Part shown: one piece after another, positions 1 through 64,000 of the stretch
How the letters are laid out: the number at the start of each line of letters is the position of its first letter
Position numbering within the stretch: position 1 is the first letter of the stretch
DNA from: an uncultured Verrucomicrobiae bacterium
GTDB lineage: Bacteria > Verrucomicrobiota > Verrucomicrobiia > Chthoniobacterales > JAATET01
DNA length: 64,000 nucleotides
Reading direction: 5' to 3'
NCBI GenBank assembly: GCA_963719495.1
Contig: CAVRCI010000002.1
Span: forward strand, 704,001-768,000
The notes under the pieces: model-generated
Told to the model about the DNA's origin: nothing
The model's input: only the letters and a program-made list of their open reading frames with translations
Database searches by the model: none
Position numbers and translations under genes: made by a program

Positions 1-1778
1 GGGCGAGCAGGACGTTGCGGGTGAGGGCGAGGTTGAGGGCAGCTTTTGGTCTGCGATGTCGGTGCCGATCTTCTTGCCAGGCGGAGGCGTCGCGTTTGTG
101 GTGATTGCGGTTCTCGATGCTCCAGTGCTCGCGAACGGCGCGGGTGGAACGGGATTTTTCTTCCGGTTCCAGGCTGGAAAGGAAGATACGGGTATGGCTC
201 TTGGGCGTTTGGTGGGGGTCTTTCTTTTCCTGCCAGTCGCGCTGCACGGTGATGGCGGAGCGGGCACCGGGCAGCCCGGCGGAGACTGGGGAGATGGGTT
301 GGACGGCGGCTTTGCGGGAGTCGATGCGCCCGTGATCGCCTTCGCAGCTCAGGTCAAAAAAGGGGAGCCCTCCAGGGCGCGGGTGGCTGCCTCCAATCGT
401 TTGGAGGTATTTGCTTTTGTGCCGATGAGATAGTCGCCTCCCTTTTCCAGGATGACTCGCGCGGTGGCCTCTTTGTTGTGAAGCGGGTCGGCCGTGACCA
501 GCGCGTTGACCAGTTCCACCCCGGGATTGGAGAGCAGGGCGCGGGCTTCAGAGACTTCGCAGTCTTCTTTTTTTCCGCTGGCCGGGATCATGGCCACCGG
601 ACGCCCGTCTTCATGACGGCAAAGGGTCACGATCATGCCGCAGCGTCCATCGCCCACGCTTTTGCCATCCAGGGCCAGGCTGCGGGGCAGCACTCCCGCG
701 TTGGCTTGCAACCAGGCCGTCAGCGCATGGGCGTAGGCGTGGGGTTCCACGGCGGCCAGCAGGTCGTTGAGCGCATCGTAGCCGGGCATCTTGAGCCGCT
801 TACTTTGCTTGTCGCGCACCCGCAGGCCGATCACCTCTCTTTGGCTCTGGGAAAGGCAGGCCACTTTCCTCCAGATATCGAGCACGTCGCGCGCCCCCAT
901 GAGCAACCCCAGCGAGATCAGGGTCAACATCGCCGATAGGGGGTGACGGCGGCTTTTGGGGTGACGCGGATCGGGCACCTCCCTCAAGGCGTCGCGCAGG
1001 CTTTTGAGTCCGGCGTTCTTGAGCGGACTGCGGGCTCCCCCGCGTCCGACCAAGGCCCCCTTGCTGGCTTCGGGCAACTCGCGCGCGCTCATCAACTCGC
1101 AGGCCTTGGGCGCGAGCTCTTTCAGCCACAGCTTCTTGGGCCTCCCGTTGGGGATGTAGTAGTCGGTGTGGTCTTGCGAAAACCCCTTCGTCGTTCCCGC
1201 CTGCGTCCAGTTCGTCGCTTTGTAAACCGTTCCCGCATGGCTTTCTGGATCGCTGAAGCTTTCGGCCAGAAGTGGTCGGTAACCGTGTACCTTTTCCCAT
1301 TGCTCCACCAGTTCCCGCATCCCGGCCCCAAGACATTGGCTGGCCAGGTTCGGCCGTCGTGCCTCTTCCAAAACCAGAAAGCGTCGCAGCTGCACCACCA
1401 GCTTGAGCCGCTCCGAGCGCGTCACCGCATCCCATCCCACCGCTTCGTCCCGATCCTTCAAATGCCACGCCGCCGCACACCACACCATTACCCCGGCAAG
1501 CTTCCCTTCCTCCATCACCAACTGGCAGAGCCGGTCTCCCGCCTCGCTCCCAGCTCCCAACCCATGCTCTCGCCCAAGGGCCTCTTTCGCTCGGCGCCAG
1601 TCCCCCGCCGAATGCGCTACCTTCACTTCCAATCGCGTTGCCTTGCTTTCAATGCCCTCGCCTTTCCTGGTCTCCTGCTTTTTCACCACCGTAGTTCAGC
1701 TTTTCGACGCGCTTTTGTCTAGCCATTTCTCTTTTCCCCTACCTATCAGCTTCCTCGCGCTTCAAGCCAAATGCCCTG
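1..1778 (-). mobile_element. ISAs1-family IS, copy 1 (runs off the window start)
   Basis: Terminal IR CAGGGCATTTGGCTTGAAG ends at 1778 on the minus strand; near-identical to 58106-60011 in the opposite orientation. Confidence 0.92.
349..1689 (-). CDS. DUF4338/DruA-like domain fused to ISAs1 transposase N-terminal part (ORF1; C-terminus in the -1 frame)
   Basis: RRFLVL..PNLASQ..YRPLLAESFSDP..GTVYKATNW, then VPDPR..RHPL, LDGK, VTADPLH, GGDYLIGTKAN. Confidence 0.85.
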   Translation of the reverse strand: MVKKQETRKGEGIESKATRLEVKVAHSAGDWRRAKEALGREHGLGAGSEAGDRLCQLVMEEGKLAGVMVWCAAAWHLKDRDEAVGWDAVTRSERLKLVVQLRRFLVLEEARRPNLASQCLGAGMRELVEQWEKVHGYRPLLAESFSDPESHAGTVYKATNWTQAGTTKGFSQDHTDYYIPNGRPKKLWLKELAPKACELMSARELPEASKGALVGRGGARSPLKNAGLKSLRDALREVPDPRHPKSRRHPLSAMLTLISLGLLMGARDVLDIWRKVACLSQSQREVIGLRVRDKQSKRLKMPGYDALNDLLAAVEPHAYAHALTAWLQANAGVLPRSLALDGKSVGDGRCGMIVTLCRHEDGRPVAMIPASGKKEDCEVSEARALLSNPGVELVNALVTADPLHNKEATARVILEKGGDYLIGTKANTSKRLEAATRALEGSPFLT

Positions 1779-3241
1779 CGCTGCGACCTTCGTCGGATCG
1801 ATTTAGCTTGTTTGCCGGAGAAACATTCGGCTCGAAATTTGGCGGCGAGGAGGCGCCGCGGTGGCCGGTGGAGAGCTGGCGCGACCTGGGCGAGACGGCT
1901 GATGGCGCGCTGTCGCCGGAGCGCTGGGTCGGGAGATTGGACGCGAAGCTGGGGGTTGGAAGGGTGAGGGTGGCGGCCGAGGCGTGGTCGGCTGGGAGCT
2001 GGGTGCCGGTCCCGCCGATCGAACTACGGATAGCGGGCGCGAGGGGTTTCCGGGGGGGATTGAGCGAGCAATTCGGGATGCCGTATTTGTTCGGCGCTGG
2101 TCTGTTGCGGGATCGCCATCCGGAGGCCTTCGAGGCGGGCAACGATTGCGCCAATTTTCTGGTTGCCGCCTGGCATCGGGTCGGTCGCGCTCTCCCGTGG
2201 GGCAGTCCCCGGCAGCTTCGGCGGCACCTGCAAGTGGTCGAAAGGGAGGTGGGAACCGGAGATGGCGTGCCGATCTCGGACGATTGGATCGAAGATGGGT
2301 TGGTGGTGGATTTTGGAGAGCACCTGGGGGCGGTCTGGGAGGACCGGGCGCCGGTGGGCAGACTGACGGGTGCTGACCTTGTGGCGCATCACCTTGGGAC
2401 GTTTCCGGAGCTGGCGACGCTCGCTTCGCTGGCGGAGGGGAGGCCGGACTTTCAGCTCCTGCGGTATCCATCCGTGATCGCGTGCCGCGTTCGGATCGGG
2501 GGAGATGTCGTCCTGGCGAGGGACGGCGGGGAGTTGGCGCTCGAGGATGAAAAGGCGGATCTGGTGATGGTCAATCTCGAGGGGATTCCGAGCGAACCGC
2601 GGATTGGGCCGCGAACGCGTTTCGATTTCCGGTTTCCGGCGGAGCGGATCGACTGGCTCGTGCGGAACGGGATCGACGGGGTGTCTCTGGCGAACAACCA
2701 CGCGGGCGACGCGGGATGGGAGGCGTTGGGGCCGGGAATCGCCTCGCTGAGGGAAGCGGGGCTGGGCGTATTCGGGGCAGGCTCGTCACTGGAGGGCGCT
2801 CTGGCGCCTTGGATCCGCTCGACCGGCGGACGGGAATTTGCGTTCTTCGGGGTGTCGTGCGTGTCTTCGCTCCAGGCCGGCGGGGGGCGAGCGGGCGTCT
2901 TGTCGCTGCCGGAGAATGCGTCGCGCTTGGAGCGAGCGATCAAGGATCAGAAGGAAGCGAAGCGGACGGTAATCGTGTTGGCTCACTGGGGGCGGGAACA
3001 CACCGAGGAGATCTCCGAAGATCAGAGGAAGTGGGCGCATTGGCTGGTGGCAGTCGGGGCTGACGTGGTCGCCGGGAGTGGTCCGCACGTCCGGCAACCG
3101 CTCGATTTCATCCGAGGTCGACCGATTGCGTTTTCGCTCGGAAACGCGGTGCCGGCTCGGCTCGAGGGCCGGGGGAACGGAAGCTGGTTGGAGGTCTGCT
3201 TCGATGCCAACGGGTCAGTGGTCAGGTGCCGTCTCGAGTGA
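1779..3241 (+). pseudogene. CapA/PGA_cap metallophosphatase-domain protein, interrupted at its 5' side by the IS
   Basis: GGDV, VNLEG, SLANNHAGD, AHWG, GPHV, FSLGN motifs; open frame begins directly at the IS end with no own start. Confidence 0.75.
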
Positions 3242-3323
3242 GGCGAGTTCGGCGGCGGGGTGGCCGCCGGGCAGGATGCCCGGCGGGACAGGCAGGGATG
3301 CCTGTTTTCCCCAAAGCAGGCCG

Positions 3324-3761
3324 TCACTCGTGATCGCAGGTGCAGGCGTATTCGGCGTAGTCGCAGGTGGGGCACTGGGCGAGGTTGACGGTGATTCGCT
3401 CGGTGATCGTCTTTGACTCGGGGGTGGTCTGGATTTGGAGGACCGCAGGGATGGCTTTGCCTTCGGGGAGGGGGGCGTCCGAGACGAGGGTGTCGTCGGT
3501 CTTGGTGAAGGTGAGCTCGGTTGGGTTGGAGCGGTCTCCGGCGATGACTTTGGCGGTCTGATCGGCGACGGGGATGGGGTTCGTTTCTTCGTCGAGGAAG
3601 GTGAGTTGGACTCGGCGGTCTTCGAGGACGAGGAATTCGGCGTGGGGTTCGACTTCAGTGACGACGCGACCGCCGTTGGGGCCGGCGACTTTGGAGTCGT
3701 GATCGTCGGCTGCATGAACCGCGGAGATTGCTATTAGGAGGAGGATTAGGGTGTTTTTCAT
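3324..3761 (-). CDS. Secreted putative metal-binding protein at the end of the efflux operon
   Basis: Signal peptide MKNTLILLLIAISAVHA; GPNGGR motif; C-terminal CPTC..CTCDHE. Confidence 0.75.
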   Translation of the reverse strand: MKNTLILLLIAISAVHAADDHDSKVAGPNGGRVVTEVEPHAEFLVLEDRRVQLTFLDEETNPIPVADQTAKVIAGDRSNPTELTFTKTDDTLVSDAPLPEGKAIPAVLQIQTTPESKTITERITVNLAQCPTCDYAEYACTCDHE

Positions 3762-3874
3762 GGTTTTTTGTGGGTGAGTTTTCAACCGCGGATGGCGCGG
3801 ATGAGCGCGGATAATACGAATTCGCTGATGCAATCCGCTCAATCCGTGTGATCCGCGGTTCAAATGTATTGTTA

Positions 3875-6800
3875 TTAGAGTGTCGCTGGGGAGTTGCGGT
3901 CGATGGCTCGGAGGGCGGCCTTGCGACCAAATAGGGTGAAGACGGCCGGGGTGACTCCTAGGCCCAGGAGGGTTGACGTGAAGAGCCCGCCGACGATGAC
4001 GACGGCGACTGGGTGCAGAATTTCTTTGCCGGGTTCGCCCGCGGCGAGGACCAGCGGGATGAGCGCGAAACCGGCGGAGAGGGCGGTCATGAGGACGGGG
4101 ATCAATCTTTCCAGCGTGCCGCGCTCGATCATGGCCCGACCGAACTCTTCGCCTTCGTGCCGCATGAGGTGGAGGTAGTGGGAGATGAGCATCACGCTGT
4201 TGCGGGCGGCGATGCCTGCCACGGCGATGAAGCCGACGAGGGTGGCGATGCTGATGTTATCGACGAGGACCCAGGTGAGGAGGAGGCCGCCGATGAGGGC
4301 GAGGGGGATGTCGCAGAGGACCTGGAGGGCGAAGACGGGGGTGCCGAAGTAGTGCGTGAGGAGGATGCCGATGACGACGAGGACCAACGCCGCGAAGATA
4401 GCGATGCGGCGGGCGGCGTCCTGGCGGGCGAGGTATTCGCCTTCGTAGCTGACGAAGTAGCCGTCGGGGAAGGTGACGTTTTTGGTGACGGCGGTTTGGA
4501 GTTGGGTGACAAGTCCGGCGAGGTCGCGGGCGGTGGGGTTGATGCTGACGACGAAGCGGCGTTGGGTGTTTTCGCGTTGGATGACGTTGGGTCCCTTGGC
4601 TTCGCGGAGGTCGGCGACGGCTGAGAGTGGGACGCGGCGGCCCGTCGGGGTGGTGAGGATCATGTCGGCGAGGCGGTCGGGGTTTTCGCGCCACGCCTCG
4701 GGGAGGCGGACGACGAGGTCGATGGTGCGCTGGCCTTCGTAGAGCTCGGCGACGGTTTCGCCGCCCATGAGGGTGGCGAGTTGGTCGTTGATGTCGCCGG
4801 GGGTTAGGCCGTAGGCGAGCGCGCGGTCGCGGTCGACTTCGAGGCGGAGCTGCGGGATGAGGGCCTGCTGCTCGACGCGGGCGTCTTCGAGGCCGGGGAT
4901 GGTGACGGCGAGGGATTGGATCTCGTCGCCGAGGCGGCGGAGGGTGGCGAGGTCGGGGCCAAAAATTTTGACGGCAACCTTGGCGGAAACGCCGGAGAGC
5001 ATGTGACCGATGCGGTCGGCGAGCGGGCCGGAGAGGGCGGTGAAGGTGCCGGGGATGGTGGCCAATTTTTCGCGGATGTCGGCGCGGACTTCGTCGCGGG
5101 GGCGTCCGCCCGGTTTGAAATCGACGTCGAATTCGACGGTGGAGACGGGGACGACGTGGTCGCCACGTTCGGCGCGTCCGACGCGGCGTCCGACGCTGCG
5201 GACTTCGGGAATCGTGAGGAGGAGGCGGTCGGCGACGGCGGCGACTTCGTTGGTTTGCGTGAGGGAGGTGCCGGGGGCGGTGGTGAGGGCGGCGAGGACG
5301 GTTTCTTCCTGGAAGGCGGGGAGGAAGTCTTTGCCCATGAGCGGGTAGATGGTGGCGGCGAGGGCGAGGAGGATGCCGGCGACGGCGAGGACGAGGAGCG
5401 GGGCGTCGAGGGCGAGGCGGAGCCAGGTGTTTTTGAGAAACCACTTGAGGGCGGCGACGAGGCGGTTGTCGCCGTGGGTCTTGCCGGCTTTGGGGTTGAG
5501 GAGGAGGGAGCAGAGGACGGGGATGACGGTGAGGGAGACGACGAAGGAGGCGGCCATGCTGACGATGGTGGCGACGCCGATGGGCGTGAAGAGGCGGCCT
5601 TCGACGCCGCTGAGGCCGAAGAGCGGGAGGAAGACGAGGATGATGAAAATGGTGGCGTAGAGGATGGAATTGCGGACCTCGGCGGAGGCGCGGGCGATGA
5701 CTTCGAGGCGGGGGTGCGGGACGTCGCGCGCGGCGTTTTGACTCGCTTCGCTCGCCCTTCGGGCTGCCTCCGGCAGTCTATGTCCGCTTCGCTCCCATTC
5801 GCGCAAGCGGCGGAAGACGTTTTCGACGTCGATGATGGCGTCGTCGACGACCATGCCGATGGCGACGGCGAGGCCGCCGAGGGTCATGGAATTCACGCTG
5901 ATCCCGAAGGCGTCGAACACGAGGAGCGTGATGGCGAAGGAGAGCGGGATGGCGGTGAGGGTGATGAGGGTGGTGCGGAGGTTGAAGAGGAAGAGGAGCA
6001 GGATGAGGGAGACCATGATGGCGCCGTCGCGGAGGGCCTCGACGAGGTTGTGGACGGCGTGGTCGATGAAGTCGGCCTGGCGGAAGAGGGGGGAGATTTC
6101 GACGCCGCCGGGGAGGGCGGTTTGGAGTTCGGTGATGGCGCGCTCGATTTCTGCGGTGAGCGTGAGGGTGTCGAAGCCGGGGGATTTGGTGACGCTGAGG
6201 ATGACGCCGGGGGTGCCGTTGACGGCGGCGTCGCCGCGCATGGGTTCGACGTCCCAGGTGACGGTGGCGACGTCGGCGAGGGTGATGGGGCGGTCGTTGA
6301 CGGTCTTGATGACGGTGCGGGCGATGTCGTCGAGGTGGGTGGTCATCGCCAGATTGCGGACCATGAGTTCCTGCGGGCCGGTGGTGAGGAAGCCGCCGGT
6401 GGTGTTGGTGGCGGCGTGCGCGGTGGCCGATTTGACTTCGTCGAGGGTGACGTCGAAGGCGAGAAGGCGGTTGGGGTCGGGCTGGACCTGGATCTGTTTG
6501 ACGCCGCCGCCCATGGCGAGGACTTCGGCGATGCCGGGGATGCTCTGGAAGCGCTGGCGGACGGTCCAGTCGGCGAGGGTGCGGAGGTCGCGGGGGGCGA
6601 CGACGTTGTCGGGACTTCGGAGGCCGACGAGGAGGATCTCGCCCATGAGGGAGGCGACGGGGGTCATGAAGGGGGTGATGCCCGCGGGGAAGTCGACGGT
6701 TTGCGTCCGCTCGTAGACGAGTTGACGGGCGTCGTAAATTTCGGTGTCCCAGTCGAATTCGACGAAAACGAGCGAGAGCGCGACGTCGGAGGTGGAGCGG

Positions 6801-7045
6801 AGGCGGGTGACGCCGCTGACGCCCATGAGGGCGTTTTCGAGCGGGACGGTGACGAGGGTTTCGACCTCCTCGGGGGCGAGGCCGGGGGACTCGGTGAGGA
6901 TGGTGACGGTGGGCTTGGTGAGGTCGGGGAGGACCTCGACGGGGAGCTGGGTCGCGGTGCGCGCGCCGAGGACGAGCAGGATGATCGCGCCGATGAGGAC
7001 GAGCGGCCGGTGCGCGAGGGAGAAGCGGATGAGACGGTTCAGCAT
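3875..7045 (-). CDS. czcA: Heavy-metal efflux RND transporter, CzcA/CusA family
   Basis: 1056 aa; GMVVDDAIIDVEN, ERLIPVLMTAL, GKEILHPVA motifs. Confidence 0.9.
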   Translation of the reverse strand: MLNRLIRFSLAHRPLVLIGAIILLVLGARTATQLPVEVLPDLTKPTVTILTESPGLAPEEVETLVTVPLENALMGVSGVTRLRSTSDVALSLVFVEFDWDTEIYDARQLVYERTQTVDFPAGITPFMTPVASLMGEILLVGLRSPDNVVAPRDLRTLADWTVRQRFQSIPGIAEVLAMGGGVKQIQVQPDPNRLLAFDVTLDEVKSATAHAATNTTGGFLTTGPQELMVRNLAMTTHLDDIARTVIKTVNDRPITLADVATVTWDVEPMRGDAAVNGTPGVILSVTKSPGFDTLTLTAEIERAITELQTALPGGVEISPLFRQADFIDHAVHNLVEALRDGAIMVSLILLLFLFNLRTTLITLTAIPLSFAITLLVFDAFGISVNSMTLGGLAVAIGMVVDDAIIDVENVFRRLREWERSGHRLPEAARRASEASQNAARDVPHPRLEVIARASAEVRNSILYATIFIILVFLPLFGLSGVEGRLFTPIGVATIVSMAASFVVSLTVIPVLCSLLLNPKAGKTHGDNRLVAALKWFLKNTWLRLALDAPLLVLAVAGILLALAATIYPLMGKDFLPAFQEETVLAALTTAPGTSLTQTNEVAAVADRLLLTIPEVRSVGRRVGRAERGDHVVPVSTVEFDVDFKPGGRPRDEVRADIREKLATIPGTFTALSGPLADRIGHMLSGVSAKVAVKIFGPDLATLRRLGDEIQSLAVTIPGLEDARVEQQALIPQLRLEVDRDRALAYGLTPGDINDQLATLMGGETVAELYEGQRTIDLVVRLPEAWRENPDRLADMILTTPTGRRVPLSAVADLREAKGPNVIQRENTQRRFVVSINPTARDLAGLVTQLQTAVTKNVTFPDGYFVSYEGEYLARQDAARRIAIFAALVLVVIGILLTHYFGTPVFALQVLCDIPLALIGGLLLTWVLVDNISIATLVGFIAVAGIAARNSVMLISHYLHLMRHEGEEFGRAMIERGTLERLIPVLMTALSAGFALIPLVLAAGEPGKEILHPVAVVIVGGLFTSTLLGLGVTPAVFTLFGRKAALRAIDRNSPATL

Positions 7046-8259
7046 TAGCTTGCGCGGTGGCGGCGGGTTGCGCTGAGGACGAGGAGCGCGAGGAGGACGA
7101 CGTTGGTGACGACGAGGAAGAGGGCGAGAGGGCTGGAGGGGGAGAGGGGGTGACTGGTGGTGGCGGAGGTTTCGCGTGCTTCGGCGGATTTCTTGGCTCT
7201 CTCGGCGGCGGTGAGTTCGGAGCCGTCTTCGGCGTGTTCGTGGCCGTGGGCGGCGTCGAGGGCTTCTTTCAAGGAGATGCTGGCGTTGCTGCCGGCGAAG
7301 CCGAGGAGGTAGCTGCCGGTGGTGACGACTTCGTCGGCGGGGAAGAGGCCGCTGACGATCTCGACGGATTGGTCGTTGCGGAGGCCGAGCTGGACGGGGG
7401 TGCGGTGAAAGGCGTTGGGAAGGTCGAAGTCGCGGACGTAAACGACGCGGTTGGTTGGGTCGCCCTGAATGGCGGCGCGGGGGACGGACGTGACGTTCTT
7501 GTGCTCGGCGACGACGATGGCGAATTCGGCGCGCATGCCGGGGCGGAGGGCGTGGTCGGGGTTTTTGACGATGAACGCGGCTTCGACGGTGCCGGCTTCG
7601 GGGTCGGCGTGCGCGCCGAGGTGCTCGAGGGTGGACTCGTAGGGTTCCGGACCGATGGCTGGGACGGTGATGCGGGCGGGGATGCCGGGGGCGAGTCGGG
7701 CGGCGAGGTGCTCGGGGACGCGGGCGATGGCGTAGACGGCGTCGATGTCGATGATTTCGGCGAGGGATTCGTCGGGGGTGACCGGTTGGCCGAGGGCCAC
7801 GTTGGTGGTGGTGACGAGTCCGGTCATCGGCGCCGTGAGAATGATGGTCGGCGGTGGGTTGCCGGGTTGGCGGCTTTCGACGATGACGGCGGGATCACCT
7901 TTTTCGATGAAGTGGTCGTGTTGGATGAAGACCTTGGTGGCGCGACCGGGGATGCGGCTGCTGACGGCGGCACGGTGGCCGGGGAGGACGTCGATGACGC
8001 CGAGGGCGAAGACGGTTTCTTCGAAGTTCGTTTCTTCGGCGACGGCGAGTTTGATCCCGAGGTTTTGGGCGGCGGTTTCCGTGAGGATGATGGGCTCGGC
8101 GGTGAGGGGTCCGCAGAAGAGGAGGATGAGAAATGCGGTTTTGGTCCGCAGATTAAACAGAGGTACGCAGATTTGATGAAGGAGACGGCGACTTCGTCGC
8201 TGGGAGATGCGATTCCATCTACGTAAATCTGCGTAATCTGGGGATGAACTTGGATTCAT
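7045..8259 (-). CDS. RND periplasmic adaptor (CzcB-like)
   Basis: AVSSRIPG, LRPGM, VPRAAI, GLFPADEVV; His-rich tail; between OM factor and RND pump. Confidence 0.85.
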   Translation of the reverse strand: MNPSSSPDYADLRRWNRISQRRSRRLLHQICVPLFNLRTKTAFLILLFCGPLTAEPIILTETAAQNLGIKLAVAEETNFEETVFALGVIDVLPGHRAAVSSRIPGRATKVFIQHDHFIEKGDPAVIVESRQPGNPPPTIILTAPMTGLVTTTNVALGQPVTPDESLAEIIDIDAVYAIARVPEHLAARLAPGIPARITVPAIGPEPYESTLEHLGAHADPEAGTVEAAFIVKNPDHALRPGMRAEFAIVVAEHKNVTSVPRAAIQGDPTNRVVYVRDFDLPNAFHRTPVQLGLRNDQSVEIVSGLFPADEVVTTGSYLLGFAGSNASISLKEALDAAHGHEHAEDGSELTAAERAKKSAEARETSATTSHPLSPSSPLALFLVVTNVVLLALLVLSATRRHRAS

Positions 8260-9617
8260 GGTTCAGTGGTGGTGAGCCAGCGGGCGTGGGCGAGGTGGTA
8301 GGCCTTGCGGGCGGTGAGGGCGTCGGTCTCGGCTTCGGCGAGGCGGGTGCGGGCGGCGAAGAGGGTCGGGTAATCGACTTCGCCTTGCTGGTAGGCGGCT
8401 TCGGTGGCTTCGATCTGCCGGCGGGCGGCGGGGAGGAGCTTCGAGTCGTAGGTTCGGGCGGTTTGGTAGGCGGCGACGAGGAGGCGGTGGGCGGCGTCGG
8501 CTTCGTTTCGGATCGTGAGTCGAAGGGCGACGAGTTCGGACTGGCGGCGGTCGCGAATGGCGGTCTGCTCGGCGATGGCACCGGTGCCCTTCTGCCAGAG
8601 GGGGAGCGGGATGCTGACGCGGACGCCGGCGATGGCTTCGTTTTCGAATCCGCCCTCATCAGCGGCGAGGCGCTCGCCTTCGTAGAAGACGCCGACGCCG
8701 ATGTCGTCCCAGCGGGAGGCGCGGGCGATGGAGACGGAGGTGTCGCCGGATTCGACGGCGAGCTCGGCGAGGCGGAGGTCGGAGCGGGTGGTTGGTGTGC
8801 GGTGGGCCGGGGGGGAGGCTGGGAGCGGGGGGAGGGTGACGGGGAGTTCGGCGGTGAGGGGTTGGCCGAGGAGGGTGGCGAGTTCGGCGGTGGCGGTGAT
8901 CTCGGTGACGGCGAGGGTGGTGGCTTCGGCGGCGAGGGTGGCGGCGGCGAGATCGGTCTGGCTGGCTTCGAGGGTGGAGGTGAGGCCTTCGGCGGATTGG
9001 GTGGTGAGGGATTTGGCGAAGGTTTCGAGGGTTTTGATTTGGGCGGTGGCGAGGGCAATGGCTTTGCGGGTGGCGGCGAGCTCGATCGTGGCGGCTTGGG
9101 CGCGTCCGGCGATCAGGCGGGTGCGGTCGGCGATTTCGAGGCGGGCCATTTCGATCTGGATGGCTGATCGACGGCGCTCGAGGGCGAGGCGGGCGGTGAG
9201 GGGAAAGCGTTGGGTGAGGGCGATTTCGCCGCGGGCTTGGGCCTCGGGGCCGGCTCCGAGTTCGATCTGAAGTTCGGGGTTGGCGAGGCGGCCGGTGGTG
9301 CGGGCTCGGCCTTCGGCTTCGGCGAGGAGGTGGCGGGCGGCGCGGAGTTCGGGGTTGTTGGCGGTGGCTTGGGTGGCGGCTTCGGTGGGGGTGAGGGCTT
9401 GGGTGGTGGGGAGGGTGAGGAGGAGGGTGGCGATCGCGGCGGTTGCGTGGAAGAATGCGGATCTGCGATCCGGTTTGGTTGGGTCGGCGATTGAAAATCG
9501 CCGCTCCTTGAAGATGCAGGCGGCTCTCTCGCTTCGCTCGATTTGCCTGGTGATGCGGCGGGACGCCGCATCTCGCACGCGGGGACGCGTGCGCTCCTTG
9601 AAATATCTTTTGCTCAT
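8256..9617 (-). CDS. TolC/CzcC outer-membrane efflux protein (start uncertain)
   Basis: NNPELRAA, LANPEL, VSIPLPLW, AYQQGEVDY motifs; operon context. Confidence 0.8.
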   Translation of the reverse strand: MSKRYFKERTRPRVRDAASRRITRQIERSERAACIFKERRFSIADPTKPDRRSAFFHATAAIATLLLTLPTTQALTPTEAATQATANNPELRAARHLLAEAEGRARTTGRLANPELQIELGAGPEAQARGEIALTQRFPLTARLALERRRSAIQIEMARLEIADRTRLIAGRAQAATIELAATRKAIALATAQIKTLETFAKSLTTQSAEGLTSTLEASQTDLAAATLAAEATTLAVTEITATAELATLLGQPLTAELPVTLPPLPASPPAHRTPTTRSDLRLAELAVESGDTSVSIARASRWDDIGVGVFYEGERLAADEGGFENEAIAGVRVSIPLPLWQKGTGAIAEQTAIRDRRQSELVALRLTIRNEADAAHRLLVAAYQTARTYDSKLLPAARRQIEATEAAYQQGEVDYPTLFAARTRLAEAETDALTARKAYHLAHARWLTTTEP

Positions 9618-9700
9618 TTGTGCTGATCGTTGCGTTGAGCTCGCTTTTGCGGGCTCGGGTGACGGGACGCGGGTCGTGGGCACGAGGTGCCCGCGACGGA

Positions 9701-10018
9701 TCAGGACAACTGAGGGGGGTGGTCGATTTCGCGTGATCGACCGGGAGTCGGGCGTTCGTCGCGGAGGTGGAGCGGGAGGAGAATGGTTTTCAGCGCGAGG
9801 GCCGTTGGGTTGCTGAAGGTGGCGAGGACCGTGGGGGCTTGGCCGTGGCAGCAGGTGTGCTCGGTGGGGCAGTCGCGCTCCTCGGTGGGGGACGTGTCGC
9901 AGGTGGAGTGCTCGGCGTCGCAGCCGTGGTCTTCGAAGGCGTGCATCAACTGGGTGGTGCCCGCCAGGAGGATGGCGATGGCCCAGATGAGAGCGAGGTG
10001 CGTTCGAAGGTGAGTCAC
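9701..10018 (-). CDS. Small His/Cys-rich leader protein of the metal efflux operon
   Basis: Hydrophobic N-terminus, HTCCH, C-terminal IDHPPQLS. Confidence 0.65.
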   Translation of the reverse strand: MTHLRTHLALIWAIAILLAGTTQLMHAFEDHGCDAEHSTCDTSPTEERDCPTEHTCCHGQAPTVLATFSNPTALALKTILLPLHLRDERPTPGRSREIDHPPQLS

Positions 10019-10030
10019 GGTGGGGAACTC

Positions 10031-10795
<765 letters not shown>

Positions 10796-10887
10796 GGGGA
10801 CGGGAGTTTTTTTGGACAGGAGCTACGGGATTTTCAGGATTGATGCGGCGGGAATGGGTTCATTCCAATCCTGTTAATCCTGTCCGA

Positions 10888-12135
<1,248 letters not shown>

Positions 12136-12146
12136 GCAGGTCACCG

Positions 12147-12356
12147 GAGTAGAGAAATGGGAAATTTGAAATGCTGAATTAGAAATGGCGAGGCGCTTCG
12201 CGCGATTTGTTTTGGCTTACTTGTTGCCCGTCGTCTTTGTGATGGCTCCGAGAGTGGAGAAATGGAAAATTTGAAATGTTGAATTAGAAATGGCGAGGCG
12301 CTTTGCGCGATCTGTTTTGGCTTACTTGTTGCCCGTCGTCTTTGTGATTGCGCCTA
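12147..12356. repeat. 105-bp imperfect tandem duplication including heptamer repeats and the 3' end of the four-helix-bundle gene
   Basis: 12147-12251 aligns with 12252-12356. Confidence 0.9.
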
Positions 12357-12675
12357 GGATTCTTTTGAGTTCTTGCGCCTGTTCCAGCTGAGCTGTCGCT
12401 TCGGTTCGATGTTGGGGGTAGGAATCTCGAATTAGTCGGAGCCAGTAGTGACTTTCGCGGGCTTCTTTGGCCGCGCGACACATGATGGTGTGGAAGTCGG
12501 GCTTGGTCTGGGCGGCTTGGGCTTCTTCGACGTTGGCTCCGATGCTCGTTCCGCTTCGGACCAACTGCCGCGAGAGAACAAACTCCTTCTCCCGCTGCAA
12601 CTTGGATGAGAGTCGAATGACCTCAAGCGCGAACCCGTAGCTCTTGTCCAGAACGGCGTTCGCGCCGTCACTCAT
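12322..12675 (-). CDS. Four helix bundle protein (23S rRNA IVP-like family)
   Basis: QLVRSGTSIGANVEEA..DF..KEARESHYWL. Confidence 0.9.
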   Translation of the reverse strand: MSDGANAVLDKSYGFALEVIRLSSKLQREKEFVLSRQLVRSGTSIGANVEEAQAAQTKPDFHTIMCRAAKEARESHYWLRLIRDSYPQHRTEATAQLEQAQELKRILGAITKTTGNK

Positions 12676-12726
12676 CCAAAAATCCGCCCGAAGGGCCTAG
12701 CCATTTCTCATTCCCCATTTCTCATT

Positions 12727-14368
<1,642 letters not shown>

Positions 14369-14375
14369 CCGGTTA

Positions 14376-14579
14376 CTATAACCGCGTCACGTTGCGGGCA
14401 CGCGAACCTTTTTCGTCCTCGTAGAGTTCGTATTCGACGGTTTCCTCCTCTTTGAGGGTCTTGAATCCGTCGGTCACGATGGCGGAGTAGTGGACGAAGA
14501 TGTCGGTCGGGACATCGGGATCGACGATGAATCCGAAGCCTTTTTTGTCGTTGAACCACTTTACCGTTCCTCGTGCCAT
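14376..14579 (-). CDS. Cold-shock protein
   Basis: [24 protein letters not shown]. Confidence 0.95.
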
Positions 14580-14708
14580 GATACTGCTAATGGGTGGTTG
14601 ATTGGGCGGGGATTGGGCCCGCCCGGATTGCGACTATGGGGCCGGCGGGAGGCGGGTCAATCGGTTAAACGTTCCAAATTCGGCGCGAGGCGGTTTATAC
14701 AGGGCGGA

Positions 14709-15203
14709 ATGAAATCGCAGCCGTTGGTGGGAGTCGTGATGGGGAGCAAATCGGATTGGGAAACCATGCGCGAGTCGTGCGTTCTGCTCGAAGCACTTGG
14801 CGTGCCACACGAACGGCGGGTGGTGTCGGCGCACCGGACTCCGGATTTGCTGACGGATTACGCGAAATCGGCGGCGGACCGGGGGCTGCGAGCGATCATC
14901 GCGGGGGCGGGGGGGGCGGCGCATTTGCCGGGGATGCTGGCGGCGCACACGTTGGTTCCGGTGTTGGGGGTGCCAGTGAAGAGTCGGGCTCTGGCGGGGA
15001 TGGACTCGTTGCTTTCGATCGTGCAGATGCCGGCGGGGGTGCCGGTGGCGACGTTTGCGATCGGGGTGGCGGGGGCGAAGAACGCGGCGATTTTTGCGGC
15101 GCAGATGCTGGCGGGTTCGGATGCGGGGGTGCGCGGGGCGCTGGAGGAGTTTCGAAGGGAGCAGACGGCGGGGGTGCTGGGGAGCGAGCTTGGCGACCTC
15201 TGA
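14709..15203 (+). CDS. purE: N5-CAIR mutase
   Basis: [31 protein letters not shown]. Confidence 0.96.
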
Positions 15204-15333
15204 TTTTTGGTGAGGTTTTTAACCGCGGATTACGCGGATTATGCGGATGGGTGAGGTGAATTTTTTTACCGCGGAGAACGGGAAAGATTGGTATGGTTGC
15301 TGAGTTTTCGACGAATCGGACTTTGGCGGACCG

Positions 15334-15390
15334 AGTGGAATCGGCTTCCAGCCGATTTTGGGTTGGTGATCGGCTAGAAGCCGATGCCAC
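15334..15390. repeat. REP-like palindrome doublet (related copy about 36733-36782)
   Basis: GTGGAATCGGCTTCCAGCCGAT...ATCGGCTAGAAGCCGATGCCAC. Confidence 0.7.
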
Positions 15391-15408
15391 GATCGGGGGA
15401 TTGTTAGA

Positions 15409-16374
15409 ATGGTGACTTGGGTCTCAAGGGCGGATCAGAGTGGGGTCGCGGACGCCGTGCGGATTCTGTCGGCTGGGCGGTGCGTGGGGTTGCCGACCGA
15501 GACGGTTTATGGTCTGGCGGCGGATGGGTTGGACGCGGTGGCTTGTGCCCGGATTTTCGAGGCGAAGGGGCGGCCTTTGACGGATCCTTTGATTTTGCAC
15601 GTGCCGGATGGGGATTGGCTGGATCGGTTGGCGGTGGGGGGGGATTTGGCTCGGCGTTTGGCGGATCGTTTTTGGCCGGGGCCTTTGACGATGGTGCTGC
15701 CCCGGCGAGACTTCGTGCCGGATCTGGTGACGGCGGGGCAGGAGACGGTGGCTGTGCGGATGAGCGCTCATCCGGTGATGCGGGCGGTGCTGGCGGAGTT
15801 TGGGAAGCCGGTGGCGGCACCGAGCGCGAATCGGTTTGGGCGGATCAGTCCGACATCGGCGGCGGACGTGGTGGCGGAATTGGGCGGGCGGATTCCGCTG
15901 GTGGTCGACGGTGGGGCGTGTGAGCACGGGATCGAGTCGACGATCGTGTTGGTGGACGAGGAGCGGATTGGGATTTTGCGTCCGGGGCCGATTTCCGCAG
16001 GCGAGTTGGGAAGATTTGCCGAGGTCAGGCGGGTGGTGAACGCTCCGGTCGCGCCCGGTTCGCTGGAGAGTCACTACGCGCCGCTGACTCCGCTGGAGAT
16101 CGTTGGGGAGGTGCCCGAAATGGGGTCGATGGGGGCGGCGGCGCTGTTGTTTCGACGGCGGATCACGGTTGGGTATCGCGCGGTCGAGGTCCTTTCCGAT
16201 GCGGGCGACCCGCGGGAGGCGGCGGCGAATCTCTACGGCGCGATGCGGCGGCTGGACGCGAGCGGGGCGCAGCGAATCGTGGCGGGTGAGGTGCCCGATG
16301 GGGGGATCGGGGGTGCCATCATGGACCGGCTGCGGCGGGCGGCGGCGAAATCGCGGGATGCGTTGAATTGTTGA
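15409..16374 (+). CDS. L-threonylcarbamoyladenylate synthase (Sua5/TsaC)
   Basis: PTETVYGL, KGRP..PLILH, FWPGPLT, APSAN, SHYAP. Confidence 0.93.
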   Translation: MVTWVSRADQSGVADAVRILSAGRCVGLPTETVYGLAADGLDAVACARIFEAKGRPLTDPLILHVPDGDWLDRLAVGGDLARRLADRFWPGPLTMVLPRRDFVPDLVTAGQETVAVRMSAHPVMRAVLAEFGKPVAAPSANRFGRISPTSAADVVAELGGRIPLVVDGGACEHGIESTIVLVDEERIGILRPGPISAGELGRFAEVRRVVNAPVAPGSLESHYAPLTPLEIVGEVPEMGSMGAAALLFRRRITVGYRAVEVLSDAGDPREAAANLYGAMRRLDASGAQRIVAGEVPDGGIGGAIMDRLRRAAAKSRDALNC

Positions 16375-16442
16375 GGCTGTTTCCGGTTGTCGGCGGCGGA
16401 TTGCCGTGTCAGTTACGACGATGATGATGCTCCATCCTTCCA

Positions 16443-19400
16443 ATGCTTGATCCGAGCAGATTGCTGACAGCGTCGGTGATCGTCCTGATGACGATTCTGG
16501 TGCCGGTCGCGGGAGCTCAGGGCGTGGTTATTTCCTCCTGGTTCGATGCGGAGGGCAGGCGCTGGGATGACGGTGTTTGGACCAGTGGCGTTCCGAATGG
16601 TGCGGGGGACGCCGCCACGATCCGATTTGCGGATGGGCCTCCGGGCCGCTTTGACGCTGCGAGGATCGAGGTCCCGCAGCCGCTGGTGCTTGCCGCGCTC
16701 TCGCTCGAAGCGCGCAATCGATTTTTTGAGTTTGGTGCCTTTGGGCAGACGTTGACGTTCGAAAGGGTTTCCGGGAGCGGCCAGAACCTGCTGTCACTCT
16801 ACGGATCGGGGGCGCGGATTCTGACTGGAATCGTCGCGGGTAACCTCGGAATTCAAGCGCGGACATCGGCCCATTTTGGGTCTGGGATCCAATCCAGCGG
16901 CCGTTTGGAAATCCGCGCCGCAGATTCGTTGTCCGTTGCGGGAGGGGTGTCGGCTGAATCAATGTTACTTGAACTCGATTCGGGATTTTCCGGACCCGGA
17001 CCGCAGAAGACAGTGGTTTCCGGAGCTCTTTCCTCGAGGTTCGATTTGACGATCCGTTCGCAGGGTTTCGGACCGGAGGGGGATTCCGTGGTGGTGAACG
17101 ACGCGGTTTCCGCCGGGAAGATCACCCTTCGGAATCAGGGCGATGCGACGTCCTTGCTCAGGATCGCCGGACCGGTCTCGGCGGAGAACTCGGTTGAATT
17201 CGACGCTGGACGCGGCGTTCTCAAGGTCGATCAAGTCTTGCGCGGGAAGGTTACGGCGAGTGGTCGGGTTGGCAGCCTGATCGAGGTCGGGCTGGGGCGT
17301 GAGGCGGGCAAAGTCGGATTTTTTCAAGACGGGAGTGTGCGGATCAACGCGGTTGATTCGGGTTACTCTGGAGAACTGTTTGGACGCGTTGGCGAAGTTT
17401 TTGACGTTGCGGCTGATCTGACGCTTCAGCGGATCGAAAATCTGGAGGTCGGGACGATGCGGCTGTCGGTGGGTGGCAAGGTCGACGTCCGGGCGCTGGC
17501 GGGAGACGGTCCGACCGTCGAGTTGGCGGGAGGTGAGCTGCGGGTCCCGGTGTCGGGTTCGATTGAGGGATTGGCGATGGAGGCGACCCGGGGGCAGTCG
17601 GTGATCAACTTCGCCGACCCGTCGGGCGCTCCTGAATTATCGGCGGATTCTCTCGGGGTGGCTTCGGGTTCGCTCGTGGTGGTGCGAAGGGATGGCAGGG
17701 CGGGCGATCCCGTCATCCGGCTGAAGGAGTCGACTCCTGAAATGAGCGGAAGCGGGGCGCTCAAAACGGATTCGGTGGGAATCGTCAAGGGTGTGGTTTT
17801 CGATTCGACGGCTTCGGCGGGGGCGGGGTTTGCGACCTACGACGCGACCGCTGAGACAATGCGGGCATTGACGGAGTCGGAGTATCGAAACGCGGTCGGC
17901 GCTGGAGCGAACGTGAAGTTGAGTGCGGGATTGGTGACGGCAGGTGATGGAATCGGGGTGAATTCGCTGGTTCTGGACGGCGGGGCGGATCTGCGGTTTC
18001 CGGGCGCGGAGTTTGGGATTGCGAGTGGAATGGTGGTGTCGACGGGGGTAGAGCCGAACGTGATCGGTTTCGGCGCGGGGGGTGGTCAGCGGATCGTCGG
18101 CGCGGGTGGCGCGGTGCAATTCTTTACCGGGACGGATCTCACGCTGAACGTGGGAGTGGACGGGACGCTGGTGAAATCGGGGGACGCGCGGTTGATTTTA
18201 GAACCGGGTGGATCGGCGACCACGGGGGTCGTGGTGAACCGGGGGACGCTGGACGTGAAGGGCGGGCAGCAATTTGGCGAGGTGACGGTCCGATCCGGGG
18301 GGAAGTTGAGGAGTGATTCCAGCGTGATTCTGGACGATCTCGGCACGACCCGGATCGAGGCTGGAGGGCGCTGGGAGTTGGACGGATACGAGCAGGCGCT
18401 GACGGGACTGAGTGGTCGGGGCACGGTTGTCGGCGTGAACGAGTGGAGGGCGGCTCGATTTGAGTATGATCCGAATCCGACGGGTGCCGGACCGAACGAA
18501 CCGGTGGAGCTGGGGATCGAGTTTGCCGGAAATCTGGATCTGGTGATTGGTAGTGGGGCTCCGATTGCGCTGACGGGGCAATCGACGCACACGGGCGAGA
18601 CCCTGATCCTGGGCGAGGTCAGGTTGGGGGCGGACAATGCCTTGTCTCCGCATTCGGCGTTGCGGGTGGCTCCCACGCTGCATTTGGATGGTTATCGCGC
18701 GACGGCGGCGGGATTGAGGGTCGGCGGGTTTGGGGTGATCGACGGAGGGGACGGGGCGACGCGGGGTGAACTGACGTTGGTTTTGGCCGACGGGGTAATC
18801 GAAACGGCGAGGGGGCTTCGGATCGAGGGCGGGACGCGGATTGTCAAGCGGGGAGCGGGGACGCAGACACTGGTCGATTCCAATTTATTGGATGCGCACG
18901 GGGGCGCGGAATTCGAAGTGCAGGCGGGGACGTTGGTGATCGATGAAGGGCAGTGGGGTGGGCGGGGCCAGGTGCGAATTGGGAATGGGGGGACGCTGGA
19001 GGTGCGGACGGTACCGGATGGATTTGTCGAGGTCGTCGACGTGGCGGGCGGAGCGGTGGTGCGGCGGGATTCGCACATTTTCGAGGGTGAAGCGGCGCAC
19101 CGGTATCGGCAGGAGGCGGGGTCGCGGACGGAGTTCGAACTTTTACGGATGGAGGGATTCGAGGTTTACGAGGCCGGGTTTTCGGAGGCGGGAGGGGGTG
19201 ACACGATCAGCGACGTCATCGAGTTGAACTCGATTGCGGACTTTCAGTTCGTGTTGCAGATCGGATTCGATGCGGTGGCGTTGGCGGATTCGCTGAGTGA
19301 TCTGCGCGTGGGCTGGTTCGATGGCGGGGAGTGGATCGAGGCGGTGCTGGGGAATTCCGCGGGTGAGGGACGATTCGTGGGTCGCGGCGCGTGGGACGGG

Positions 19401-19610
19401 GAATTCGAGTTGGGGGAGTGGGGGTTGGACGCGGACGCGGGCCGGATCTGGGCGGTGCTCGATTACGGCGGGGAATTTTCCGTGATCGCGGTGCCGGAGG
19501 CGGGGACGTGGGGGTTGGTCGTAATGGGGTTGGCGGGGCTGCTGGTGGTGCGCGTTTGGCGGGGTGGTGCGCGGGCTGGGGGCTCACGTGGCGGAGCGGC
19601 GGCTCCGTGA
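16443..19610 (+). CDS. Large secreted beta-strand-repeat protein with PEP-CTERM-type anchor
   Basis: Signal peptide; LVKSGDARLIL and IVKRGAGTQTL repeats; VPEAGTWGL + TM + basic tail. Confidence 0.8.
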   Translation: MLDPSRLLTASVIVLMTILVPVAGAQGVVISSWFDAEGRRWDDGVWTSGVPNGAGDAATIRFADGPPGRFDAARIEVPQPLVLAALSLEARNRFFEFGAFGQTLTFERVSGSGQNLLSLYGSGARILTGIVAGNLGIQARTSAHFGSGIQSSGRLEIRAADSLSVAGGVSAESMLLELDSGFSGPGPQKTVVSGALSSRFDLTIRSQGFGPEGDSVVVNDAVSAGKITLRNQGDATSLLRIAGPVSAENSVEFDAGRGVLKVDQVLRGKVTASGRVGSLIEVGLGREAGKVGFFQDGSVRINAVDSGYSGELFGRVGEVFDVAADLTLQRIENLEVGTMRLSVGGKVDVRALAGDGPTVELAGGELRVPVSGSIEGLAMEATRGQSVINFADPSGAPELSADSLGVASGSLVVVRRDGRAGDPVIRLKESTPEMSGSGALKTDSVGIVKGVVFDSTASAGAGFATYDATAETMRALTESEYRNAVGAGANVKLSAGLVTAGDGIGVNSLVLDGGADLRFPGAEFGIASGMVVSTGVEPNVIGFGAGGGQRIVGAGGAVQFFTGTDLTLNVGVDGTLVKSGDARLILEPGGSATTGVVVNRGTLDVKGGQQFGEVTVRSGGKLRSDSSVILDDLGTTRIEAGGRWELDGYEQALTGLSGRGTVVGVNEWRAARFEYDPNPTGAGPNEPVELGIEFAGNLDLVIGSGAPIALTGQSTHTGETLILGEVRLGADNALSPHSALRVAPTLHLDGYRATAAGLRVGGFGVIDGGDGATRGELTLVLADGVIETARGLRIEGGTRIVKRGAGTQTLVDSNLLDAHGGAEFEVQAGTLVIDEGQWGGRGQVRIGNGGTLEVRTVPDGFVEVVDVAGGAVVRRDSHIFEGEAAHRYRQEAGSRTEFELLRMEGFEVYEAGFSEAGGGDTISDVIELNSIADFQFVLQIGFDAVALADSLSDLRVGWFDGGEWIEAVLGNSAGEGRFVGRGAWDGEFELGEWGLDADAGRIWAVLDYGGEFSVIAVPEAGTWGLVVMGLAGLLVVRVWRGGARAGGSRGGAAAP

Positions 19611-19869
19611 TGGGAGTGTTGAGAATGTTGGCTGCGCCATCTGATTTGGGTAGGATCGGTGATCGCAAATCGCCACTCCGGAGCCGTGGATTGTCGATTT
19701 GGAGGGGGGAAGTGGCGCGTTGCGCTTTCGCACGCGCGGTGGGCTGGAAGCTCGGCGCGACAGGCTGGAAGCCCGTTTTCCCCGGTTTTGATGGGGTTTG
19801 CCGGTGAACCCGGACGTGGTGACCCGGGTATTCGCTGTTTTCTGTCGGTTCGCGGGATATCGTCTGGTC

Positions 19870-21972
19870 ATGAGGATCACGCGTCAGCTGGTTGCCGTCA
19901 TCGTTTTGGTTTCGAGCGGGCTTGGGGGCCGGGCGTTGGCGGATGACTACACGCTCGAGCTGGTTGATCAGACGGGGTTGAACGCCGCGGATTTCTCGAT
20001 CTACGCGATGGGTTTCGCCTACGCGAATGATTTGGTGCTGGGTCCCGCGGGGACGTTCGTGACGCAGAGTTCGGGAACGGTGACGAGTTACAAGGTGGGC
20101 ACCGGGCCGGGCGAGATCAGCCGGATTTTACTCGATCCGGTGAAGCCCTTTACCGGGGGGCGCATCTATTTCTTCATCGCTCCAGCGGGGACGGCCGCGC
20201 CGACGGTGCCGTTTTCTCAGCAACCGACGAATCCACCCAACGCGCCGCCGCCGCCAGCGGTCCCGTTTCCGCCGTATTCGATCCTCGAGATCACCGTGCC
20301 GGCGGCGACTGCGCCCGTACCGCCCGCGATCTTGCCGACGGCCAATCCCGCGACGGCCGACATCCAGACGGTCGATGGATTCATCTTCCCGCTGACGATG
20401 ACGCTCGACGGGCCGACGAACGTGGCGGGCAAGCAATACGGGCAGCCGGTTTACGCGGCGGGTCAGAGTCCGCTCGTCAATCGGGCCGATATTTTCAAAT
20501 CCTACGCGGCCTTCATGGCGGGGGAGGGGGCGCTCGGGAGTGCGTTTGCCGGGCTTACGTTCCAGCCCGGGAGCCTTGCGGGACAGGCCGGAGGCATTCT
20601 CAATCCCGGCGCGTTTCTGACGACCGTGAATCTAAAGAACGAATACCAGAATCTCGCCAGTCCTCTGAACGCGGTCTTCGACGCGGATCTGGCGACGTTG
20701 TTCGGCGCGGCGACGCTCCGGCTTTCCGGCGTCGCCTCGGGGAACGGAAGTTCGGGCGCGCCGATTGCCAAGCAGAATTACACGGCCAGCATCGTGACGG
20801 TCGCCTATCCGGGGACGGCGGTGTTTCTGCCAGCTCTGAGGTTCACCGGCGACACGAACGGCGAGGTGTTCCACGTGTTCAATCCACTGGGAATGGCGGT
20901 GCTCAAGGACGCGGCGGGCGATGGGATCGTCGGGACGATCACGACCGGAGCCGCCCCCGCCCAGTCGGTGCTGACGTTGGCCGCCCCGGTGAGTGGCCTG
21001 TCGGTTGGAATGTACGTTAATGGGGCCGGGCTCGAGCTGGACGGAAAATCGTCGCAGACGCGAATCGCCGCGATCAGCGGCAACGCAATCACGCTGGACA
21101 CACCGAATCAGGCGGTCGGCAACCCGGCGGCGAATTCGCAGTATTCGTTCTCGAAGCTGCCGCAGCTGACGAGCTTCCAGACGCCGGGGCAGATGGTCCT
21201 GGCGAATAGCGGCGTCTTCGCCGACAGCACGGTTCAGGAGGCGGACGGCAGCGCTCGGGCGACGGTGCTCGGGAATCTGGAAAATCAGATCGTGAGCGCG
21301 CTGAACCGCGGGGTCGCGGTGGACGCGACGGCGCTGGATCCTGGTGCCGCGGGCGGGACGTCGGCGGTGTGGGGCGACCAGCGGACGTGGTATCCGGCCG
21401 GGAAGACGCAGAATCTTTTCTCGCTCTTCATGCACGTTGGCCAGAGCAGTGGGGAGCCGATTTTCTTCCGGCCGCTGAACGCCGCGGCGTTCCCGAACGC
21501 GCGGGGTCAGGTGATGGGATCGGCCTATGGGTTCGCCTACGACGAGAATGGCGGACCAGTTGGGCCAGCTCCCGCCGGGCAACCGGAGGTGCCTTCGAAG
21601 TTCGACGGGAACATCCCACCCGGGGCGACGGTTCAGGTCACGTTTGGTCCGTGGAAGGGGGCGGCTGTGCCGAGTCCAACGCCGGTGCCCGTCGCCGCTC
21701 CGGCGGTGAAGGTGAACGGCAAAAAGGTCATTCGGTCGAGCCGGAATCTGGTCAAAATCGGCGGGACGGCGGAGGGGACGCGGCTGAACGTGAAGTTCAA
21801 AAAGAAGCCGGGGAAGGTCGTGACGCGGCGCGTGAAGGTGCGGGGCAATGGCCGCTGGGTTTTCAAACTGCGTCCCAAGTCGAAGACGACGGTGCTGAAA
21901 TTTTACGCGCTGGGTGAGGACGGCGACCGCTCGCGGGTGCGACGGGTGAAGGTGATCGCGACGGGGGAGTGA
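19870..21972 (+). CDS. Secreted protein, possibly GH64-like beta-1,3-glucanase, with a basic C-terminal domain
   Basis: Signal peptide; DIQTVDGFIFPL, NQIVSALNRGV, AYGFAYDE resemble GH64 motifs. Confidence 0.5.
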   Translation: MRITRQLVAVIVLVSSGLGGRALADDYTLELVDQTGLNAADFSIYAMGFAYANDLVLGPAGTFVTQSSGTVTSYKVGTGPGEISRILLDPVKPFTGGRIYFFIAPAGTAAPTVPFSQQPTNPPNAPPPPAVPFPPYSILEITVPAATAPVPPAILPTANPATADIQTVDGFIFPLTMTLDGPTNVAGKQYGQPVYAAGQSPLVNRADIFKSYAAFMAGEGALGSAFAGLTFQPGSLAGQAGGILNPGAFLTTVNLKNEYQNLASPLNAVFDADLATLFGAATLRLSGVASGNGSSGAPIAKQNYTASIVTVAYPGTAVFLPALRFTGDTNGEVFHVFNPLGMAVLKDAAGDGIVGTITTGAAPAQSVLTLAAPVSGLSVGMYVNGAGLELDGKSSQTRIAAISGNAITLDTPNQAVGNPAANSQYSFSKLPQLTSFQTPGQMVLANSGVFADSTVQEADGSARATVLGNLENQIVSALNRGVAVDATALDPGAAGGTSAVWGDQRTWYPAGKTQNLFSLFMHVGQSSGEPIFFRPLNAAAFPNARGQVMGSAYGFAYDENGGPVGPAPAGQPEVPSKFDGNIPPGATVQVTFGPWKGAAVPSPTPVPVAAPAVKVNGKKVIRSSRNLVKIGGTAEGTRLNVKFKKKPGKVVTRRVKVRGNGRWVFKLRPKSKTTVLKFYALGEDGDRSRVRRVKVIATGE

Positions 21973-22194
21973 GGCTTCGGAAGTTTTGTGCGCGCGCCGG
22001 GTTTGGCGATCGGCGAACTGGTCGGAGCGTTTCGGTCTTTCGCCAGATCGCCGTCAAAATCAGCGGTTTGAAAGAGAGTTTCAATCATAAAACGTTGAAG
22101 GAGAATTGGAAACGTCGATAAAAAGATCGCCGGTTTTCCTCGAATTAGCAACCGTTTTAACCGATCGTGACGATAGTTGAATGCCGAAGACGAG

Positions 22195-23427
22195 ATGCAG
22201 CCACCGGAGACAATCGAACTCTACCAAACCGTCGATGCATTCGAACCCTTGCTGCCTGGGCGGGGGAGGATCGAGTTGGCGGAGCTGACCGCGGAAATTT
22301 TTGCGACATCGGGCAAACTCACCTCCGCGCTACCGTCGGCCTGGGTTTGATCCAGGATCGCGGCGCTGGTCCGGGAAATGAACAGCTACTACTCGAATCT
22401 CATTGAGGGTCGTAAGACGTCTCCGCGCGACATCGAGCGTGCCTTGGCGAACGATTTCTCGGCAAGTCCAGCGAAACGCCGCAACCAATTGTTGGGCGTC
22501 GCCTACATCCGCACGGACGAGGCGATGCGGAGGCGACTGGAGTCCGAATGCGAGTTGGATGTCTTCGGAGTCGAATTCATCAAGTGGCTGCATTGCGAAT
22601 TTTTTTCGGCGTTGCCTCCAGAGGAGAGGATCGCCAAATCGAAAAACGGAGAACTTTACGAGATCGAGCCGGGTGAAATTCGCACTTTCAACGTTGATGT
22701 CGGTCGCTACACGCCTCCCAACCACACTTCGCTTGGTGATTTCTTAGAGCGGTTTCGACGCGCGTATTCGAATAACCAAATCCTGGCGACAAACCGGTTG
22801 ATCGCGGCCGCCGCGGCGCATCATCGCCTGGCGTGGATTCATCCCTTTGGCGATGGAAATGGGCGGGTCGCTCGGCTGCAGTCGCAGGCGGCTCTCATTC
22901 GGGCGGGCGTCGATGGGGGTGGCTTGTGGACTCTGTCGCGCGGGCTGGCGAGAGCGCGCGGGGAGTATTATCGGCATTTACAGAATGCTGACTCGAGGCG
23001 GCGCAGTGATCTGGACGGTCGAGGTAATCTAAGCGACTTGGCCTTGGGTGGGTTTTGCAGCTTTTTTCTTCAGCAAGTGCTCGATCAAATGACGTTTATG
23101 CTAGGGTTGATTCGGCCTTTCGACTTGCGGGTGCGGGTCGAGAACTACCTTCGTTTCGTCAGGATGGACTTGGAGCCGACCAAGCGGGAGCATCTTGTCA
23201 GTCTGCTCTCGCGACTGTGCGTCGACGGCGAAATGGTCCGGGGTGACGTTCCGCGATTGCTAGGCGTCAAAGACACGGTTTCCCGGGAGGTCGTTCGGGC
23301 GGCACTCGGGGAAGGGCTGATCGAATCTCCCAGCGCGAAGGGGGTGCTGCGGATCAGTTTTCCGGCGAAAGTCGGGGAGCACTACTTTCCGATGCTCTTT
23401 GTGGATCTGCCCGTGGATGCCGGGTGA
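22195..23427 (+). pseudogene. Fic-family protein with one in-frame TGA at 22348-22350
   Basis: HPFGDGNGRVAR motif; frame continues upstream as MQPPETIELYQTVDAFEPLLP..SAWV*SRIAALVREMNSYYS. Confidence 0.75.
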
Positions 23428-23526
23428 CGCGGGGTTCGGGGGTTGGGGGTGGCTTGGGTGGGGGGAGTGGCGCTTCGCGCTTTGGAACGAGGTGCCGACC
23501 TGGAAGGTCGGCACGGCGACCAGGAT

Positions 23527-23577
23527 GGTCGCGGTCCCCAGGTCGCGGTCCCCGGGTCGCGGTCCCCAGGTCGCGGT
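23527..23577. repeat. 14-bp tandem repeat, about 3.6 copies
   Basis: GGTCGCGGTCCCCR units. Confidence 0.85.
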
Positions 23578-23628
23578 GCGCCCGGGTTGACGCGGGGTTC
23601 CGCCGACTTTAGAAGAGCGGCCTTCTTT

Positions 23629-25233
23629 ATGGGTGACCACAAGTTGAATACCCGGGCTTCGGGGGTGGTGGCGGTAGCGGTGATGTGCTCGCGGGTGCTC
23701 GGGCTGGTGCGGGAGATTCTGTTTTCGGCGCTGTTTGGGTCGAAGTTGCTGGGGATTTTCATCGTCGCGTTTCGGGCTCCGAATTTGTTGCGTGATCTCT
23801 TCGCCGAGGGGGCGCTTTCGACGGCGTTCATCACGGTTTTTTCGAAGAAGATCGAGACGGAGGGGCCGAACGCGGCTTGGGGACTGGCGGCCAAGATGTT
23901 GACGCTGGCGACTGTTTTCATGAGCGCGGTGACGGTGTTGGGGGTGGTCTTTGCGGAGCCGCTGATCGATCTGATGGCGGGTGGGTTTGCGCAGGAGAAC
24001 CGGGAGGTCACGATTCTGCTCACGCGCATCATGTTTCCGTTCATTCTGCTGGTGTCCCTGGCGGCGCTGGTGATGGGGATGTTGAATTCGCGGAACGTTT
24101 TCGGCGTGCCGGCGATGGCTTCGAGTTTTTTCAACATCGGGTCGATCGTGGGCGGGCTGGGGCTTGGGTGGTGGCTAGACCCGGCTTTCGGGGAGCGGGC
24201 CTTGATCGGGTTGGCGCTGGGGACGTTGATCGGCGGGTTGCTGCAATTGGTGGTGCAGGTGCCGAGTCTGGGGAAGGTGGGGTTCCGATTCCGGCCTGAC
24301 TTCGCGTGGCGGGATGAGGGTGTGCGGCGGACTTTGACGTTGATGATCCCGTCGGTGATCGCGGCGAGCGCGGTGCAGGTGAACGTGCTGGTGAACACGA
24401 GCTTTGCGACCTACACGCCGGGTGGGCCCTCGGCGGTGACGTGGCTCAACAACTCGTTCCGGCTGATGCAGCTGCCGCTGGGAATCTTTGGCGTGGCGGT
24501 GGCGACGGTGACGTTGCCGGTGGTGTCGCGGATTGCGGCGAGCGGGGATCGGGGTCAATTTGGCCCGACGCTCGGAAAGGCGCTGCGGCTGGCGGTTTTT
24601 CTGACTTTGCCTTCGGCGGTTGGACTTTATTTTTTAGCGCATCCGATCATCGACGTGATTTATCAGCGCGGCGGGTTCCTGCCGGAGGATTCGTTGCAGA
24701 CGGGCTTGGCGCTGCAGCTTTACGCGATGGGGCTGGTGGCCTACGCCGGGATCAAGGTGTTCTCGCCGGCGTTTTACGCGATCGATCGGAAGTGGACGCC
24801 GATGACGGTGAGTTTCGGGTCGATTGCGTTGAACATTGGGCTGAATTACTACCTGATCTTCGTGGCGGGATGGGGTCATCGCGGGCTGGCGCTTTCCACG
24901 GCGGTGTCGGCAACTTTGAATTTTCTCACGCTCTACGTGCTGATGGGTCGGGCGACGGGAAATCTGGAGACCTGGCGGGTTCTCAGTTCGGTCGGGCGGT
25001 GCGTGGTGGCGGCGGCGGGGTTGGGCGCGGTTTGCTGGGGGGCGGTTTGGTGGTTTGGCGAGGCGCTGCTGGTCGGGCCGTTGTTGGTGCGGCTGGCCTT
25101 GATCGGTGGGGTGATCGGGGTGGCGGCGGTCGTGTATGCGGGGCTGTGCTGGGTGCTGCGGGTGGAGGCGATGCGGGACGCGGGAAATGTGGTGAACCGG
25201 AAGCTGGGTCGCGGGCGTAGAAGCGCGTCATGA
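23629..25233 (+). CDS. murJ: Lipid II flippase MurJ
   Basis: SRVLGLVRE, AFRAPNLLRDLFAEGALSTAF, RLMQLPLG. Confidence 0.95.
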   Translation: MGDHKLNTRASGVVAVAVMCSRVLGLVREILFSALFGSKLLGIFIVAFRAPNLLRDLFAEGALSTAFITVFSKKIETEGPNAAWGLAAKMLTLATVFMSAVTVLGVVFAEPLIDLMAGGFAQENREVTILLTRIMFPFILLVSLAALVMGMLNSRNVFGVPAMASSFFNIGSIVGGLGLGWWLDPAFGERALIGLALGTLIGGLLQLVVQVPSLGKVGFRFRPDFAWRDEGVRRTLTLMIPSVIAASAVQVNVLVNTSFATYTPGGPSAVTWLNNSFRLMQLPLGIFGVAVATVTLPVVSRIAASGDRGQFGPTLGKALRLAVFLTLPSAVGLYFLAHPIIDVIYQRGGFLPEDSLQTGLALQLYAMGLVAYAGIKVFSPAFYAIDRKWTPMTVSFGSIALNIGLNYYLIFVAGWGHRGLALSTAVSATLNFLTLYVLMGRATGNLETWRVLSSVGRCVVAAAGLGAVCWGAVWWFGEALLVGPLLVRLALIGGVIGVAAVVYAGLCWVLRVEAMRDAGNVVNRKLGRGRRSAS

Positions 25234-25982
25234 AGATGTTTCGTTGGGTCGCTGGGGTGGTGCTGGGTGGAATTTTGGCCGTGATGTCGGACGCCGGGGC
25301 GGGGGAGCTGAAGTCGCGGCGGGAAAGTTTCGAAAGCGGCGGGGAGCGGATCAAGGTGGACGTATTCGGGCCGGAGAAGGTGACGCGGGCCGTGATCGTG
25401 CTGCACGGGGCGGGCGGGATGATGTTCGACGGGGGGCAGATGCGGGCGGTGGCGCGGGAACTGGCGGGGGCGGGGATGACGGTTTACGTGGTGAATTACT
25501 TCAATCGGACGGGCGACTGGTTCGTGCTGGGCGACAAGGGTCTCATCGCGGGTTTCGAACCTTGGCTGGCGACCGTGAGGGACGCGGTGGATTGGGTAAG
25601 TGGGAGGGCCGGGGGGAAGCCGGTCGGGGTTTACGGGTATTCGATGGGTGGATTTCTGGGCGTTGCGGCGGCGGCTGGGAATCCGCGGGTGGGGGCGCTC
25701 GTGGAGCAGTCCGGGGGGATTTGGGACAAATTCGACGACGTCGAGGCGGCTCTGCCTCCGACGTTGGTGGCTCACGGGACAGCGGACGAGCGGGTGTATT
25801 TCGAGCGGAACACGGATCGGATCAAAGCGGTCGTGGCGAAGCACGGGACGCCGCTTCGCGTGATGGCGATCGAGGGGGGGAAGCATCGGTTGGATGACAC
25901 GGAGCAGGGGCGGGTGAACGAGGCGGCGGTGGGTTTTTTTGAGCGGTGGCTTGAGGGCGCGCGTCGCGGTGAGGGGGAGTGA
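25230..25982 (+). CDS. Secreted dienelactone-hydrolase-like alpha/beta hydrolase
   Basis: LHGAGG, GYSMGG, HGTADERV, GKH. Confidence 0.8.
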   Translation: MKMFRWVAGVVLGGILAVMSDAGAGELKSRRESFESGGERIKVDVFGPEKVTRAVIVLHGAGGMMFDGGQMRAVARELAGAGMTVYVVNYFNRTGDWFVLGDKGLIAGFEPWLATVRDAVDWVSGRAGGKPVGVYGYSMGGFLGVAAAAGNPRVGALVEQSGGIWDKFDDVEAALPPTLVAHGTADERVYFERNTDRIKAVVAKHGTPLRVMAIEGGKHRLDDTEQGRVNEAAVGFFERWLEGARRGEGE

Positions 25983-26123
25983 TTCGCTCCGCGAATTTGG
26001 GTTGGGTCGGCGAGTGGGAAGTCGCCGTTCCTTGAGCGATCCGGCTCCCCGGCTTTGCCGGTGTTGCCGGGTGAGGCACCGGGACGGTGCCTCTCGCACG
26101 CGGGGACGCGTGCGCTCCCCAGC

Positions 26124-27128
26124 TTAGTTCAGGGCGGTGGCCTTGGTGGGTTTTTCGCCCTTTGCGATTTTTAGGACGTTTTCGATCGTGACTGTGGCGA
26201 TCTGGGTGAGAGCTTCGGCGGTTAGGAAGGCTTGGTGGCTGGTGACCAGGACGTTGGGGAAGGTGAGGAGGTAGGCGAGTTGCTCGTCGTCGAGAATGGC
26301 GTCGGAGTGGTCGGAGTAGAAGTAGGCGTCCTCTTCTTCGTAAACGTCGAGGCAGACTCCGCCGATCTCGTGGGCTCGGAGGGCGGCGATGACGTCGTCC
26401 GTTTTGACCAATTCGCCGCGGCTGGTGTTGACGATGACGGCGGTTTTTTTCATCTGGGCAAGGGTGTCGGCGTTGACGAGGTAGCGGGTGGATTCGACGA
26501 GCGGAGTGTGGAGGGAAAGGACGTCGGATTCGCGCCAGATGGTCTCCAGGTCGGTGAGTTCGACTTCGTGGCGGGCGGCCCATTCGGTGTCGGGTTCCGG
26601 GTCGAAGGCGAGAACGCGGGTGTCGAATCCTCGGAAGATAGTGGCGGCTTTGCGGCCGATCTTGCCGAGGCCGATGATGCCGACCGTCTTGCCGGCGAGG
26701 TCGAAGCCAACGAAGCCGGCGAGGGAGAAGTTGTGGTCGCGGATGCGGTTGTAGGCGCGGTGGATGCGGCGGTTGAGGGCGAGGAAGAGGGCGACGGCGT
26801 GCTCGGCGACGGCGGCGGGCGAGTAGGCGGGGACGCGCGTGACGGTGATGCCGAGCTCGGTCGCGGCTTCGAGGTCGACTTTATTGTATCCGGCGCAGCG
26901 CATGACGATCAGGCGGATGCCGACGGCCTCGAGCGCTTCGAGGCACGCCCGGTCGAGGTGGTCGTGGACGAAGCAGCAGACGGCATCGGCGCCTTCCGCA
27001 ACGGACGCGAGATCGGCGCGGAGCGGGAAGGTGTAGTAGCTGAGGTCGACGCGGCCGTCGGCGATGCGGTCGAAGTATTCCTGGTCGTAGGGCTTGGTGT
27101 CGAAGAAGGCGATGTGGGGCTTGGACAT
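26124..27128 (-). CDS. ldhA: D-lactate / 2-hydroxyacid dehydrogenase
   Basis: RCAGYNKVD, RVPAYSP, GLGKIG, LDVYEEE, TSHQAFLT. Confidence 0.88.
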   Translation of the reverse strand: MSKPHIAFFDTKPYDQEYFDRIADGRVDLSYYTFPLRADLASVAEGADAVCCFVHDHLDRACLEALEAVGIRLIVMRCAGYNKVDLEAATELGITVTRVPAYSPAAVAEHAVALFLALNRRIHRAYNRIRDHNFSLAGFVGFDLAGKTVGIIGLGKIGRKAATIFRGFDTRVLAFDPEPDTEWAARHEVELTDLETIWRESDVLSLHTPLVESTRYLVNADTLAQMKKTAVIVNTSRGELVKTDDVIAALRAHEIGGVCLDVYEEEDAYFYSDHSDAILDDEQLAYLLTFPNVLVTSHQAFLTAEALTQIATVTIENVLKIAKGEKPTKATALN

Positions 27129-27219
27129 TTCGGATTGCGGAATTCGGATTGCGGATTGGTGAGATGAGGGAGTTTGACGTTGGGGAGGGTGTCGAGGGAA
27201 GTCGATCTTTCGCCAAAGT

Positions 27220-27235
27220 TGGCGCGTTAATTGCT
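27220..27235 (+). promoter_or_regulatory. Sigma-54 -24/-12 site upstream of rpoN
   Basis: TGGCGC-GTTAA-TTGCT with exact GG-N10-GC spacing. Confidence 0.7.
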
Positions 27236-27270
27236 TGCTGAATCAGGTTGGGTGCCTAGTGTGTTCCCCG

Positions 27271-28665
27271 ATGGCGGGAATGGATCAGATGCTGGGCTTC
27301 GGCCTGCAGCAGACTTTGTCGCCGCAGATGCAGCAGAGTTTGCACGTGTTGCAGGCTCCGGCGATCGAGTTGCGGTCGCTGGCGGGTCAGGAGCTGCAGG
27401 CGAATCCGGTGTTGGAGGAGGAGGTGCCGGTGAGCGAGGTGGAGGATTCGAACGAGGATTCCTGGGACGATGATCTGGCGGAGGTGAGTCGGCTGGACGA
27501 GCAGTGGAAGGACTACATGCAGCAGTCGGGGGCCTACGAGGGGCGGTCGCAGGAGGCGGAGGAGCGGCGGGAGTTTTTGTTCAATTCGCTGACGGGGCCG
27601 ACGAGTTTGCAGCAGCATCTGGTCGATCAGTTGGGGCTGGCGGACATCTCGGACGAGGACCGGGAGGTGGCGGACGCGATCATCGGCAATCTCAACGAGG
27701 CGGGGTTGCTGGACATCACGGTCGCGGAGCTGGCCGGGCAGACGAATACGCGGGTGGAGCGGGTGGAGGCGGTGCTGCGGGAGGTGCAGGCGTTGGATCC
27801 GGTGGGAGTGGCTTCGCGGGATTTGCGCGAGTGTTTGCTGACGCAGCTGGTTCGGATCGGGAAGGCTGAGAGTCTGGAGGCGCGAATCGTGACGCAATAC
27901 CTCGACGATTTGTTGCGGCGAAAATTCCCCGAAGTCGCACGGCGGCTGGGCGTGGGAGTGCAGGACGTGCAGGCGGCGGCGGACTTCATTGCGACGTTGG
28001 AGCCGCGGCCGGCTCGGCAATTTTCGACCGTCACGCACCAGGTGATTACGCCGGACGTGCTGATCGAGCGGGAGGGCGAGGATTTCACGGTTTCGCTAAA
28101 CAACGACAACGTGCCGATGCTGCGGATCAGCAATTATTACAAGGACCTCCTCTCGGAGCCCGGGAACAAGAAGAACGTCCGGGAATACATCCGCGAGAAG
28201 ATCAAGGGTGGCCGGTTTTTCATCAAATGCATCCAGCAGCGGCAGCAGACGATCATGAACATCGCGCGGGAAATCGTGGAGCGTCAGGGGGATTTTTTGC
28301 GGGTGGGTCCGTCGGCGCTCAAGCCGATGACGATGAATCAGGTGGCGCAAGCGGTCGGGGTGCACGAGACGACGGTGAGCCGGGCGACGCACGGCAAATA
28401 CATGATGACGCCGCAGGGGATCTTCGAGATGAAGTATTTTTTCACGCCGGGGTATCAGACGACCGGCGGCGCGGACATCAGCAACGAGAGCGTGCGGACG
28501 GCGATCGCGGAGGTGGTGGCGGGGGAGGATAAACGGAAGCCGCTGAGCGATCAGTCGATTTTGGGGATTTTGACCGAGCGGGGCATTCCGATCGCGCGGC
28601 GGACGGTGGCCAAGTATCGGGAGCAGTTGGACATCCTGCCTAGTCATTTAAGGAAGACGTTCTGA
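27271..28665 (+). CDS. rpoN: RNA polymerase sigma-54 factor
   Basis: Q-rich N-terminus, HETTVSRA, RpoN box ARRTVAKYRE. Confidence 0.97.
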   Translation: MAGMDQMLGFGLQQTLSPQMQQSLHVLQAPAIELRSLAGQELQANPVLEEEVPVSEVEDSNEDSWDDDLAEVSRLDEQWKDYMQQSGAYEGRSQEAEERREFLFNSLTGPTSLQQHLVDQLGLADISDEDREVADAIIGNLNEAGLLDITVAELAGQTNTRVERVEAVLREVQALDPVGVASRDLRECLLTQLVRIGKAESLEARIVTQYLDDLLRRKFPEVARRLGVGVQDVQAAADFIATLEPRPARQFSTVTHQVITPDVLIEREGEDFTVSLNNDNVPMLRISNYYKDLLSEPGNKKNVREYIREKIKGGRFFIKCIQQRQQTIMNIAREIVERQGDFLRVGPSALKPMTMNQVAQAVGVHETTVSRATHGKYMMTPQGIFEMKYFFTPGYQTTGGADISNESVRTAIAEVVAGEDKRKPLSDQSILGILTERGIPIARRTVAKYREQLDILPSHLRKTF

Positions 28666-28819
28666 TTTTGGATTCTGGATTGGATGAAGCGGGTCGGTTG
28701 GGTTCGGGTGCTTTTTCGTTTCGCCACGGCTCGGCGGGAGCCTCGCCCTCCGGTTGGGGCCCTTCAGGCTGGTGGTTGGGGATTGCGGGGTGGGGTTTGG
28801 GCGCTGTATTGAGCGCGGG

Positions 28820-29377
28820 GTGAATTTAGATTGGCGTGGGTTTGTGGTCGGGGCATGGTTGCTGGTCTTGTGCGGGTGCGCGACTCGCTTGGTGGAGCCA
28901 GTGCCGGGTGGCGTTGGCGCGCGGGTGGTCGCATTGATGGTCGAGCGCCTCGAGTTGGCTCCGCGGGTGGCTTGGGTGAAATACAAGAATGGTTGGCCGA
29001 TCCTCGTTCTCGAGCGGGAGGCGGAGTCGTTGGCGGCTCTCACGGCTCAGGGGGGCGCGGCTGGGGTGTCGGCGGAGGGGATCGACGAGTTTTTCGGGGC
29101 GCAGACGCGGGCTTCGCGAATCGCGCAGGCGGAGCTGGTGCGGACTTGGAGTCGGGGTGGGGAGTTGCCGTCGTATCGGCCGGAGAGTCTGGCCGATGAC
29201 CTGAGGCCGGAGATGGATCGGATCAACGTGGCGTTGCTGCGCGAGTTCTCGGGGGTGGCCGGGCTCGGCGAGGCGGAGCGGGAGACTCTGGCGCGGCAGG
29301 CCATCACCGCGATTCGCGATGCGGGATTCTCGCGGGCGGCGGCGGGTGCGGCGGCGGATTGGGAGCTGGGGCCGTGA
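28820..29377 (+). CDS. Exported (lipoprotein-like) AroQ chorismate mutase
   Basis: Lipobox-like LCGC; ERLELA..VAWVK..PI...ERE; FFGAQ; LRPEMDRIN. Confidence 0.7.
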   Translation: MNLDWRGFVVGAWLLVLCGCATRLVEPVPGGVGARVVALMVERLELAPRVAWVKYKNGWPILVLEREAESLAALTAQGGAAGVSAEGIDEFFGAQTRASRIAQAELVRTWSRGGELPSYRPESLADDLRPEMDRINVALLREFSGVAGLGEAERETLARQAITAIRDAGFSRAAAGAAADWELGP

Positions 29378-30963
29378 CGAATGGTGTTGAAACGGTCGAC
29401 GTGATTTTGCCGCTCGAGTCTTCGGAGGACGAAGCGGCGTGGCGGCGGGCAGTGGCGGCGAAGCTGGGAGTGCCGGTGGAGCGGGTGCGGGAGGTGCGGT
29501 TGCGGAAACATTCCATCGACGCGCGGAAGTCGCCGGTGAAAGTGCAGCTGCGGCTCGAGGTCGGAGTGGATCAGGCTTTGGCGGAGGAGTGTCTGCCGGC
29601 GGCGGATTACCCGGAGGTGCCGGCGGGCGCGGCGACGGTGGTGATCGTGGGTTGCGGGCCGGCGGGGTTGTTCGCGGCCTTGCGGTGTCTGGAGCTTGGC
29701 TTGCGACCGATCGTGCTCGAGCGGGGGAAGGACGCGTCGGCGAGGCGGTTCGATCTTGCGCCGATTCTGCGGCACGGGACGGTGATCGAGGATTCGAACT
29801 ACTGTTTCGGCGAGGGCGGCGCGGGGACGTTTTCGGATGGGAAGCTCTACACGCGGGCGAAGAAGCGGGGTCCGGTCGCGCGGGTCTACGAGACGTTCGT
29901 GGCGCACGGGGCGCCGGAGCGGATTCTGGTGGATGCCCATCCGCACATTGGATCCAATCTGTTGCCGAACGTCGTGAAGGCGATGCGCGAGAGCGTTCGG
30001 GCGGCGGGGGGCGAGGTGCGTTTTGGCGCGAAGGTGACGGATCTGCTGATCGAGGGTGGGGCGGTGCGCGGGGTGGCGCTGGCGGACGGGCGGGAGATCG
30101 ACGCGGCGGCGGTGATTCTAGCGACGGGGCATTCGGCGCGGGACGTCTATGAATTGCTGGTGCGGCGGGGGGTGCGGCTGGAGCAGAAGGCGTTTGCGAT
30201 GGGCGTGCGGATCGAGCATCCGCAGGGGTTGGTCGACAGTCGGCAGTATCATTTTCCGCGGGGGGCTGAGCGCTCGCGGTTGCTGCCGGCGGCGAGTTAT
30301 TCGCTGGCGACGAAGATCGCGGATCGGGGCGTGCATTCGTTCTGCATGTGTCCGGGTGGGTTCATCGTCCCGGCTGCGACCGAGAACGACGAGGTGGTGG
30401 TCAATGGGATGAGTCTGGCGAAACGGGATTCGCCGTTCGCGAACAGCGGAATGGTCGTGACGATCGAACCGGAGGACGCCGAGCGGTGGCGGGCGGAGCA
30501 TGGGGTGCTGGCGGGGATTGCGGCTCAGCGGGCGCTCGAGACGGCGGCGAAGGTGGCGGGTGGTGGCGGGCAGACGGCCCCGGGTCAGCGGGTGACGGAT
30601 TTTCTGGCGGGGCGGCTTTCGGACGAGCTTCCGGCGACGAGCTATCATCCGGGGGTGCGGTCCGCGCGGCTGGACGAGCTGATGCCGCGGGGGATCGTGC
30701 GGCGGATGCGGGATGGATTGCGGCTCTTCGGTCGGCAGCTGCGGGGTTACGTCTCGGACGAGGGGTTGATGGTGGGATTCGAGACGCGGACGAGTTCGCC
30801 GGTGCGGGTGCCGCGCGATCCGGAGACGCTGGAGCATCCGGACGTGGCGGGGCTGATTCCGTCGGGTGAAGGGGCGGGGTTCGCGGGGGGGATCGTGAGC
30901 GCGGCGCTCGACGGGATGCGATGCGCGGAAGCCGCGGCGAAAAAATGTGGGGTGGCGACGTAA
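29374..30963 (+). CDS. FAD-dependent oxidoreductase
   Basis: VGCGPAG, FGEGGAGTFSDGKL, SFCMCPGG, GEGAGFAGGIVSAA. Confidence 0.9.
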   Translation: MTNGVETVDVILPLESSEDEAAWRRAVAAKLGVPVERVREVRLRKHSIDARKSPVKVQLRLEVGVDQALAEECLPAADYPEVPAGAATVVIVGCGPAGLFAALRCLELGLRPIVLERGKDASARRFDLAPILRHGTVIEDSNYCFGEGGAGTFSDGKLYTRAKKRGPVARVYETFVAHGAPERILVDAHPHIGSNLLPNVVKAMRESVRAAGGEVRFGAKVTDLLIEGGAVRGVALADGREIDAAAVILATGHSARDVYELLVRRGVRLEQKAFAMGVRIEHPQGLVDSRQYHFPRGAERSRLLPAASYSLATKIADRGVHSFCMCPGGFIVPAATENDEVVVNGMSLAKRDSPFANSGMVVTIEPEDAERWRAEHGVLAGIAAQRALETAAKVAGGGGQTAPGQRVTDFLAGRLSDELPATSYHPGVRSARLDELMPRGIVRRMRDGLRLFGRQLRGYVSDEGLMVGFETRTSSPVRVPRDPETLEHPDVAGLIPSGEGAGFAGGIVSAALDGMRCAEAAAKKCGVAT

Positions 30964-31026
30964 TTCGATCCGACCGGTTTCTTCTTGGGTTTCGAACAGT
31001 CCCAAGTTATGAAACGGAACTTACTT

Positions 31027-31323
31027 ATGAAAAAATCCAATCTATTCAAATTTGCCGCAGTGGCAATCGCCGCTGCCGGTCTCACCGCTTGTGACGTCGA
31101 TAAGACCCAGGAGGGTGAAATGCCCGAGGTGAAAGTCGAAGGTGGGCAGATGCCTGCTTACGATGTCGACGTGGCCGAGGTCGAAGTCGGAACGACGGAG
31201 AAAGTCGTCGAAGTGCCGAAAGTCACGATGGAAGAAGAGACGATCACCGTTCCCGCCGTCGGCGTGGATATGCCGGAAGAAGATGGTCCCGGGCCCGCCG
31301 CCGAGCCGAGCGATCAGGAGTAA
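31027..31323 (+). CDS. Small acidic lipoprotein
   Basis: Lipobox LTAC; DVDKTQEGEMP. Confidence 0.8.
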   Translation: MKKSNLFKFAAVAIAAAGLTACDVDKTQEGEMPEVKVEGGQMPAYDVDVAEVEVGTTEKVVEVPKVTMEEETITVPAVGVDMPEEDGPGPAAEPSDQE

Positions 31324-31370
31324 TTCCTGTTTATCTTACGCTGGGTGAGAGTTTGCCCAGTTTGACTTTG

Positions 31371-31402
31371 CGGGCCGTTCCTTCTGGGGACGGCCCGTTT
31401 TT
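31371..31402 (+). terminator. Intrinsic terminator
   Basis: CGGGCCGTTCC/GGGACGGCCCG stem followed by a T run. Confidence 0.75.
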
Positions 31403-31458
31403 CGTTTGACCAACTTCGGCGGCTGGAAGCCGCCGCTCCTTGAAGTAGGGCAGCTCCG

Positions 31459-32094
31459 TTATCGGGAAGCTTTAGTCTTTTTCTCAAGGGCATTCGCGAA
31501 CGCGGCCCGGCATAAGGCGGAAACTTCCCGCAAGCTGGGGGTTGCGTCGATGCGGGCGGACCTTGCTGGGAAGGCGTCGTGGAGTTGGAGGAAGATGTCG
31601 CGGGATTGCTGGAGGGCGGTTTCGGATTCGAAGGTGTTGGGGACGTCGCCGCGCGCTCGGACTCGGGCCAGGCCTTCGGATGGGGGGATGTCGAGGAGGA
31701 TGACGAGGTCGGGGGTGGGGGCGATGGCTTCGTTGGCGGTGATGATCGCGAACGGGTCGATGCCGCGGGCTCCCTGGTAGGCGGCGGTGCTCCAATAGTA
31801 GCGGTCGAGGATGACGACGGCTCCGTAGTCGAGGGCGGGGCGGATGGAGCGGGCGACGTGGGCGGCGCGGTCTTCGAGGAAGAGAGCGAGTTCGTCTTCG
31901 GGGGTTGCGCGACCGTGTTTCGCGGATTCGCGGAGGGTGACGCCGGCGCCGAGGCCGGTGGGTTCTTTCGAGAGGGTGCAGGCGATACCGCGCTCGCCGC
32001 AATACTGGGCGAGGAGGGCCGAGACGGTGGTCTTGCCGCCGCCGTCGATGCCTTCGATGGCCACGAGGAGGCCTCCGGGGGCGATGGGTTTCAT
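31459..32094 (-). CDS. tmk: Thymidylate kinase
   Basis: IEGIDGGGKTT, KEP, LDRYYWSTAAYQG. Confidence 0.93.
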   Translation of the reverse strand: MKPIAPGGLLVAIEGIDGGGKTTVSALLAQYCGERGIACTLSKEPTGLGAGVTLRESAKHGRATPEDELALFLEDRAAHVARSIRPALDYGAVVILDRYYWSTAAYQGARGIDPFAIITANEAIAPTPDLVILLDIPPSEGLARVRARGDVPNTFESETALQQSRDIFLQLHDAFPARSARIDATPSLREVSALCRAAFANALEKKTKASR

Positions 32095-32318
32095 GGCCGC
32101 GGAGGGTGGCAGATGTCGGCGGAGTTGGGGAGGGGGAAATTTGAACGAGCTGAGTTGATGTCCCCTGGATCCCGTCGGCAAACGCCTCAAACCTGAATCA
32201 ATGACCGATTGCTGCAAAACTTTGGTGCGGCCGCATCAAAGTTTTGTAGGGCTGGGTCGATTGGAGGGGGGCGGTGGCTTTGTCTTGCGGGGTGATGGCT
32301 TGTGGGCACAGTGAAGCG

Positions 32319-33353
32319 ATGAGTTCAGAGGAAGATGTGTTGGGCGCTCTGCGCGGGGTGAAGTATCCGGGGTTCAGCCGGGACGTGGTGTCGTTTGGCT
32401 TGGTGAAGGGCGTGAAGGTGGATGGCGGCGTGGTCGACGTGCAGATGACGTTGGCGACGAACGAGGCGGCGATTCCGGCGCGGATCCGCGAGGAATCGAA
32501 GGCGGCCATCGAGGCGCTGGCGGGCGTGACCGAGGCGCGGGTGCGGATCGACATTCAGGCTCCGCCGAACGTGGCGGCGAACGCGGGCGCGCGGCGGCTG
32601 GACGGTGTGAAGCACGTGATCGCGATCGCGAGCGGCAAGGGCGGCGTGGGCAAATCGACGGTGGCGACGAATCTGGCGGTGAGCTTGCAGCGGGCGGGTT
32701 TCCAGACGGGGCTTTGCGACTGCGATCTCTACGGGCCGAGCATTGCCCTGATGATGGGGGCGGACGAGCGCCCGACGGCGGACGCGGACGATCGGATCAT
32801 TCCCATTCGCCGGTTCGGGATGCCGATCATGTCGATGGGTCTGCTGCTCGAGCCGGACAGCCCGGCGGTGCTGCGGGGGCCGATGGTGACGCGATACACC
32901 CAGCAATTTTTGAAGCAGACGGCTTGGGGCGAGTTGGATTTTCTGATTCTTGATCTGCCGCCGGGAACGGGGGACATTCAATTGACGATCGTGCAGACGG
33001 TGGCGCTGGCGGGTGCGGTGGTCGTGACGACGCCGCAGGAGGTGGCGCTGATCGACGCGCGGAAGGCGGTCTCGATGTTTGCGAAGACGAACGTGCCGGT
33101 GCTGGGAATCGTCGAGAACATGAGTTACTTCGAGTGCCCGAGCGACGGGAAGCGGTATGAAATCTTCGGCGCGGGCGGCGGCGAGCAGGAGGCGGCGCGG
33201 TTGGGAGTGCCGCTTCTCGGGAAGATTCCGATCGACATTCCGGTGCGGGAGGGAGGCGACGTGGGCAGGCCGGTGGCGGAGTTCGCGCCGAAAAGTGCGT
33301 CCGGCATGGCTTTTGCTGACGTAGCACGACAAGTATCAGCCACCGTTGAATGA
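32319..33353 (+). CDS. Mrp/ApbC Fe-S cluster carrier ATPase
   Basis: SGKGGVGKST, DLPPGTGD, VTTPQ, ENMS. Confidence 0.93.
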   Translation: MSSEEDVLGALRGVKYPGFSRDVVSFGLVKGVKVDGGVVDVQMTLATNEAAIPARIREESKAAIEALAGVTEARVRIDIQAPPNVAANAGARRLDGVKHVIAIASGKGGVGKSTVATNLAVSLQRAGFQTGLCDCDLYGPSIALMMGADERPTADADDRIIPIRRFGMPIMSMGLLLEPDSPAVLRGPMVTRYTQQFLKQTAWGELDFLILDLPPGTGDIQLTIVQTVALAGAVVVTTPQEVALIDARKAVSMFAKTNVPVLGIVENMSYFECPSDGKRYEIFGAGGGEQEAARLGVPLLGKIPIDIPVREGGDVGRPVAEFAPKSASGMAFADVARQVSATVE

Positions 33354-33444
33354 GAGCTTTCGTTCGCCCGTTACAGGTGTGTCGGGCGCTTGATTTTAGC
33401 GCGTTGACTTCTGAAATTGTTCGCCTCTAAATCCGCTTCGTCAC

Positions 33445-33708
33445 ATGAGTTCTCCCAAACCAGAGGTCGTTTTCGACCTTCTTAAAAACTCTTCGCTTTA
33501 CCGCGAATACCTCGCCGAGCGGGAGGAAATCCTCCGTCACAAGTGGATCGAAAGCGAGAAGGCCGGCAAGGACATCGGCTTCGAGCGGGCGCTGTTGGAC
33601 TGGATCATCAAATTTCGCTCCGAGTGGCGGAGTTTGCGTCTGCGTGCCGCCTCGGCGAAACCCGAGAACGACGCCCCCAAATCGGATCAGACGGGCGCGA
33701 GCGTGTGA
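33445..33708 (+). CDS. Small conserved hypothetical protein (DUF4032-like)
   Basis: EILRHKWIESEKAGKDIG motif. Confidence 0.7.
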   Translation: MSSPKPEVVFDLLKNSSLYREYLAEREEILRHKWIESEKAGKDIGFERALLDWIIKFRSEWRSLRLRAASAKPENDAPKSDQTGASV

Positions 33709-34250
33709 GTAGTTCCGGGATTGTCGAAGTGATGGACGCGGCGGCGATCGGGGCGTCCGTCGAGAGGATGGCGGCGGAGATCGCGGAACGGGATGGCGCG
33801 AATGGGCGCTTGGTCCTGGCAGGCATTCCGACCCGTGGCGTGGAAGTGGCGCGGCGGCTGGTCGCGAGGTTGGCGGAGATTTTGGACACGGAGCCCGAAC
33901 TGGGCAGCGTCGATGTCTCGATGCACCGGGACGATCTGGCGACGCGGGGGAGAATGACAACGGTCGAGCCGACGCGGCTGCCGCTTGATCTGGACGGGCG
34001 GACCTTGATCCTCGTCGACGATGTGCTGTTCACCGGACGGAGTGTGCGGGCCGCGATGGACGCGGTGGCGTCGTTCGGGCGGCCGGCGCGGATCCGGTTG
34101 GCGACGTTGGTCGACCGGGGGCACCGGGAACTGCCGATTCGGGCCGACTACGTGGGGGAGGACGTGGAGACGCGGGCGGAGGAAAAAATCCGGGTGCGAT
34201 TCGAGAATCTTGACGGCGAACCCGACAGCGTCAAGGTAGTGCGACCGTGA
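33705..34250 (+). CDS. pyrR: PyrR regulator / uracil phosphoribosyltransferase
   Basis: [26 protein letters not shown]. Confidence 0.95.
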
Positions 34251-35188
34251 ACGAGGCCACCTGGACGCGCAAAGATTTGGTTTCGCTCGACGCGTTGTCG
34301 GCGGATGAGATTCGGATCGTTCTCGATACGGCGCAGGCGTTCAAGGGGGTGGGCGAGCGGAATCTGAAGAAGGTCCCGGCGCTGCGGGGGAAGACTCTGG
34401 TGAATCTCTTCGTCGAGCCGAGCACGCGGACGCGGATTTCGTTTGAGTTGGCGGCGATGCGGGTGAGCGCGGACGTGATCAACGTGAGCGCGTCGGCCTC
34501 GAGCTTGAAGAAAGGTGAGACGCTCAAGGACACGGCGATGATTCTGGAGGCGCTGCACGCCGATCTGATCGTGATCCGGCATTCGTCGGCGGGGGCGGCG
34601 CAGTTCCTCGCTGAACGGCTGCGGGCGAGCGTGATTAACGCCGGGGACGGTGCGCACGAGCACCCGACGCAGGGGTTGCTCGATGCGTTCACGATGCGCG
34701 AGAAGCTCGGTGATTTGGCGGGGCGAAAGGTGGCGATCGTGGGCGATATTTTGTTCAGCCGGGTGGCGCGGTCGAACCTGCACGCACTCACCAAGCTAGG
34801 CGCGGAAGTGACGTTGGTCGGACCAACGACCTTGGTGCCTAGAGCCTTTGAGCGATTGGGCGCGAAGGTCACCCACCGACTCGAGGACGTGATCGAGACG
34901 ACGGACGTGATTAATTTGCTGCGGATCCAGCACGAGCGCCAGCGGAAGGAATATTTTCCCAGTCTCGGCGAATACACGTCGCTCTTCGGCCTGACGAAGG
35001 CGCGGGCGGCGCGGCTGAAGCCGGACTGTCTGGTGATGCACCCGGGGCCGATCAATCGTGGCATCGAGATTGATAGCGGGGTGGCGGACGGGCCGCACAG
35101 CGTTATTCTCGAGCAGGTCACGAACGGTTTGGCCGTGCGGATGGCGGTGCTTTATTTGTGCGGCGGCGGGGCGGGGGTGCCGGTATGA
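34247..35188 (+). CDS. pyrB: Aspartate carbamoyltransferase catalytic subunit
   Basis: [24 protein letters not shown]. Confidence 0.97.
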
Positions 35189-35315
35189 TGTTTATGGTTC
35201 TCACGCAGAGCACCGGAGCCTGGGAAGGCTCGGGGCAGACTGCATTGGCTCTGCAATGCAGCCCGAAGGGCGAGACGAGCGGGAGCGAGCGAGTCAATCG
35301 CAGGGACGCAGAGGA

Positions 35316-36587
35316 ATGAAGGGACTGATTATCGAAAACGGTCGGGTGATCGATCCGGCGAGTGGGCGGGATGAGGTGGCGGACATCTTTGTTTCAGAAG
35401 GTCGGTTCGTGGCCGATCGCCCGGCGGACGCGGAGGTGATTGACGCAAAGGGACTCGTGGTCGCGCCGGGGTTGATTGATTTGCACGTGCATTTGCGCGA
35501 GCCGGGTCAGGCGCACAAGGAGACGATCGCCAGCGGGACGGCGGCGGCGGCGGCGGGTGGTTTCACGAGCGTGGTTTGCATGCCGAATACGTCGCCGGTC
35601 GCGGACAGCCCGAGCACGATCAGTTGGATCCGTGAGAAGGCCGCGGAGACGGCGGTCGTGAACGTGTTCTGCACGGGCGCGATCACGCGGGGTCTGGCGG
35701 GTGAGGAATTGGCGCCGATCGGGTCGATGGCGAAGGCGGGCATCGTGGCGATCACGGACGACGGGCATTGCGTGCAGAGCCCCGAGATGATGCGACGGGC
35801 CTTGGAATACGCGCGGATGTTCGAGCTGCCGCTGTTCGATCACTGTCAGGATTATTCGTTGGTCGGTGATGGCGTGATGCACGAGGGCGATTGGAGCGTG
35901 CGGCTGGGGCTGCCGGGTTGGCCGCGAATTGGCGAAGAGCTGATCGTGGCCCGCAACGCGATGCTGGCGGAATTTTGCGACGCGCCGATTCATTGTCAGC
36001 ACCTGACTTCCGGTGGGAGCGTGCGGCTGCTGCGCGAGGCGCGCGGGCGGGGGGTGAAGATCTCCGGCGAAGTCTGTCCGCATCACATCATTCTGACCGA
36101 CGAGCTGCTGGCGGGCTACGACTCGAATTACAAGATGAACCCGCCGCTGCGGACGGAGGCCGACATCGATCTGCTGATCGAGGGCGTGTCGGATGGGACG
36201 ATCAACATTCTGGCCAGCGATCACGCGCCGCACGCCGACTACGAGAAGGAGGTCGAGCTCGACCAGGCTCCGTTTGGGATTCTTGGGCTGGAGACCGAGT
36301 TTGGGTTGTTCTGCGACACGCTGGTGCATCGGCGGAAGGCGATTGATTTGTCACGCTTGATTGCGCTGCTGACGGTCGAGCCAGCGAAGTTGCTGCGGCT
36401 TGATCGTGGGACGCTCGCGGTCGGCGCGCCGGGGGATGTGACGTTGATCGATCCGGATCTCGAGTGGACCGTCGATAAACACGCGTCGTCGTCGCTCTCG
36501 CGGAACACGCCGTTTCACGGTCGCGAGGTGAAGGGGCGGGCGGTGCGGACTATCGTGGGTGGGGCGACGGTCTGGGAGCTGGATTAG
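35316..36587 (+). CDS. pyrC: Dihydroorotase
   Basis: DLHVHLREPG, MPNT, KMNPPLR, SDHAPH. Confidence 0.95.
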   Translation: MKGLIIENGRVIDPASGRDEVADIFVSEGRFVADRPADAEVIDAKGLVVAPGLIDLHVHLREPGQAHKETIASGTAAAAAGGFTSVVCMPNTSPVADSPSTISWIREKAAETAVVNVFCTGAITRGLAGEELAPIGSMAKAGIVAITDDGHCVQSPEMMRRALEYARMFELPLFDHCQDYSLVGDGVMHEGDWSVRLGLPGWPRIGEELIVARNAMLAEFCDAPIHCQHLTSGGSVRLLREARGRGVKISGEVCPHHIILTDELLAGYDSNYKMNPPLRTEADIDLLIEGVSDGTINILASDHAPHADYEKEVELDQAPFGILGLETEFGLFCDTLVHRRKAIDLSRLIALLTVEPAKLLRLDRGTLAVGAPGDVTLIDPDLEWTVDKHASSSLSRNTPFHGREVKGRAVRTIVGGATVWELD

Positions 36588-36761
36588 TTTGACGGTGATG
36601 GCGGGGGTGCAGATTCAGGTGGGATGGAGGGTGCGACGATCAAGTGGGGAGAGGGCGTCTCGCCCTCTCGATTCATTCGTGAGGACGAGACGTCCTCACC
36701 CCGTTTTCGTGGGGTTACTGCTTTTTCGCGAACCGACTTTCAGCCGTTTTTGGTTTGCTGA

Positions 36762-37919
<1,158 letters not shown>

Positions 37920-38068
37920 CGGGAATGCGAATACGGTTTGGAACAGAAGGTCGCTAAGGACGCAAAGGAATACAGAAGAATACGGGATTCAAAGGGGGTG
38001 AGATCGGGCGGAGCCCGGCCTCACCTTTTGCGAGCTTTGGGCTCTTCTGTTCCAAGCGCATTGAATTT

Positions 38069-38773
38069 TTATCCGCCCCAGCGACCGTCGACGCTGATCT
38101 GGCGGGTGGTGGAGATGTGGGAGTAGTCGGTCTTACCGATGGCACCGATCATTTTTTTGCCCGTGGCTTTTTTCCAGGCGGAGCTGAAGCTCTCGCCGGT
38201 GTGGCAGCCCCAGCTTTTGACGAAGGCGTCTTTAGTGAAGATCCCGCGGCGGATGCCTTTGAGTTCGTCTTCGTGGAGCCAGGCCTTCGAGGCGCTGTCG
38301 ATCTGGTTGCTGTAGTCGAACATGAAGCACTTGCTGTTCGAGTGGCCGAAGAACTCGAAATTGGCGATTTTGACCTGATTGCGGGGCAGACCGCCGTTGA
38401 GGTAGCCGATGACCTGGGATCCCTCGTCGAACCAGACGAGGTTGACGCCGTATTTGTCGCGGACCGAGGTGATGTTCGAGATGATCGCGGGTTCGTTCAT
38501 GCGGTTGGCGCGGCGGGTGTAGGCGGGGCGGTAGACGAGCCAGGTGATGCGGGCGTTGGGGCCGGCTTCCTTGCGGAGTTCTTCGATCCGCATGCGGGCG
38601 GAGCGGATGAAATTGCCCCACCATTGGTCGTGCGGGGCGGCTTTGTATTTCTCCCATTCGTGGAGCGACGGCCCGCCGCTGAGGAGGATGTATTCCCTGT
38701 CGGCGGTCGCGGCGTGGGCAAGCGGGGCGGCGAAGGTGAGGAGAAAAAGGAGTGCGGTGAGTCGGGCGCGCAT
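38069..38773 (-). CDS. Secreted hypothetical protein, possible caspase/CHAT-like His-Cys motifs
   Basis: Signal peptide; FFGHS and SWGCHTG. Confidence 0.65.
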   Translation of the reverse strand: MRARLTALLFLLTFAAPLAHAATADREYILLSGGPSLHEWEKYKAAPHDQWWGNFIRSARMRIEELRKEAGPNARITWLVYRPAYTRRANRMNEPAIISNITSVRDKYGVNLVWFDEGSQVIGYLNGGLPRNQVKIANFEFFGHSNSKCFMFDYSNQIDSASKAWLHEDELKGIRRGIFTKDAFVKSWGCHTGESFSSAWKKATGKKMIGAIGKTDYSHISTTRQISVDGRWGG

Positions 38774-38824
38774 GGTGGGCGTGGGAGTGTTGTTGGTTGT
38801 TAGTTATTGGTTATTGGGGATTCG

Positions 38825-39541
38825 TCAATTGAGAGATTTGAGAAAGGCGGGACGATCGGTGGTGATACCATCGACGCCGAGGGCGCGGCAGTAGAACGCG
38901 GAGCGGCGGTCGTTCACGGTGAAGACGTAGATGATTTTGGATTTCAGACTTTGGATTTTGGATTGGGTGAGGTTGCGGGTGTAGCGGAGATCGACGCCGT
39001 CGAGGTTGGCGGCTTCGAGGCGGGGTGGAAGGTCGGGCGGGATTTCGTCGAGCAACCAGAGAGCCGGGTGGCTCGGGAAGCGGGCTTTGGTGGCGGCGAT
39101 GAGGTCGTGGTCGAAGGCGATGAAGGTGGGCTGGACGTCGGGGCGGGTCGCGACGGCGGCGGCGATGGGGGCGAGGAGTTCGGCGCCTTCCTTGAGTTCG
39201 AGGACGACGCGGGAGCAGGGCGGGCAGATGGCGAGGACCTCGGCGAGGGTCGGGATCTGGGGCGCGCGGACGCGGAGGTCGGCGAGGGTGAGGGCGCCGA
39301 GGCGCCCAAAGACGCCGGTCGTGCGGGTGAGGGTGGGGTCGTGGAGCGCGACGACTTCGCCGTCGGCGGTGAGGCGGAGGTCGGTCTCGATGGCGTCGGC
39401 TCCGTGGCGCCAGGCGAGGGTGAAGGCGGCGAGGGTGTTTTCCGGCGCGTGGGCCGAGGCTCCGCGATGGGCGATGATGAGGGGGGTAGGCTTGGGGGGT
39501 GGTGTTGGTTTTTGGTGATTGGTTATTGGTGGGGGGATCAC
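38825..39541 (-). CDS. Glycerophosphodiester phosphodiesterase
   Basis: IAHRGAS..PENT, ETDLR, HD, ELK, FTVN, GITTD. Confidence 0.9.
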
Positions 39542-39637
39542 GGATCGAGTGACGTTTGGGGCTGGCGAGAGTCGATGGGTGAGGTGAGAAGCCAGAGATG
39601 TTTCGCTTCGCTCAACATGACAAGCGGGGTTTGAGGT

Positions 39638-40796
39638 TAGGGTCTTTCGTTATGAGGACTCAAGAGGCAAGGATGTTGAAGGTGGCCCGAGGGTTGGAAT
39701 CGAGAAGTTCGCGGATTTGAGAGAGAGAGTGGTCGGGGAAAGTGTCGGCGAGTCGGGCGAGCAGGGCGCTGCGCAGAAGGGCGAGGTTGGCCAGGGCGTT
39801 GGGGTTGCGGGCGCGGTCCTCGCCCAGGAGGGCGTCGCGGCGCCAGTGGTTGCGGATCTCGACTCGGGCCCAGTGACCGCGAATGAGGTCGAGCCATTGG
39901 GTGCTGGTGTAATGTTCCGGCGGGGCGCTGGAGAGGTAGTCGCGGGTTTCGGTGGAGGTGGCGGCGGATTTTTTCAGGGTTTGCTCGCAGCGCTGGGTGC
40001 CTTCTTTCTGGTCGTAGACGGCGATGGCTTGGGGGGAGCCGTCTTCGTGCTGGGCGAGGGTCACTCCACCCGGCGCGGTGATGAGCGCACCCCGGCACTC
40101 GGGCGGCAACTCGCAGGCCCGCAGCCGCGCGCGGTCCCCGACCTCCAACTCTCGCAGCCAGAGCTTTTTAGGACGCTCGTTGGGGATGTAGAAATCCGCC
40201 CGGTGCCGACTGTATCCCGCGCTCATTCCCACCGCCTCCCAGTTGCTGGCCACAATAACAGGTGCCCGCGTGGCTCTCCGGGTCGGTGAAACTTTCCGCC
40301 AAAAGCGGCCGGTAGCCAAAGCGCTCCAGCCATTGTCCTGGCAAGGCTCTCAACGCCGCTCCCATCGCCGCGCTGGCCAGATTGGGCTCCTGGCCCTTGG
40401 CCGCGAGCACCAGAAAGCGGCGGTTCTGCACGATCAACTTGAGCCGTTCCACGCGATGCGGCGAGCTCGAGCCAATCCACAGATCCCGATCCTTGAGCGC
40501 GTAGCAGCTCGGTCCCCACACCAGTAGGGCCACCGCCCGCCCTTCGATCTCCACAATCTGCCGCCGGCTATCACCCACCGTTCGCCCCGCTCCCAAGTGA
40601 TGATGCTCCCTTAAACTCTCGTCAAAACTGGCCACTTCTTCCGCCGTGGCCACTCGGGCTTCCAACTTCTGCCGCTTCTCCGATGGTGTTGTGTCTTTCC
40701 TCCCACTTCATCCCATCGGCATTCGCCCTTTTTGTTTACCAAAAAAATACCTCCCCTCTACCTCAACTACTTACTTCCTCAGAAAAATAGACCCTG
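39638..40796 (-). mobile_element. Decayed, internally deleted ISAs1-family element with DUF4338-like domain
   Basis: Ends CAGGGTCTATTTTTCTGAG and TAGGGTCTTTCGTTATGAG; fragments NRRFLV..PNLAS..ESFTDP and IRGHW..EIRNHWRRD across frameshifts. Confidence 0.8.
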
Positions 40797-40917
40797 CCCC
40801 GATTGACGGATCGGCTTAAGAAATCGGCTTAAGAAAGCGTTGTCGACTCGGAAGAAACCTGCTATTTCCCACCGCTGCGGGGGTGGACACGGGTCTGGCT
40901 TGGCGGGCGGAACGGAC

Positions 40918-43833
40918 ATGTTGGCTTCTTCTTTCAAAGGTTGGTTTTACCGGTGGTTGGTGCTCCACCTCCTGGTTTTCGTGGCGCTGGCGGCGACATT
41001 TCCGCTGGTCGGTCAGGGGATCGTCGGCTCGATGGCGGTGGCGTTTTTCATCACGATGGGATTCGGGACAGTCAGTTGGCGGGCCATGCGGGCCGAGGCG
41101 GCGATTCGGGCCTCGGTCGAGGCCGCCCGGTTGGCGGAAAGCCGCTGGACCCGACTCGTCGAAGCGCTCGGTCAGGCGGTCTATCACCACGACCTGATCC
41201 GCGACGAAATCGTCTACTCGGGAGAGACGGTCACTTTGTGCAATCGCACCCTCGGTGAGATGGAACGCAATACGGCCGAGTGGCTGGCGACGATCCACCC
41301 GGACGATCGGGAGGCGGTGGGCGAGCGATTCGAGCGCGCGAAACGCGAAGGCGGTTTGTTCGAAGCCGAGTATCGCATCCGCGAGCGGGACGCGACGGCC
41401 TACCGACTGACCCTCGATCGGGGGATCATTTCGCAATCGGCTTCGGGTGAGCCGCTCGCGATGGACGGTGTGGTCATGGACATCGAACAGGGACGTCGGG
41501 ACGAGGAGCGCTTCCGCACCCTCTTCGAACAGTCGACGACACCGCACTTTCTCGTTGGGCAGGACGGCGTCTTCGAATGCAACGGCGCGTCGTTGGCGAT
41601 GTTGGGCTTGAAGGACAAGAGCGTGCTGATCGGTCGGGATCTCAGGCGATTCTGGCCGGAGCGGCAACCCGATGGTCGAACGACGGAATCGGTCGTGCAT
41701 CGGATGACGGAATCCGTCTACCGGGGGCAGCCGGCCACTGCCGAAATCGTCAAAGTCGCCGCGACGGGCGAGCACATCCCGGTGCAGGTCACCATGTCGG
41801 CGGTGCAACTCGGCGACGAGGAGGCGATGCTGGTCGTCTGGCACGATTTGCGCGAAGCAAAACGGGCGCAGTCGCGGTTGGCAGCCAGCGAACTCCAGTA
41901 TCGGGAGCTGGTCGAGAACCTGCACCAGATTGTCTATCAGGTCGACGTCGAGGGGAATTGGACTTATCTCAACTCCGCTTGGGAGCGCATCACCGGGTTC
42001 ACGGTGGCCGAAGCGCTGGGCGAGAGTTTCGAAGATTTCGTCTGCCGGGAGGATTTGCCGGCCATTCAGAGACTTCGGGAATTGGAGCTGGGTGGCGACG
42101 AGGGGACGCATCGTTTCGAGATGCGGCTGCGATCCCGCTCGGGTCGCTGGCGGCAGGTGGAGGGCTACTGCCGCCCGCTACGCAACGAAGGCGGCGTCGT
42201 GATCGGAACGAGTGGATTACTGACGGATGAGACCGAGCGCCTCCAAACCCAGCGTGAACTCCGTCTCGCCAAGGAGGCCGCCGAACGGGCGAGCCGGGCC
42301 AAGGGGGAATTCCTCGCCGTGATGAGCCACGAGATCCGCACACCGCTCAATGGCGTCCTGGGATTCGCGAGCCTGCTCGGGCAAACCCGGCTCGATGCCG
42401 GGCAGAAGGAGTATCTGCAGACGATCAGCGCGTGCGGGGATTCGCTGCTGACTTTGATCGACGACATTCTGGATTTCTCGCGGATGGAATCCGGGCGGCT
42501 GGAACTCGAGCACCGCCCGCTGCCGCTGCGCGAATGCGTCGCGGGGATCGTCGACGTGCATTCGCACCGCGCCAACGAAAAGGGGATCGAGCTGGTGGCG
42601 GGATTCGCCGAGGATTTCCCCGGGGAGATCGAGGGCGATGTCACGCGATTGCGCCAGGTGCTTTCGAATTTGGTGGGGAATGCGATCAAGTTCACCGACG
42701 ACGGGCACGTGGCCGTGCATGGTCGGCTCGTCTCCCGGGCGGGTGATCGGGTCACTCTCGCATTTCGCGTGTCGGATAGCGGCGTCGGGATCCCGGCGGA
42801 CCAGGTGGGGAAATTGTTTCACCCGTTCGTTCAGGCCGACGCGTCCACGTCGCGGCGCTACGGCGGGACGGGCCTCGGGCTGGCGATTTGCCGACGTTTG
42901 ACCGAGGCGATGGGTGGAGAGATTCGCGTGGAAAGCGTCTTTGGGCAGGGAACGGCGATGGAGTTTACGATCGTCGCCCGCGAGACCAAGTCGGCGCCGA
43001 AGAGCCCGACCTGGCCGGGACGGCGCGTCCTGATCGTGGACCGTAGTGAGGTGTCCCGCCGGAGCCTGACGGAGATCTTCGCGGCCGCGGACGTTGTCGC
43101 CGTCGAGTGCCCGACCGCCCGTTCCGCGCTCACCTGGTTGGAAAGCGGCACGCGGATCGACTTGGTGCTGCTCGGGGCGATGCCCGACGACAGAGAGGTC
43201 GGGGGGGAAATCGAGATCACGAAGCGGGCGGGCGAATTGGGTGTCGACGTCCTTTTGATGATGCCATCCAGCGGCCGGGCGGCGGGACTGCCGAAGGACC
43301 TTCCGGGCGAGAGTGGGCGCGTCGGGAAGCCGATTCATCTGCCGGCGCTGTGGCGGTCCGTGGACCGGATCTTTTCCGACGGAACTTCGGAGCCCGAGGG
43401 AGAAAGTCCCGAGTCCGTTGGAGTCGAAGATGCCCGGACGGGGCGGGACCTGGCGGTTCTCCTGGTCGAGGACAATGCCGTGAACACCAAACTCATGTTG
43501 AGAATGCTGGCGATGCTGGGGTTTCCGGCGGATCACGCGGCGGACGGCGAAGCGAGCCTGCGCTGCTGCGAAGAAAGGACCTACGGGCTCGTGCTCATGG
43601 ACGTCCAGCTGCCGGGCATGGACGGCATCGAAGCGACGCGGCGCCTGCGGGCGAAGGGATTTGCGGGCACGATCATCGCGCTCACGGCGCACGCCATGCC
43701 CGAGGATCGCGAGCGCTGCCTCGAAGCCGGGATGAACGATTACTTGACGAAGCCCGTGCAGCTGGGGCGGCTGCGGGAGGCGCTCGGTGTGGCGGTGCCG
43801 GGGGTGCCGGGGTTGCCGGGGTTGCCGGGCTGA
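40918..43833 (+). CDS. Hybrid sensor histidine kinase (TM, PAS domains, HisKA, HATPase, receiver)
   Basis: MSHEIRTPLNG, NAIKFT, GGTGLGL, LMDVQLP. Confidence 0.93.
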   Translation: MLASSFKGWFYRWLVLHLLVFVALAATFPLVGQGIVGSMAVAFFITMGFGTVSWRAMRAEAAIRASVEAARLAESRWTRLVEALGQAVYHHDLIRDEIVYSGETVTLCNRTLGEMERNTAEWLATIHPDDREAVGERFERAKREGGLFEAEYRIRERDATAYRLTLDRGIISQSASGEPLAMDGVVMDIEQGRRDEERFRTLFEQSTTPHFLVGQDGVFECNGASLAMLGLKDKSVLIGRDLRRFWPERQPDGRTTESVVHRMTESVYRGQPATAEIVKVAATGEHIPVQVTMSAVQLGDEEAMLVVWHDLREAKRAQSRLAASELQYRELVENLHQIVYQVDVEGNWTYLNSAWERITGFTVAEALGESFEDFVCREDLPAIQRLRELELGGDEGTHRFEMRLRSRSGRWRQVEGYCRPLRNEGGVVIGTSGLLTDETERLQTQRELRLAKEAAERASRAKGEFLAVMSHEIRTPLNGVLGFASLLGQTRLDAGQKEYLQTISACGDSLLTLIDDILDFSRMESGRLELEHRPLPLRECVAGIVDVHSHRANEKGIELVAGFAEDFPGEIEGDVTRLRQVLSNLVGNAIKFTDDGHVAVHGRLVSRAGDRVTLAFRVSDSGVGIPADQVGKLFHPFVQADASTSRRYGGTGLGLAICRRLTEAMGGEIRVESVFGQGTAMEFTIVARETKSAPKSPTWPGRRVLIVDRSEVSRRSLTEIFAAADVVAVECPTARSALTWLESGTRIDLVLLGAMPDDREVGGEIEITKRAGELGVDVLLMMPSSGRAAGLPKDLPGESGRVGKPIHLPALWRSVDRIFSDGTSEPEGESPESVGVEDARTGRDLAVLLVEDNAVNTKLMLRMLAMLGFPADHAADGEASLRCCEERTYGLVLMDVQLPGMDGIEATRRLRAKGFAGTIIALTAHAMPEDRERCLEAGMNDYLTKPVQLGRLREALGVAVPGVPGLPGLPG

Positions 43834-44046
43834 AGGTAGGGCGGCGGCGCCGCGGGTGCCGATTTTGGTTATGGGTTGCGCTGGGTGAGGGCGGGGTCCC
43901 GGTATGCTCGGGTGGTCTGGCGGGACGGCGAGCGTTCCGGATGATCGGGCGCTCTGGGAGATGGTCACGGAACCCGGCGGCGCGGCTTCCCTACCTATTT
44001 TGGACGCGGGCGCGGCTTCTTCGCGGCTTTGGACGTAGAGGGTGCT

Positions 44047-45090
44047 ATGAATGATCGGGATCGACAGGCGGGAGCGGCTTGGGGTGCGTTGATCGGGGAT
44101 GCGGTGGCGATGCCGGGGCACTGGTATTACGACCGGGCGGCGCTCCGCCGTGATTACGGGGAGCTGCGGGGCTTCGTGGCTCCGCGGAATCCGCACCCGG
44201 ACAGCATCCTCTGGCGGTCGGAATACACGGCGCTCAACGAGCGGGGTGAGATTCTGCACGATCAGGCCCGCTATTGGGGGCACCGCGGGGTGCATTACCA
44301 CCAATTTCTGGCGGCCGGGGAAAATACGCTCAATTTCCAACTCACGCGGCTACTCGTCGAATCGCTACGGGCCGAGGGCAACTACGACGCGGACGATTAT
44401 CTCGCGCGCTACGTCGACTTCATGCTCACGCCGGGCTCCCATCGCGACACCTACGCCGAGGAATATCACCGCAAATTCTTCGCCGCCCACGCGCGCGGGA
44501 AAAAGCCTCGGAAGTGCGCCGGGACCGACGTTCACATCGGCGGTCTGGCGCACGTCGGCGTGCTGGCGGCGTATTTCGGATCGGACGAGGCGGGGGCCCG
44601 GGCGGCGGTGCGGGAGCACATCGAGCTCACGCACCGGAGCGACGACGTCGTGCGGGCTGGCGACGCGCTGACCCGGATGCTGGTGAGCGTCTTCGGGGGC
44701 GGCGACCTTCGGGCGGCCATCCTGGAGTTTGGATCGGACTGGATCTCGGGGCGCAAAACGGAGGCCTGGTCGCGCGAACCGGACGACCTCGTCATCGGGC
44801 GGCGGCTGAGCCCGGCGTGCTACATCGACGACGCGTTCCCGGCGGCGCTGTATCTGGCTTGGAAGTACGCTGCGGACTTCGAGGACGGCGTCGTCGCGAA
44901 CGCCATGGTCGGCGGGGATAATTGCCACCGGGCTGGCGTGCTTGGAGCGCTGCTGGGTGCGGCGGCGGGGGCGGAGGGAATTCCGCCGCGGTTCCGGGAC
45001 GGGCTGGTGGCTCGTGAGTGGGTCGGGGCCTCAACGCGGAATGATTTTGGCCGCAAAAAGGCGCAAGAATCGGGAAAGGATTCGGTCTGA
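44047..45090 (+). CDS. ADP-ribosylglycohydrolase family protein
   Basis: GALIGDAVAMP, LTH, GGDNCHRAGVLGALLGA. Confidence 0.85.
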   Translation: MNDRDRQAGAAWGALIGDAVAMPGHWYYDRAALRRDYGELRGFVAPRNPHPDSILWRSEYTALNERGEILHDQARYWGHRGVHYHQFLAAGENTLNFQLTRLLVESLRAEGNYDADDYLARYVDFMLTPGSHRDTYAEEYHRKFFAAHARGKKPRKCAGTDVHIGGLAHVGVLAAYFGSDEAGARAAVREHIELTHRSDDVVRAGDALTRMLVSVFGGGDLRAAILEFGSDWISGRKTEAWSREPDDLVIGRRLSPACYIDDAFPAALYLAWKYAADFEDGVVANAMVGGDNCHRAGVLGALLGAAAGAEGIPPRFRDGLVAREWVGASTRNDFGRKKAQESGKDSV

Positions 45091-45203
45091 AATCTCATCC
45101 TTTTTGAGCCTTCTGCGCCTTTTGCGGCCAACCACCTCCACAAAAAAGCGAAGGACGCTCACGCGCCCTTCGCTGATTCGTTCGCGCCGAATGACGGCGG
45201 AGC

Positions 45204-46400
45204 TTAGAGGTCCTCCAGCTTGGTGCCTTCCGACTTGGCCTGGTCGCCGTTCATCTCGCGCATGCGGGCGCGCAGGCGGTCGAGGCGGGCGGCCTGGTCG
45301 CTGAGCGACTGCTTGAGTTGGGTGCGGGCTTCTTCGCTGGCTTTGAGTTCAGCCGCGACCTTCTCGAGCTGTTTGGCGGCGGCGGCCTGCATTTCCTCGG
45401 CCTTCTGCTTGGCGGCGATGGCGGCTTCGCTCTGCTCACGGTAGAGGTTCAGATTCGTGGCGGTGGCCTCGGTCGACTTCTTTTCGGAAGAAGCGGCCTT
45501 CTCGTTGGCGGCCACCTTGGCGTTGGCCTCGGCGAGGGATCTTTTCATCGCCGCGGTCTGCGTGGTGAGTTCGTCCTTGGTCGATTTGAGCGATTTGATC
45601 TGGTCGGTCAGCTTATTGACCTGGTCGCGCATCGATGATTTTTCGCCGGAGAGATCCTTGATTTGAGCCTTCAGCTCGGTGTTGGTCTTCTCGAGCGCGG
45701 CCATTTTCTTGCTCGTCTGCTCGGTTTTTTTGCTCTCGGCGGTGAGGGCGGCTTTTGACTTGTCCAGGTCACCCTTCATGCCTTCGGAGGATTTGCGAAG
45801 CTCGGCGTTCTCCTTCTTGAGGGCGACGCGCTCGGCTGGGGCTTCGAGTTCGCCGCGGACGTTGTCGAGTTGCTTGTTGAGGGTGGCGACTTCCTTGAGC
45901 GCGCCGTCCATCTCGCTGCGGAACTTCCCGAGCATTTTGTAAGCTTCTTCGCCGGAAGAGAGCTGCTTGGTGAGGTCCTCGGCCTGCGCCTTGTATTTGG
46001 CCTCGCTGGCTTGGACGGTCTTCAACTCTTCCTCGACTTTCGAGAGGCGGCTCTGCATTTCGGCCTGCTCTCCGCGGCGGGAATCGAGCTCCTTGATCGC
46101 GAGATCGCGCTGGGCGAGGGCTTCCTCGACCTGCTTGCGAGCCTTGTCGAGCACGCCGACGAGGGAGTCGAAGCTGGCATCGATGCCGGTCGCGGTTGAA
46201 CTTTTCTCTTCGGCTTGCGGAGCCTCGGCGGGTTTGGCCTCCGCTTTTGGCGCGGGAGCCTCGGCCTTCTCGGCCGGGCTTTTTTCAGGCGCGGGAGTCT
46301 GCGCTTTCTCGTTCGCGGCGAGCGAGTTGGGGGCCAGTAGAGCGGTGGAGGCCAGCAGCGTGGCCCCGAAGATGAGGTTTTTTCGGAATGGGATTTTCAT
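45204..46400 (-). CDS. Secreted coiled-coil protein
   Basis: Signal peptide; K/E/A-rich heptad pattern. Confidence 0.75.
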   Translation of the reverse strand: MKIPFRKNLIFGATLLASTALLAPNSLAANEKAQTPAPEKSPAEKAEAPAPKAEAKPAEAPQAEEKSSTATGIDASFDSLVGVLDKARKQVEEALAQRDLAIKELDSRRGEQAEMQSRLSKVEEELKTVQASEAKYKAQAEDLTKQLSSGEEAYKMLGKFRSEMDGALKEVATLNKQLDNVRGELEAPAERVALKKENAELRKSSEGMKGDLDKSKAALTAESKKTEQTSKKMAALEKTNTELKAQIKDLSGEKSSMRDQVNKLTDQIKSLKSTKDELTTQTAAMKRSLAEANAKVAANEKAASSEKKSTEATATNLNLYREQSEAAIAAKQKAEEMQAAAAKQLEKVAAELKASEEARTQLKQSLSDQAARLDRLRARMREMNGDQAKSEGTKLEDL

Positions 46401-46556
46401 GGTTTTGAACGACCGAATGGTCGGGTAGACGCTACACAATATCCGGCGGCGTGAAAGGGGCTTTCGGAGGTGGGCGGGGTTTCGCAGGAAGGATCGGACG
46501 TCGGGCGGAAATTGCGCTGGTCAACGGGGAGGGGGGTTTCGCAGACTCCGCGCCTT

Positions 46557-47468
46557 ATGTCTGTTCTCGTTGTCGGTTCGATCGCCCTGGATACCATCAA
46601 AACCCCCGTCGAGGAGCACGCCGATCTCCTCGGCGGTTCGGCGTCCTACGCGGCCGTGGCGGCGAGTTTTTCCGCCCCGGTGAACTTCGTCGGCGTGGTC
46701 GGCGAGGATTTTCCAAAAGAGCACATCGAGCTGCTCGAGAGTCGCGACATCGACGTCGAGGGCCTGCAAATTGTTGCCGGAAAAACCTTCCGCTGGTCCG
46801 GCGAATACCTGTGGGATCTGAACACGCGGGAGACCCGCTCGGTCGAGTTGAACGTCTTCGAGAATTTCACCCCGACGCTGCCGGACGGCTACAAGGGAGC
46901 GAAGATCATCATGCTGGCCAACATCGGGCCGGAGCTGCAGCACCACGTGTTGGATCAGGCCACGGCGCCGGAGTTCGTGATCGCCGATACGATGGATCTC
47001 TGGATCGACATTGCGAAGGAGTCGTTGGTCAAGCTGGTTGGACGGGTGAACATGCTGATTCTCAACGACGGCGAAGCCCGCCAGCTCACCGGCGAGACCA
47101 GTCTCATCCGGGCGGGACGCAAGATCCGTAAAATGGGCGCGGAATACGTCGCCATTAAGAAGGGCGAGCACGGCTGCCTGCTCTTCGGCGAAGACAACTT
47201 CTTCAGCTGCCCGGCCTACCCGCTGGAAGACATCCACGACCCAACCGGGGCGGGGGACACGTACGCCGGCGGCGTGGCGGGCTTCCTGGCCAAGAGCGAC
47301 GAACCAGTGACGTTCGAGCGCCTGCGGCAGGCGGTGGTCTACGGCAGCGTGCTGGCCAGCTTCAACGTCGAGGCCTTCTCGCTCGAGCGTCTGAAAACGG
47401 TGACCGACGAGCAGATCGCCGACCGCTTCCGGACCTTCCGAATGCTGAGTCAGTTCGCGGAGATTTAG
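46557..47468 (+). CDS. PfkB-family sugar kinase
   Basis: GGSASY, DPTGAGDTYAGG. Confidence 0.9.
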   Translation: MSVLVVGSIALDTIKTPVEEHADLLGGSASYAAVAASFSAPVNFVGVVGEDFPKEHIELLESRDIDVEGLQIVAGKTFRWSGEYLWDLNTRETRSVELNVFENFTPTLPDGYKGAKIIMLANIGPELQHHVLDQATAPEFVIADTMDLWIDIAKESLVKLVGRVNMLILNDGEARQLTGETSLIRAGRKIRKMGAEYVAIKKGEHGCLLFGEDNFFSCPAYPLEDIHDPTGAGDTYAGGVAGFLAKSDEPVTFERLRQAVVYGSVLASFNVEAFSLERLKTVTDEQIADRFRTFRMLSQFAEI

Positions 47469-47726
47469 GCCTGCTGCGGCGGCGCGGACGGTCGATCTGA
47501 AAACGCGGAGGCGTTGGGAGGTTCTGAATAAGACAGGATTGACGGGATTTTCAGGATCGAGGAGCTCGTGCGGATTTTGCCTGTTCCCGGCTGAGGACCC
47601 TGAATTTTGCATGGTCAACGGGCCCCTTTCTCCGTAGATCGCCCCCTTATCGAAATGAAGTGTTCCCCGGGTGATTGGTTTTTCAGGTTGGGTTCCCGGG
47701 CTCGAATCGAGTCGACCCGTTAATCC

Positions 47727-48435
47727 ATGGACCCGCATCGGAACCCCAAGCAGAGGGCGCGAGCGGGCATCGACGCCACGCTGATCCAGTCCGGTTGGAC
47801 CGTGCAGAGCCTGACGGAACTCAATCTACACACTTCGCTCGGCGTTGCCGTCCGCGAGATGCAGTCCCAACGCGGCCCCGCCGACTACGGTATCTTCGTT
47901 CAGGGCAAGGCGCTCGGCATCGTCGAGGCGAAAAAGGAAGGCGAGACGCTCTCCCTCGTCGCCGAGCAGTCGGCGCGCTACTCCCATGCCCGCAAATGGA
48001 TCCCGCAGACGTGGGCCGATCCACTGCCCTTCCCGTACGAGTCCACCGGCGTCGAGACCAATTTCCGCAGACTAATATCCGCGACCAGCGCGACCCGGAT
48101 CCCCGCTCGCGTCCCGTCTTTGCCTTCCACCGTCCCGAGTATTTCCTCGAGCTGGTCCAGCGACCCGGCACTCTCCGCGGGCGGCTTCGCCAGCTTCCCG
48201 AGCTGATCATCGCGCCACAGCGCGACTGCCAGATCGACGCCATTCATGGGCTGGAGGCATCCCTTGCCGATAATCGTCCCCGGGCGCTCATCCGGATGGC
48301 GACCGGCTCCGGCCAGACCCTCACCGCAGTCACGCAGGCCTACCGCCTCATCAAATTCGCGACGCCTTCCGCATCGGCCTCACCGCAACGCCGAACAAGG
48401 CCACACTCGGCTTCTTCAATCGCAACCTCGTTATG
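47727..48435 (+). pseudogene. hsdR: Type I restriction HsdR remnant (frameshifted and deleted)
   Basis: GPADY..IVEAKK nuclease motif; frameshift to RDCQIDAI..MATGSGQT; jump to RIGLTATP-like frame; ends at the repeat. Confidence 0.8.
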
Positions 48436-48454
48436 TCGGAGGGCTCAGTCGGGC

Positions 48455-48489
48455 GGTTCTGAACCAATGAACGGACTGACCCCTTTGAC
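48455..48489 (+). repeat. GACTGACCCC-family repeat, left arm (inverted partner at 56082-56116)
   Basis: GGTTCTGAACCAATGAACGGACTGACCCCTTTGAC. Confidence 0.9.
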
Positions 48490-48499
48490 GGGTCCTGAC

Positions 48500-48808
48500 C
48501 CGGGAGCCGTAACAAACCCGCCGACGGTTAGCGGAGATATTGTGAACGTGACAGGTGAGGACGGTCCCACAATCGCGTATGCAACTTGGAAGTTTTATAG
48601 CGTTGTCGAAATCGATTACAAATTCAACCTTTACATGCAATACAAGTTGAAAGGAGTCGAAGGCTCTTCTTGGAAAACTATCGGCAAGGCTCACTGGACA
48701 TGGTTAGGGGGTTGCTACTTATACCATAATCCGGAGCAGCAGCTGCCTTATGGAAATACGAGCAGCACAAGTGGAAATGCGAGTAGTGAATCACCAGTTG
48801 CTCCTTAA
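48500..48808 (+). pseudogene. Headless low-GC C-terminal gene fragment
   Basis: Open frame starts at the repeat with no convincing start; markedly more AT-rich than flanks. Confidence 0.5.
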
Positions 48809-48826
48809 CAGGGTTAGAAGAATTAT

Positions 48827-49378
48827 ATGAAATTAATACCTATCATCGCATTAGGAGTTGGGTGCTTTTCGACTTTGACAATGTGGGCAGTGCCTGTAAA
48901 CGAAGCAGAGGTAATTGAGTGGTTGACTGATCGCTGGTCCGAAGACTCCTCTCGTGCTGAAGAACTCGTCGAGTCGATTGACCTACGTCTTCAAACAGCG
49001 TCAGGGATAGAAGCTAAGGCTTTGCGCCAACAGCGGGATGGTTACTTAATGCCGCGTTTTGCTCTGCAGAAATTGGAGGCTGTCATGATCGGTCAGAAGA
49101 TGCGACGAGGTCAAATTCGTGATATGCCGTCGGAAAGCAGGGTGGCATCTCAATCGCTTGCCGCTTCTCGGCTTACGCAAAAGTTCCTGATACTTAAATT
49201 GCTTCAGTTCACGGAAGCTGGCGAGGGTGCTGCGTCTGCGGAAACGCGAGAAAGTGTGAGGAAAGTTGTAGAAAGAGCGGATGTTTACAACATATCGTTC
49301 AGCTCACTCATACAGGAGTATCTCAAAATGAACGGCGTGGCGAGCGACGTTGTTGATGAAACGCTTCGCAGAGAATAA
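48827..49378 (+). CDS. Low-GC secreted hypothetical protein
   Basis: 183 aa with signal-peptide-like N-terminus, 18 nt after the fragment's stop. Confidence 0.7.
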   Translation: MKLIPIIALGVGCFSTLTMWAVPVNEAEVIEWLTDRWSEDSSRAEELVESIDLRLQTASGIEAKALRQQRDGYLMPRFALQKLEAVMIGQKMRRGQIRDMPSESRVASQSLAASRLTQKFLILKLLQFTEAGEGAASAETRESVRKVVERADVYNISFSSLIQEYLKMNGVASDVVDETLRRE

Positions 49379-49495
49379 TTAGAAGCAGGCGGAAGAGTAG
49401 ACTGGCGGCTTTTTTTGGGGCGTCTCCGAACATTATGGTGTTTGCCCTCCGACAGTGCAATCAGGAATAAGGAATGGGGTCAGTCGAGAATGGCA

Positions 49496-51002
49496 CTAAG
49501 ATAAGGGGGATTTGGGAGGATTTTCGACCCCGGATTTTCGGTGAGGGAGCGGTCCCATTTGGCGGCGGGGCTTGGTCAAGAGGCGATAGTTTTTGGGGCG
49601 GCGTTTTCTGACTCTGGGGTTCGGATCGGTCTGGGCGCAGCGGAACGAGATCGCTGGCGATGGCAGAGAGCATGGCGTCGAGGATGGCGGAGATGGTGCG
49701 GGGTTTAGCGTTGGCCCCACTGGTGGCGTTGGCGAACTGACGGACGGTATCGAGAGTGCCCTTGAAGGAGACGCGATCCAGGTCGAGTTCGTGAATCAGG
49801 GCGGCTTTCTGCATGACGCTGCGGACGAGGTTGGAGGCGATGAAGTGCATGAGGAGTTCGCGCTCGATGAGGGCCGGGGATTTGCAGCGCAAGACGTCCA
49901 TGTTGAGAGCGATCTTGATCTCGCGAAAATGGAGTTCGACGCTCCAGCGGCGGAAGTAGAGGGAGGCGAGATCATCGGCGGGAATGGCCGTCTCGGAGAG
50001 CAGCAGGGTGGTCACCAAGGTGACGGTCTGGGTGCGGAAGCCGGGTTGGGCGATGGTGTAGCGCACGACGCGCACTGGAATATCCGCGGGCCAGAGCGCG
50101 AACTCCTCGGGCGTCATCCCGCGTGGTCGCTGCGCGGGGCGCTTCCAGACAATGTTCACATCGAAATTTGCCGACTTGGGAAGCTGAGCACCAATGGCCT
50201 TGCGGAACCGTTTTTCGGGCAAGCGCATCAACGAGTCCACGCCCAGGGAGAGCAGACCGGCAATAGCCCCGAAGGAACAAAATCCCCGGTCGGTGAGAAC
50301 GAGATCGCCACGATTGAAAATGCTCCAAAGGTTGCGAAAAAGCCGGGTCTCATGGGTGAGACGATCGCCCCAATCCGCCTTGAGAAGAGCTCCGGTGAGA
50401 AGGCAGAAAACGCCAACCAGATTGATTGCGGGAAAGCCACACCCCGGCTTCTGACTGCTGCTCTGCGGCCAACGATCTTGATTGGCTTCGGTGTCGGGCA
50501 TGGAGACACCCGTGCCGTCCACGAGCCGTACCTGGCGACCATGCCAGAGAGCGCCGCTGGGAATATTGGCTTCCATGCGCACGGCCAGATGGGTGTTGAT
50601 TCCTTCCAGTGTCGCCACCGGGAGCTTGGCTCGCGCCTGGCAATAAGCGCTGGCATTGCCACTCATGACCTCGGTCTCTGTAGTGCCAGACGGTTTGGAT
50701 TTTCTGCTCACCAAAGCCATGACCTTGCACACGGCTTCGCGACAGGAACCGTTCGGGGTTTGCACCTGATCCAGGAAGCTCCAGAAGACACGTTCGAGCG
50801 AGAAAATGCGCTTGCGGCTGTGAGCACAGCTGGGCGTTGAGCTAAGTAACTTCCGTGGAATGTAGGAGCCAAAGACGTTGACCAACACCGAGAGCGAACC
50901 GCTCTGCCTGAGCTTGGCAAGGGCCTGCGTCAGGGGTGAGACTGGCGGTCGTCCAAAAAGCCGCGAACTAAAATTTGGGAAAAACGGGTTGAAAGAACGC
51001 AT
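49496..51002 (-). pseudogene. IS4-family transposase with a frameshift near the C-terminus
   Basis: LVDGT, DRGF, YFRRWSVELHFREIK; tail RVRKRRPKNY in another frame after the G4 run at 49616-49619. Confidence 0.8.
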
Positions 51003-51044
51003 CCAATACAAGTATATATACTTAATCGAAGCCGCCAGTGAATT

Positions 51045-51398
51045 ATGCCGAAAACCGCTAAAAAATCCGACCTCACCGCCCGGGAAATCCGTCGACTCGA
51101 AGCACGCTACAGCACCCTGGCCTCGGAGCTGGGAAGCTTCCCCGAATTGAGTCAGGGAAGCGTGATGCCCCAACCTCCCCGGGCTTGGCGGTGGACCCGC
51201 AAAGTTGCCGGAAAAACCGTCACCGTTGGGCTCAGTCCCCTCAAAGCCCAGAGGATGAAACTAGCCATCGCCAACCATCGAAAGCTGGAAAAGAACATTA
51301 CCGAGATGCGCGAGATAACCCAGAAACTCATCTTGAGAACCCCAGATCCCTCCCCGATTCCCAAACGCGAGCCGCCTCCTAAATCCTCCTTAAGTTAG
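51045..51398 (+). CDS. Small basic passenger protein (DUF6788-like, tentative)
   Basis: QGSV..WRWTRKVAGKTVT..AIANHR; lies inside the IS ends. Confidence 0.6.
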   Translation: MPKTAKKSDLTAREIRRLEARYSTLASELGSFPELSQGSVMPQPPRAWRWTRKVAGKTVTVGLSPLKAQRMKLAIANHRKLEKNITEMREITQKLILRTPDPSPIPKREPPPKSSLS

Positions 51399-51417
51399 TG
51401 CCATTCGGGTCAGTCCG

Positions 51418-51683
51418 GAATGGCACTGTTTTAAGCCGATTTTCGGTGAAGAGCGCAAGGCGGTGAGGACGGCTTGGCAGGCCGTCCCGCGCGAGATCAT
51501 TGGCAACCGGGGTCTTTTCGATCAACGCTGGCGGTGTTGGTGGGGTGAGCGCGAAGTTGTAGCGGCGCGTCTGTGACCGCCGCGAACCATCTCGCTGAGT
51601 TTGCGCACCCGAGTCTGACGGCACCGGCGGTCACAGACCGCCGCTACAGCCCTGCCGACGATCCGCTTAAAACAGTGCCATTC
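51418..51683. mobile_element. 266-bp MITE with IS4-type ends
   Basis: Perfect 19-bp IR GAATGGCACTGTTTTAAGC; no transposase. Confidence 0.88.
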
Positions 51684-51694
51684 CGGACTGACCC

Positions 51695-53249
51695 GAATGG
51701 CACTGCTTTAAGCCAGTTTTCGGGGAGAAAGATGGAGGGAGATCCGCTGATTTGGTAGATTAAAGTGTGAGCAGCAACCAACCATTTCTCAGCGGATTCC
51801 CAACTCAAATATGTGGCAGAATGCGGCGGCGTCTGCAAGCGGTCATCGCGGAGCGACGGAGCGCATTGGCAGAGTCATCCATAGCGACCTACGCGCTGCA
51901 GTTTTCCCGCATCCTGCCGGCCGATTTTTTGGAGTCACTCTCGCTCACGCAACGGGTTCGGCAGTATTGCAATGTGGTCGTCTTCTGGGTGTGGCTGGCT
52001 CAGATTTTAGAGGCCAATGCGTCGCTCTCCAAAGCGGTGAGTCTGGTCCAATGCTGGTGCGGCGAGGCGGGTCTGCCAGTTCCCAGTGGGGATACCGGAG
52101 CCTTCAGTCGGGGTCGGGGACGACTCGGAGAGGCGTTTCTGGCCGGGGCGAGCCAACGCGTGCGCACTCATCTGGGAGCCCGGATCAGGCCCGAGGATAC
52201 TTACAAAGGACACGTGGTCAAATCCATCGACGGCAGCTCGTTGACTCTGGATGACACAGCGTCCAATCAGGAGCAATATCCGCAACCCACGAGCCAGAAA
52301 GCGGGTTGCGGCTTCCCGGTCATGGGCATCATGGGCGTGCTCAACCACGCCCATGGCGGATGGGAGGATTTCGTTGAAGGGCTGCAGAGCGCGCACGATG
52401 CACCGATCTTTCACAAGCTCATGCACTGCTTCGAACCCGGGGATTTACTTTGCGGTGATCGCGCTTTCTGCACCTACGAGTTGATGTCCACTCTGGACCA
52501 AAGGCAGGTCCATACGCTCATGCGTTTGCACCAATCCCGGCACCGCGTCCTGAACTGGAGCCGTGGCAAAAAGCTCGGCAAGCACCAACGCCTGGTTACT
52601 TGGAAGAAGCCCGCTAAACGCCCCGTGGGCAGCACCTTGAATGATTTGGAATGGGCGGCACTACCCGAAGAACTCCAAATCCGTCTCATTCGCTTTGAAT
52701 ACAAGGATCGCGCCGGGAGCAAACGCCGCATGGTCCTGGCCACGACCATGACTGACTCCCTTCGATACGACTGGCGCGAACTGGCCGCCATCTACGCCCA
52801 GCGCTGGGACATCGAACTACGTCTGAGGGACGTGAAAACCACCCTCGCCATGGATCACCTGCGCGTCAAAACGCCCGCGACCGCCCGCAAGACTCTCACG
52901 ATGAGTTTGATCGCCTACAACCTTCTCAAGGCCACCAGCCAGCAAGCCGCGCACAGCACCGGGCAGGACCTCCGACTCATGAGTTTCAAAGCCACTCTGG
53001 ACACCATCGTCGCCAACACCGCTCGCTACCTCCGCCGTCAAAAACACGCCCGCCTCATCAAGGAAATCTGGTCCGACACCATCGAAATGATCGCCGCAAA
53101 AATCATCGATCTCCGCCCCGGCAGGCACGAACCTCGTGCCCAGAAGAAGCGACCTAAAAACTTCAGTTATCTCACCGCTCCTCGCGCTCTCTACCAAGAA
53201 ATCCCTCACCGCGGCAAATCCCGATCCTTCGCTTAATGCAGTGCCATTC
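51695..53249 (+). mobile_element. IS4-family element B
   Basis: IRs GAATGGCACTGCTTTAAGC / GCTTAATGCAGTGCCATTC; perfect 11-bp TSD CGGACTGACCC at 51684-51694 and 53250-53260. Confidence 0.93.
51767..53236 (+). CDS. IS4-family transposase
   Basis: SIDGS, DRAF, YAQRWDIELRLRDVK (YREK-like). Confidence 0.9.
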   Translation: MSSNQPFLSGFPTQICGRMRRRLQAVIAERRSALAESSIATYALQFSRILPADFLESLSLTQRVRQYCNVVVFWVWLAQILEANASLSKAVSLVQCWCGEAGLPVPSGDTGAFSRGRGRLGEAFLAGASQRVRTHLGARIRPEDTYKGHVVKSIDGSSLTLDDTASNQEQYPQPTSQKAGCGFPVMGIMGVLNHAHGGWEDFVEGLQSAHDAPIFHKLMHCFEPGDLLCGDRAFCTYELMSTLDQRQVHTLMRLHQSRHRVLNWSRGKKLGKHQRLVTWKKPAKRPVGSTLNDLEWAALPEELQIRLIRFEYKDRAGSKRRMVLATTMTDSLRYDWRELAAIYAQRWDIELRLRDVKTTLAMDHLRVKTPATARKTLTMSLIAYNLLKATSQQAAHSTGQDLRLMSFKATLDTIVANTARYLRRQKHARLIKEIWSDTIEMIAAKIIDLRPGRHEPRAQKKRPKNFSYLTAPRALYQEIPHRGKSRSFA

Positions 53250-53362
53250 CGGACTGACCCCTTTGATGACCCCTTTGACTGACCCCTTTGATGAACCGAC
53301 CCCTTCGATGAACCAATGAACGGACTGACTCCTTCGATGACCCCTTCGACAATGAACGGACT
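53250..53362 (+). repeat. GACCCCTTYGA repeat array, left part
   Basis: About six GACCCCTTYGA-like units plus AATGAACGGACT. Confidence 0.9.
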
Positions 53363-53399
53363 TCTCTGAAAAAAGGGTCGAAGGGCTGTCAAGGGTCTA

Positions 53400-53680
53400 A
53401 TTTAGAGGGTTCTTGGACCGAGTGGGGCATGGGACGCAGAAGAAAGCGCCCAATGGGTGACCATCAGGGCAGGGAAAAGCGCGGGCTCTTACATTAAGGG
53501 AAGGAGCCTGTAAACTTGGGACGATAGCGATGCTGGAATCACACTTCTCTGCGGGGCGGGCACTTCTGGCCCCCATCCATTGTGGCGATCAGATCCCCAG
53601 CCCTCCATCCTGACCCAAGGTGCGCCGACTAAGTGCTAAGACTTAGCGACCAACCAGTCGTTCATTGGAGCGGCTGGGGA
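53400..53680 (-). ncRNA. Predicted bridge/seek RNA downstream of the IS110 recombinase (ends approximate)
   Basis: Segments matching left target, right target and one donor half, around hairpins. Confidence 0.65.
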
Positions 53681-54873
53681 AATTGTTTTCGAGAAGATCG
53701 ACTTTGGCGTCCCTGGCGTTTTTTCGGGGTTTTCATGTTGCCAGGTTTTTCCTTGGCCAAGCCTGGTTTGGACGAGATTTGTTCTTCCGCGTTGCGGCTC
53801 TGGCTTTGAAGTTTTTGGGACTCGGGAAAGTTCGTGTAGGAACGCCCCTGGGTCAAGAGGCTGCAGGTGATGCGGGCCATCCGGCGGGCGGTGGCTAGGA
53901 TGGCGGTGTTGGCTTTCTTGCCGTGAGCGCGTTTGTTTTTGTAGTAGTCGCCGAAGTAGGGCGAGCAGCCAACAGCCACCCAGGCGGCCTCGACGAAGGC
54001 CCAACGCAGCCATTTGTTGCATTGGGGCAGCAGGCGTCCGTGGTAGGTCTTGCCGCCGCTGCTGCTCGTCGCCGGGCAGAGTCCCGCGTAGCCGCAGAGC
54101 TTCTGCGCGGAGGCAAAGCGAGAGATGTCGTCGATCTCGGCGACGACAACCGCGGCCAGGATGGGTCCCATCCCGGGGAGACTGCAGACGTGGGTGAGCT
54201 CGGGGCTTTGGCTCATGAGATCTTTGAGCGCTGCCTCGTCCTGCCGGATGCGAGCGACCAACTCGTTGTGGAGGGCGAGTTGCTGGGTCAGGAGCATGCC
54301 TGCTGGTTCGGCCAACTCGAGCTTCTCCAAGAACCCCAGCCCCTTCTTGCCGAAGAGATCGCTACAGACAGGAAGTTTGAGTTCGTGCTGGCCGCCGAGT
54401 AACCGGTGGATGCGGTTGCGCAGCATCGTGCGTTGGCGCACGAAGAAACAGCGCTGGCGCAGCACGTTCTTGATGTCGCGGGTCTCGCGACTGGGGATGT
54501 GGACGCTCGAAATCAAATTGGCCCGCAACAGATTGGCCAACGCTCGGGCGTCGATCTTATCGGTCTTGATTTGGGCCTCGGCGATGATCCGCGTCTTAAA
54601 CGGGTTGGCCAACACGATGTTCTCGGCGGGCATCACCTGCTCGAGAATCTCGTAGAGCCAGTGCCAGTTCATGCTCGCTTCGAAGACGATCCGGCACCCC
54701 GGCCACCGCTCGACGAGCCGCCCAAAATCTCCGCTGATCGCGTGCTCGATGCGCCCTTGGCCGAGCACCTCGCCGTGGCCATCAACCACGCAATAGACGC
54801 TGTATCGCTTGTGATAATCGATGCCAATGAAGCTCGATTCCGTCGGTAGGCTTTTTGGTTGGGTTTTCATCAC
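53662..54873 (-). CDS. IS110-family DEDD recombinase
   Basis: IGIDYHK, FEAS, KTDKIDA, LPGMG, YAGLCP..SSGG. Confidence 0.95.
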   Translation of the reverse strand: MMKTQPKSLPTESSFIGIDYHKRYSVYCVVDGHGEVLGQGRIEHAISGDFGRLVERWPGCRIVFEASMNWHWLYEILEQVMPAENIVLANPFKTRIIAEAQIKTDKIDARALANLLRANLISSVHIPSRETRDIKNVLRQRCFFVRQRTMLRNRIHRLLGGQHELKLPVCSDLFGKKGLGFLEKLELAEPAGMLLTQQLALHNELVARIRQDEAALKDLMSQSPELTHVCSLPGMGPILAAVVVAEIDDISRFASAQKLCGYAGLCPATSSSGGKTYHGRLLPQCNKWLRWAFVEAAWVAVGCSPYFGDYYKNKRAHGKKANTAILATARRMARITCSLLTQGRSYTNFPESQKLQSQSRNAEEQISSKPGLAKEKPGNMKTPKKRQGRQSRSSRKQFPQPLQ

Positions 54874-54954
54874 CCCAACCTACACCATTCATTTCATCAG
54901 GCTCTCCGGGCCCCACTTCCCAGCAACGCTCTATTCATCAGCCTTTCATGCCGC

Positions 54955-55002
54955 CTGACCCCTTCGAGACCCCTTCGAGACCCCTTCGACGGGCCCTTCG
55001 AC
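54955..55002 (+). repeat. GACCCCTTCGA repeat array, right part
   Basis: (GACCCCTTCGA)x3 plus GGCCCTTCGAC. Confidence 0.9.
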
Positions 55003-55178
55003 AGGAAATGCTCTGCCACGCCTCGCTTCTCACCACGCAGGTTCACACCCGCGTCGTCCCCTCCGATCTCCAGCGCGTCCACAAGTTCACCGCCCCCAGC
55101 GAACGCCGTGGCGTAATCGACGTCCCCACCTTCGAACTCCACGCCTGGCGTGATCGCAAGAACCGTCACCGCTCCTGA
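55002..55178 (+). pseudogene. Tyrosine recombinase C-terminal fragment
   Basis: QEMLCHASLLTTQVHTRV resembles box II LGH..TTQ.YT, with G>C and Y>H. Confidence 0.65.
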
Positions 55179-55215
55179 TCCGGTCTCGCTCCAACTCCTT
55201 CCCAGCCGTAATCTC

Positions 55216-55698
55216 ATGCCCGTGCGCACGCTCCCGCTCTACCTCGACACCTCCGTCATCGGCGGCTACTTCGACGACGAGTTCGAGGAGGCTACCCGCG
55301 AACTCTGGCGGCAGAAAAAAGCCGGGCGCTTCCGGTTTACGACCTCGGCGGTGACCCGGCAGGAAATCGAGGAAGCTCCGGCCGACGTGCGCGAGTTGAT
55401 GGAAGAGACGTTCCCCGACGCCGATCTCCTTCCGCTCACCGCCGAGGCCATCGAGCTGGCCCGCGCCTACCTCGACGCCGCGGTCGTCCCGGAAACCTAC
55501 GCCGACGACGCCCGGCATGTCGCCATCGCGGTCGTTCACGAACTCCATCTGCTCGTTAGCTGGAACTTCCGTCACATGGTCAACGTCCGCCGATCGGATG
55601 CGTTCAACGCCGTGAACCTCTTGCAGGGTTACCCCCCAATCCGTATCGTTAGTCCGTTGGAACTCATCTATGACGACGAAGAAGAACAAACGCTTTGA
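55216..55698 (+). CDS. PIN-domain (VapC-like) protein
   Basis: YLDTSV, DARHVAIA, LVSWNFRH. Confidence 0.88.
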   Translation: MPVRTLPLYLDTSVIGGYFDDEFEEATRELWRQKKAGRFRFTTSAVTRQEIEEAPADVRELMEETFPDADLLPLTAEAIELARAYLDAAVVPETYADDARHVAIAVVHELHLLVSWNFRHMVNVRRSDAFNAVNLLQGYPPIRIVSPLELIYDDEEEQTL

Positions 55699-55840
55699 TG
55701 CTGTCGCCGAATCCCGCAAATGGCGGATCAAAACCGGCGCGATTTTGGCGACCATGACCCCCGAAGAACAGATGGCGTTCCTCAACCGGCGCATCCCCAA
55801 GAACCAAGCCAGGAAACGCCTCGCTTCTGCTTCTTCCTAG
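55670..55840 (+). CDS. Small putative antitoxin, 56 aa
   Basis: MTTKKNKRFDAVAESRKWR.., overlaps the PIN gene end. Confidence 0.6.
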   Translation: MTTKKNKRFDAVAESRKWRIKTGAILATMTPEEQMAFLNRRIPKNQARKRLASASS

Positions 55841-56053
55841 CCGTTCCTCACTGTTATGAGCACGTTGGCCGCCCTTCGAGAACACTCGGGGCAAGCCGTC
55901 GATTGTTTTGCTCCCCCCTACGCATTAAACCTTGTCCCCATTGACATCACTTTCGAGAAGGTCGACGACAACGAGGAGCTTAGCGATAACAAGAAGCCCG
56001 TCGAATGGGATCAGGCGGGCGTGCCAACTAAGTGGGAATGGATGCCGGGCCGC

Positions 56054-56116
56054 GGCCAGTCGGAGGGGTCAGTCCGGGCCAGTCGGAGGGGTCAGTCCGT
56101 GCATTGGTTCAGAACC
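56054..56116 (-). repeat. GACTGACCCC-family repeat, right arm, with a 23-bp tandem duplication
   Basis: (GGCCAGTCGGAGGGGTCAGTCCG)x2 then TGCATTGGTTCAGAACC. Confidence 0.9.
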
Positions 56117-56294
56117 CCCCTCCTCACGCACGCTCGCTAACAGCAAGTGCCCCCCGAAATCCCAGCCGGTCCGCCGCGTTCGACCATGACATCACACAAC
56201 AGCGGCACCGTATAGCCGTGCCTGATGCGGCCCCTCCCTAAAGGGACCCTCCGCGGCACCGCTCGCCAGAGCGCTGGGTCGGGAAGGTCTCGCG

Positions 56295-57514
56295 CTAGTA
56301 TACTGTAACGCGCTATCTTGCGTATTGAGTCGCGCTCATCGGAGCGGTATGTGGGTGGATGGCAAATCGATATCGCATCACTTTAACCGAGTCCGAACGT
56401 GAGTATTTGAGCGCGCTGGGCCGGACTTCCAAAACCGACGCCAAGCGATGTGTGCATGCTCGAACGCTTTTACTTTGCGACGTTGGCGAGCACGCGCCAG
56501 GTAGAACAGTGTGGAGGGTGGCGGATGTCGCCAGTGCTCTGGGGATCGGCGTTCGCACCGTCGAACACATCAAGGAGCGCTTCGTGGAGGATGGGTTGGA
56601 GGCAGCGCTTGGACGCAAGCCGAGAACCGGTCCTCCGAGGATTACCTTCGATGGAGCCTTTGACGCGAGGGTGACCGCCTTGGCGTGCTCCGATCCTCCC
56701 GATGGACGCGCCCGGTGGACCGTCCGTCTTCTCGCCGACAAAGTCGTGGAACTCAAGATTGCCCCCAGCGTTTCGACGATGACCATTCAGCGGTCTCTAA
56801 AAAAAACGAATTACGCCCTCATCTGAGCAAATATTGGAAGATCCCTCCAGACGGCAGCGCCGCTTTCGTTGCTTGCATGGAGGACGTTCTCGAACTCTAT
56901 CACGCACCCTACGATGCGCTCTTCCCCCTCGTCTGTATGGATGAGTCGAGCAAGCAACTCGTTGGCGAAGTCCACGCGCCCATCGCCAGCGCTCCCGGCA
57001 GGGCGCGGATCGAAGACCACGAATACGTCCGCAACGGCGTGGCCGAAATTTTCCTCGAAGTCGAGCCGCTGGGCGGACGCAGACATCTGGAAATCACCGA
57101 ACGCCGCACCCGCATCCAATGGGCTCAGTTCATTCGCAGCATGCTCGACGAACGCTATCCCCACGCGACCAAGGTGCGCTTGGTCATGGACAACCTCAAT
57201 ACGCACAACATCGCTTCGCTCTACGAAGCCTTCCCTCCCCAGGAAGCTCGCCGACTGGCCCAACGCCTTGAGATCCACTACACCCCAAAACATGGCAGTT
57301 GGCTCAATGTCGCCGAGATCGAGTTCAGTGTCCTTCAGTCCCAATGCCTGAATCGTCGCATTCCTAACATTGAAACGCTGCGCTCGGAAGTCGCGGCTTG
57401 GGAGGCCGCCCGGAACGAAGCCGCCCGCACCACTTCGTGGCGCTTCACCACCGCCGACGCGCGGGTCAAATTGAGACGGTTATATCCGCAGCTTTAGTCG
57501 TTACAGGATACTAG
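56295..57514 (+). mobile_element. IS630-family element
   Basis: CTAGTATACTGTAACG / CGTTACAGGATACTAG ends including CTAG sites. Confidence 0.9.
56359..57497 (+). CDS. IS630 transposase, two ORFs joined by a frameshift at A8 (56799-56806)
   Basis: HTH orfA (RWTVRLLA); DDE orfB (CMDE, MDNLNTH, SWLNVAEIE). Confidence 0.88.
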
Positions 57515-57570
57515 CAGCCTGTCGGACTTAGAGGGACGACAAAAGGAGAGGAAGCTGTCAGCTTGGGGAA

Positions 57571-58105
57571 ATGGCAGTGCGATACGTCAACGTCGATCAT
57601 GAAACCCCGTTACTTTTGCCGCCGAACCTTCGGGACTGGGTTCCGGCGGGCCACATGGTTCATTTTGTGATGGACGCGGTGGGAGCGTTGGACCTTGGAG
57701 CCGCGAAGAAGAACGAACGAGGGACGGGGTCGGCGCAGTATCCGCCGTCGATGATGCTTGGGTTGCTGATTTACAGCTATGCCACGGGGACTTTCGGCAG
57801 TCGGCGCATAGAGACACTCACGCATGAGAACGTGGCCGTTCGCTACCTGTGTGCCGAACACCATCCCGACCACGACTCGATTTGCAAGTTTCGGCGCGAG
57901 AACGCGGAGTTGCTGAGCAGCAGCTTTCACCAAGTGCTCGAGCTGGCAGCCGGGTCCGGAGTCCTGAAGGTGGGAGAGCTGAGCGTCTCGCTCGACGGCA
58001 CCAAACTTCTGGCCAAAGCCGAAGAGGCCGACAGCACCCCACCGGCCGACGGGTTGGAGATCCCGCAGGAAATCAAGCTCCGAGATGACCGATTGGCCAA
58101 GCTCC
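57571..58105 (+). pseudogene. IS1182 transposase N-terminal part
   Basis: LLLPPNLRDW, YPPSMMLGLLIYSY, PDHDSICKFR, LDGTK. Confidence 0.85.
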
Positions 58106-60011
58106 CAGGGCATTTGGCTTGAAGCGCGAGGAAGCTGATAGGTAGGGGAAAAGAGAAATGGCTAGACAAAAGCGCGTCGAAAAGCTGAACTACGGTGGTG
58201 AAAAAGCAGGAGACCAGGAAAGGCGAGGGCATTGAAAGCAAGGCAACGCGATTGGAAGTGAAGGTAGCGCATTCGGCGGGGGACTGGCGCCGAGCGAAAG
58301 AGGCCCTTGGGCGAGAGCATGGGTTGGGAGCTGGGAGCGAGGCGGGAGACCGGCTCTGTCAGTTGGTAATGGAGGAAGGGAAGCTTGCCGGGGTAATGGT
58401 GTGGTGTGCGGCGGCGTGGCATTTGAAGGATCGGGACGAAGCGGTGGGATGGGATGCGGTGACGCGCTCGGAGCGGCTCAAGCTGGTGGTGCAGCTGCGA
58501 CGCTTTCTGGTTTTGGAAGAGGCACGACGGCCGAACCTGGCCAGCCAATGTCTTGGGGCCGGGATGCGGGAACTGGTGGAGCAATGGGAAAAGGCCCACG
58601 GATACCGACCACTTCTGGCCGAAAGCTTCAGCGATCCAGAAAGCCATGCGGGAACGGTTTACAAAGCGACGAACTGGACGCAGGCGGGAACGACGAAGGG
58701 GTTTTCGCAAGACCACACCGACTACTACATCCCCAACGGGAGGCCCAAGAAGCTGTGGCTCAAAGAGCTCGCGCCCAAGGCCTGCGAGTTGATGAGCGCG
58801 CGCGAGTTGCCCGAAGCCAGCAAGGGGGCCTTGGTCGGACGCGGGGGAGCCCGCAGTCCGCTCAAGAACGCCGGACTCAAAAGCCTGCGCGACGCCTTGA
58901 GGGAGGTGCCCGATCCGCGTCACCCCAAAAGCCGCCGCCACCCCCTATCGGCGATGTTGACCCTGATCTCGCTGGGGTTGCTCATGGGAGCGCGCGACGT
59001 GCTCGATATCTGGAGGAAAGTGGCCTGCCTTTCCCAGAGCCAAAGAGAGGTGATCGGCCTGCGGGTGCGCGACAAGCAAAGTAAGCGGCTCAAGATGCCC
59101 GGCTACGATGCGCTCAACGACCTGCTGGCCGCCGTGGAACCCCACGCCTACGCCCATGCGCTGACGGCCTGGTTGCAAGCCAACGCGGGAGTGCTGCCCC
59201 GCAGCCTGGCCCTGGATGGCAAAAGCGTGGGCGATGGACGCTGCGGCATGATCGTGACCCTTTGCCGTCATGAAGACGGGCGTCCGGTGGCCATGATCCC
59301 GGCCAGCGGAAAAAAAGAAGACTGCGAAGTCTCCGAAGCCCGCGCCCTGCTCTCCAATCCCGGGGTGGAACTGGTCAACGCGCTGGTCACGGCCGACCCG
59401 CTTCACAACAAAGAGGCCACCGCGCGAGTCATCCTGGAAAAGGGAGGCGACTACCTCATCGGCACAAAAGCAAATACCTCCAAACGATTGGAGGCAGCCA
59501 CCCGCGCCCTGGAGGGCTCCCCTTTTTTGACCTGAGCTGCGAAGGCGATCACGGGCGCATCGACTCCCGCAAAGCCGCCGTCCAACCCATCTCCCCAGTC
59601 TCCGCCGGGCTGCCCGGTGCCCGCTCCGCCATCACCGTGCAGCGCGACTGGCAGGAAAAGAAAGACCCCCACCAAACGCCCAAGAGCCATACCCGTATCT
59701 TCCTTTCCAGCCTGAAACCGGAAGAAAAATCCCGTTCCACCCGCGCCGTTCGCGAGCACTGGAGCATCGAGAACCGCAATCACCACAAACGCGACGCCTC
59801 CGCCTGGCAAGAAGATCGGCACCGACATCGCAGACCAAAAGCTGCCCTCAACCTCGCCCTCACCCGCAACGTCCTGCTCGCCCTCATTCCCTTTGAGCAC
59901 GGGCAACCCCTCGCTCACTTCTTCGAACTCTACCACCGACACCCAGCAAAAGCTCTCAACCTTATCCTTCACGCTCGCCCCGCCCTATGACCCTTCCAGC
60001 CAAACGCCCTG
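58106..60011 (+). mobile_element. ISAs1-family IS, copy 2 (complete, 1906 bp)
   Basis: IRs CAGGGCATTTGGCTTGAAG / CTTCCAGCCAAACGCCCTG; 10-bp TSD GCCAAGCTCC at 58096-58105 and 60012-60021. Confidence 0.95.
58195..59990 (+). CDS. DUF4338/DruA-like-ISAs1 transposase fusion, -1 frameshift at CCCCTTTTTT (59519-59528)
   Basis: ORF1 58195-59535; -1 frame continues DHGRIDSR..VREHWSIENRNHHKRD..ED. Confidence 0.88.
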
Positions 60012-60779
60012 GCCAAGCTCCAAGAAGCCAAGACCGCCTTGGAAGCCCGGGCCAAAGTCCGCTTCGAGCAGGAAAGCGCGGCCCACGCCGAAAAGCTCGC
60101 CGCCCGCGCTCAAAAGCATCAAAGCACCGGGCGCATGGCCCGGGGCAAGGAGCCCGCGCTGCCCATCGAAGGCCCTGGACCCAAGGACCAGTATAATTTT
60201 ACCGACCCCGAGAGCCGAATCATGAAGGACAAAGGCAGCTTCGCGCAGTGCTACAATGCGCAGGCCGCCGTGGAGGTCGAAACCATGCTCATCGTCGGCG
60301 CACACCTCACCGACGCACCCAACGACAAGCAACAACTCCAACCCGGGCTCGAGTCAGTGAGTCCGGCCGTGGGCAGCGTGGCCCGCGTGCTCGTTGACAG
60401 CGGCTACTACAGCCAGGAAGCGGTCGCAGCCGCGGAAAGCCGGGACGGGAACCCGAAAGTTTACGCCGCACAAAAACGTCAGCCGCACGGGCGCAGCGTC
60501 GCCGATCTGGAGCAACGAGAAGACCCTCCCGCGCCGCCGCCCGACGCGACGTCGGCCGAAATCATGGCCCACCGACTGGCCACCGCATCGGGCCGCAACC
60601 TTTACGCCCTGCGTAAACAGACCGTCGAACCAGTCTTTAGCATCATCAAAGAGGCCATGGGATTCCGGCGATTGCTATTGCGTGGCCAAGAGAAAGCCGC
60701 ACTGGAATGGTCGCTTGTGACCACCGCCTACAACCTCAGACGCCTCTTCGGACTCGGAATGAAGGTCGCAAGAGCGTAA
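60012..60779 (+). pseudogene. IS1182 transposase C-terminal part
   Basis: NFTDPESRIM, YNAQ, VDSGY, RKQTVEPVF. Confidence 0.85.
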
Positions 60780-61133
60780 AGAGTCCGCCATCACGCCACC
60801 ATCCGTGCTGGCAGAGAGTCCAAAACGCTCTTCACCGGGTTCCCTCGCTCCAATCCCATCTTTTTCGTCATCGCCGCCGGCCAATCCAACCTCGTTTCAA
60901 GAAACTTCCACGCCAACGCTCTGGCTCCAAGTCCGACAGGCTGCTAGGCCGCAATACATCGAAGGGTCAGATCAAAACGCCACTGTTTTGCGGGTTTTCG
61001 GCAGGAATGTGCAAGATTCCATTCGCTTTGAACTCCGGCCCTTTCGAGGAATACCCTCCGTGCATGCTGCTCTGGATGCTCTGACTCATGATCTCGAACC
61101 TTGCTCAACAGAGTAAAAAACTGCCAACGGTGT

Positions 61134-61152
61134 GCTTAAAGCAGTGCCATTC
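61134..61152. mobile_element. Orphan IS4-type end next to GGGTCAG
   Basis: GCTTAAAGCAGTGCCATTC then GGGTCAGG; exact reverse complement of element B's left IR. Confidence 0.75.
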
Positions 61153-61617
61153 GGGTCAGGTCATTCCTTTGACACATCGGTTGGACAAACGGGTCTGGAA
61201 CAGGGTTTTCGGAAGGGTCGCCCGATGTGCCATTGTGATTTGCCAATCCCGTTTCCTTTTCCTCGCGGGCCGGATTCACGGGATTGGAAGGATTGAGTTC
61301 CTGTTTTTTCTGGATGAATGCCCGTTCTCCCAAGGGGTAAGGGAGTCATTTCCCTGACTTCCTCATCATCCTGTCAATCCCGTAAATCCTGTCTCGAATT
61401 CCTCTCGAGATTAAAGGGTTGGGGAAGCGCGCTGGGCGCTCCGTGGTAGCGGCTCGGTGCGTTCGGATGACGATCGGACTCGTGTGAGTGACTGCGGGGT
61501 CTATCGCGGAGTATCGTGGGTTTTCCTGTTGCTGGACGGAACTGGTGACCGGAAGTGGGCACCCGGCGGCGCGGCTGCCCTACCCTGGACGGGGTGCGGC
61601 TTCGCCGCTGAATTTTT

Positions 61618-62412
61618 TTACTCGGTCGTTTGGAGGAGGAAGGCCCGGTCGGCTGCTTCGATGGGGTCACTGATGGGGATCGCGGGGGCGATGGGGTCGG
61701 CTGCTGGGGCGGGGATCGACTGTTCGAGCGTGCTGGGTTGCTCGTCGGCTAAGTCTTCCTGACGCGGTGCCTCGCTCGGGAGAATGGTGATGGGGGCGTC
61801 GAGGGTGGGGGTCAGGGGGTTGTTCGCGGGAGTCGGGCTGACGTTGGCGGCGAGCGGGAGGCCGCGGACTTCGAATTCGGTGCGGGTGGTCTCGGCGAGG
61901 ACTTCTTCGGCGGATTTGAGGGGCTCGGTGGCGGCGGGCGGCGGCTGGGGTTTATCCTGATCCTCGCGCAGGCGGATGACGTTGATGGTGAGGGCGTAGA
62001 TGAAGACGCCGAGGGCGACGAGGACGACGAGGACCGCAACGCCGATGAGCGTGGGCAGGAGCGGGCTTCGCTTGGGGCGGTTGACGATGTTGGGGCGGAG
62101 GGGGGGGAGATCGCTTTCGGCGTAGCGGGTGTAGGCGTAGCCTTCGACGGCGACCTGGCCGCTGTCGGGGAGGAGTTCGCGCACTTTTTTCAGGGGAACG
62201 CCGAGGTATTTGGCGTAGGCGATGATGAACATGCGCGCGTAGCTGGGGTTGCTGAAGGAGGAGAGGTCGTCGTTCTCCATGTCGCGGATGCGCTGGGCGC
62301 GCATGCGGGTTTCCTTGGCGGCCTTTTCAACGGGAATGCCTTTGCTTTCGCGCTCGCTGGAGAGGAGGACGCCGATGGAGAGGGCGAGTTGGCCGGTGGT
62401 GTCGCTTTTCAT
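61618..62412 (-). CDS. RodZ-like HTH membrane protein
   Basis: IGVLLSSERESKG..YARMFIIAYAKYLG; one TM; downstream of ftsK. Confidence 0.75.
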   Translation of the reverse strand: MKSDTTGQLALSIGVLLSSERESKGIPVEKAAKETRMRAQRIRDMENDDLSSFSNPSYARMFIIAYAKYLGVPLKKVRELLPDSGQVAVEGYAYTRYAESDLPPLRPNIVNRPKRSPLLPTLIGVAVLVVLVALGVFIYALTINVIRLREDQDKPQPPPAATEPLKSAEEVLAETTRTEFEVRGLPLAANVSPTPANNPLTPTLDAPITILPSEAPRQEDLADEQPSTLEQSIPAPAADPIAPAIPISDPIEAADRAFLLQTTE

Positions 62413-64000
62413 CAGAGGGTGTCGAGGTCGACGAGGATTTCGCGGTCTTTGGCGCCGTCCTTGGGGCCGACGATGCCGCGGGATTCGAGGATGTCGACGA
62501 CGCGGGCGGCCCGGGTGTAGCCGAGGCGCAGGCGGCGTTGCAACATCGAGGTGGAGCATTTGCCCTCCTGCTTGATGATGTCGAGGCACTTGTCGACGAG
62601 TTCTTCGTCGGCTTCGCTGATTTCTTCTTCGGGCGGGGCGTTGCTGGTGAGTTTGTCGTGGATGCTGGGCTCGAAGTGGGGTTTCGACTGGTTGGAAACG
62701 AAGTCGACGATGCGGGCGATCTCGTCGTCGGTAACGAGGACGCCCTGGGTGCGGACGAGCTTGGCCGTGCCGGGGGGGAGGTAGAGCATGTCGCCCTGGC
62801 CGATGAGGCGCTCGGCTCCGTTCTCGTCGAGGATGACGCGGGAATCGATCTTGGAGGCGACCTGGAAGGCGATGCGGGAGGGGATGTTCGCTTTGATGAT
62901 GCCGGTGACGACGTCGGCGCGGGGCGTCTGGGTGGCGACGACGAGGTGGATGCCGGAGGCGCGGGCTTTCTGGGCGATGCGGGCGATGCTGGATTCGACG
63001 TCGGCGGGGGCCGTCTGCATGAGGTCGGCGAGTTCGTCGATGATGACCACGATGTAAGGCATCTGCTCGGGGATGATGATCTCGTCGACGTCGCGGGGGA
63101 CGGCGATCTTGTTGCGGGACGTGGTGGTCCAGTCGTCTTCCTCGTTCTCGGGGATCTGGTCCTCGAGCTCGGCGGCGGCGGCGAGGGCTTCGATGGGGTC
63201 GAGCTTTGGCTGGGCGGCATTTGGGGTGGGGGGGGGCGCCTTGGGTGAGGAAAACGGCTCGGCGGGAGCCTCGCCCTCCGGGTTTGGAGCGCCCTGCGGG
63301 CTTGGTGCGCCCGGCGGGCTCGAGTCTTCCCAGGGCGGGGTGTCTTTTTTGCTTTCGGCTTCGTCGAGTTCGGCTTGGGTTTTTGGTTTGGGTCGGTCGT
63401 TGAAGGTGGCGATGTTGCGGACGTTCGTTTTGGCGAAGATGCGGTAGCGGTTTTCCATTTCGTCGACGACCCAGCGGAGGGCCATGAGGACCTTCTTGGG
63501 GTCGGTGACGACGGGGGTGACGAGGTGGGGGAGGGTGTTGTAGATCTGCATCTCGACGACCTTGGGGTCGATCATGATGAAGCGGAGCTCTTCGGGGGTG
63601 AAGCGGAAGAGGAGGCTGGCGATGATGGAGTTGATGCAGACGGATTTGCCGGAGCCGGTGGTGCCGGCGACGAGGCAGTGGGGCATGGCGGCGAGGTCGC
63701 CGATGATGGCGTTGCCGTAGACGTCCTTGCCGAGGGTGAGGGGGAGGCGGGCTTTGGAGTCGGTCCAGGCCTCGGACTCGAAGAGCTCGCGGACGGTGAT
63801 TTTCACCTTCTTCGCGTTGGCGATTTCGATGCCGACGGTGTCCTTGCCGGGGATGGGGGCGATGATGTTGATGCGCTCGGCGCGGGTGGCGCGGGCGATG
63901 TCGCGTTCGAGGGTGACGATGCGGTCGACGCGGACGCCTTTGGCGGGGTAGATCTCGTAGCGGGTGATGGTGGGGCCCTTGGTGATGTCGCCGGGCGAGG
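62412..64000 (-). CDS. ftsK: DNA translocase FtsK (5' part outside the window)
   Basis: AGTTGSGKS, IDELADLM, ATQTP, LQRRLRLGYTRA gamma domain. Confidence 0.96.
   Translation of the reverse strand, partial: SPGDITKGPTITRYEIYPAKGVRVDRIVTLERDIARATRAERINIIAPIPGKDTVGIEIANAKKVKITVRELFESEAWTDSKARLPLTLGKDVYGNAIIGDLAAMPHCLVAGTTGSGKSVCINSIIASLLFRFTPEELRFIMIDPKVVEMQIYNTLPHLVTPVVTDPKKVLMALRWVVDEMENRYRIFAKTNVRNIATFNDRPKPKTQAELDEAESKKDTPPWEDSSPPGAPSPQGAPNPEGEAPAEPFSSPKAPPPTPNAAQPKLDPIEALAAAAELEDQIPENEEDDWTTTSRNKIAVPRDVDEIIIPEQMPYIVVIIDELADLMQTAPADVESSIARIAQKARASGIHLVVATQTPRADVVTGIIKANIPSRIAFQVASKIDSRVILDENGAERLIGQGDMLYLPPGTAKLVRTQGVLVTDDEIARIVDFVSNQSKPHFEPSIHDKLTSNAPPEEEISEADEELVDKCLDIIKQEGKCSTSMLQRRLRLGYTRAARVVDILESRGIVGPKDGAKDREILVDLDTL

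Follow-up and report, generated by a model that had tools for sequence, protein, structure and literature searches.

Insertion of a clade of IS4-subgroup elements, and of an IS110 element, at the tips of TIRtron terminal repeats

In the window, the whole 64-kb stretch of DNA analyzed here, two IS4-subgroup elements (A and B) are stacked with a MITE beside an IS110-family element (Table 1). In TIRtrons, elements organized around a Y1/HUH transposase (TIRYT, TnpA-Y1 subclass 2.1), the motif shared by the stacked elements forms the invariant tip of the terminal repeats, GGGGTCAG. We consider one joint scenario likely: a clade of IS4 elements reads TIRtron tips, MITEs follow it, the IS110 element is guided to the same tip separately, and deletions shaped the stack.

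Table 1 Features of the stack and its surroundings in the window.
Feature	Position	Strand	Remark
TIRtron terminal repeat, family R1, unoccupied (TTCTGAACCAATGAACGGACTGACCCC)	48457..48483	+	same repeat on both sides of the Y1 gene at G000:C11:169331-170329
Left flank of element A, left-facing tip G-GGGTCAGTCGA	49476..49487	+	11-mer proper 49477-87
Element A, IS4-subgroup IS, 1919 bp	49488..51406	-	terminal inverted repeats 16/18
DUF6788 passenger ORF within A	51045..51398	+	
Spacer GGGTCAGTCCG, R1 tip core, common to A and MITE	51407..51417	+	
MITE, 266 bp, non-coding, ends of the IS4 clade	51418..51683	.	its two flanks mutually inverted
CGGACTGACCC, left copy of B's duplication, common to MITE and B	51684..51694	-	
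Element B, IS4-subgroup IS, 1555 bp	51695..53249	+	
Right copy of B's duplication (CGGACTGACCC, 53250-60) and final C of the TIR tip	53250..53261	+	
Nested tandem TIR-tip copies and short flank (GACCCCTTTGA / GACCCCTTCGA units)	53261..53362	+	
IS110-family element and downstream non-coding region, in CT core of a tip copy	53363..54956	-	CT at 53361-62 and 54955-56
Predicted guide (bridge/seek) RNA region	53544..53660	-	matches to target strands and donor end
Unoccupied R1 terminal repeat, one nested duplicate	56061..56115	-	
Decayed 178-bp MITE (60975-61152) within TGTCAA-type TIR	60964..61163	.	10/11 duplication GGGTCAG(A/G)TCA

An 11-mer containing GGGTCAG adjoins each of the seven IS4-type ends in the window (7/7), and elements A and B and the MITE between them all end in GAATGGCACT-N4-TAAG. 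These adjoining 11-mers and the perfect duplication of element B (11/11), both described in the initial annotation, were reproduced; the latter is the sole true duplication in the three-element stack. The two flanks of element A agree at 9/11 positions and differ in TIR type, and its left-hand GGGTCAGTCGA 11-mer recurs at G000:C4:309737 and in locus L021. The end at 61152, beside GGGTCAGGTCA (61153-63), had been taken for an orphan and is in fact the right end of the decayed MITE. The 266-bp MITE has seven further full-length copies, at 93-96% identity, and a repeat search of the whole window returned mainly codon-type repeats. None of the contigs from four DNA runs bridges the whole stack, whose exact order thus rests on this assembly; neither an empty site nor an IS110 circle junction was seen in those contigs, which proves nothing.

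The initial proposal of sequence-specific insertion into one repeat held well beyond this locus. The genome contains 79 copies of CGGACTGACCC, compared with 2-9 expected under Markov models. Among its 61 IS4 ends, 41 agree with the 11-mer in at least 8 of its 11 positions (vs 0.36% of random 11-mers), and 35 start with an exact GGGTCAG, as do 12/12 ends of A and B copies. In metagenomic loci, picked by their end pattern alone, the core is in register at 5/7 or better in 101 of 136 ends and at 6/7 or better in 68, against a background at shifted positions of 2.7% and 0.5%, respectively. The informative positions of the duplication in these ends are 1-7, while 8-11 are nearly free. Most flanks of other copies thus carry the motif rather than lack it. 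Nevertheless, 35/136 metagenomic ends match at 4/7 or fewer, and four clade members (L006, L020, L193, and L204) match poorly. Verrucomicrobial relatives reach at least 6/7 in 49 of 66 flanks, and a sister clade in 1/9. Judging from these flanks, which come from surviving insertions only, so that selection sharpens the motif, the target preference is degenerate and clade-wide.

The repeat, left unnamed in the initial annotation, is the TIRtron terminal repeat. TIRtrons and their TIRYT genes were described by Di Nocera (2013, PMC3733652), where TIRs are also said to occur as doublets and clusters, and TnpA-Y1 subclass 2.1 (Quentin 2018, PMC6006769) is marked by NH[YF]H together with Y[IV]HLNP. 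Both motifs are present in six long Y1 proteins of the genome, and R1 repeats, 25/26 identical, lie on both sides of the Y1 gene on contig C11. Across 29 TIRYT loci, 22 have a tip on both sides, every tip reading GGGGTCAG and the repeats diverging after it, and TIR pairs identical at 18/26 positions or more were found at 20 of the 29, in keeping with the GGGGWSAS repeats expected around such a Y1 gene. A C-terminal HTH domain is part of the published description; here the C-terminal tail of the Y1 proteins is long, and Pfam gave no HTH hit in 3/3 proteins scanned. IS4 ends lie inside a TIR, 59-75 bp from the TIRYT gene, at four loci (L009, L037, L209, and L253). A related Y1 gene is encoded in 134 of the 301 genomes of this order, and nested tandem tip copies were found at 39/108 first-in-cluster tips of the genome.

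The profile of the insertions suggests that the transposase reads its target DNA directly, with a preference for an A-rich segment, G|GGG(T/A)CAG-N4| and a T-rich segment, of which the 11 bases between the bars are duplicated. This preferred profile coincides with the invariant GGGGTCAG tip, which would make TIRtron tips the best sites in the genome. Indeed, a matrix derived from metagenome flanks ranks TIR tips at the top of the genome, where they account for 45 of the 54 sites scoring 14 bits or more. By a hand count, about 33 of the 61 ends in the genome have TIR-type 11-mers. The description of the motif as a "safe harbor" is accordingly only partly true: about half of the ends are at tips, and long ORFs are interrupted by some of the copies elsewhere. 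Of the TIR insertions 0/7, and of the others 6/12, fall in ORFs of 300 codons or more, compared with 75% of random positions.

A bolder reading, for which we see some chance though clearly less than an even one, holds that TIRtrons have dedicated parasites in an IS4 clade spanning the phylum and in an IS110 clade. The IS4 transposase would have evolved to read exactly those eight tip bases that are fixed for TIRYT, perhaps helped by tip-bound TIRYT, and would routinely delete the TIRtron interior, as the eight outward and zero inward cases of inverted flanks would suggest. If so, HUH, DDE, and RNA-guided DEDD enzymes would be in a three-way conflict over a single 8-mer, and a one-protein DDE transposase would exercise a target choice of about eight bases.

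Two further explanations seem unlikely. The TIRYT protein, or the nicked or single-stranded end that it makes, might recruit the IS4 transposase, leaving the motif as a by-product. Tips are indeed places of frequent local rearrangement, and TIRYT was found in 20/26 genomes bearing the IS4 clade vs 113/274 others (Fisher p 0.0007, with kin not independent). However, with the query used, 6/26 IS4-bearing genomes gave no TIRYT match, and 12 of the 19 cleanly reconstructed insertions in the genome are outside any TIR, yet match the core in register at 5/7 or better in nine cases and at 4/7 or better in all 12. Moreover, the observed share at tips is reproduced by sequence alone: the same metagenome-trained matrix predicts 48-53% of insertions at 262 tips, a fit that is also compatible with TIRYT help, as the training insertions may themselves sit in TIRs. 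We give similarly little credence to a merely weak GGG-N5-CCC-like bias, with selection producing the TIR association by purging other insertions. The scarcity of insertions in large ORFs makes some purging likely, and a weak C excess at positions 9-10 fits such a bias; selection, however, could not hold an asymmetric 7-base motif in one register over positions 1-7 of the duplication, as is observed even at off-tip and in-ORF sites.

Both elements bear the marks of the IS4 subgroup described by De Palmenaer, Siguier, and Mahillon (2008, PMC2266710). The transposase of B (489 aa, 51767-53236) has D155, D231, and E350 with Y343-R346-E350-K357, all conserved throughout the alignment and fitting D(60-110)D(100-150)E and Y(2)R(3)E(6)K; element A carries YFRRWSVELHFREIK. 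NF033592 scores exceed the cut-off for both elements, all four of their ends fit the subgroup pattern -AATR--------WTW, and the 11-bp duplication (direct, at 10/11 or better, in 48/77 end pairs) is within the subgroup range of 10-13 bp. Element B also fits the subgroup size of 1400-1650 bp with a single ORF, whereas A exceeds it because of its DUF6788 passenger. This ORF accompanies long clade members (about 1.85-1.9 kb) and is missing from B; a targeting role for it is ruled out, since B and other short elements keep the target without it. The transposase ORF of A was called at 49461-51173, with a probable ATG at 51002; one extra base near 49616 makes the frame of this copy overrun the IS end, while this base is missing from contigs of runs X1 and X3, and the copies on contigs C13 and C14 are 1918 bp long. 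By analogy with their family, A and B presumably transpose by cut-and-paste. We likewise reject an internal guide, whether of DNA or RNA, for the IS4 elements, as neither GGGTCAG nor GGGACAG is present within A and B or in either of the two MITEs. Solved structures include no sequence relative of B (best E 0.1), and the closest named element found was ISAcma16, at 29.8% identity to B. In the alignment, no column clearly separates the motif-bearing clade from its 8-row sister clade, and we thus propose no specificity residue.

A and B share 31% identity and belong to one IS4-subgroup clade in a quick, midpoint-rooted IQ-TREE phylogeny with an unresolved base, and the branches between them have the same ends and the same target. 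As the preference is clade-wide, A and B most likely inherited it. The initial suggestion that the two DDE transposases converged on the motif can draw on their low identity, their placement in different subclades of the unresolved base, and the near absence of the motif from the sister clade, but is very improbable given that target and ends are the same in most subclades of the 58-row clade with identified ends, also in those to which neither A nor B belongs.

The idea that each duplication regenerates the target was borne out elsewhere: at C4:309737-311611, an IS110 element is inserted in the right-hand duplication of a MITE, and locus L013 has a clean stack whose 11-bp spacers are direct. 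Because the duplicated 11-mer retains the 7-base core, it would be open to renewed targeting, and the MITEs would be mobilized by the same IS4-clade enzymes. Duplication alone, however, does not account for the stack in the window, which must also have involved deletion or recombination, since the flanks of its MITE are inverted. Inverted flanks face outward in eight elements and inward in none. We suggest that the stack represents a unit bounded by R1 TIRs that lost its interior beside or between MITE copies; B would have entered the right tip and A the left one, the outer flank of A having been exchanged later.

The IS110 element had been said to use the same core as the IS4 elements, and it does: it sits in CGGA|CT|GACCCC, within a further repeat copy that follows B on the right at a distance of about 100 bp, and the junction GGGTC|AG recurs in 5/5 copies in its own genome and in 6/6 relatives with a visible left end. 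It came to the tip independently of the IS4 clade, probably via a guide RNA from the sequence downstream of its transposase gene (53662-54873), where about 300 nt are non-coding, compared with about 80 nt upstream. In this region, CGACT (53656-60) and GGGTCAG (53610-16) match the two target strands and CAGAGAAG (53544-51) matches the donor end; a right-hand donor guide was not found there. CTTGGGTCAG was present downstream of the gene at 9/9 IS110 loci, within a stem in which 14/27 pairs covary, and a single-sequence fold of the region was no better than shuffles (z -0.35). The guide-like segments, GGGTCAG included, are conserved among relatives, and in one case, L183, target (AGCCCG) and guide (CGGGCT) appear to covary. 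The element would work like IS1111, yet is not filed as an IS1111 member: its sub-terminal inverted repeats are 5 bp (TGAAA/TTTCA; 8 bp in L185), compared with 11-13 bp in IS1111.

TIRtrons are widespread and almost unstudied, and tip targeting by the IS4 and IS110 clades would explain why IS elements repeatedly pile up, and why rearrangements cluster in hot spots, in these genomes. The logo is precise enough for a mating-out or in vitro assay, and, given its preference for 7-8 bases, such a compact DDE transposase could serve as a semi-targeted integration tool.

Insertion into the ends of another element is already known, as is the sharing of one repeat (REPs) by IS4 and IS110 elements. IS231A, an IS4-family member with the consensus GGG-N5-CCC and a hot spot in the ends of Tn4430, also makes an 11-bp duplication starting with GGG within another element's end, but it belongs to another subgroup (CAT ends) and its consensus is symmetric, whereas here one half dominates. 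IS4321 and IS5075 reportedly target the terminal repeats of Tn21, again those of another element. The use of TIRtron tips as a target for IS4 and IS110 elements appears to be new: we found no publication on IS targeting of TIRtron ends, in a literature search that missed most subscription papers, and the passages on TIRtrons in PMC3733652 and PMC6006769 do not mention IS targeting of TIRs. The IS1111/IS110 elements with seekRNA or bridge RNA (Siddiquee 2024, PMC11187229) resemble the present one in their downstream non-coding region and in short matches to both target strands, the complement of the top strand first; the differences are the short sub-terminal repeats here and the TIRtron tip as a target. 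For some IS4-subgroup members, the account in PMC2266710 notes a "spectacular apparent insertion specificity" in the target arms, while here the specificity is within the duplicated 11-mer, asymmetric (GGGWCAG at 1-7), and matches the tip of another element; the text supplements of that paper have no GAATGGC or ISAcma entry, although its pictures of ends and targets could hold this logo. The ends of our clade read GAATGGCRCT..TAAG. A parallel in the use of one class of host repeat by IS4 and IS110 elements is provided by ISRm22 (IS4) and ISRm19 (IS110) in the REPs of S. meliloti, alongside the REP-targeting ISPpu9/10, ISPa11, and IS621 (Tobes and Pareja 2006, PMC1525189). In type 1 REP targeting, every copy occupies the same position within a palindromic REP, and the repeat of ISRm22 is 6 bp long; in contrast, the elements described here use a non-palindromic TIRtron tip with an 11-bp duplication, and only about half of their ends are at tips.

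The preference of these IS4 elements for one repeat is real and well supported. In the window, which covers positions 704001-768000 of contig C2 of this genome (G000), two IS4-subgroup insertion sequences (elements A and B) and a MITE, a non-coding element with the same ends, form a stack in which neighbours are separated by 11-bp spacers. The transposases of A and B, 31% identical, both exceed the NCBIfam IS4 cut-off; the named relatives of the B transposase are Verrucomicrobiota, and the ends and duplication length of both elements agree with subgroup IS4 (Table 1 of PMC2266710). As the initial annotation had observed, GGGTCAG or CTGACCC adjoins all seven ends that it listed, and B has a perfect duplication. 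B alone has one; the two flanks of A agree at 9/11 positions, and those of the MITE are inverted relative to each other. The supposed orphan end does adjoin the motif but is the closing end of a decayed 178-bp MITE. Near 49616, the window copy of A has one additional base, which neither its sister copies nor two of the public contigs contain; none of the public contigs compared spans the whole stack.

That most other copies should also carry the motif held genome-wide. After discarding 6 of 67 end-like matches as chance, we scored 61 IS4 ends: GGGTCAG starts the flank of 35, the full GGGTCAGTCCG is matched at 19, and at least 8/11 positions are matched at 41, compared with 0.36% of random 11-mers. 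GGGTCAG is present at 12/12 ends of A and B copies. Degenerate sites are also used by MITEs and a third IS4, and B copies face either way with respect to the target (contig C2 versus C7).

Scanning metagenomes for this pattern of ends yielded at least 130 loci and at least 144 ends, 136 of them with sufficient flank. Among these 136 listed ends, 101 matched GGGTCAG at 5/7 positions or better, 68 at 6/7 or better and 26 fully, against a background at shifted positions of 2.7%, 0.5% and 0.08%; when only distinct 11-mers were counted, 84/116 reached at least 5/7. The logo of the metagenomic ends among the matches listed is G|GGG(T/A)CAG-N4|, flanked by arms that are A-rich on the left and T-rich on the right. 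At verrucomicrobial loci, ends were found in 45/59 and flanks reached at least 6/7 in 49/66, counts that still include false ends and register shifts. A sister clade (cyanobacteria, proteobacteria, L025) has the same ends, yet flanks of at least 6/7 in only 1/9. In a quick tree with a midpoint root and an unresolved base, one 58-row clade (SH-aLRT 99) holds A and B in different subclades, and the motif is found across its branches; loci L006, L020, L193 and L204 are exceptions. This spread argues against the initial proposal that A and B converged on the motif; inheritance of the target preference is the simpler reading.

The target itself, CGGACTGACCC, forms the end of the longer repeat TTCTGAACCAATG(A/C)ACGGACTGACCCC, with 79 exact cores in the genome versus 2-9 expected. 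On contig C11 this repeat lies on both sides of a 332-aa Y1/HUH gene, pointing outward, and other Y1 genes of this genome are accompanied by different repeats of their own, with CTGACCCC or CCGACCCC at the end. These repeats agree with TIRtrons, elements around a Y1/HUH transposase (TIRYT) whose terminal repeats (TIRs) have the consensus GGGGWSAS (PMC3733652, partial text), and the genes and repeats agree with TnpA-Y1 subclass 2.1 (PMC6006769, partial text). We examined 29 TIRYT loci, one unpublished locus of 30 being left out; the tip, the invariant end of the TIR, is present on both sides in 22/29, and all tips read GGGGTCAG and diverge beyond. This constant stretch followed by divergence has the same information profile as the logo at the IS4 ends. 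At four loci (L009, L037, L209, L253), IS4 ends lie inside the TIR directly adjoining the TIRYT gene. TIRYT occurs in 20/26 IS4-bearing genomes versus 113/274 others, where kin are not independent and the latter tally includes the unpublished G172. Separately, Y1/HUH domains lie in frame within three long ORFs of this genome (G000:C10:1252-4539, C14:100569-103346 and C13:378001-381496) whose translations, as read, resemble leucyl-tRNA synthetase, RecG and alanyl-tRNA synthetase.

A matrix derived from metagenome flanks only placed its top sites in this genome at TIR tips (17/17 at 16 bits or more, 45/54 at 14 bits or more) and predicted 48-53% of insertions at 262 tips; by hand count, about 33/61 ends have TIR-type 11-mers. 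Since tips rank top and the predicted and counted shares are similar, sequence readout is sufficient to describe the insertion pattern, with the caveat that the training set consists of surviving insertions. The suggested safe harbour held in part. Both flanks are usable for 19 elements; 7 of these lie in tips and 12 elsewhere, and ORFs of at least 300 codons were hit by 0/7 tip and 6/12 off-tip insertions (random positions, 75%). The tip is thus fairly safe, but targeting is not strict.

The initial claim that an IS110 uses the same core was confirmed: 5/5 full copies in the genome, and 6/6 relatives with a visible left end, join between GGGTC and AG. These relatives are 45-68% identical, with matches in 7/401 genomes. 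As A and B would inherit their target within one clade, the convergence would be that of one IS4 clade with one IS110 clade. Downstream of the IS110 gene, CTTGGGTCAG is found in 9/9 loci, with GACT-like bases before it (in most loci), then AGAGAAG, matching the donor end. In the enclosing stem 14/27 predicted pairs covary; the single-sequence fold of the region is unremarkable. The position and order of the matching segments are like those of IS1111-type seekRNAs, whereas the sub-terminal repeats here are short, unlike those of IS1111-type elements (PMC11187229, partial text). At G000:C14:123433-123452, a common CGGACT connects an IS1182-like end (CAGCCTGTCGGACT) with GACCC and the end of a MITE, possibly through recombination at the CT core.

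Regeneration of the target by duplication, also proposed initially, is seen on contig C4, where a MITE duplicated GGGTCAGTCGA and an IS110 then entered the right-hand copy. An IS4 inserted into an IS110 junction at locus L036, and the stack at L013 is a clean one. Among the 77 end pairs we counted 48 direct duplications and 15 direct hybrids; a further 8 pairs are inverted, all with outward tips and 0 with inward ones, and 6 are of other kinds. The inverted outward tips (8 versus 0), of which the window MITE is an example, are consistent with what would remain once a TIRtron interior is lost; the order of events in the stack is one that we infer. On the outer side of TIRtron tips, we also observed nested tandem duplications of a variable-length TIR piece ending CCCC plus a short flank, mostly of 4-5 bases. 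Under a strict test they accompany 39/108 first-in-cluster tips of this genome, and they suggest that a cut is made at a fixed place directly outside the tip. At C7:43441 an IS4 end forms the duplicated flank, so duplication went on after IS4 insertion. Such duplications are unreported in the available text of the TIRtron literature compared.

Features in the window and related sites (G000, this genome; C, its contigs; L, loci outside this genome)
Feature	Position	Remarks
Element A	49488-51406	ends GAATGGCACT-N4-TAAG
MITE	51418-51683	ends GAATGGCACT-N4-TAAG
Element B	51695-53249	ends GAATGGCACT-N4-TAAG
IS110 element	53363-54956	inserted at CT core of tip copy
DUF6788 ORF	51045-51398	divergent from transposase; other genomes have it at 13 loci, mostly in long elements
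ResIII restriction-subunit fragment	47675-48808	fused to unrelated sequence across a TIR of family R1 at 48457-48483
Outward-tip inverted flanks	51418-51683; G000:C6:142796-143170; L019, L023, L211, L213, L175, L116/L117	
Nested tandem tip duplications	53261-53362, 54957-55000; G000:C1:166286-166416; C11:37437-37660; C9:55236-55430	
ISAs1-like element	58106-59883	interrupts IS1182-like element; first ORF a DruA/Mom-like domain fused to DDE_Tnp_1_assoc
ISAs1-like element, inverted copy	1-1778	99% identical; cut by window start
IS630-like element	56296-57515	HTH ORF and DDE_3 ORF, A-run frameshift site; adjoins IS1182-like end
PIN-domain ORF and short downstream ORF	55150-55820	toxin-antitoxin-like; below Pfam cut-off
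105-bp tandem pair and inverted partner	12147-12356, 12678-12733	AATGGGAAAT-type repeats

The site of IS231A is GGG-N5-CCC. Strong target specificity has already been published for subgroup IS4 (PMC2266710, partial text), and both an IS4 (ISRm22) and an IS110 (ISRm19) insert into the REPs of S. meliloti (PMC1525189, partial text). The available part of PMC5581495 contains nothing on the target of the IS4 and IS110 elements described here, and the literature text searched, figures and bioRxiv supplements aside, yielded no account of an IS that targets TIRtron tips. Known principles explain the feature; the novelty lies in a previously undescribed target and in a logo that holds across the clade.

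Follow-up and report, generated by a model that had tools for sequence, protein, structure and literature searches.

The described elements closest to the one reported here fall into three sets. The first comprises the IS1111 elements ISEc11, ISKpn4, ISPa11 and ISPst6, which carry a 3' seekRNA (Siddiquee et al. 2024, PMC11187229); in the portions of that paper drawn on here, a GL-P----S(T)G motif is given as a feature of the IS1111 group, and the seekRNA segment complementary to the top strand stands 5' of the segment complementary to the bottom strand. The second is represented by IS621, a member of the IS110 group that employs a bridge RNA (Durrant et al. 2024, PMC11208160; Hiraizumi et al. 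2024, PMC11208158). The third consists of ISPpu9 (PMC12288879) and ISPpu10 (bioRxiv 10.64898/2026.03.19.712850), both from Pseudomonas putida, which resemble the element described below in that their copies lie in a short multicopy intergenic repeat.

The window analysed here, a stretch of 64,000 nucleotides from an uncultured Verrucomicrobiae bacterium, very probably holds an IS1111-type element of the IS110 family, in which a recombinase gene is followed on its 3' side by a two-loop guide RNA aimed at host repeats. Comparative evidence supports the core of an earlier, sequence-only reading, which had proposed an IS110/IS1111 recombinase with a downstream RNA of bridge or seek layout. As in the IS1111/seekRNA elements, more non-coding sequence follows the transposase gene than precedes it (299 nt downstream of the open reading frame, against 81 nt upstream), the protein carries the GL-P----SG motif, insertion is site-specific and into multicopy repeats, and relatives are naturally reprogrammed. 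The two target matches in the RNA address opposite strands with the top-strand match 5', and the sizes of the target domain (~89 nt) and full domain (~160 nt) compare with 70-100 and 145-170 nt in the available portions of PMC11187229. Departures from that group are a transposase frame of 403 aa, against a range of 330-350 aa reported in the same source, a length owed to a 59-aa unconstrained tail that enters the RNA; subterminal inverted repeats of ~5 bp instead of 7-17 bp; a verrucomicrobial lineage with at most 40% identity to the best plasmid-borne relatives; and an evident second loop matching the element ends, of which no description for IS1111 members was found in the portions of PMC11187229 considered.

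IS621 is compared here on what its papers describe in the parts used. Both elements have one target loop and one donor loop, each of which reads, or in the present element would read, both strands around a CT core, and in both a long guide is accompanied by a short one (the long guide being 9 nt plus core here and 7 plus core in IS621); the donor is more conserved than the target, and the cores seen at the junctions agree with exchange of the top strand 3' of the core. Unlike in IS621, where the left end encodes the RNA, the present RNA comes from the right end, behind the gene; together with the gene it has the inverse orientation to the CT strand. One of the donor guides has no core, and the proteins align over the C-terminal domain only. 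From the REP-targeting ISPpu9 and ISPpu10, as far as their sources were drawn on, the present element differs in host phylum and in repeat, and in having two repeat families, neither perfectly matched. The element, with its left end at 54954 and its right end at 53363, is made up as follows.

53363..54954, minus strand: whole insertion sequence, 1592 bp, defined by five full genome copies that align over 1-1592 with differing flanks
54874..54954, minus strand: left end, 81 nt, terminating in GCGGC (54954-54950), the donor half to which the probable fourth guide corresponds
53662..54873, minus strand: transposase open reading frame, 403 aa, with core residues 15-344 and an unconstrained basic tail (residues 345-403) entering the RNA
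53363..53368, minus strand: right-end terminus CAGAGA
53361..53362, plus strand: core CT at the junction of target left half and element right end (CC in three other full copies and a fragment)
54955..54956, plus strand: core CT at the junction of element left end and target half GACCCC (CT in all five full copies)

By its domain matches, the protein is an IS110-family RNA-guided transposase, and the family named by the sequence-only reading is borne out. Pfam domains PF01548 (DEDD_Tnp_IS110, the N-terminal RuvC-like domain, E 7.7e-16) and PF02371 (Transposase_20, C-terminal, E 8.6e-25) are both present, and residues 15-344 score 227 bits, against a cut-off of 140, with NCBIfam model NF033542 ('IS110 family RNA-guided transposase'). 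The alignment to IS621 is restricted to the C-terminal domain (E 2.5e-10); in the comparison of motifs, KTDKID stands opposite KTDTVD (D102, D105) and SSSGG opposite ESG (S241-G242), while the first catalytic D (GID) and the E (FEA) were assigned from the translation by motif only. The string GLCPATSSSG in the translation corresponds to the GL-P----S(T)G motif of the C-terminal domain. Because the best relatives recovered by tblastn against plasmids are at most 40% identical and are named only generically as 'IS110 family', that search does not itself place the protein in the IS1111 or the IS110 subgroup.

The element has been copied recently in its host genome. Five full copies align over exactly 1-1592 with unrelated outer flanks, which fixes the boundaries independently, and a 120-bp fragment that lacks the right junction is also present. 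The right end reads ...CAGAGA in 17 of 17 loci, and across the five copies and 17 homologues this terminus is joined to AG or GG while the flank is joined to G(C/T)G(A/G)CATGA. Only TGAAA recurs as a subterminal repeat (~5 bp; left-end positions 7-11 and right-end positions 5-9); it is the best local alignment of the ends in nine of 15 homologues, and the best score in the window was reached by 608 of 2000 shuffles. That the element is a decaying, immobile relic whose copies were spread by host DNA duplication would agree with the two copies that a distance of 396 bp separates on a single contig and whose flanks have 60 nt in common on one side, and with the lack of any circle junction or empty-site joint in what was searched: the computed junction string is absent from the genome and from 59 loci, and metagenome contigs of four DNA runs over 53000-55400 gave neither a circle junction nor a joint across the element, only the element with other flanks, as loose ends. 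Such a relic would be very improbable, however, given that the 403-aa frame is intact in all five full copies, that codons differing among copies number 21 synonymous and 3 non-synonymous in the core (6 and 15 in the tail), and that two copies on different contigs show no difference in 1592 bp though both of their flanks differ. A scan of 53250-55050 gave no sigma-70-like promoter. It did give three terminator-like hairpins where 1.8 were expected, including one that follows the RNA, at 53468-53449. A CTTGAC string considered as a junction promoter is not claimed, its distance to the right end varying by eye from 15 to 24 nt and no -10-like hexamer being visible at a fixed spacing.

Excision of 53363-54956 restores CAATGAACGGA-CT-GACCCC, and the identical 19-mer is intact at 48465-48483, as the sequence-only reading had it; its CT dinucleotides at 53361-62 and 54955-56 likewise agree with the sequence. 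Its description of the CT as duplicated holds for two of the five full copies and fails in the other three and the 120-bp fragment, where one side reads CC and the other CT. Where the core is CC, the CC of the target is retained at the left junction (three full copies and the fragment) and the CT of the donor stands at the right junction (the three full copies), so that the core dinucleotide is not a true target duplication; CC/CT junctions of this kind are expected if the top strand is exchanged 3' of the core, the mechanism solved for IS621 (PMC11208158, in the part drawn on). Insertion is site-specific at a dinucleotide core, with neither terminal inverted repeats nor true target duplication.

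From 16 homologues, an RNA domain of ~160 nt containing two internal loops is predicted to follow the conserved core of the transposase. Its parts lie in the window as follows.

53595..53679, minus strand: target-binding domain, with closing stem 53679-53666 paired to 53607-53595 and inner stems and hairpin at 53655-53619
53538..53594, minus strand: donor-binding domain (helices 3 and 4), with closing stem AUC (53594-53592) paired to GAU (53540-53538)
53579-53552, minus strand: inner stem and hairpin of the donor-binding domain
53656..53666, minus strand: guide 1, AAUGAACGA-CU, occupying the 5' side of the target loop and varying more than any other RNA segment
53610..53616, minus strand: guide 2, GGGUC-AG, occupying the 3' side of that loop, complementary to CT-GACCC
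53544..53551, minus strand: third guide, CAGAGA-AG, identical to the last six right-end bases plus core
53582..53586, minus strand: probable fourth guide, GCCAC, pairing with the first five left-end bases GCGGC

Over the 16 sequences the stems comprise 38 pairs in four helices, with 97.9% of cells paired against 37-51% in slid controls, and ten pairs show compensatory alteration of both sides; none of 500 shuffles came as high. Helices 1 and 2 (99% and 96% of cells paired) account for seven of these; in the donor domain, which repeats the layout of the first, two sequences have C-G in place of U-A at columns 94:160. The 96-nt stretch with the first two guides folds better than shuffled sequence (z = -4.16), while the whole 338-nt non-coding end folds no better than shuffles (z = -1.0), and the CTAAGT/ACTTAG hairpin was confirmed at 53646-53629 on the minus strand. 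In the alignment of homologues variable RNA bases are confined to the loops, and among copies the RNA region shows no difference in 180 positions, against 25 in 1032 positions of the core and 28 in 139 of the tail. Rfam returned no relevant match for 53000-55300 at E up to 10; its only two matches, CRISPR-DR29 and SNORD125, were deemed chance.

Three of the four guide segments picked out beforehand (AAUGAACGACU, GGGUCAG and CAGAGAAG) fall within the loops of this RNA. The first had been placed, as CCAATGAACGACT, at 53668-53656 on the minus strand, and GGGTCAG at 53616-53610; both positions agree with the sequence, though the variable guide proper is AAUGAACGACU (53666-53656), since the leading CC belongs to the invariant scaffold. 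In sense, guide 1 is the left half of the target plus core as read on the plus strand of the window. In the orientation of the element, guide 1, the 5' segment, complements the top strand on the right of the insertion point, and guide 2, the 3' segment, has the sequence of the top strand on the left, which is the IS1111 seekRNA order.

Comparison across homologues showed that the loop segments vary in step with the flanking DNA, and that guide 1 tracks the flanks. Guide 1 falls into seven classes among 22 sites, and when classes were permuted against right flanks the own-class sum was reached by four of 5040 permutations ungapped and by two of 5040 with a bulge allowed, figures that overstate independence because the homologues are related to one another. 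Natural matches between guide and flank are imperfect, covering 4-8 of nine non-core positions (one of nine in locus L011), and the fit of L026 to its site is poor. In 13 of 16 loci GGGTCAG stands at the end of the flank; guide 2 and left flank change together in two, L024 and L033 (RNA UAAUAG, flank TAATAG), the only alternative class of guide 2 in the present set. An element that sits in repeats would be expected to share short words with them, and the matches could on that ground be remnants at the DNA level, from a captured target copy or a nested old junction, with no RNA guide involved. This is scarcely credible when the matching segments lie exactly in the loops of a structure with ten compensatory pairs, read opposite strands in the known IS1111 order, differ among homologues in step with their own flanks, and belong to an RNA region that is invariant among copies whose coding sequence differs.

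The two-loop reading extends the guides to the ends of the element itself. The third segment, CAGAGAAG, stands at 53551-53544 as proposed and matches the right end of the donor plus core exactly; its seven core-proximal bases, AGAGAAG, are invariant in 16 of 16 RNAs, and since the right end is invariant too this guide cannot covary. For the fourth, the sequence-only reading had offered a weak candidate at 53430-53421, which was discarded: the conserved RNA does not extend to it, no alignment is obtained there with homologues of less than 90% identity, and even the copies within this genome disagree at two of its bases. The fourth guide is instead probably GCCAC at 53586-53582, judging from its changes in step with the left end. 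Only 5 nt long, it matches four of the five left-end bases and is followed by AA, not by the core complement, yet it covaries with left-end positions 2, 3 and 4: position 4 pairs in 16 of 16 sequences through change on both sides, position 2 in 12 of 16, and locus L050 adds a third two-sided change. A longer pairing with the left end is ambiguous by eye and is not claimed.

It may be asked whether only the first domain guides, as a 'short seekRNA', the second being a scaffold for processing or protein binding and the ends being recognised by protein. In ISEc11 an 82-nt short seekRNA holding target matches only is enough for movement (PMC11187229, in the portions considered), the invariant right end yields no covariation of the third guide, and the short, coreless fourth guide can pair with UGUGAU inside the RNA, as RNAalifold in fact draws it. 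We nevertheless regard this as improbable. The third guide reproduces right end plus core exactly over 8 nt, and its kept bases and the two-sided change in L050 point the same way, as does a second domain whose layout mirrors that of the first. In the window and in L008 the pair between GCCAC and UGUGAU is broken (C.A) while pairing with a changed left end (G at position 4) is retained, for which reason the RNAalifold pairing is kept only within this alternative.

With both loops taken as guides, we infer that the RNA is produced, bound by the protein and directs recombination. A serine/DEDD recombinase gene would be followed by a ~160-nt guide RNA ('seekRNA' or 'bridge RNA'), probably cut from the 3' part of the transposase transcript. 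Of the two segments in the target loop, AAUGAACGA-CU would bind the left half of the target plus the CT core on one strand, and GGGUC-AG the core plus GACCC on the other; in the donor loop, the partner of GCCAC would be the first bases of the left end, and that of CAGAGA-AG the right end plus core. Together the loops would gather the circle junction and the target in one complex, and strand exchange just 3' of the core would give insertion without true target duplication. The preferred targets would be two short host repeat families, neither fitted perfectly; one member stands unoccupied in the window.

48457..48483, plus strand: intact unoccupied host repeat TTCTGAACCAATGAACGGACTGACCCC, class A, whose 17-mer core occurs 26 times in the genome

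The claim made beforehand that the guide is aimed at a multicopy repeat is supported, with corrections. The repeat GACTGACCCC is indeed above chance, with six occurrences in the window against 0.11 expected from shuffles and 79 in the genome against ~18 expected from composition, but three of the five full copies and the fragment lie in a second repeat family and not in that one. The match of guide to repeat is likewise qualified: two families, of 26 and 38 copies, fit the guide imperfectly, one requiring a one-base bulge and the other having mismatches and a CC core, and the perfect site is nowhere in the genome, the predicted 16-mer target having no genome site with 0 or 1 mismatch. At class A sites the same pairing, one base short, is seen in three genomes (those of the window, L009 and L046), and L024, whose guide class is unrelated, has a bulge at the corresponding position; two papers found on this point do not, judged by title and abstract, treat bulged targets.

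The first guide had also been said to overlap the recombinase stop codon. The TGA (53664-53662) does lie inside guide 1, though the overlap is not special to this guide, as an open frame enters the RNA in 12 of 17 relatives and does so in three different frames. Since the transposase frame enters the RNA in three frames, translation and folding of the target loop may exclude each other, and this exclusion may form a built-in switch between the production of protein and of guide. We put forward only tentatively, and as doubtful, the combined proposal that one guide serves two repeat families through a tolerated bulge and core mismatch, together with a switch between protein and guide arising from the overlap; the target loop would here tolerate a flipped-out DNA base and a C/T mismatch at the second core position.

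No new principle is involved, as RNA-guided target choice by IS110/IS1111 elements was already shown in 2024. The element does account for the concentration of insertion sequences at certain short repeats of this genome. Natural mismatched cores and bulged targets bear on off-target rules in the engineering of bridge recombinases, and some 20 insertions allow both ends and both flanks to be read. For the family, the element and its relatives constitute a clean natural data set, a verrucomicrobial subfamily in which at least seven naturally reprogrammed guide classes are carried on one conserved scaffold.

Searched at the DNA level, the genome that the window comes from (4.54 Mb in 16 contigs) yielded five full copies of the element, each aligning over exactly bases 1-1592 of 53363-54954, together with one 120-bp right-end fragment and one 32-bp relic. 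Because the flanks of the copies diverge beyond these shared limits, the boundaries drawn in the sequence-only reading are correct. The transposase ORF is intact in 5/5 full copies, and a copy on contig C14 and that on C9 show 0 differences in 1592 bp within flanks that are unlike on both sides, which indicates that the element moved recently. The circle junction was not found in the contigs of four DNA runs, where the element has other flanks.

Insertion sites in the window's own genome (window plus strand)
Window copy (contig C2): left flank CAATGAACGGACT, element, right flank CTGACCCC
Two C14 copies: left flank CAATATGAATGACC, element, right flank CTGACCCC
C9 copy: left flank CCATATGAATGACC, element, right flank CTGACCCC
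C7 fragment: left flank CAATATGAATGACC, element fragment, right junction absent
C4 copy: left flank CACGAATGATCGACT, element, right flank CTGACCCG

At targets with a CC core, three full copies keep CC at the left junction and carry CT at the right (the C7 fragment has the CC left junction only). CT does stand at both junctions of the window's copy, as the sequence-only reading had it, but since the left and right dinucleotides differ at CC-core sites this 'duplicated CT' is a shared core and not a target duplication. This arrangement is exactly what IS621-type exchange would predict, as in the solved mechanism top-strand cleavage and exchange occur immediately 3' of the core (excerpted text of PMC11208158).

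The protein encoded on the minus strand at 53662-54873 has 403 aa, carries both Pfam domains of IS110-family transposases (PF01548, E 7.7e-16; PF02371, E 8.6e-25) and passes the NCBIfam model 'IS110 family RNA-guided transposase' over residues 15-344, scoring 227 bits where the cut-off is 140. Its only alignments to solved structures are to the IS621 (E 2.5e-10) and ISCro4 (E 4.1e-10) recombinases, in their C-terminal domain, and the KTDxxD stretch and SG catalytic motif fall in register. Conservation stops at about residue 344, beyond which lies a basic low-complexity tail.

Relatives come from scanning one genome per species with the protein, which gave 37 loci at 48-96% identity, nearly all from Verrucomicrobiota metagenome bins. 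In blastn with the window's non-coding end, the equivalent of element positions ~1264-1428 is present in 17 of the 37, and only the two closest (90%) align on to the right end. RNA alignment A1 comprises the window and 15 loci; L009, whose RNA is nearly identical to that of L008, and L022, whose second domain is disrupted, were omitted. RNAalifold and our own structure string describe a predicted fold of two domains:

Predicted RNA fold
Domain 1, closing stem: CCCCAGCCG.CUCCA paired with UGGAGGGCUGGGG
Domain 1, inside the closing stem: 5' loop strand; inner stems GGU/ACC and GGUCG/CGGC; hairpin; 3' loop strand
Domain 2: closing stem AUC/GAU; 5' loop strand; inner stem UGG/CCG; GC-rich hairpin; 3' loop strand

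The structure has 38 pairs, 10 of them changed on both sides. Of its 608 cells in A1, 97.9% are paired; sliding the partner by 1-3 columns lowers this to 37-51%. None of 500 shuffles came up to A1 in paired cells, in pairs or cells with two-sided changes, or in covariation score; the tally of further standard pair types was not above chance (496/500 shuffles as high). The CUAAGU/ACUUAG hairpin noticed earlier is among the best-supported helices, with changes on both sides at two pairs (AU to GC in 7 sequences; CG to UA or GC in 4). By itself the 96-nt first domain gives a folding z of -4.16. R1, a covariance model of this domain, detected the RNA in 8 genomes, the window's own included, out of a sample of 151 from the order.

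It is the loop strands that hold the variable bases of A1. Guide 1, in the target loop of domain 1 (window AAUGAACGACU, 53666-53656), falls into 7 classes over 22 insertion sites, namely 17 loci and the five own copies. The right end is ...CAGAGA in 17/17 loci, with AG next in 16 and GG in 1. The reverse complement of the guide agrees with the flank of its own site at 4-8 of the 9 bases past the core, apart from a poor 1 of 9 at L011. The own-class sum of 40.4 (permutation mean 26.6) was reached by 4/5040 class-label permutations of the 7 classes, or 2/5040 with one skipped DNA base allowed at a penalty, figures that overstate independence because the guide classes are related lineages. Guide 2 (GGGUCAG, 53616-53610) is the same in 14/16 aligned RNAs, and where the left end is readable (16 loci) the left flank terminates in GGGTCAG 13 times and in GTGTCAG once; L024 and L033 have UUAAUAG in the RNA and ATAATAG in the flank. 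At three sites in a congener genome (G055) the guide is AAUGCACGACU, and the flanks AGTCCGTTCATT, AGTCGATCATT and AGTGTGCAAAA fit it if one or two mismatches, or a shift by one base, are allowed.

Two short repeat families in the genome contain the target:

Host target repeats
Class A: TTCTGAACCAATGAACGGACTGACCCC, 17-mer core 26 times in the genome
Class B: AAATGTGTCAATATGAATGACCGACCCC, 15-mer core 38 times in the genome

Of the occupied sites, one belongs to class A, three and that of the fragment to class B, and one is of another kind. In the genome GACTGACCCC occurs 79 times, where composition predicts about 18; in the window it occurs 6 times, with 0.11 expected. Joined without a gap, the two guides predict a 16-mer that is absent from the genome at 0 or 1 mismatch and has 6 matches at 2 mismatches. 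Class A fits this 16-mer if one G is passed over; in class B, 3/16 positions differ, one of them in the core. The same skip is seen at class A-type sites of two further genomes (L009, L046), and L024, of an unrelated guide class, has an extra base at the same place.

Several further arrangements were seen in the window's own genome. Class B occurs as inverted pairs about 55 nt apart (C4:333516/333571, C4:336457/336512 and C13:311941/311996), resembling a miniature inverted-repeat element or REP pair. At C14:87231-90809 two element copies lie in the same orientation with 396 bp between them, both preceded by the same 60-nt stretch of class B context, and at C13:458270-458309 there is a 40-nt remnant of the target-binding domain's 3' half (GUCGGCGCACCUUGGGUCAGGGUGGAGGGCUG), truncated by unrelated sequence. 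After the target repeat come short local tandem copies of a unit made of GACCCC and a locus-specific 5-6-mer (window 54957-54990 and 53255-53350; for example GACCCCTTCGA three times); such copies recur with other 5-6-mers in the left flanks of L010, L013, L046, L048 and L055 in other genomes; one idea is that they are footprints of elements making 11-bp duplications. Directly beside the IS110-type element lies an IS4-family element (51695-53249; ORF 51767-53236, 157 bits on NF033592) with ends GAATGGCACTG, flanked at 51684-51694 and 53250-53260 by the 11-bp direct repeat CGGACTGACCC, part of the same host repeat. Its end motif has seven matches in the window against 0.9 expected, and its end abuts ...ATGAACGGACTGACCC in at least 5 other loci of the genome.

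In the donor loop, the third guide CAGAGAAG (53551-53544) is identical to the right end's last six bases and the core. AGAGAAG is unchanged in 16/16 RNAs, which shows conservation and not covariation because the right end is also invariant. For the probable fourth guide, five bases in the 5' strand of the second loop pair with the left end's first five (GCGGC in the window); they read GCCAC at window 53586-53582, and relatives have GUCGC or GUCAC. At left-end position 4 the window and L008 have G facing RNA C, the other 14 have A facing U, and all 16 are paired; position 2 pairs in 12/16, as C-G or T-A, and is mismatched in the window, L008, L024 and L033. The more distant L050 has left end GTAAC and RNA AUUAC, position 3 having changed on both sides. 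This candidate guide is short, followed by AA and not by a core complement. RNAalifold alternatively pairs its bases with UGUGAU within the RNA, a pairing broken (C.A) in exactly the two sequences with a changed left end. The weak candidate named earlier for this guide, 53430-53421, lies beyond the conserved RNA and was rejected. Elsewhere near the right end, CTTGAC is conserved 15-24 nt inside it (window 53387-53392 and all 17 homologues), and a TTGACA-like word stands ~12 nt into many right flanks.

The transposase frame passes via its tail into the first stem of the RNA and stops at a TGA inside guide 1. It ends within domain 1, 18 to 90 nt past the domain start, in 12/17 elements (window counted), the remaining 5 having earlier stops in the frame walked. 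Because the conserved RNA sequence is read in three frames (...FPQPLQ, ...FPSRS..., ...PAAP...), the overlap is not a protein-coding constraint. Between the window and C14:89218 copies, the coding core differs at 25/1032 positions (codons 21 synonymous, 3 non-synonymous), the C-terminal tail at 28/139 (6 synonymous, 15 non-synonymous) and the RNA region at 0/180; across the five copies, element positions 1253 to 1458 hold no variable column. The tail forms a hypervariable patch (window 53703-53841, element positions 1114-1252) that adjoins this difference-free region; the other three copies largely share the C14:89218 changes in it, and it looks like a recombination patch or relaxed constraint.

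The element agrees with IS1111-type elements, as far as the excerpts of PMC11187229 describe them, in having its long non-coding region downstream of the gene, in its domain sizes, in the order in which the two target matches occur and in the GL-P----SG motif; its subterminal inverted repeats amount to a weak TGAAA that does not exceed shuffles. With the IS621 bridge RNA, in the excerpted PMC11208160, the element shares the two-loop logic, the CT core and, read on the CT-carrying strand, the long/short guide order, whereas gene and RNA here lie on the strand opposite to CT. From this anatomy and comparison we infer that the RNA is expressed, processed and bound, and that it guides.
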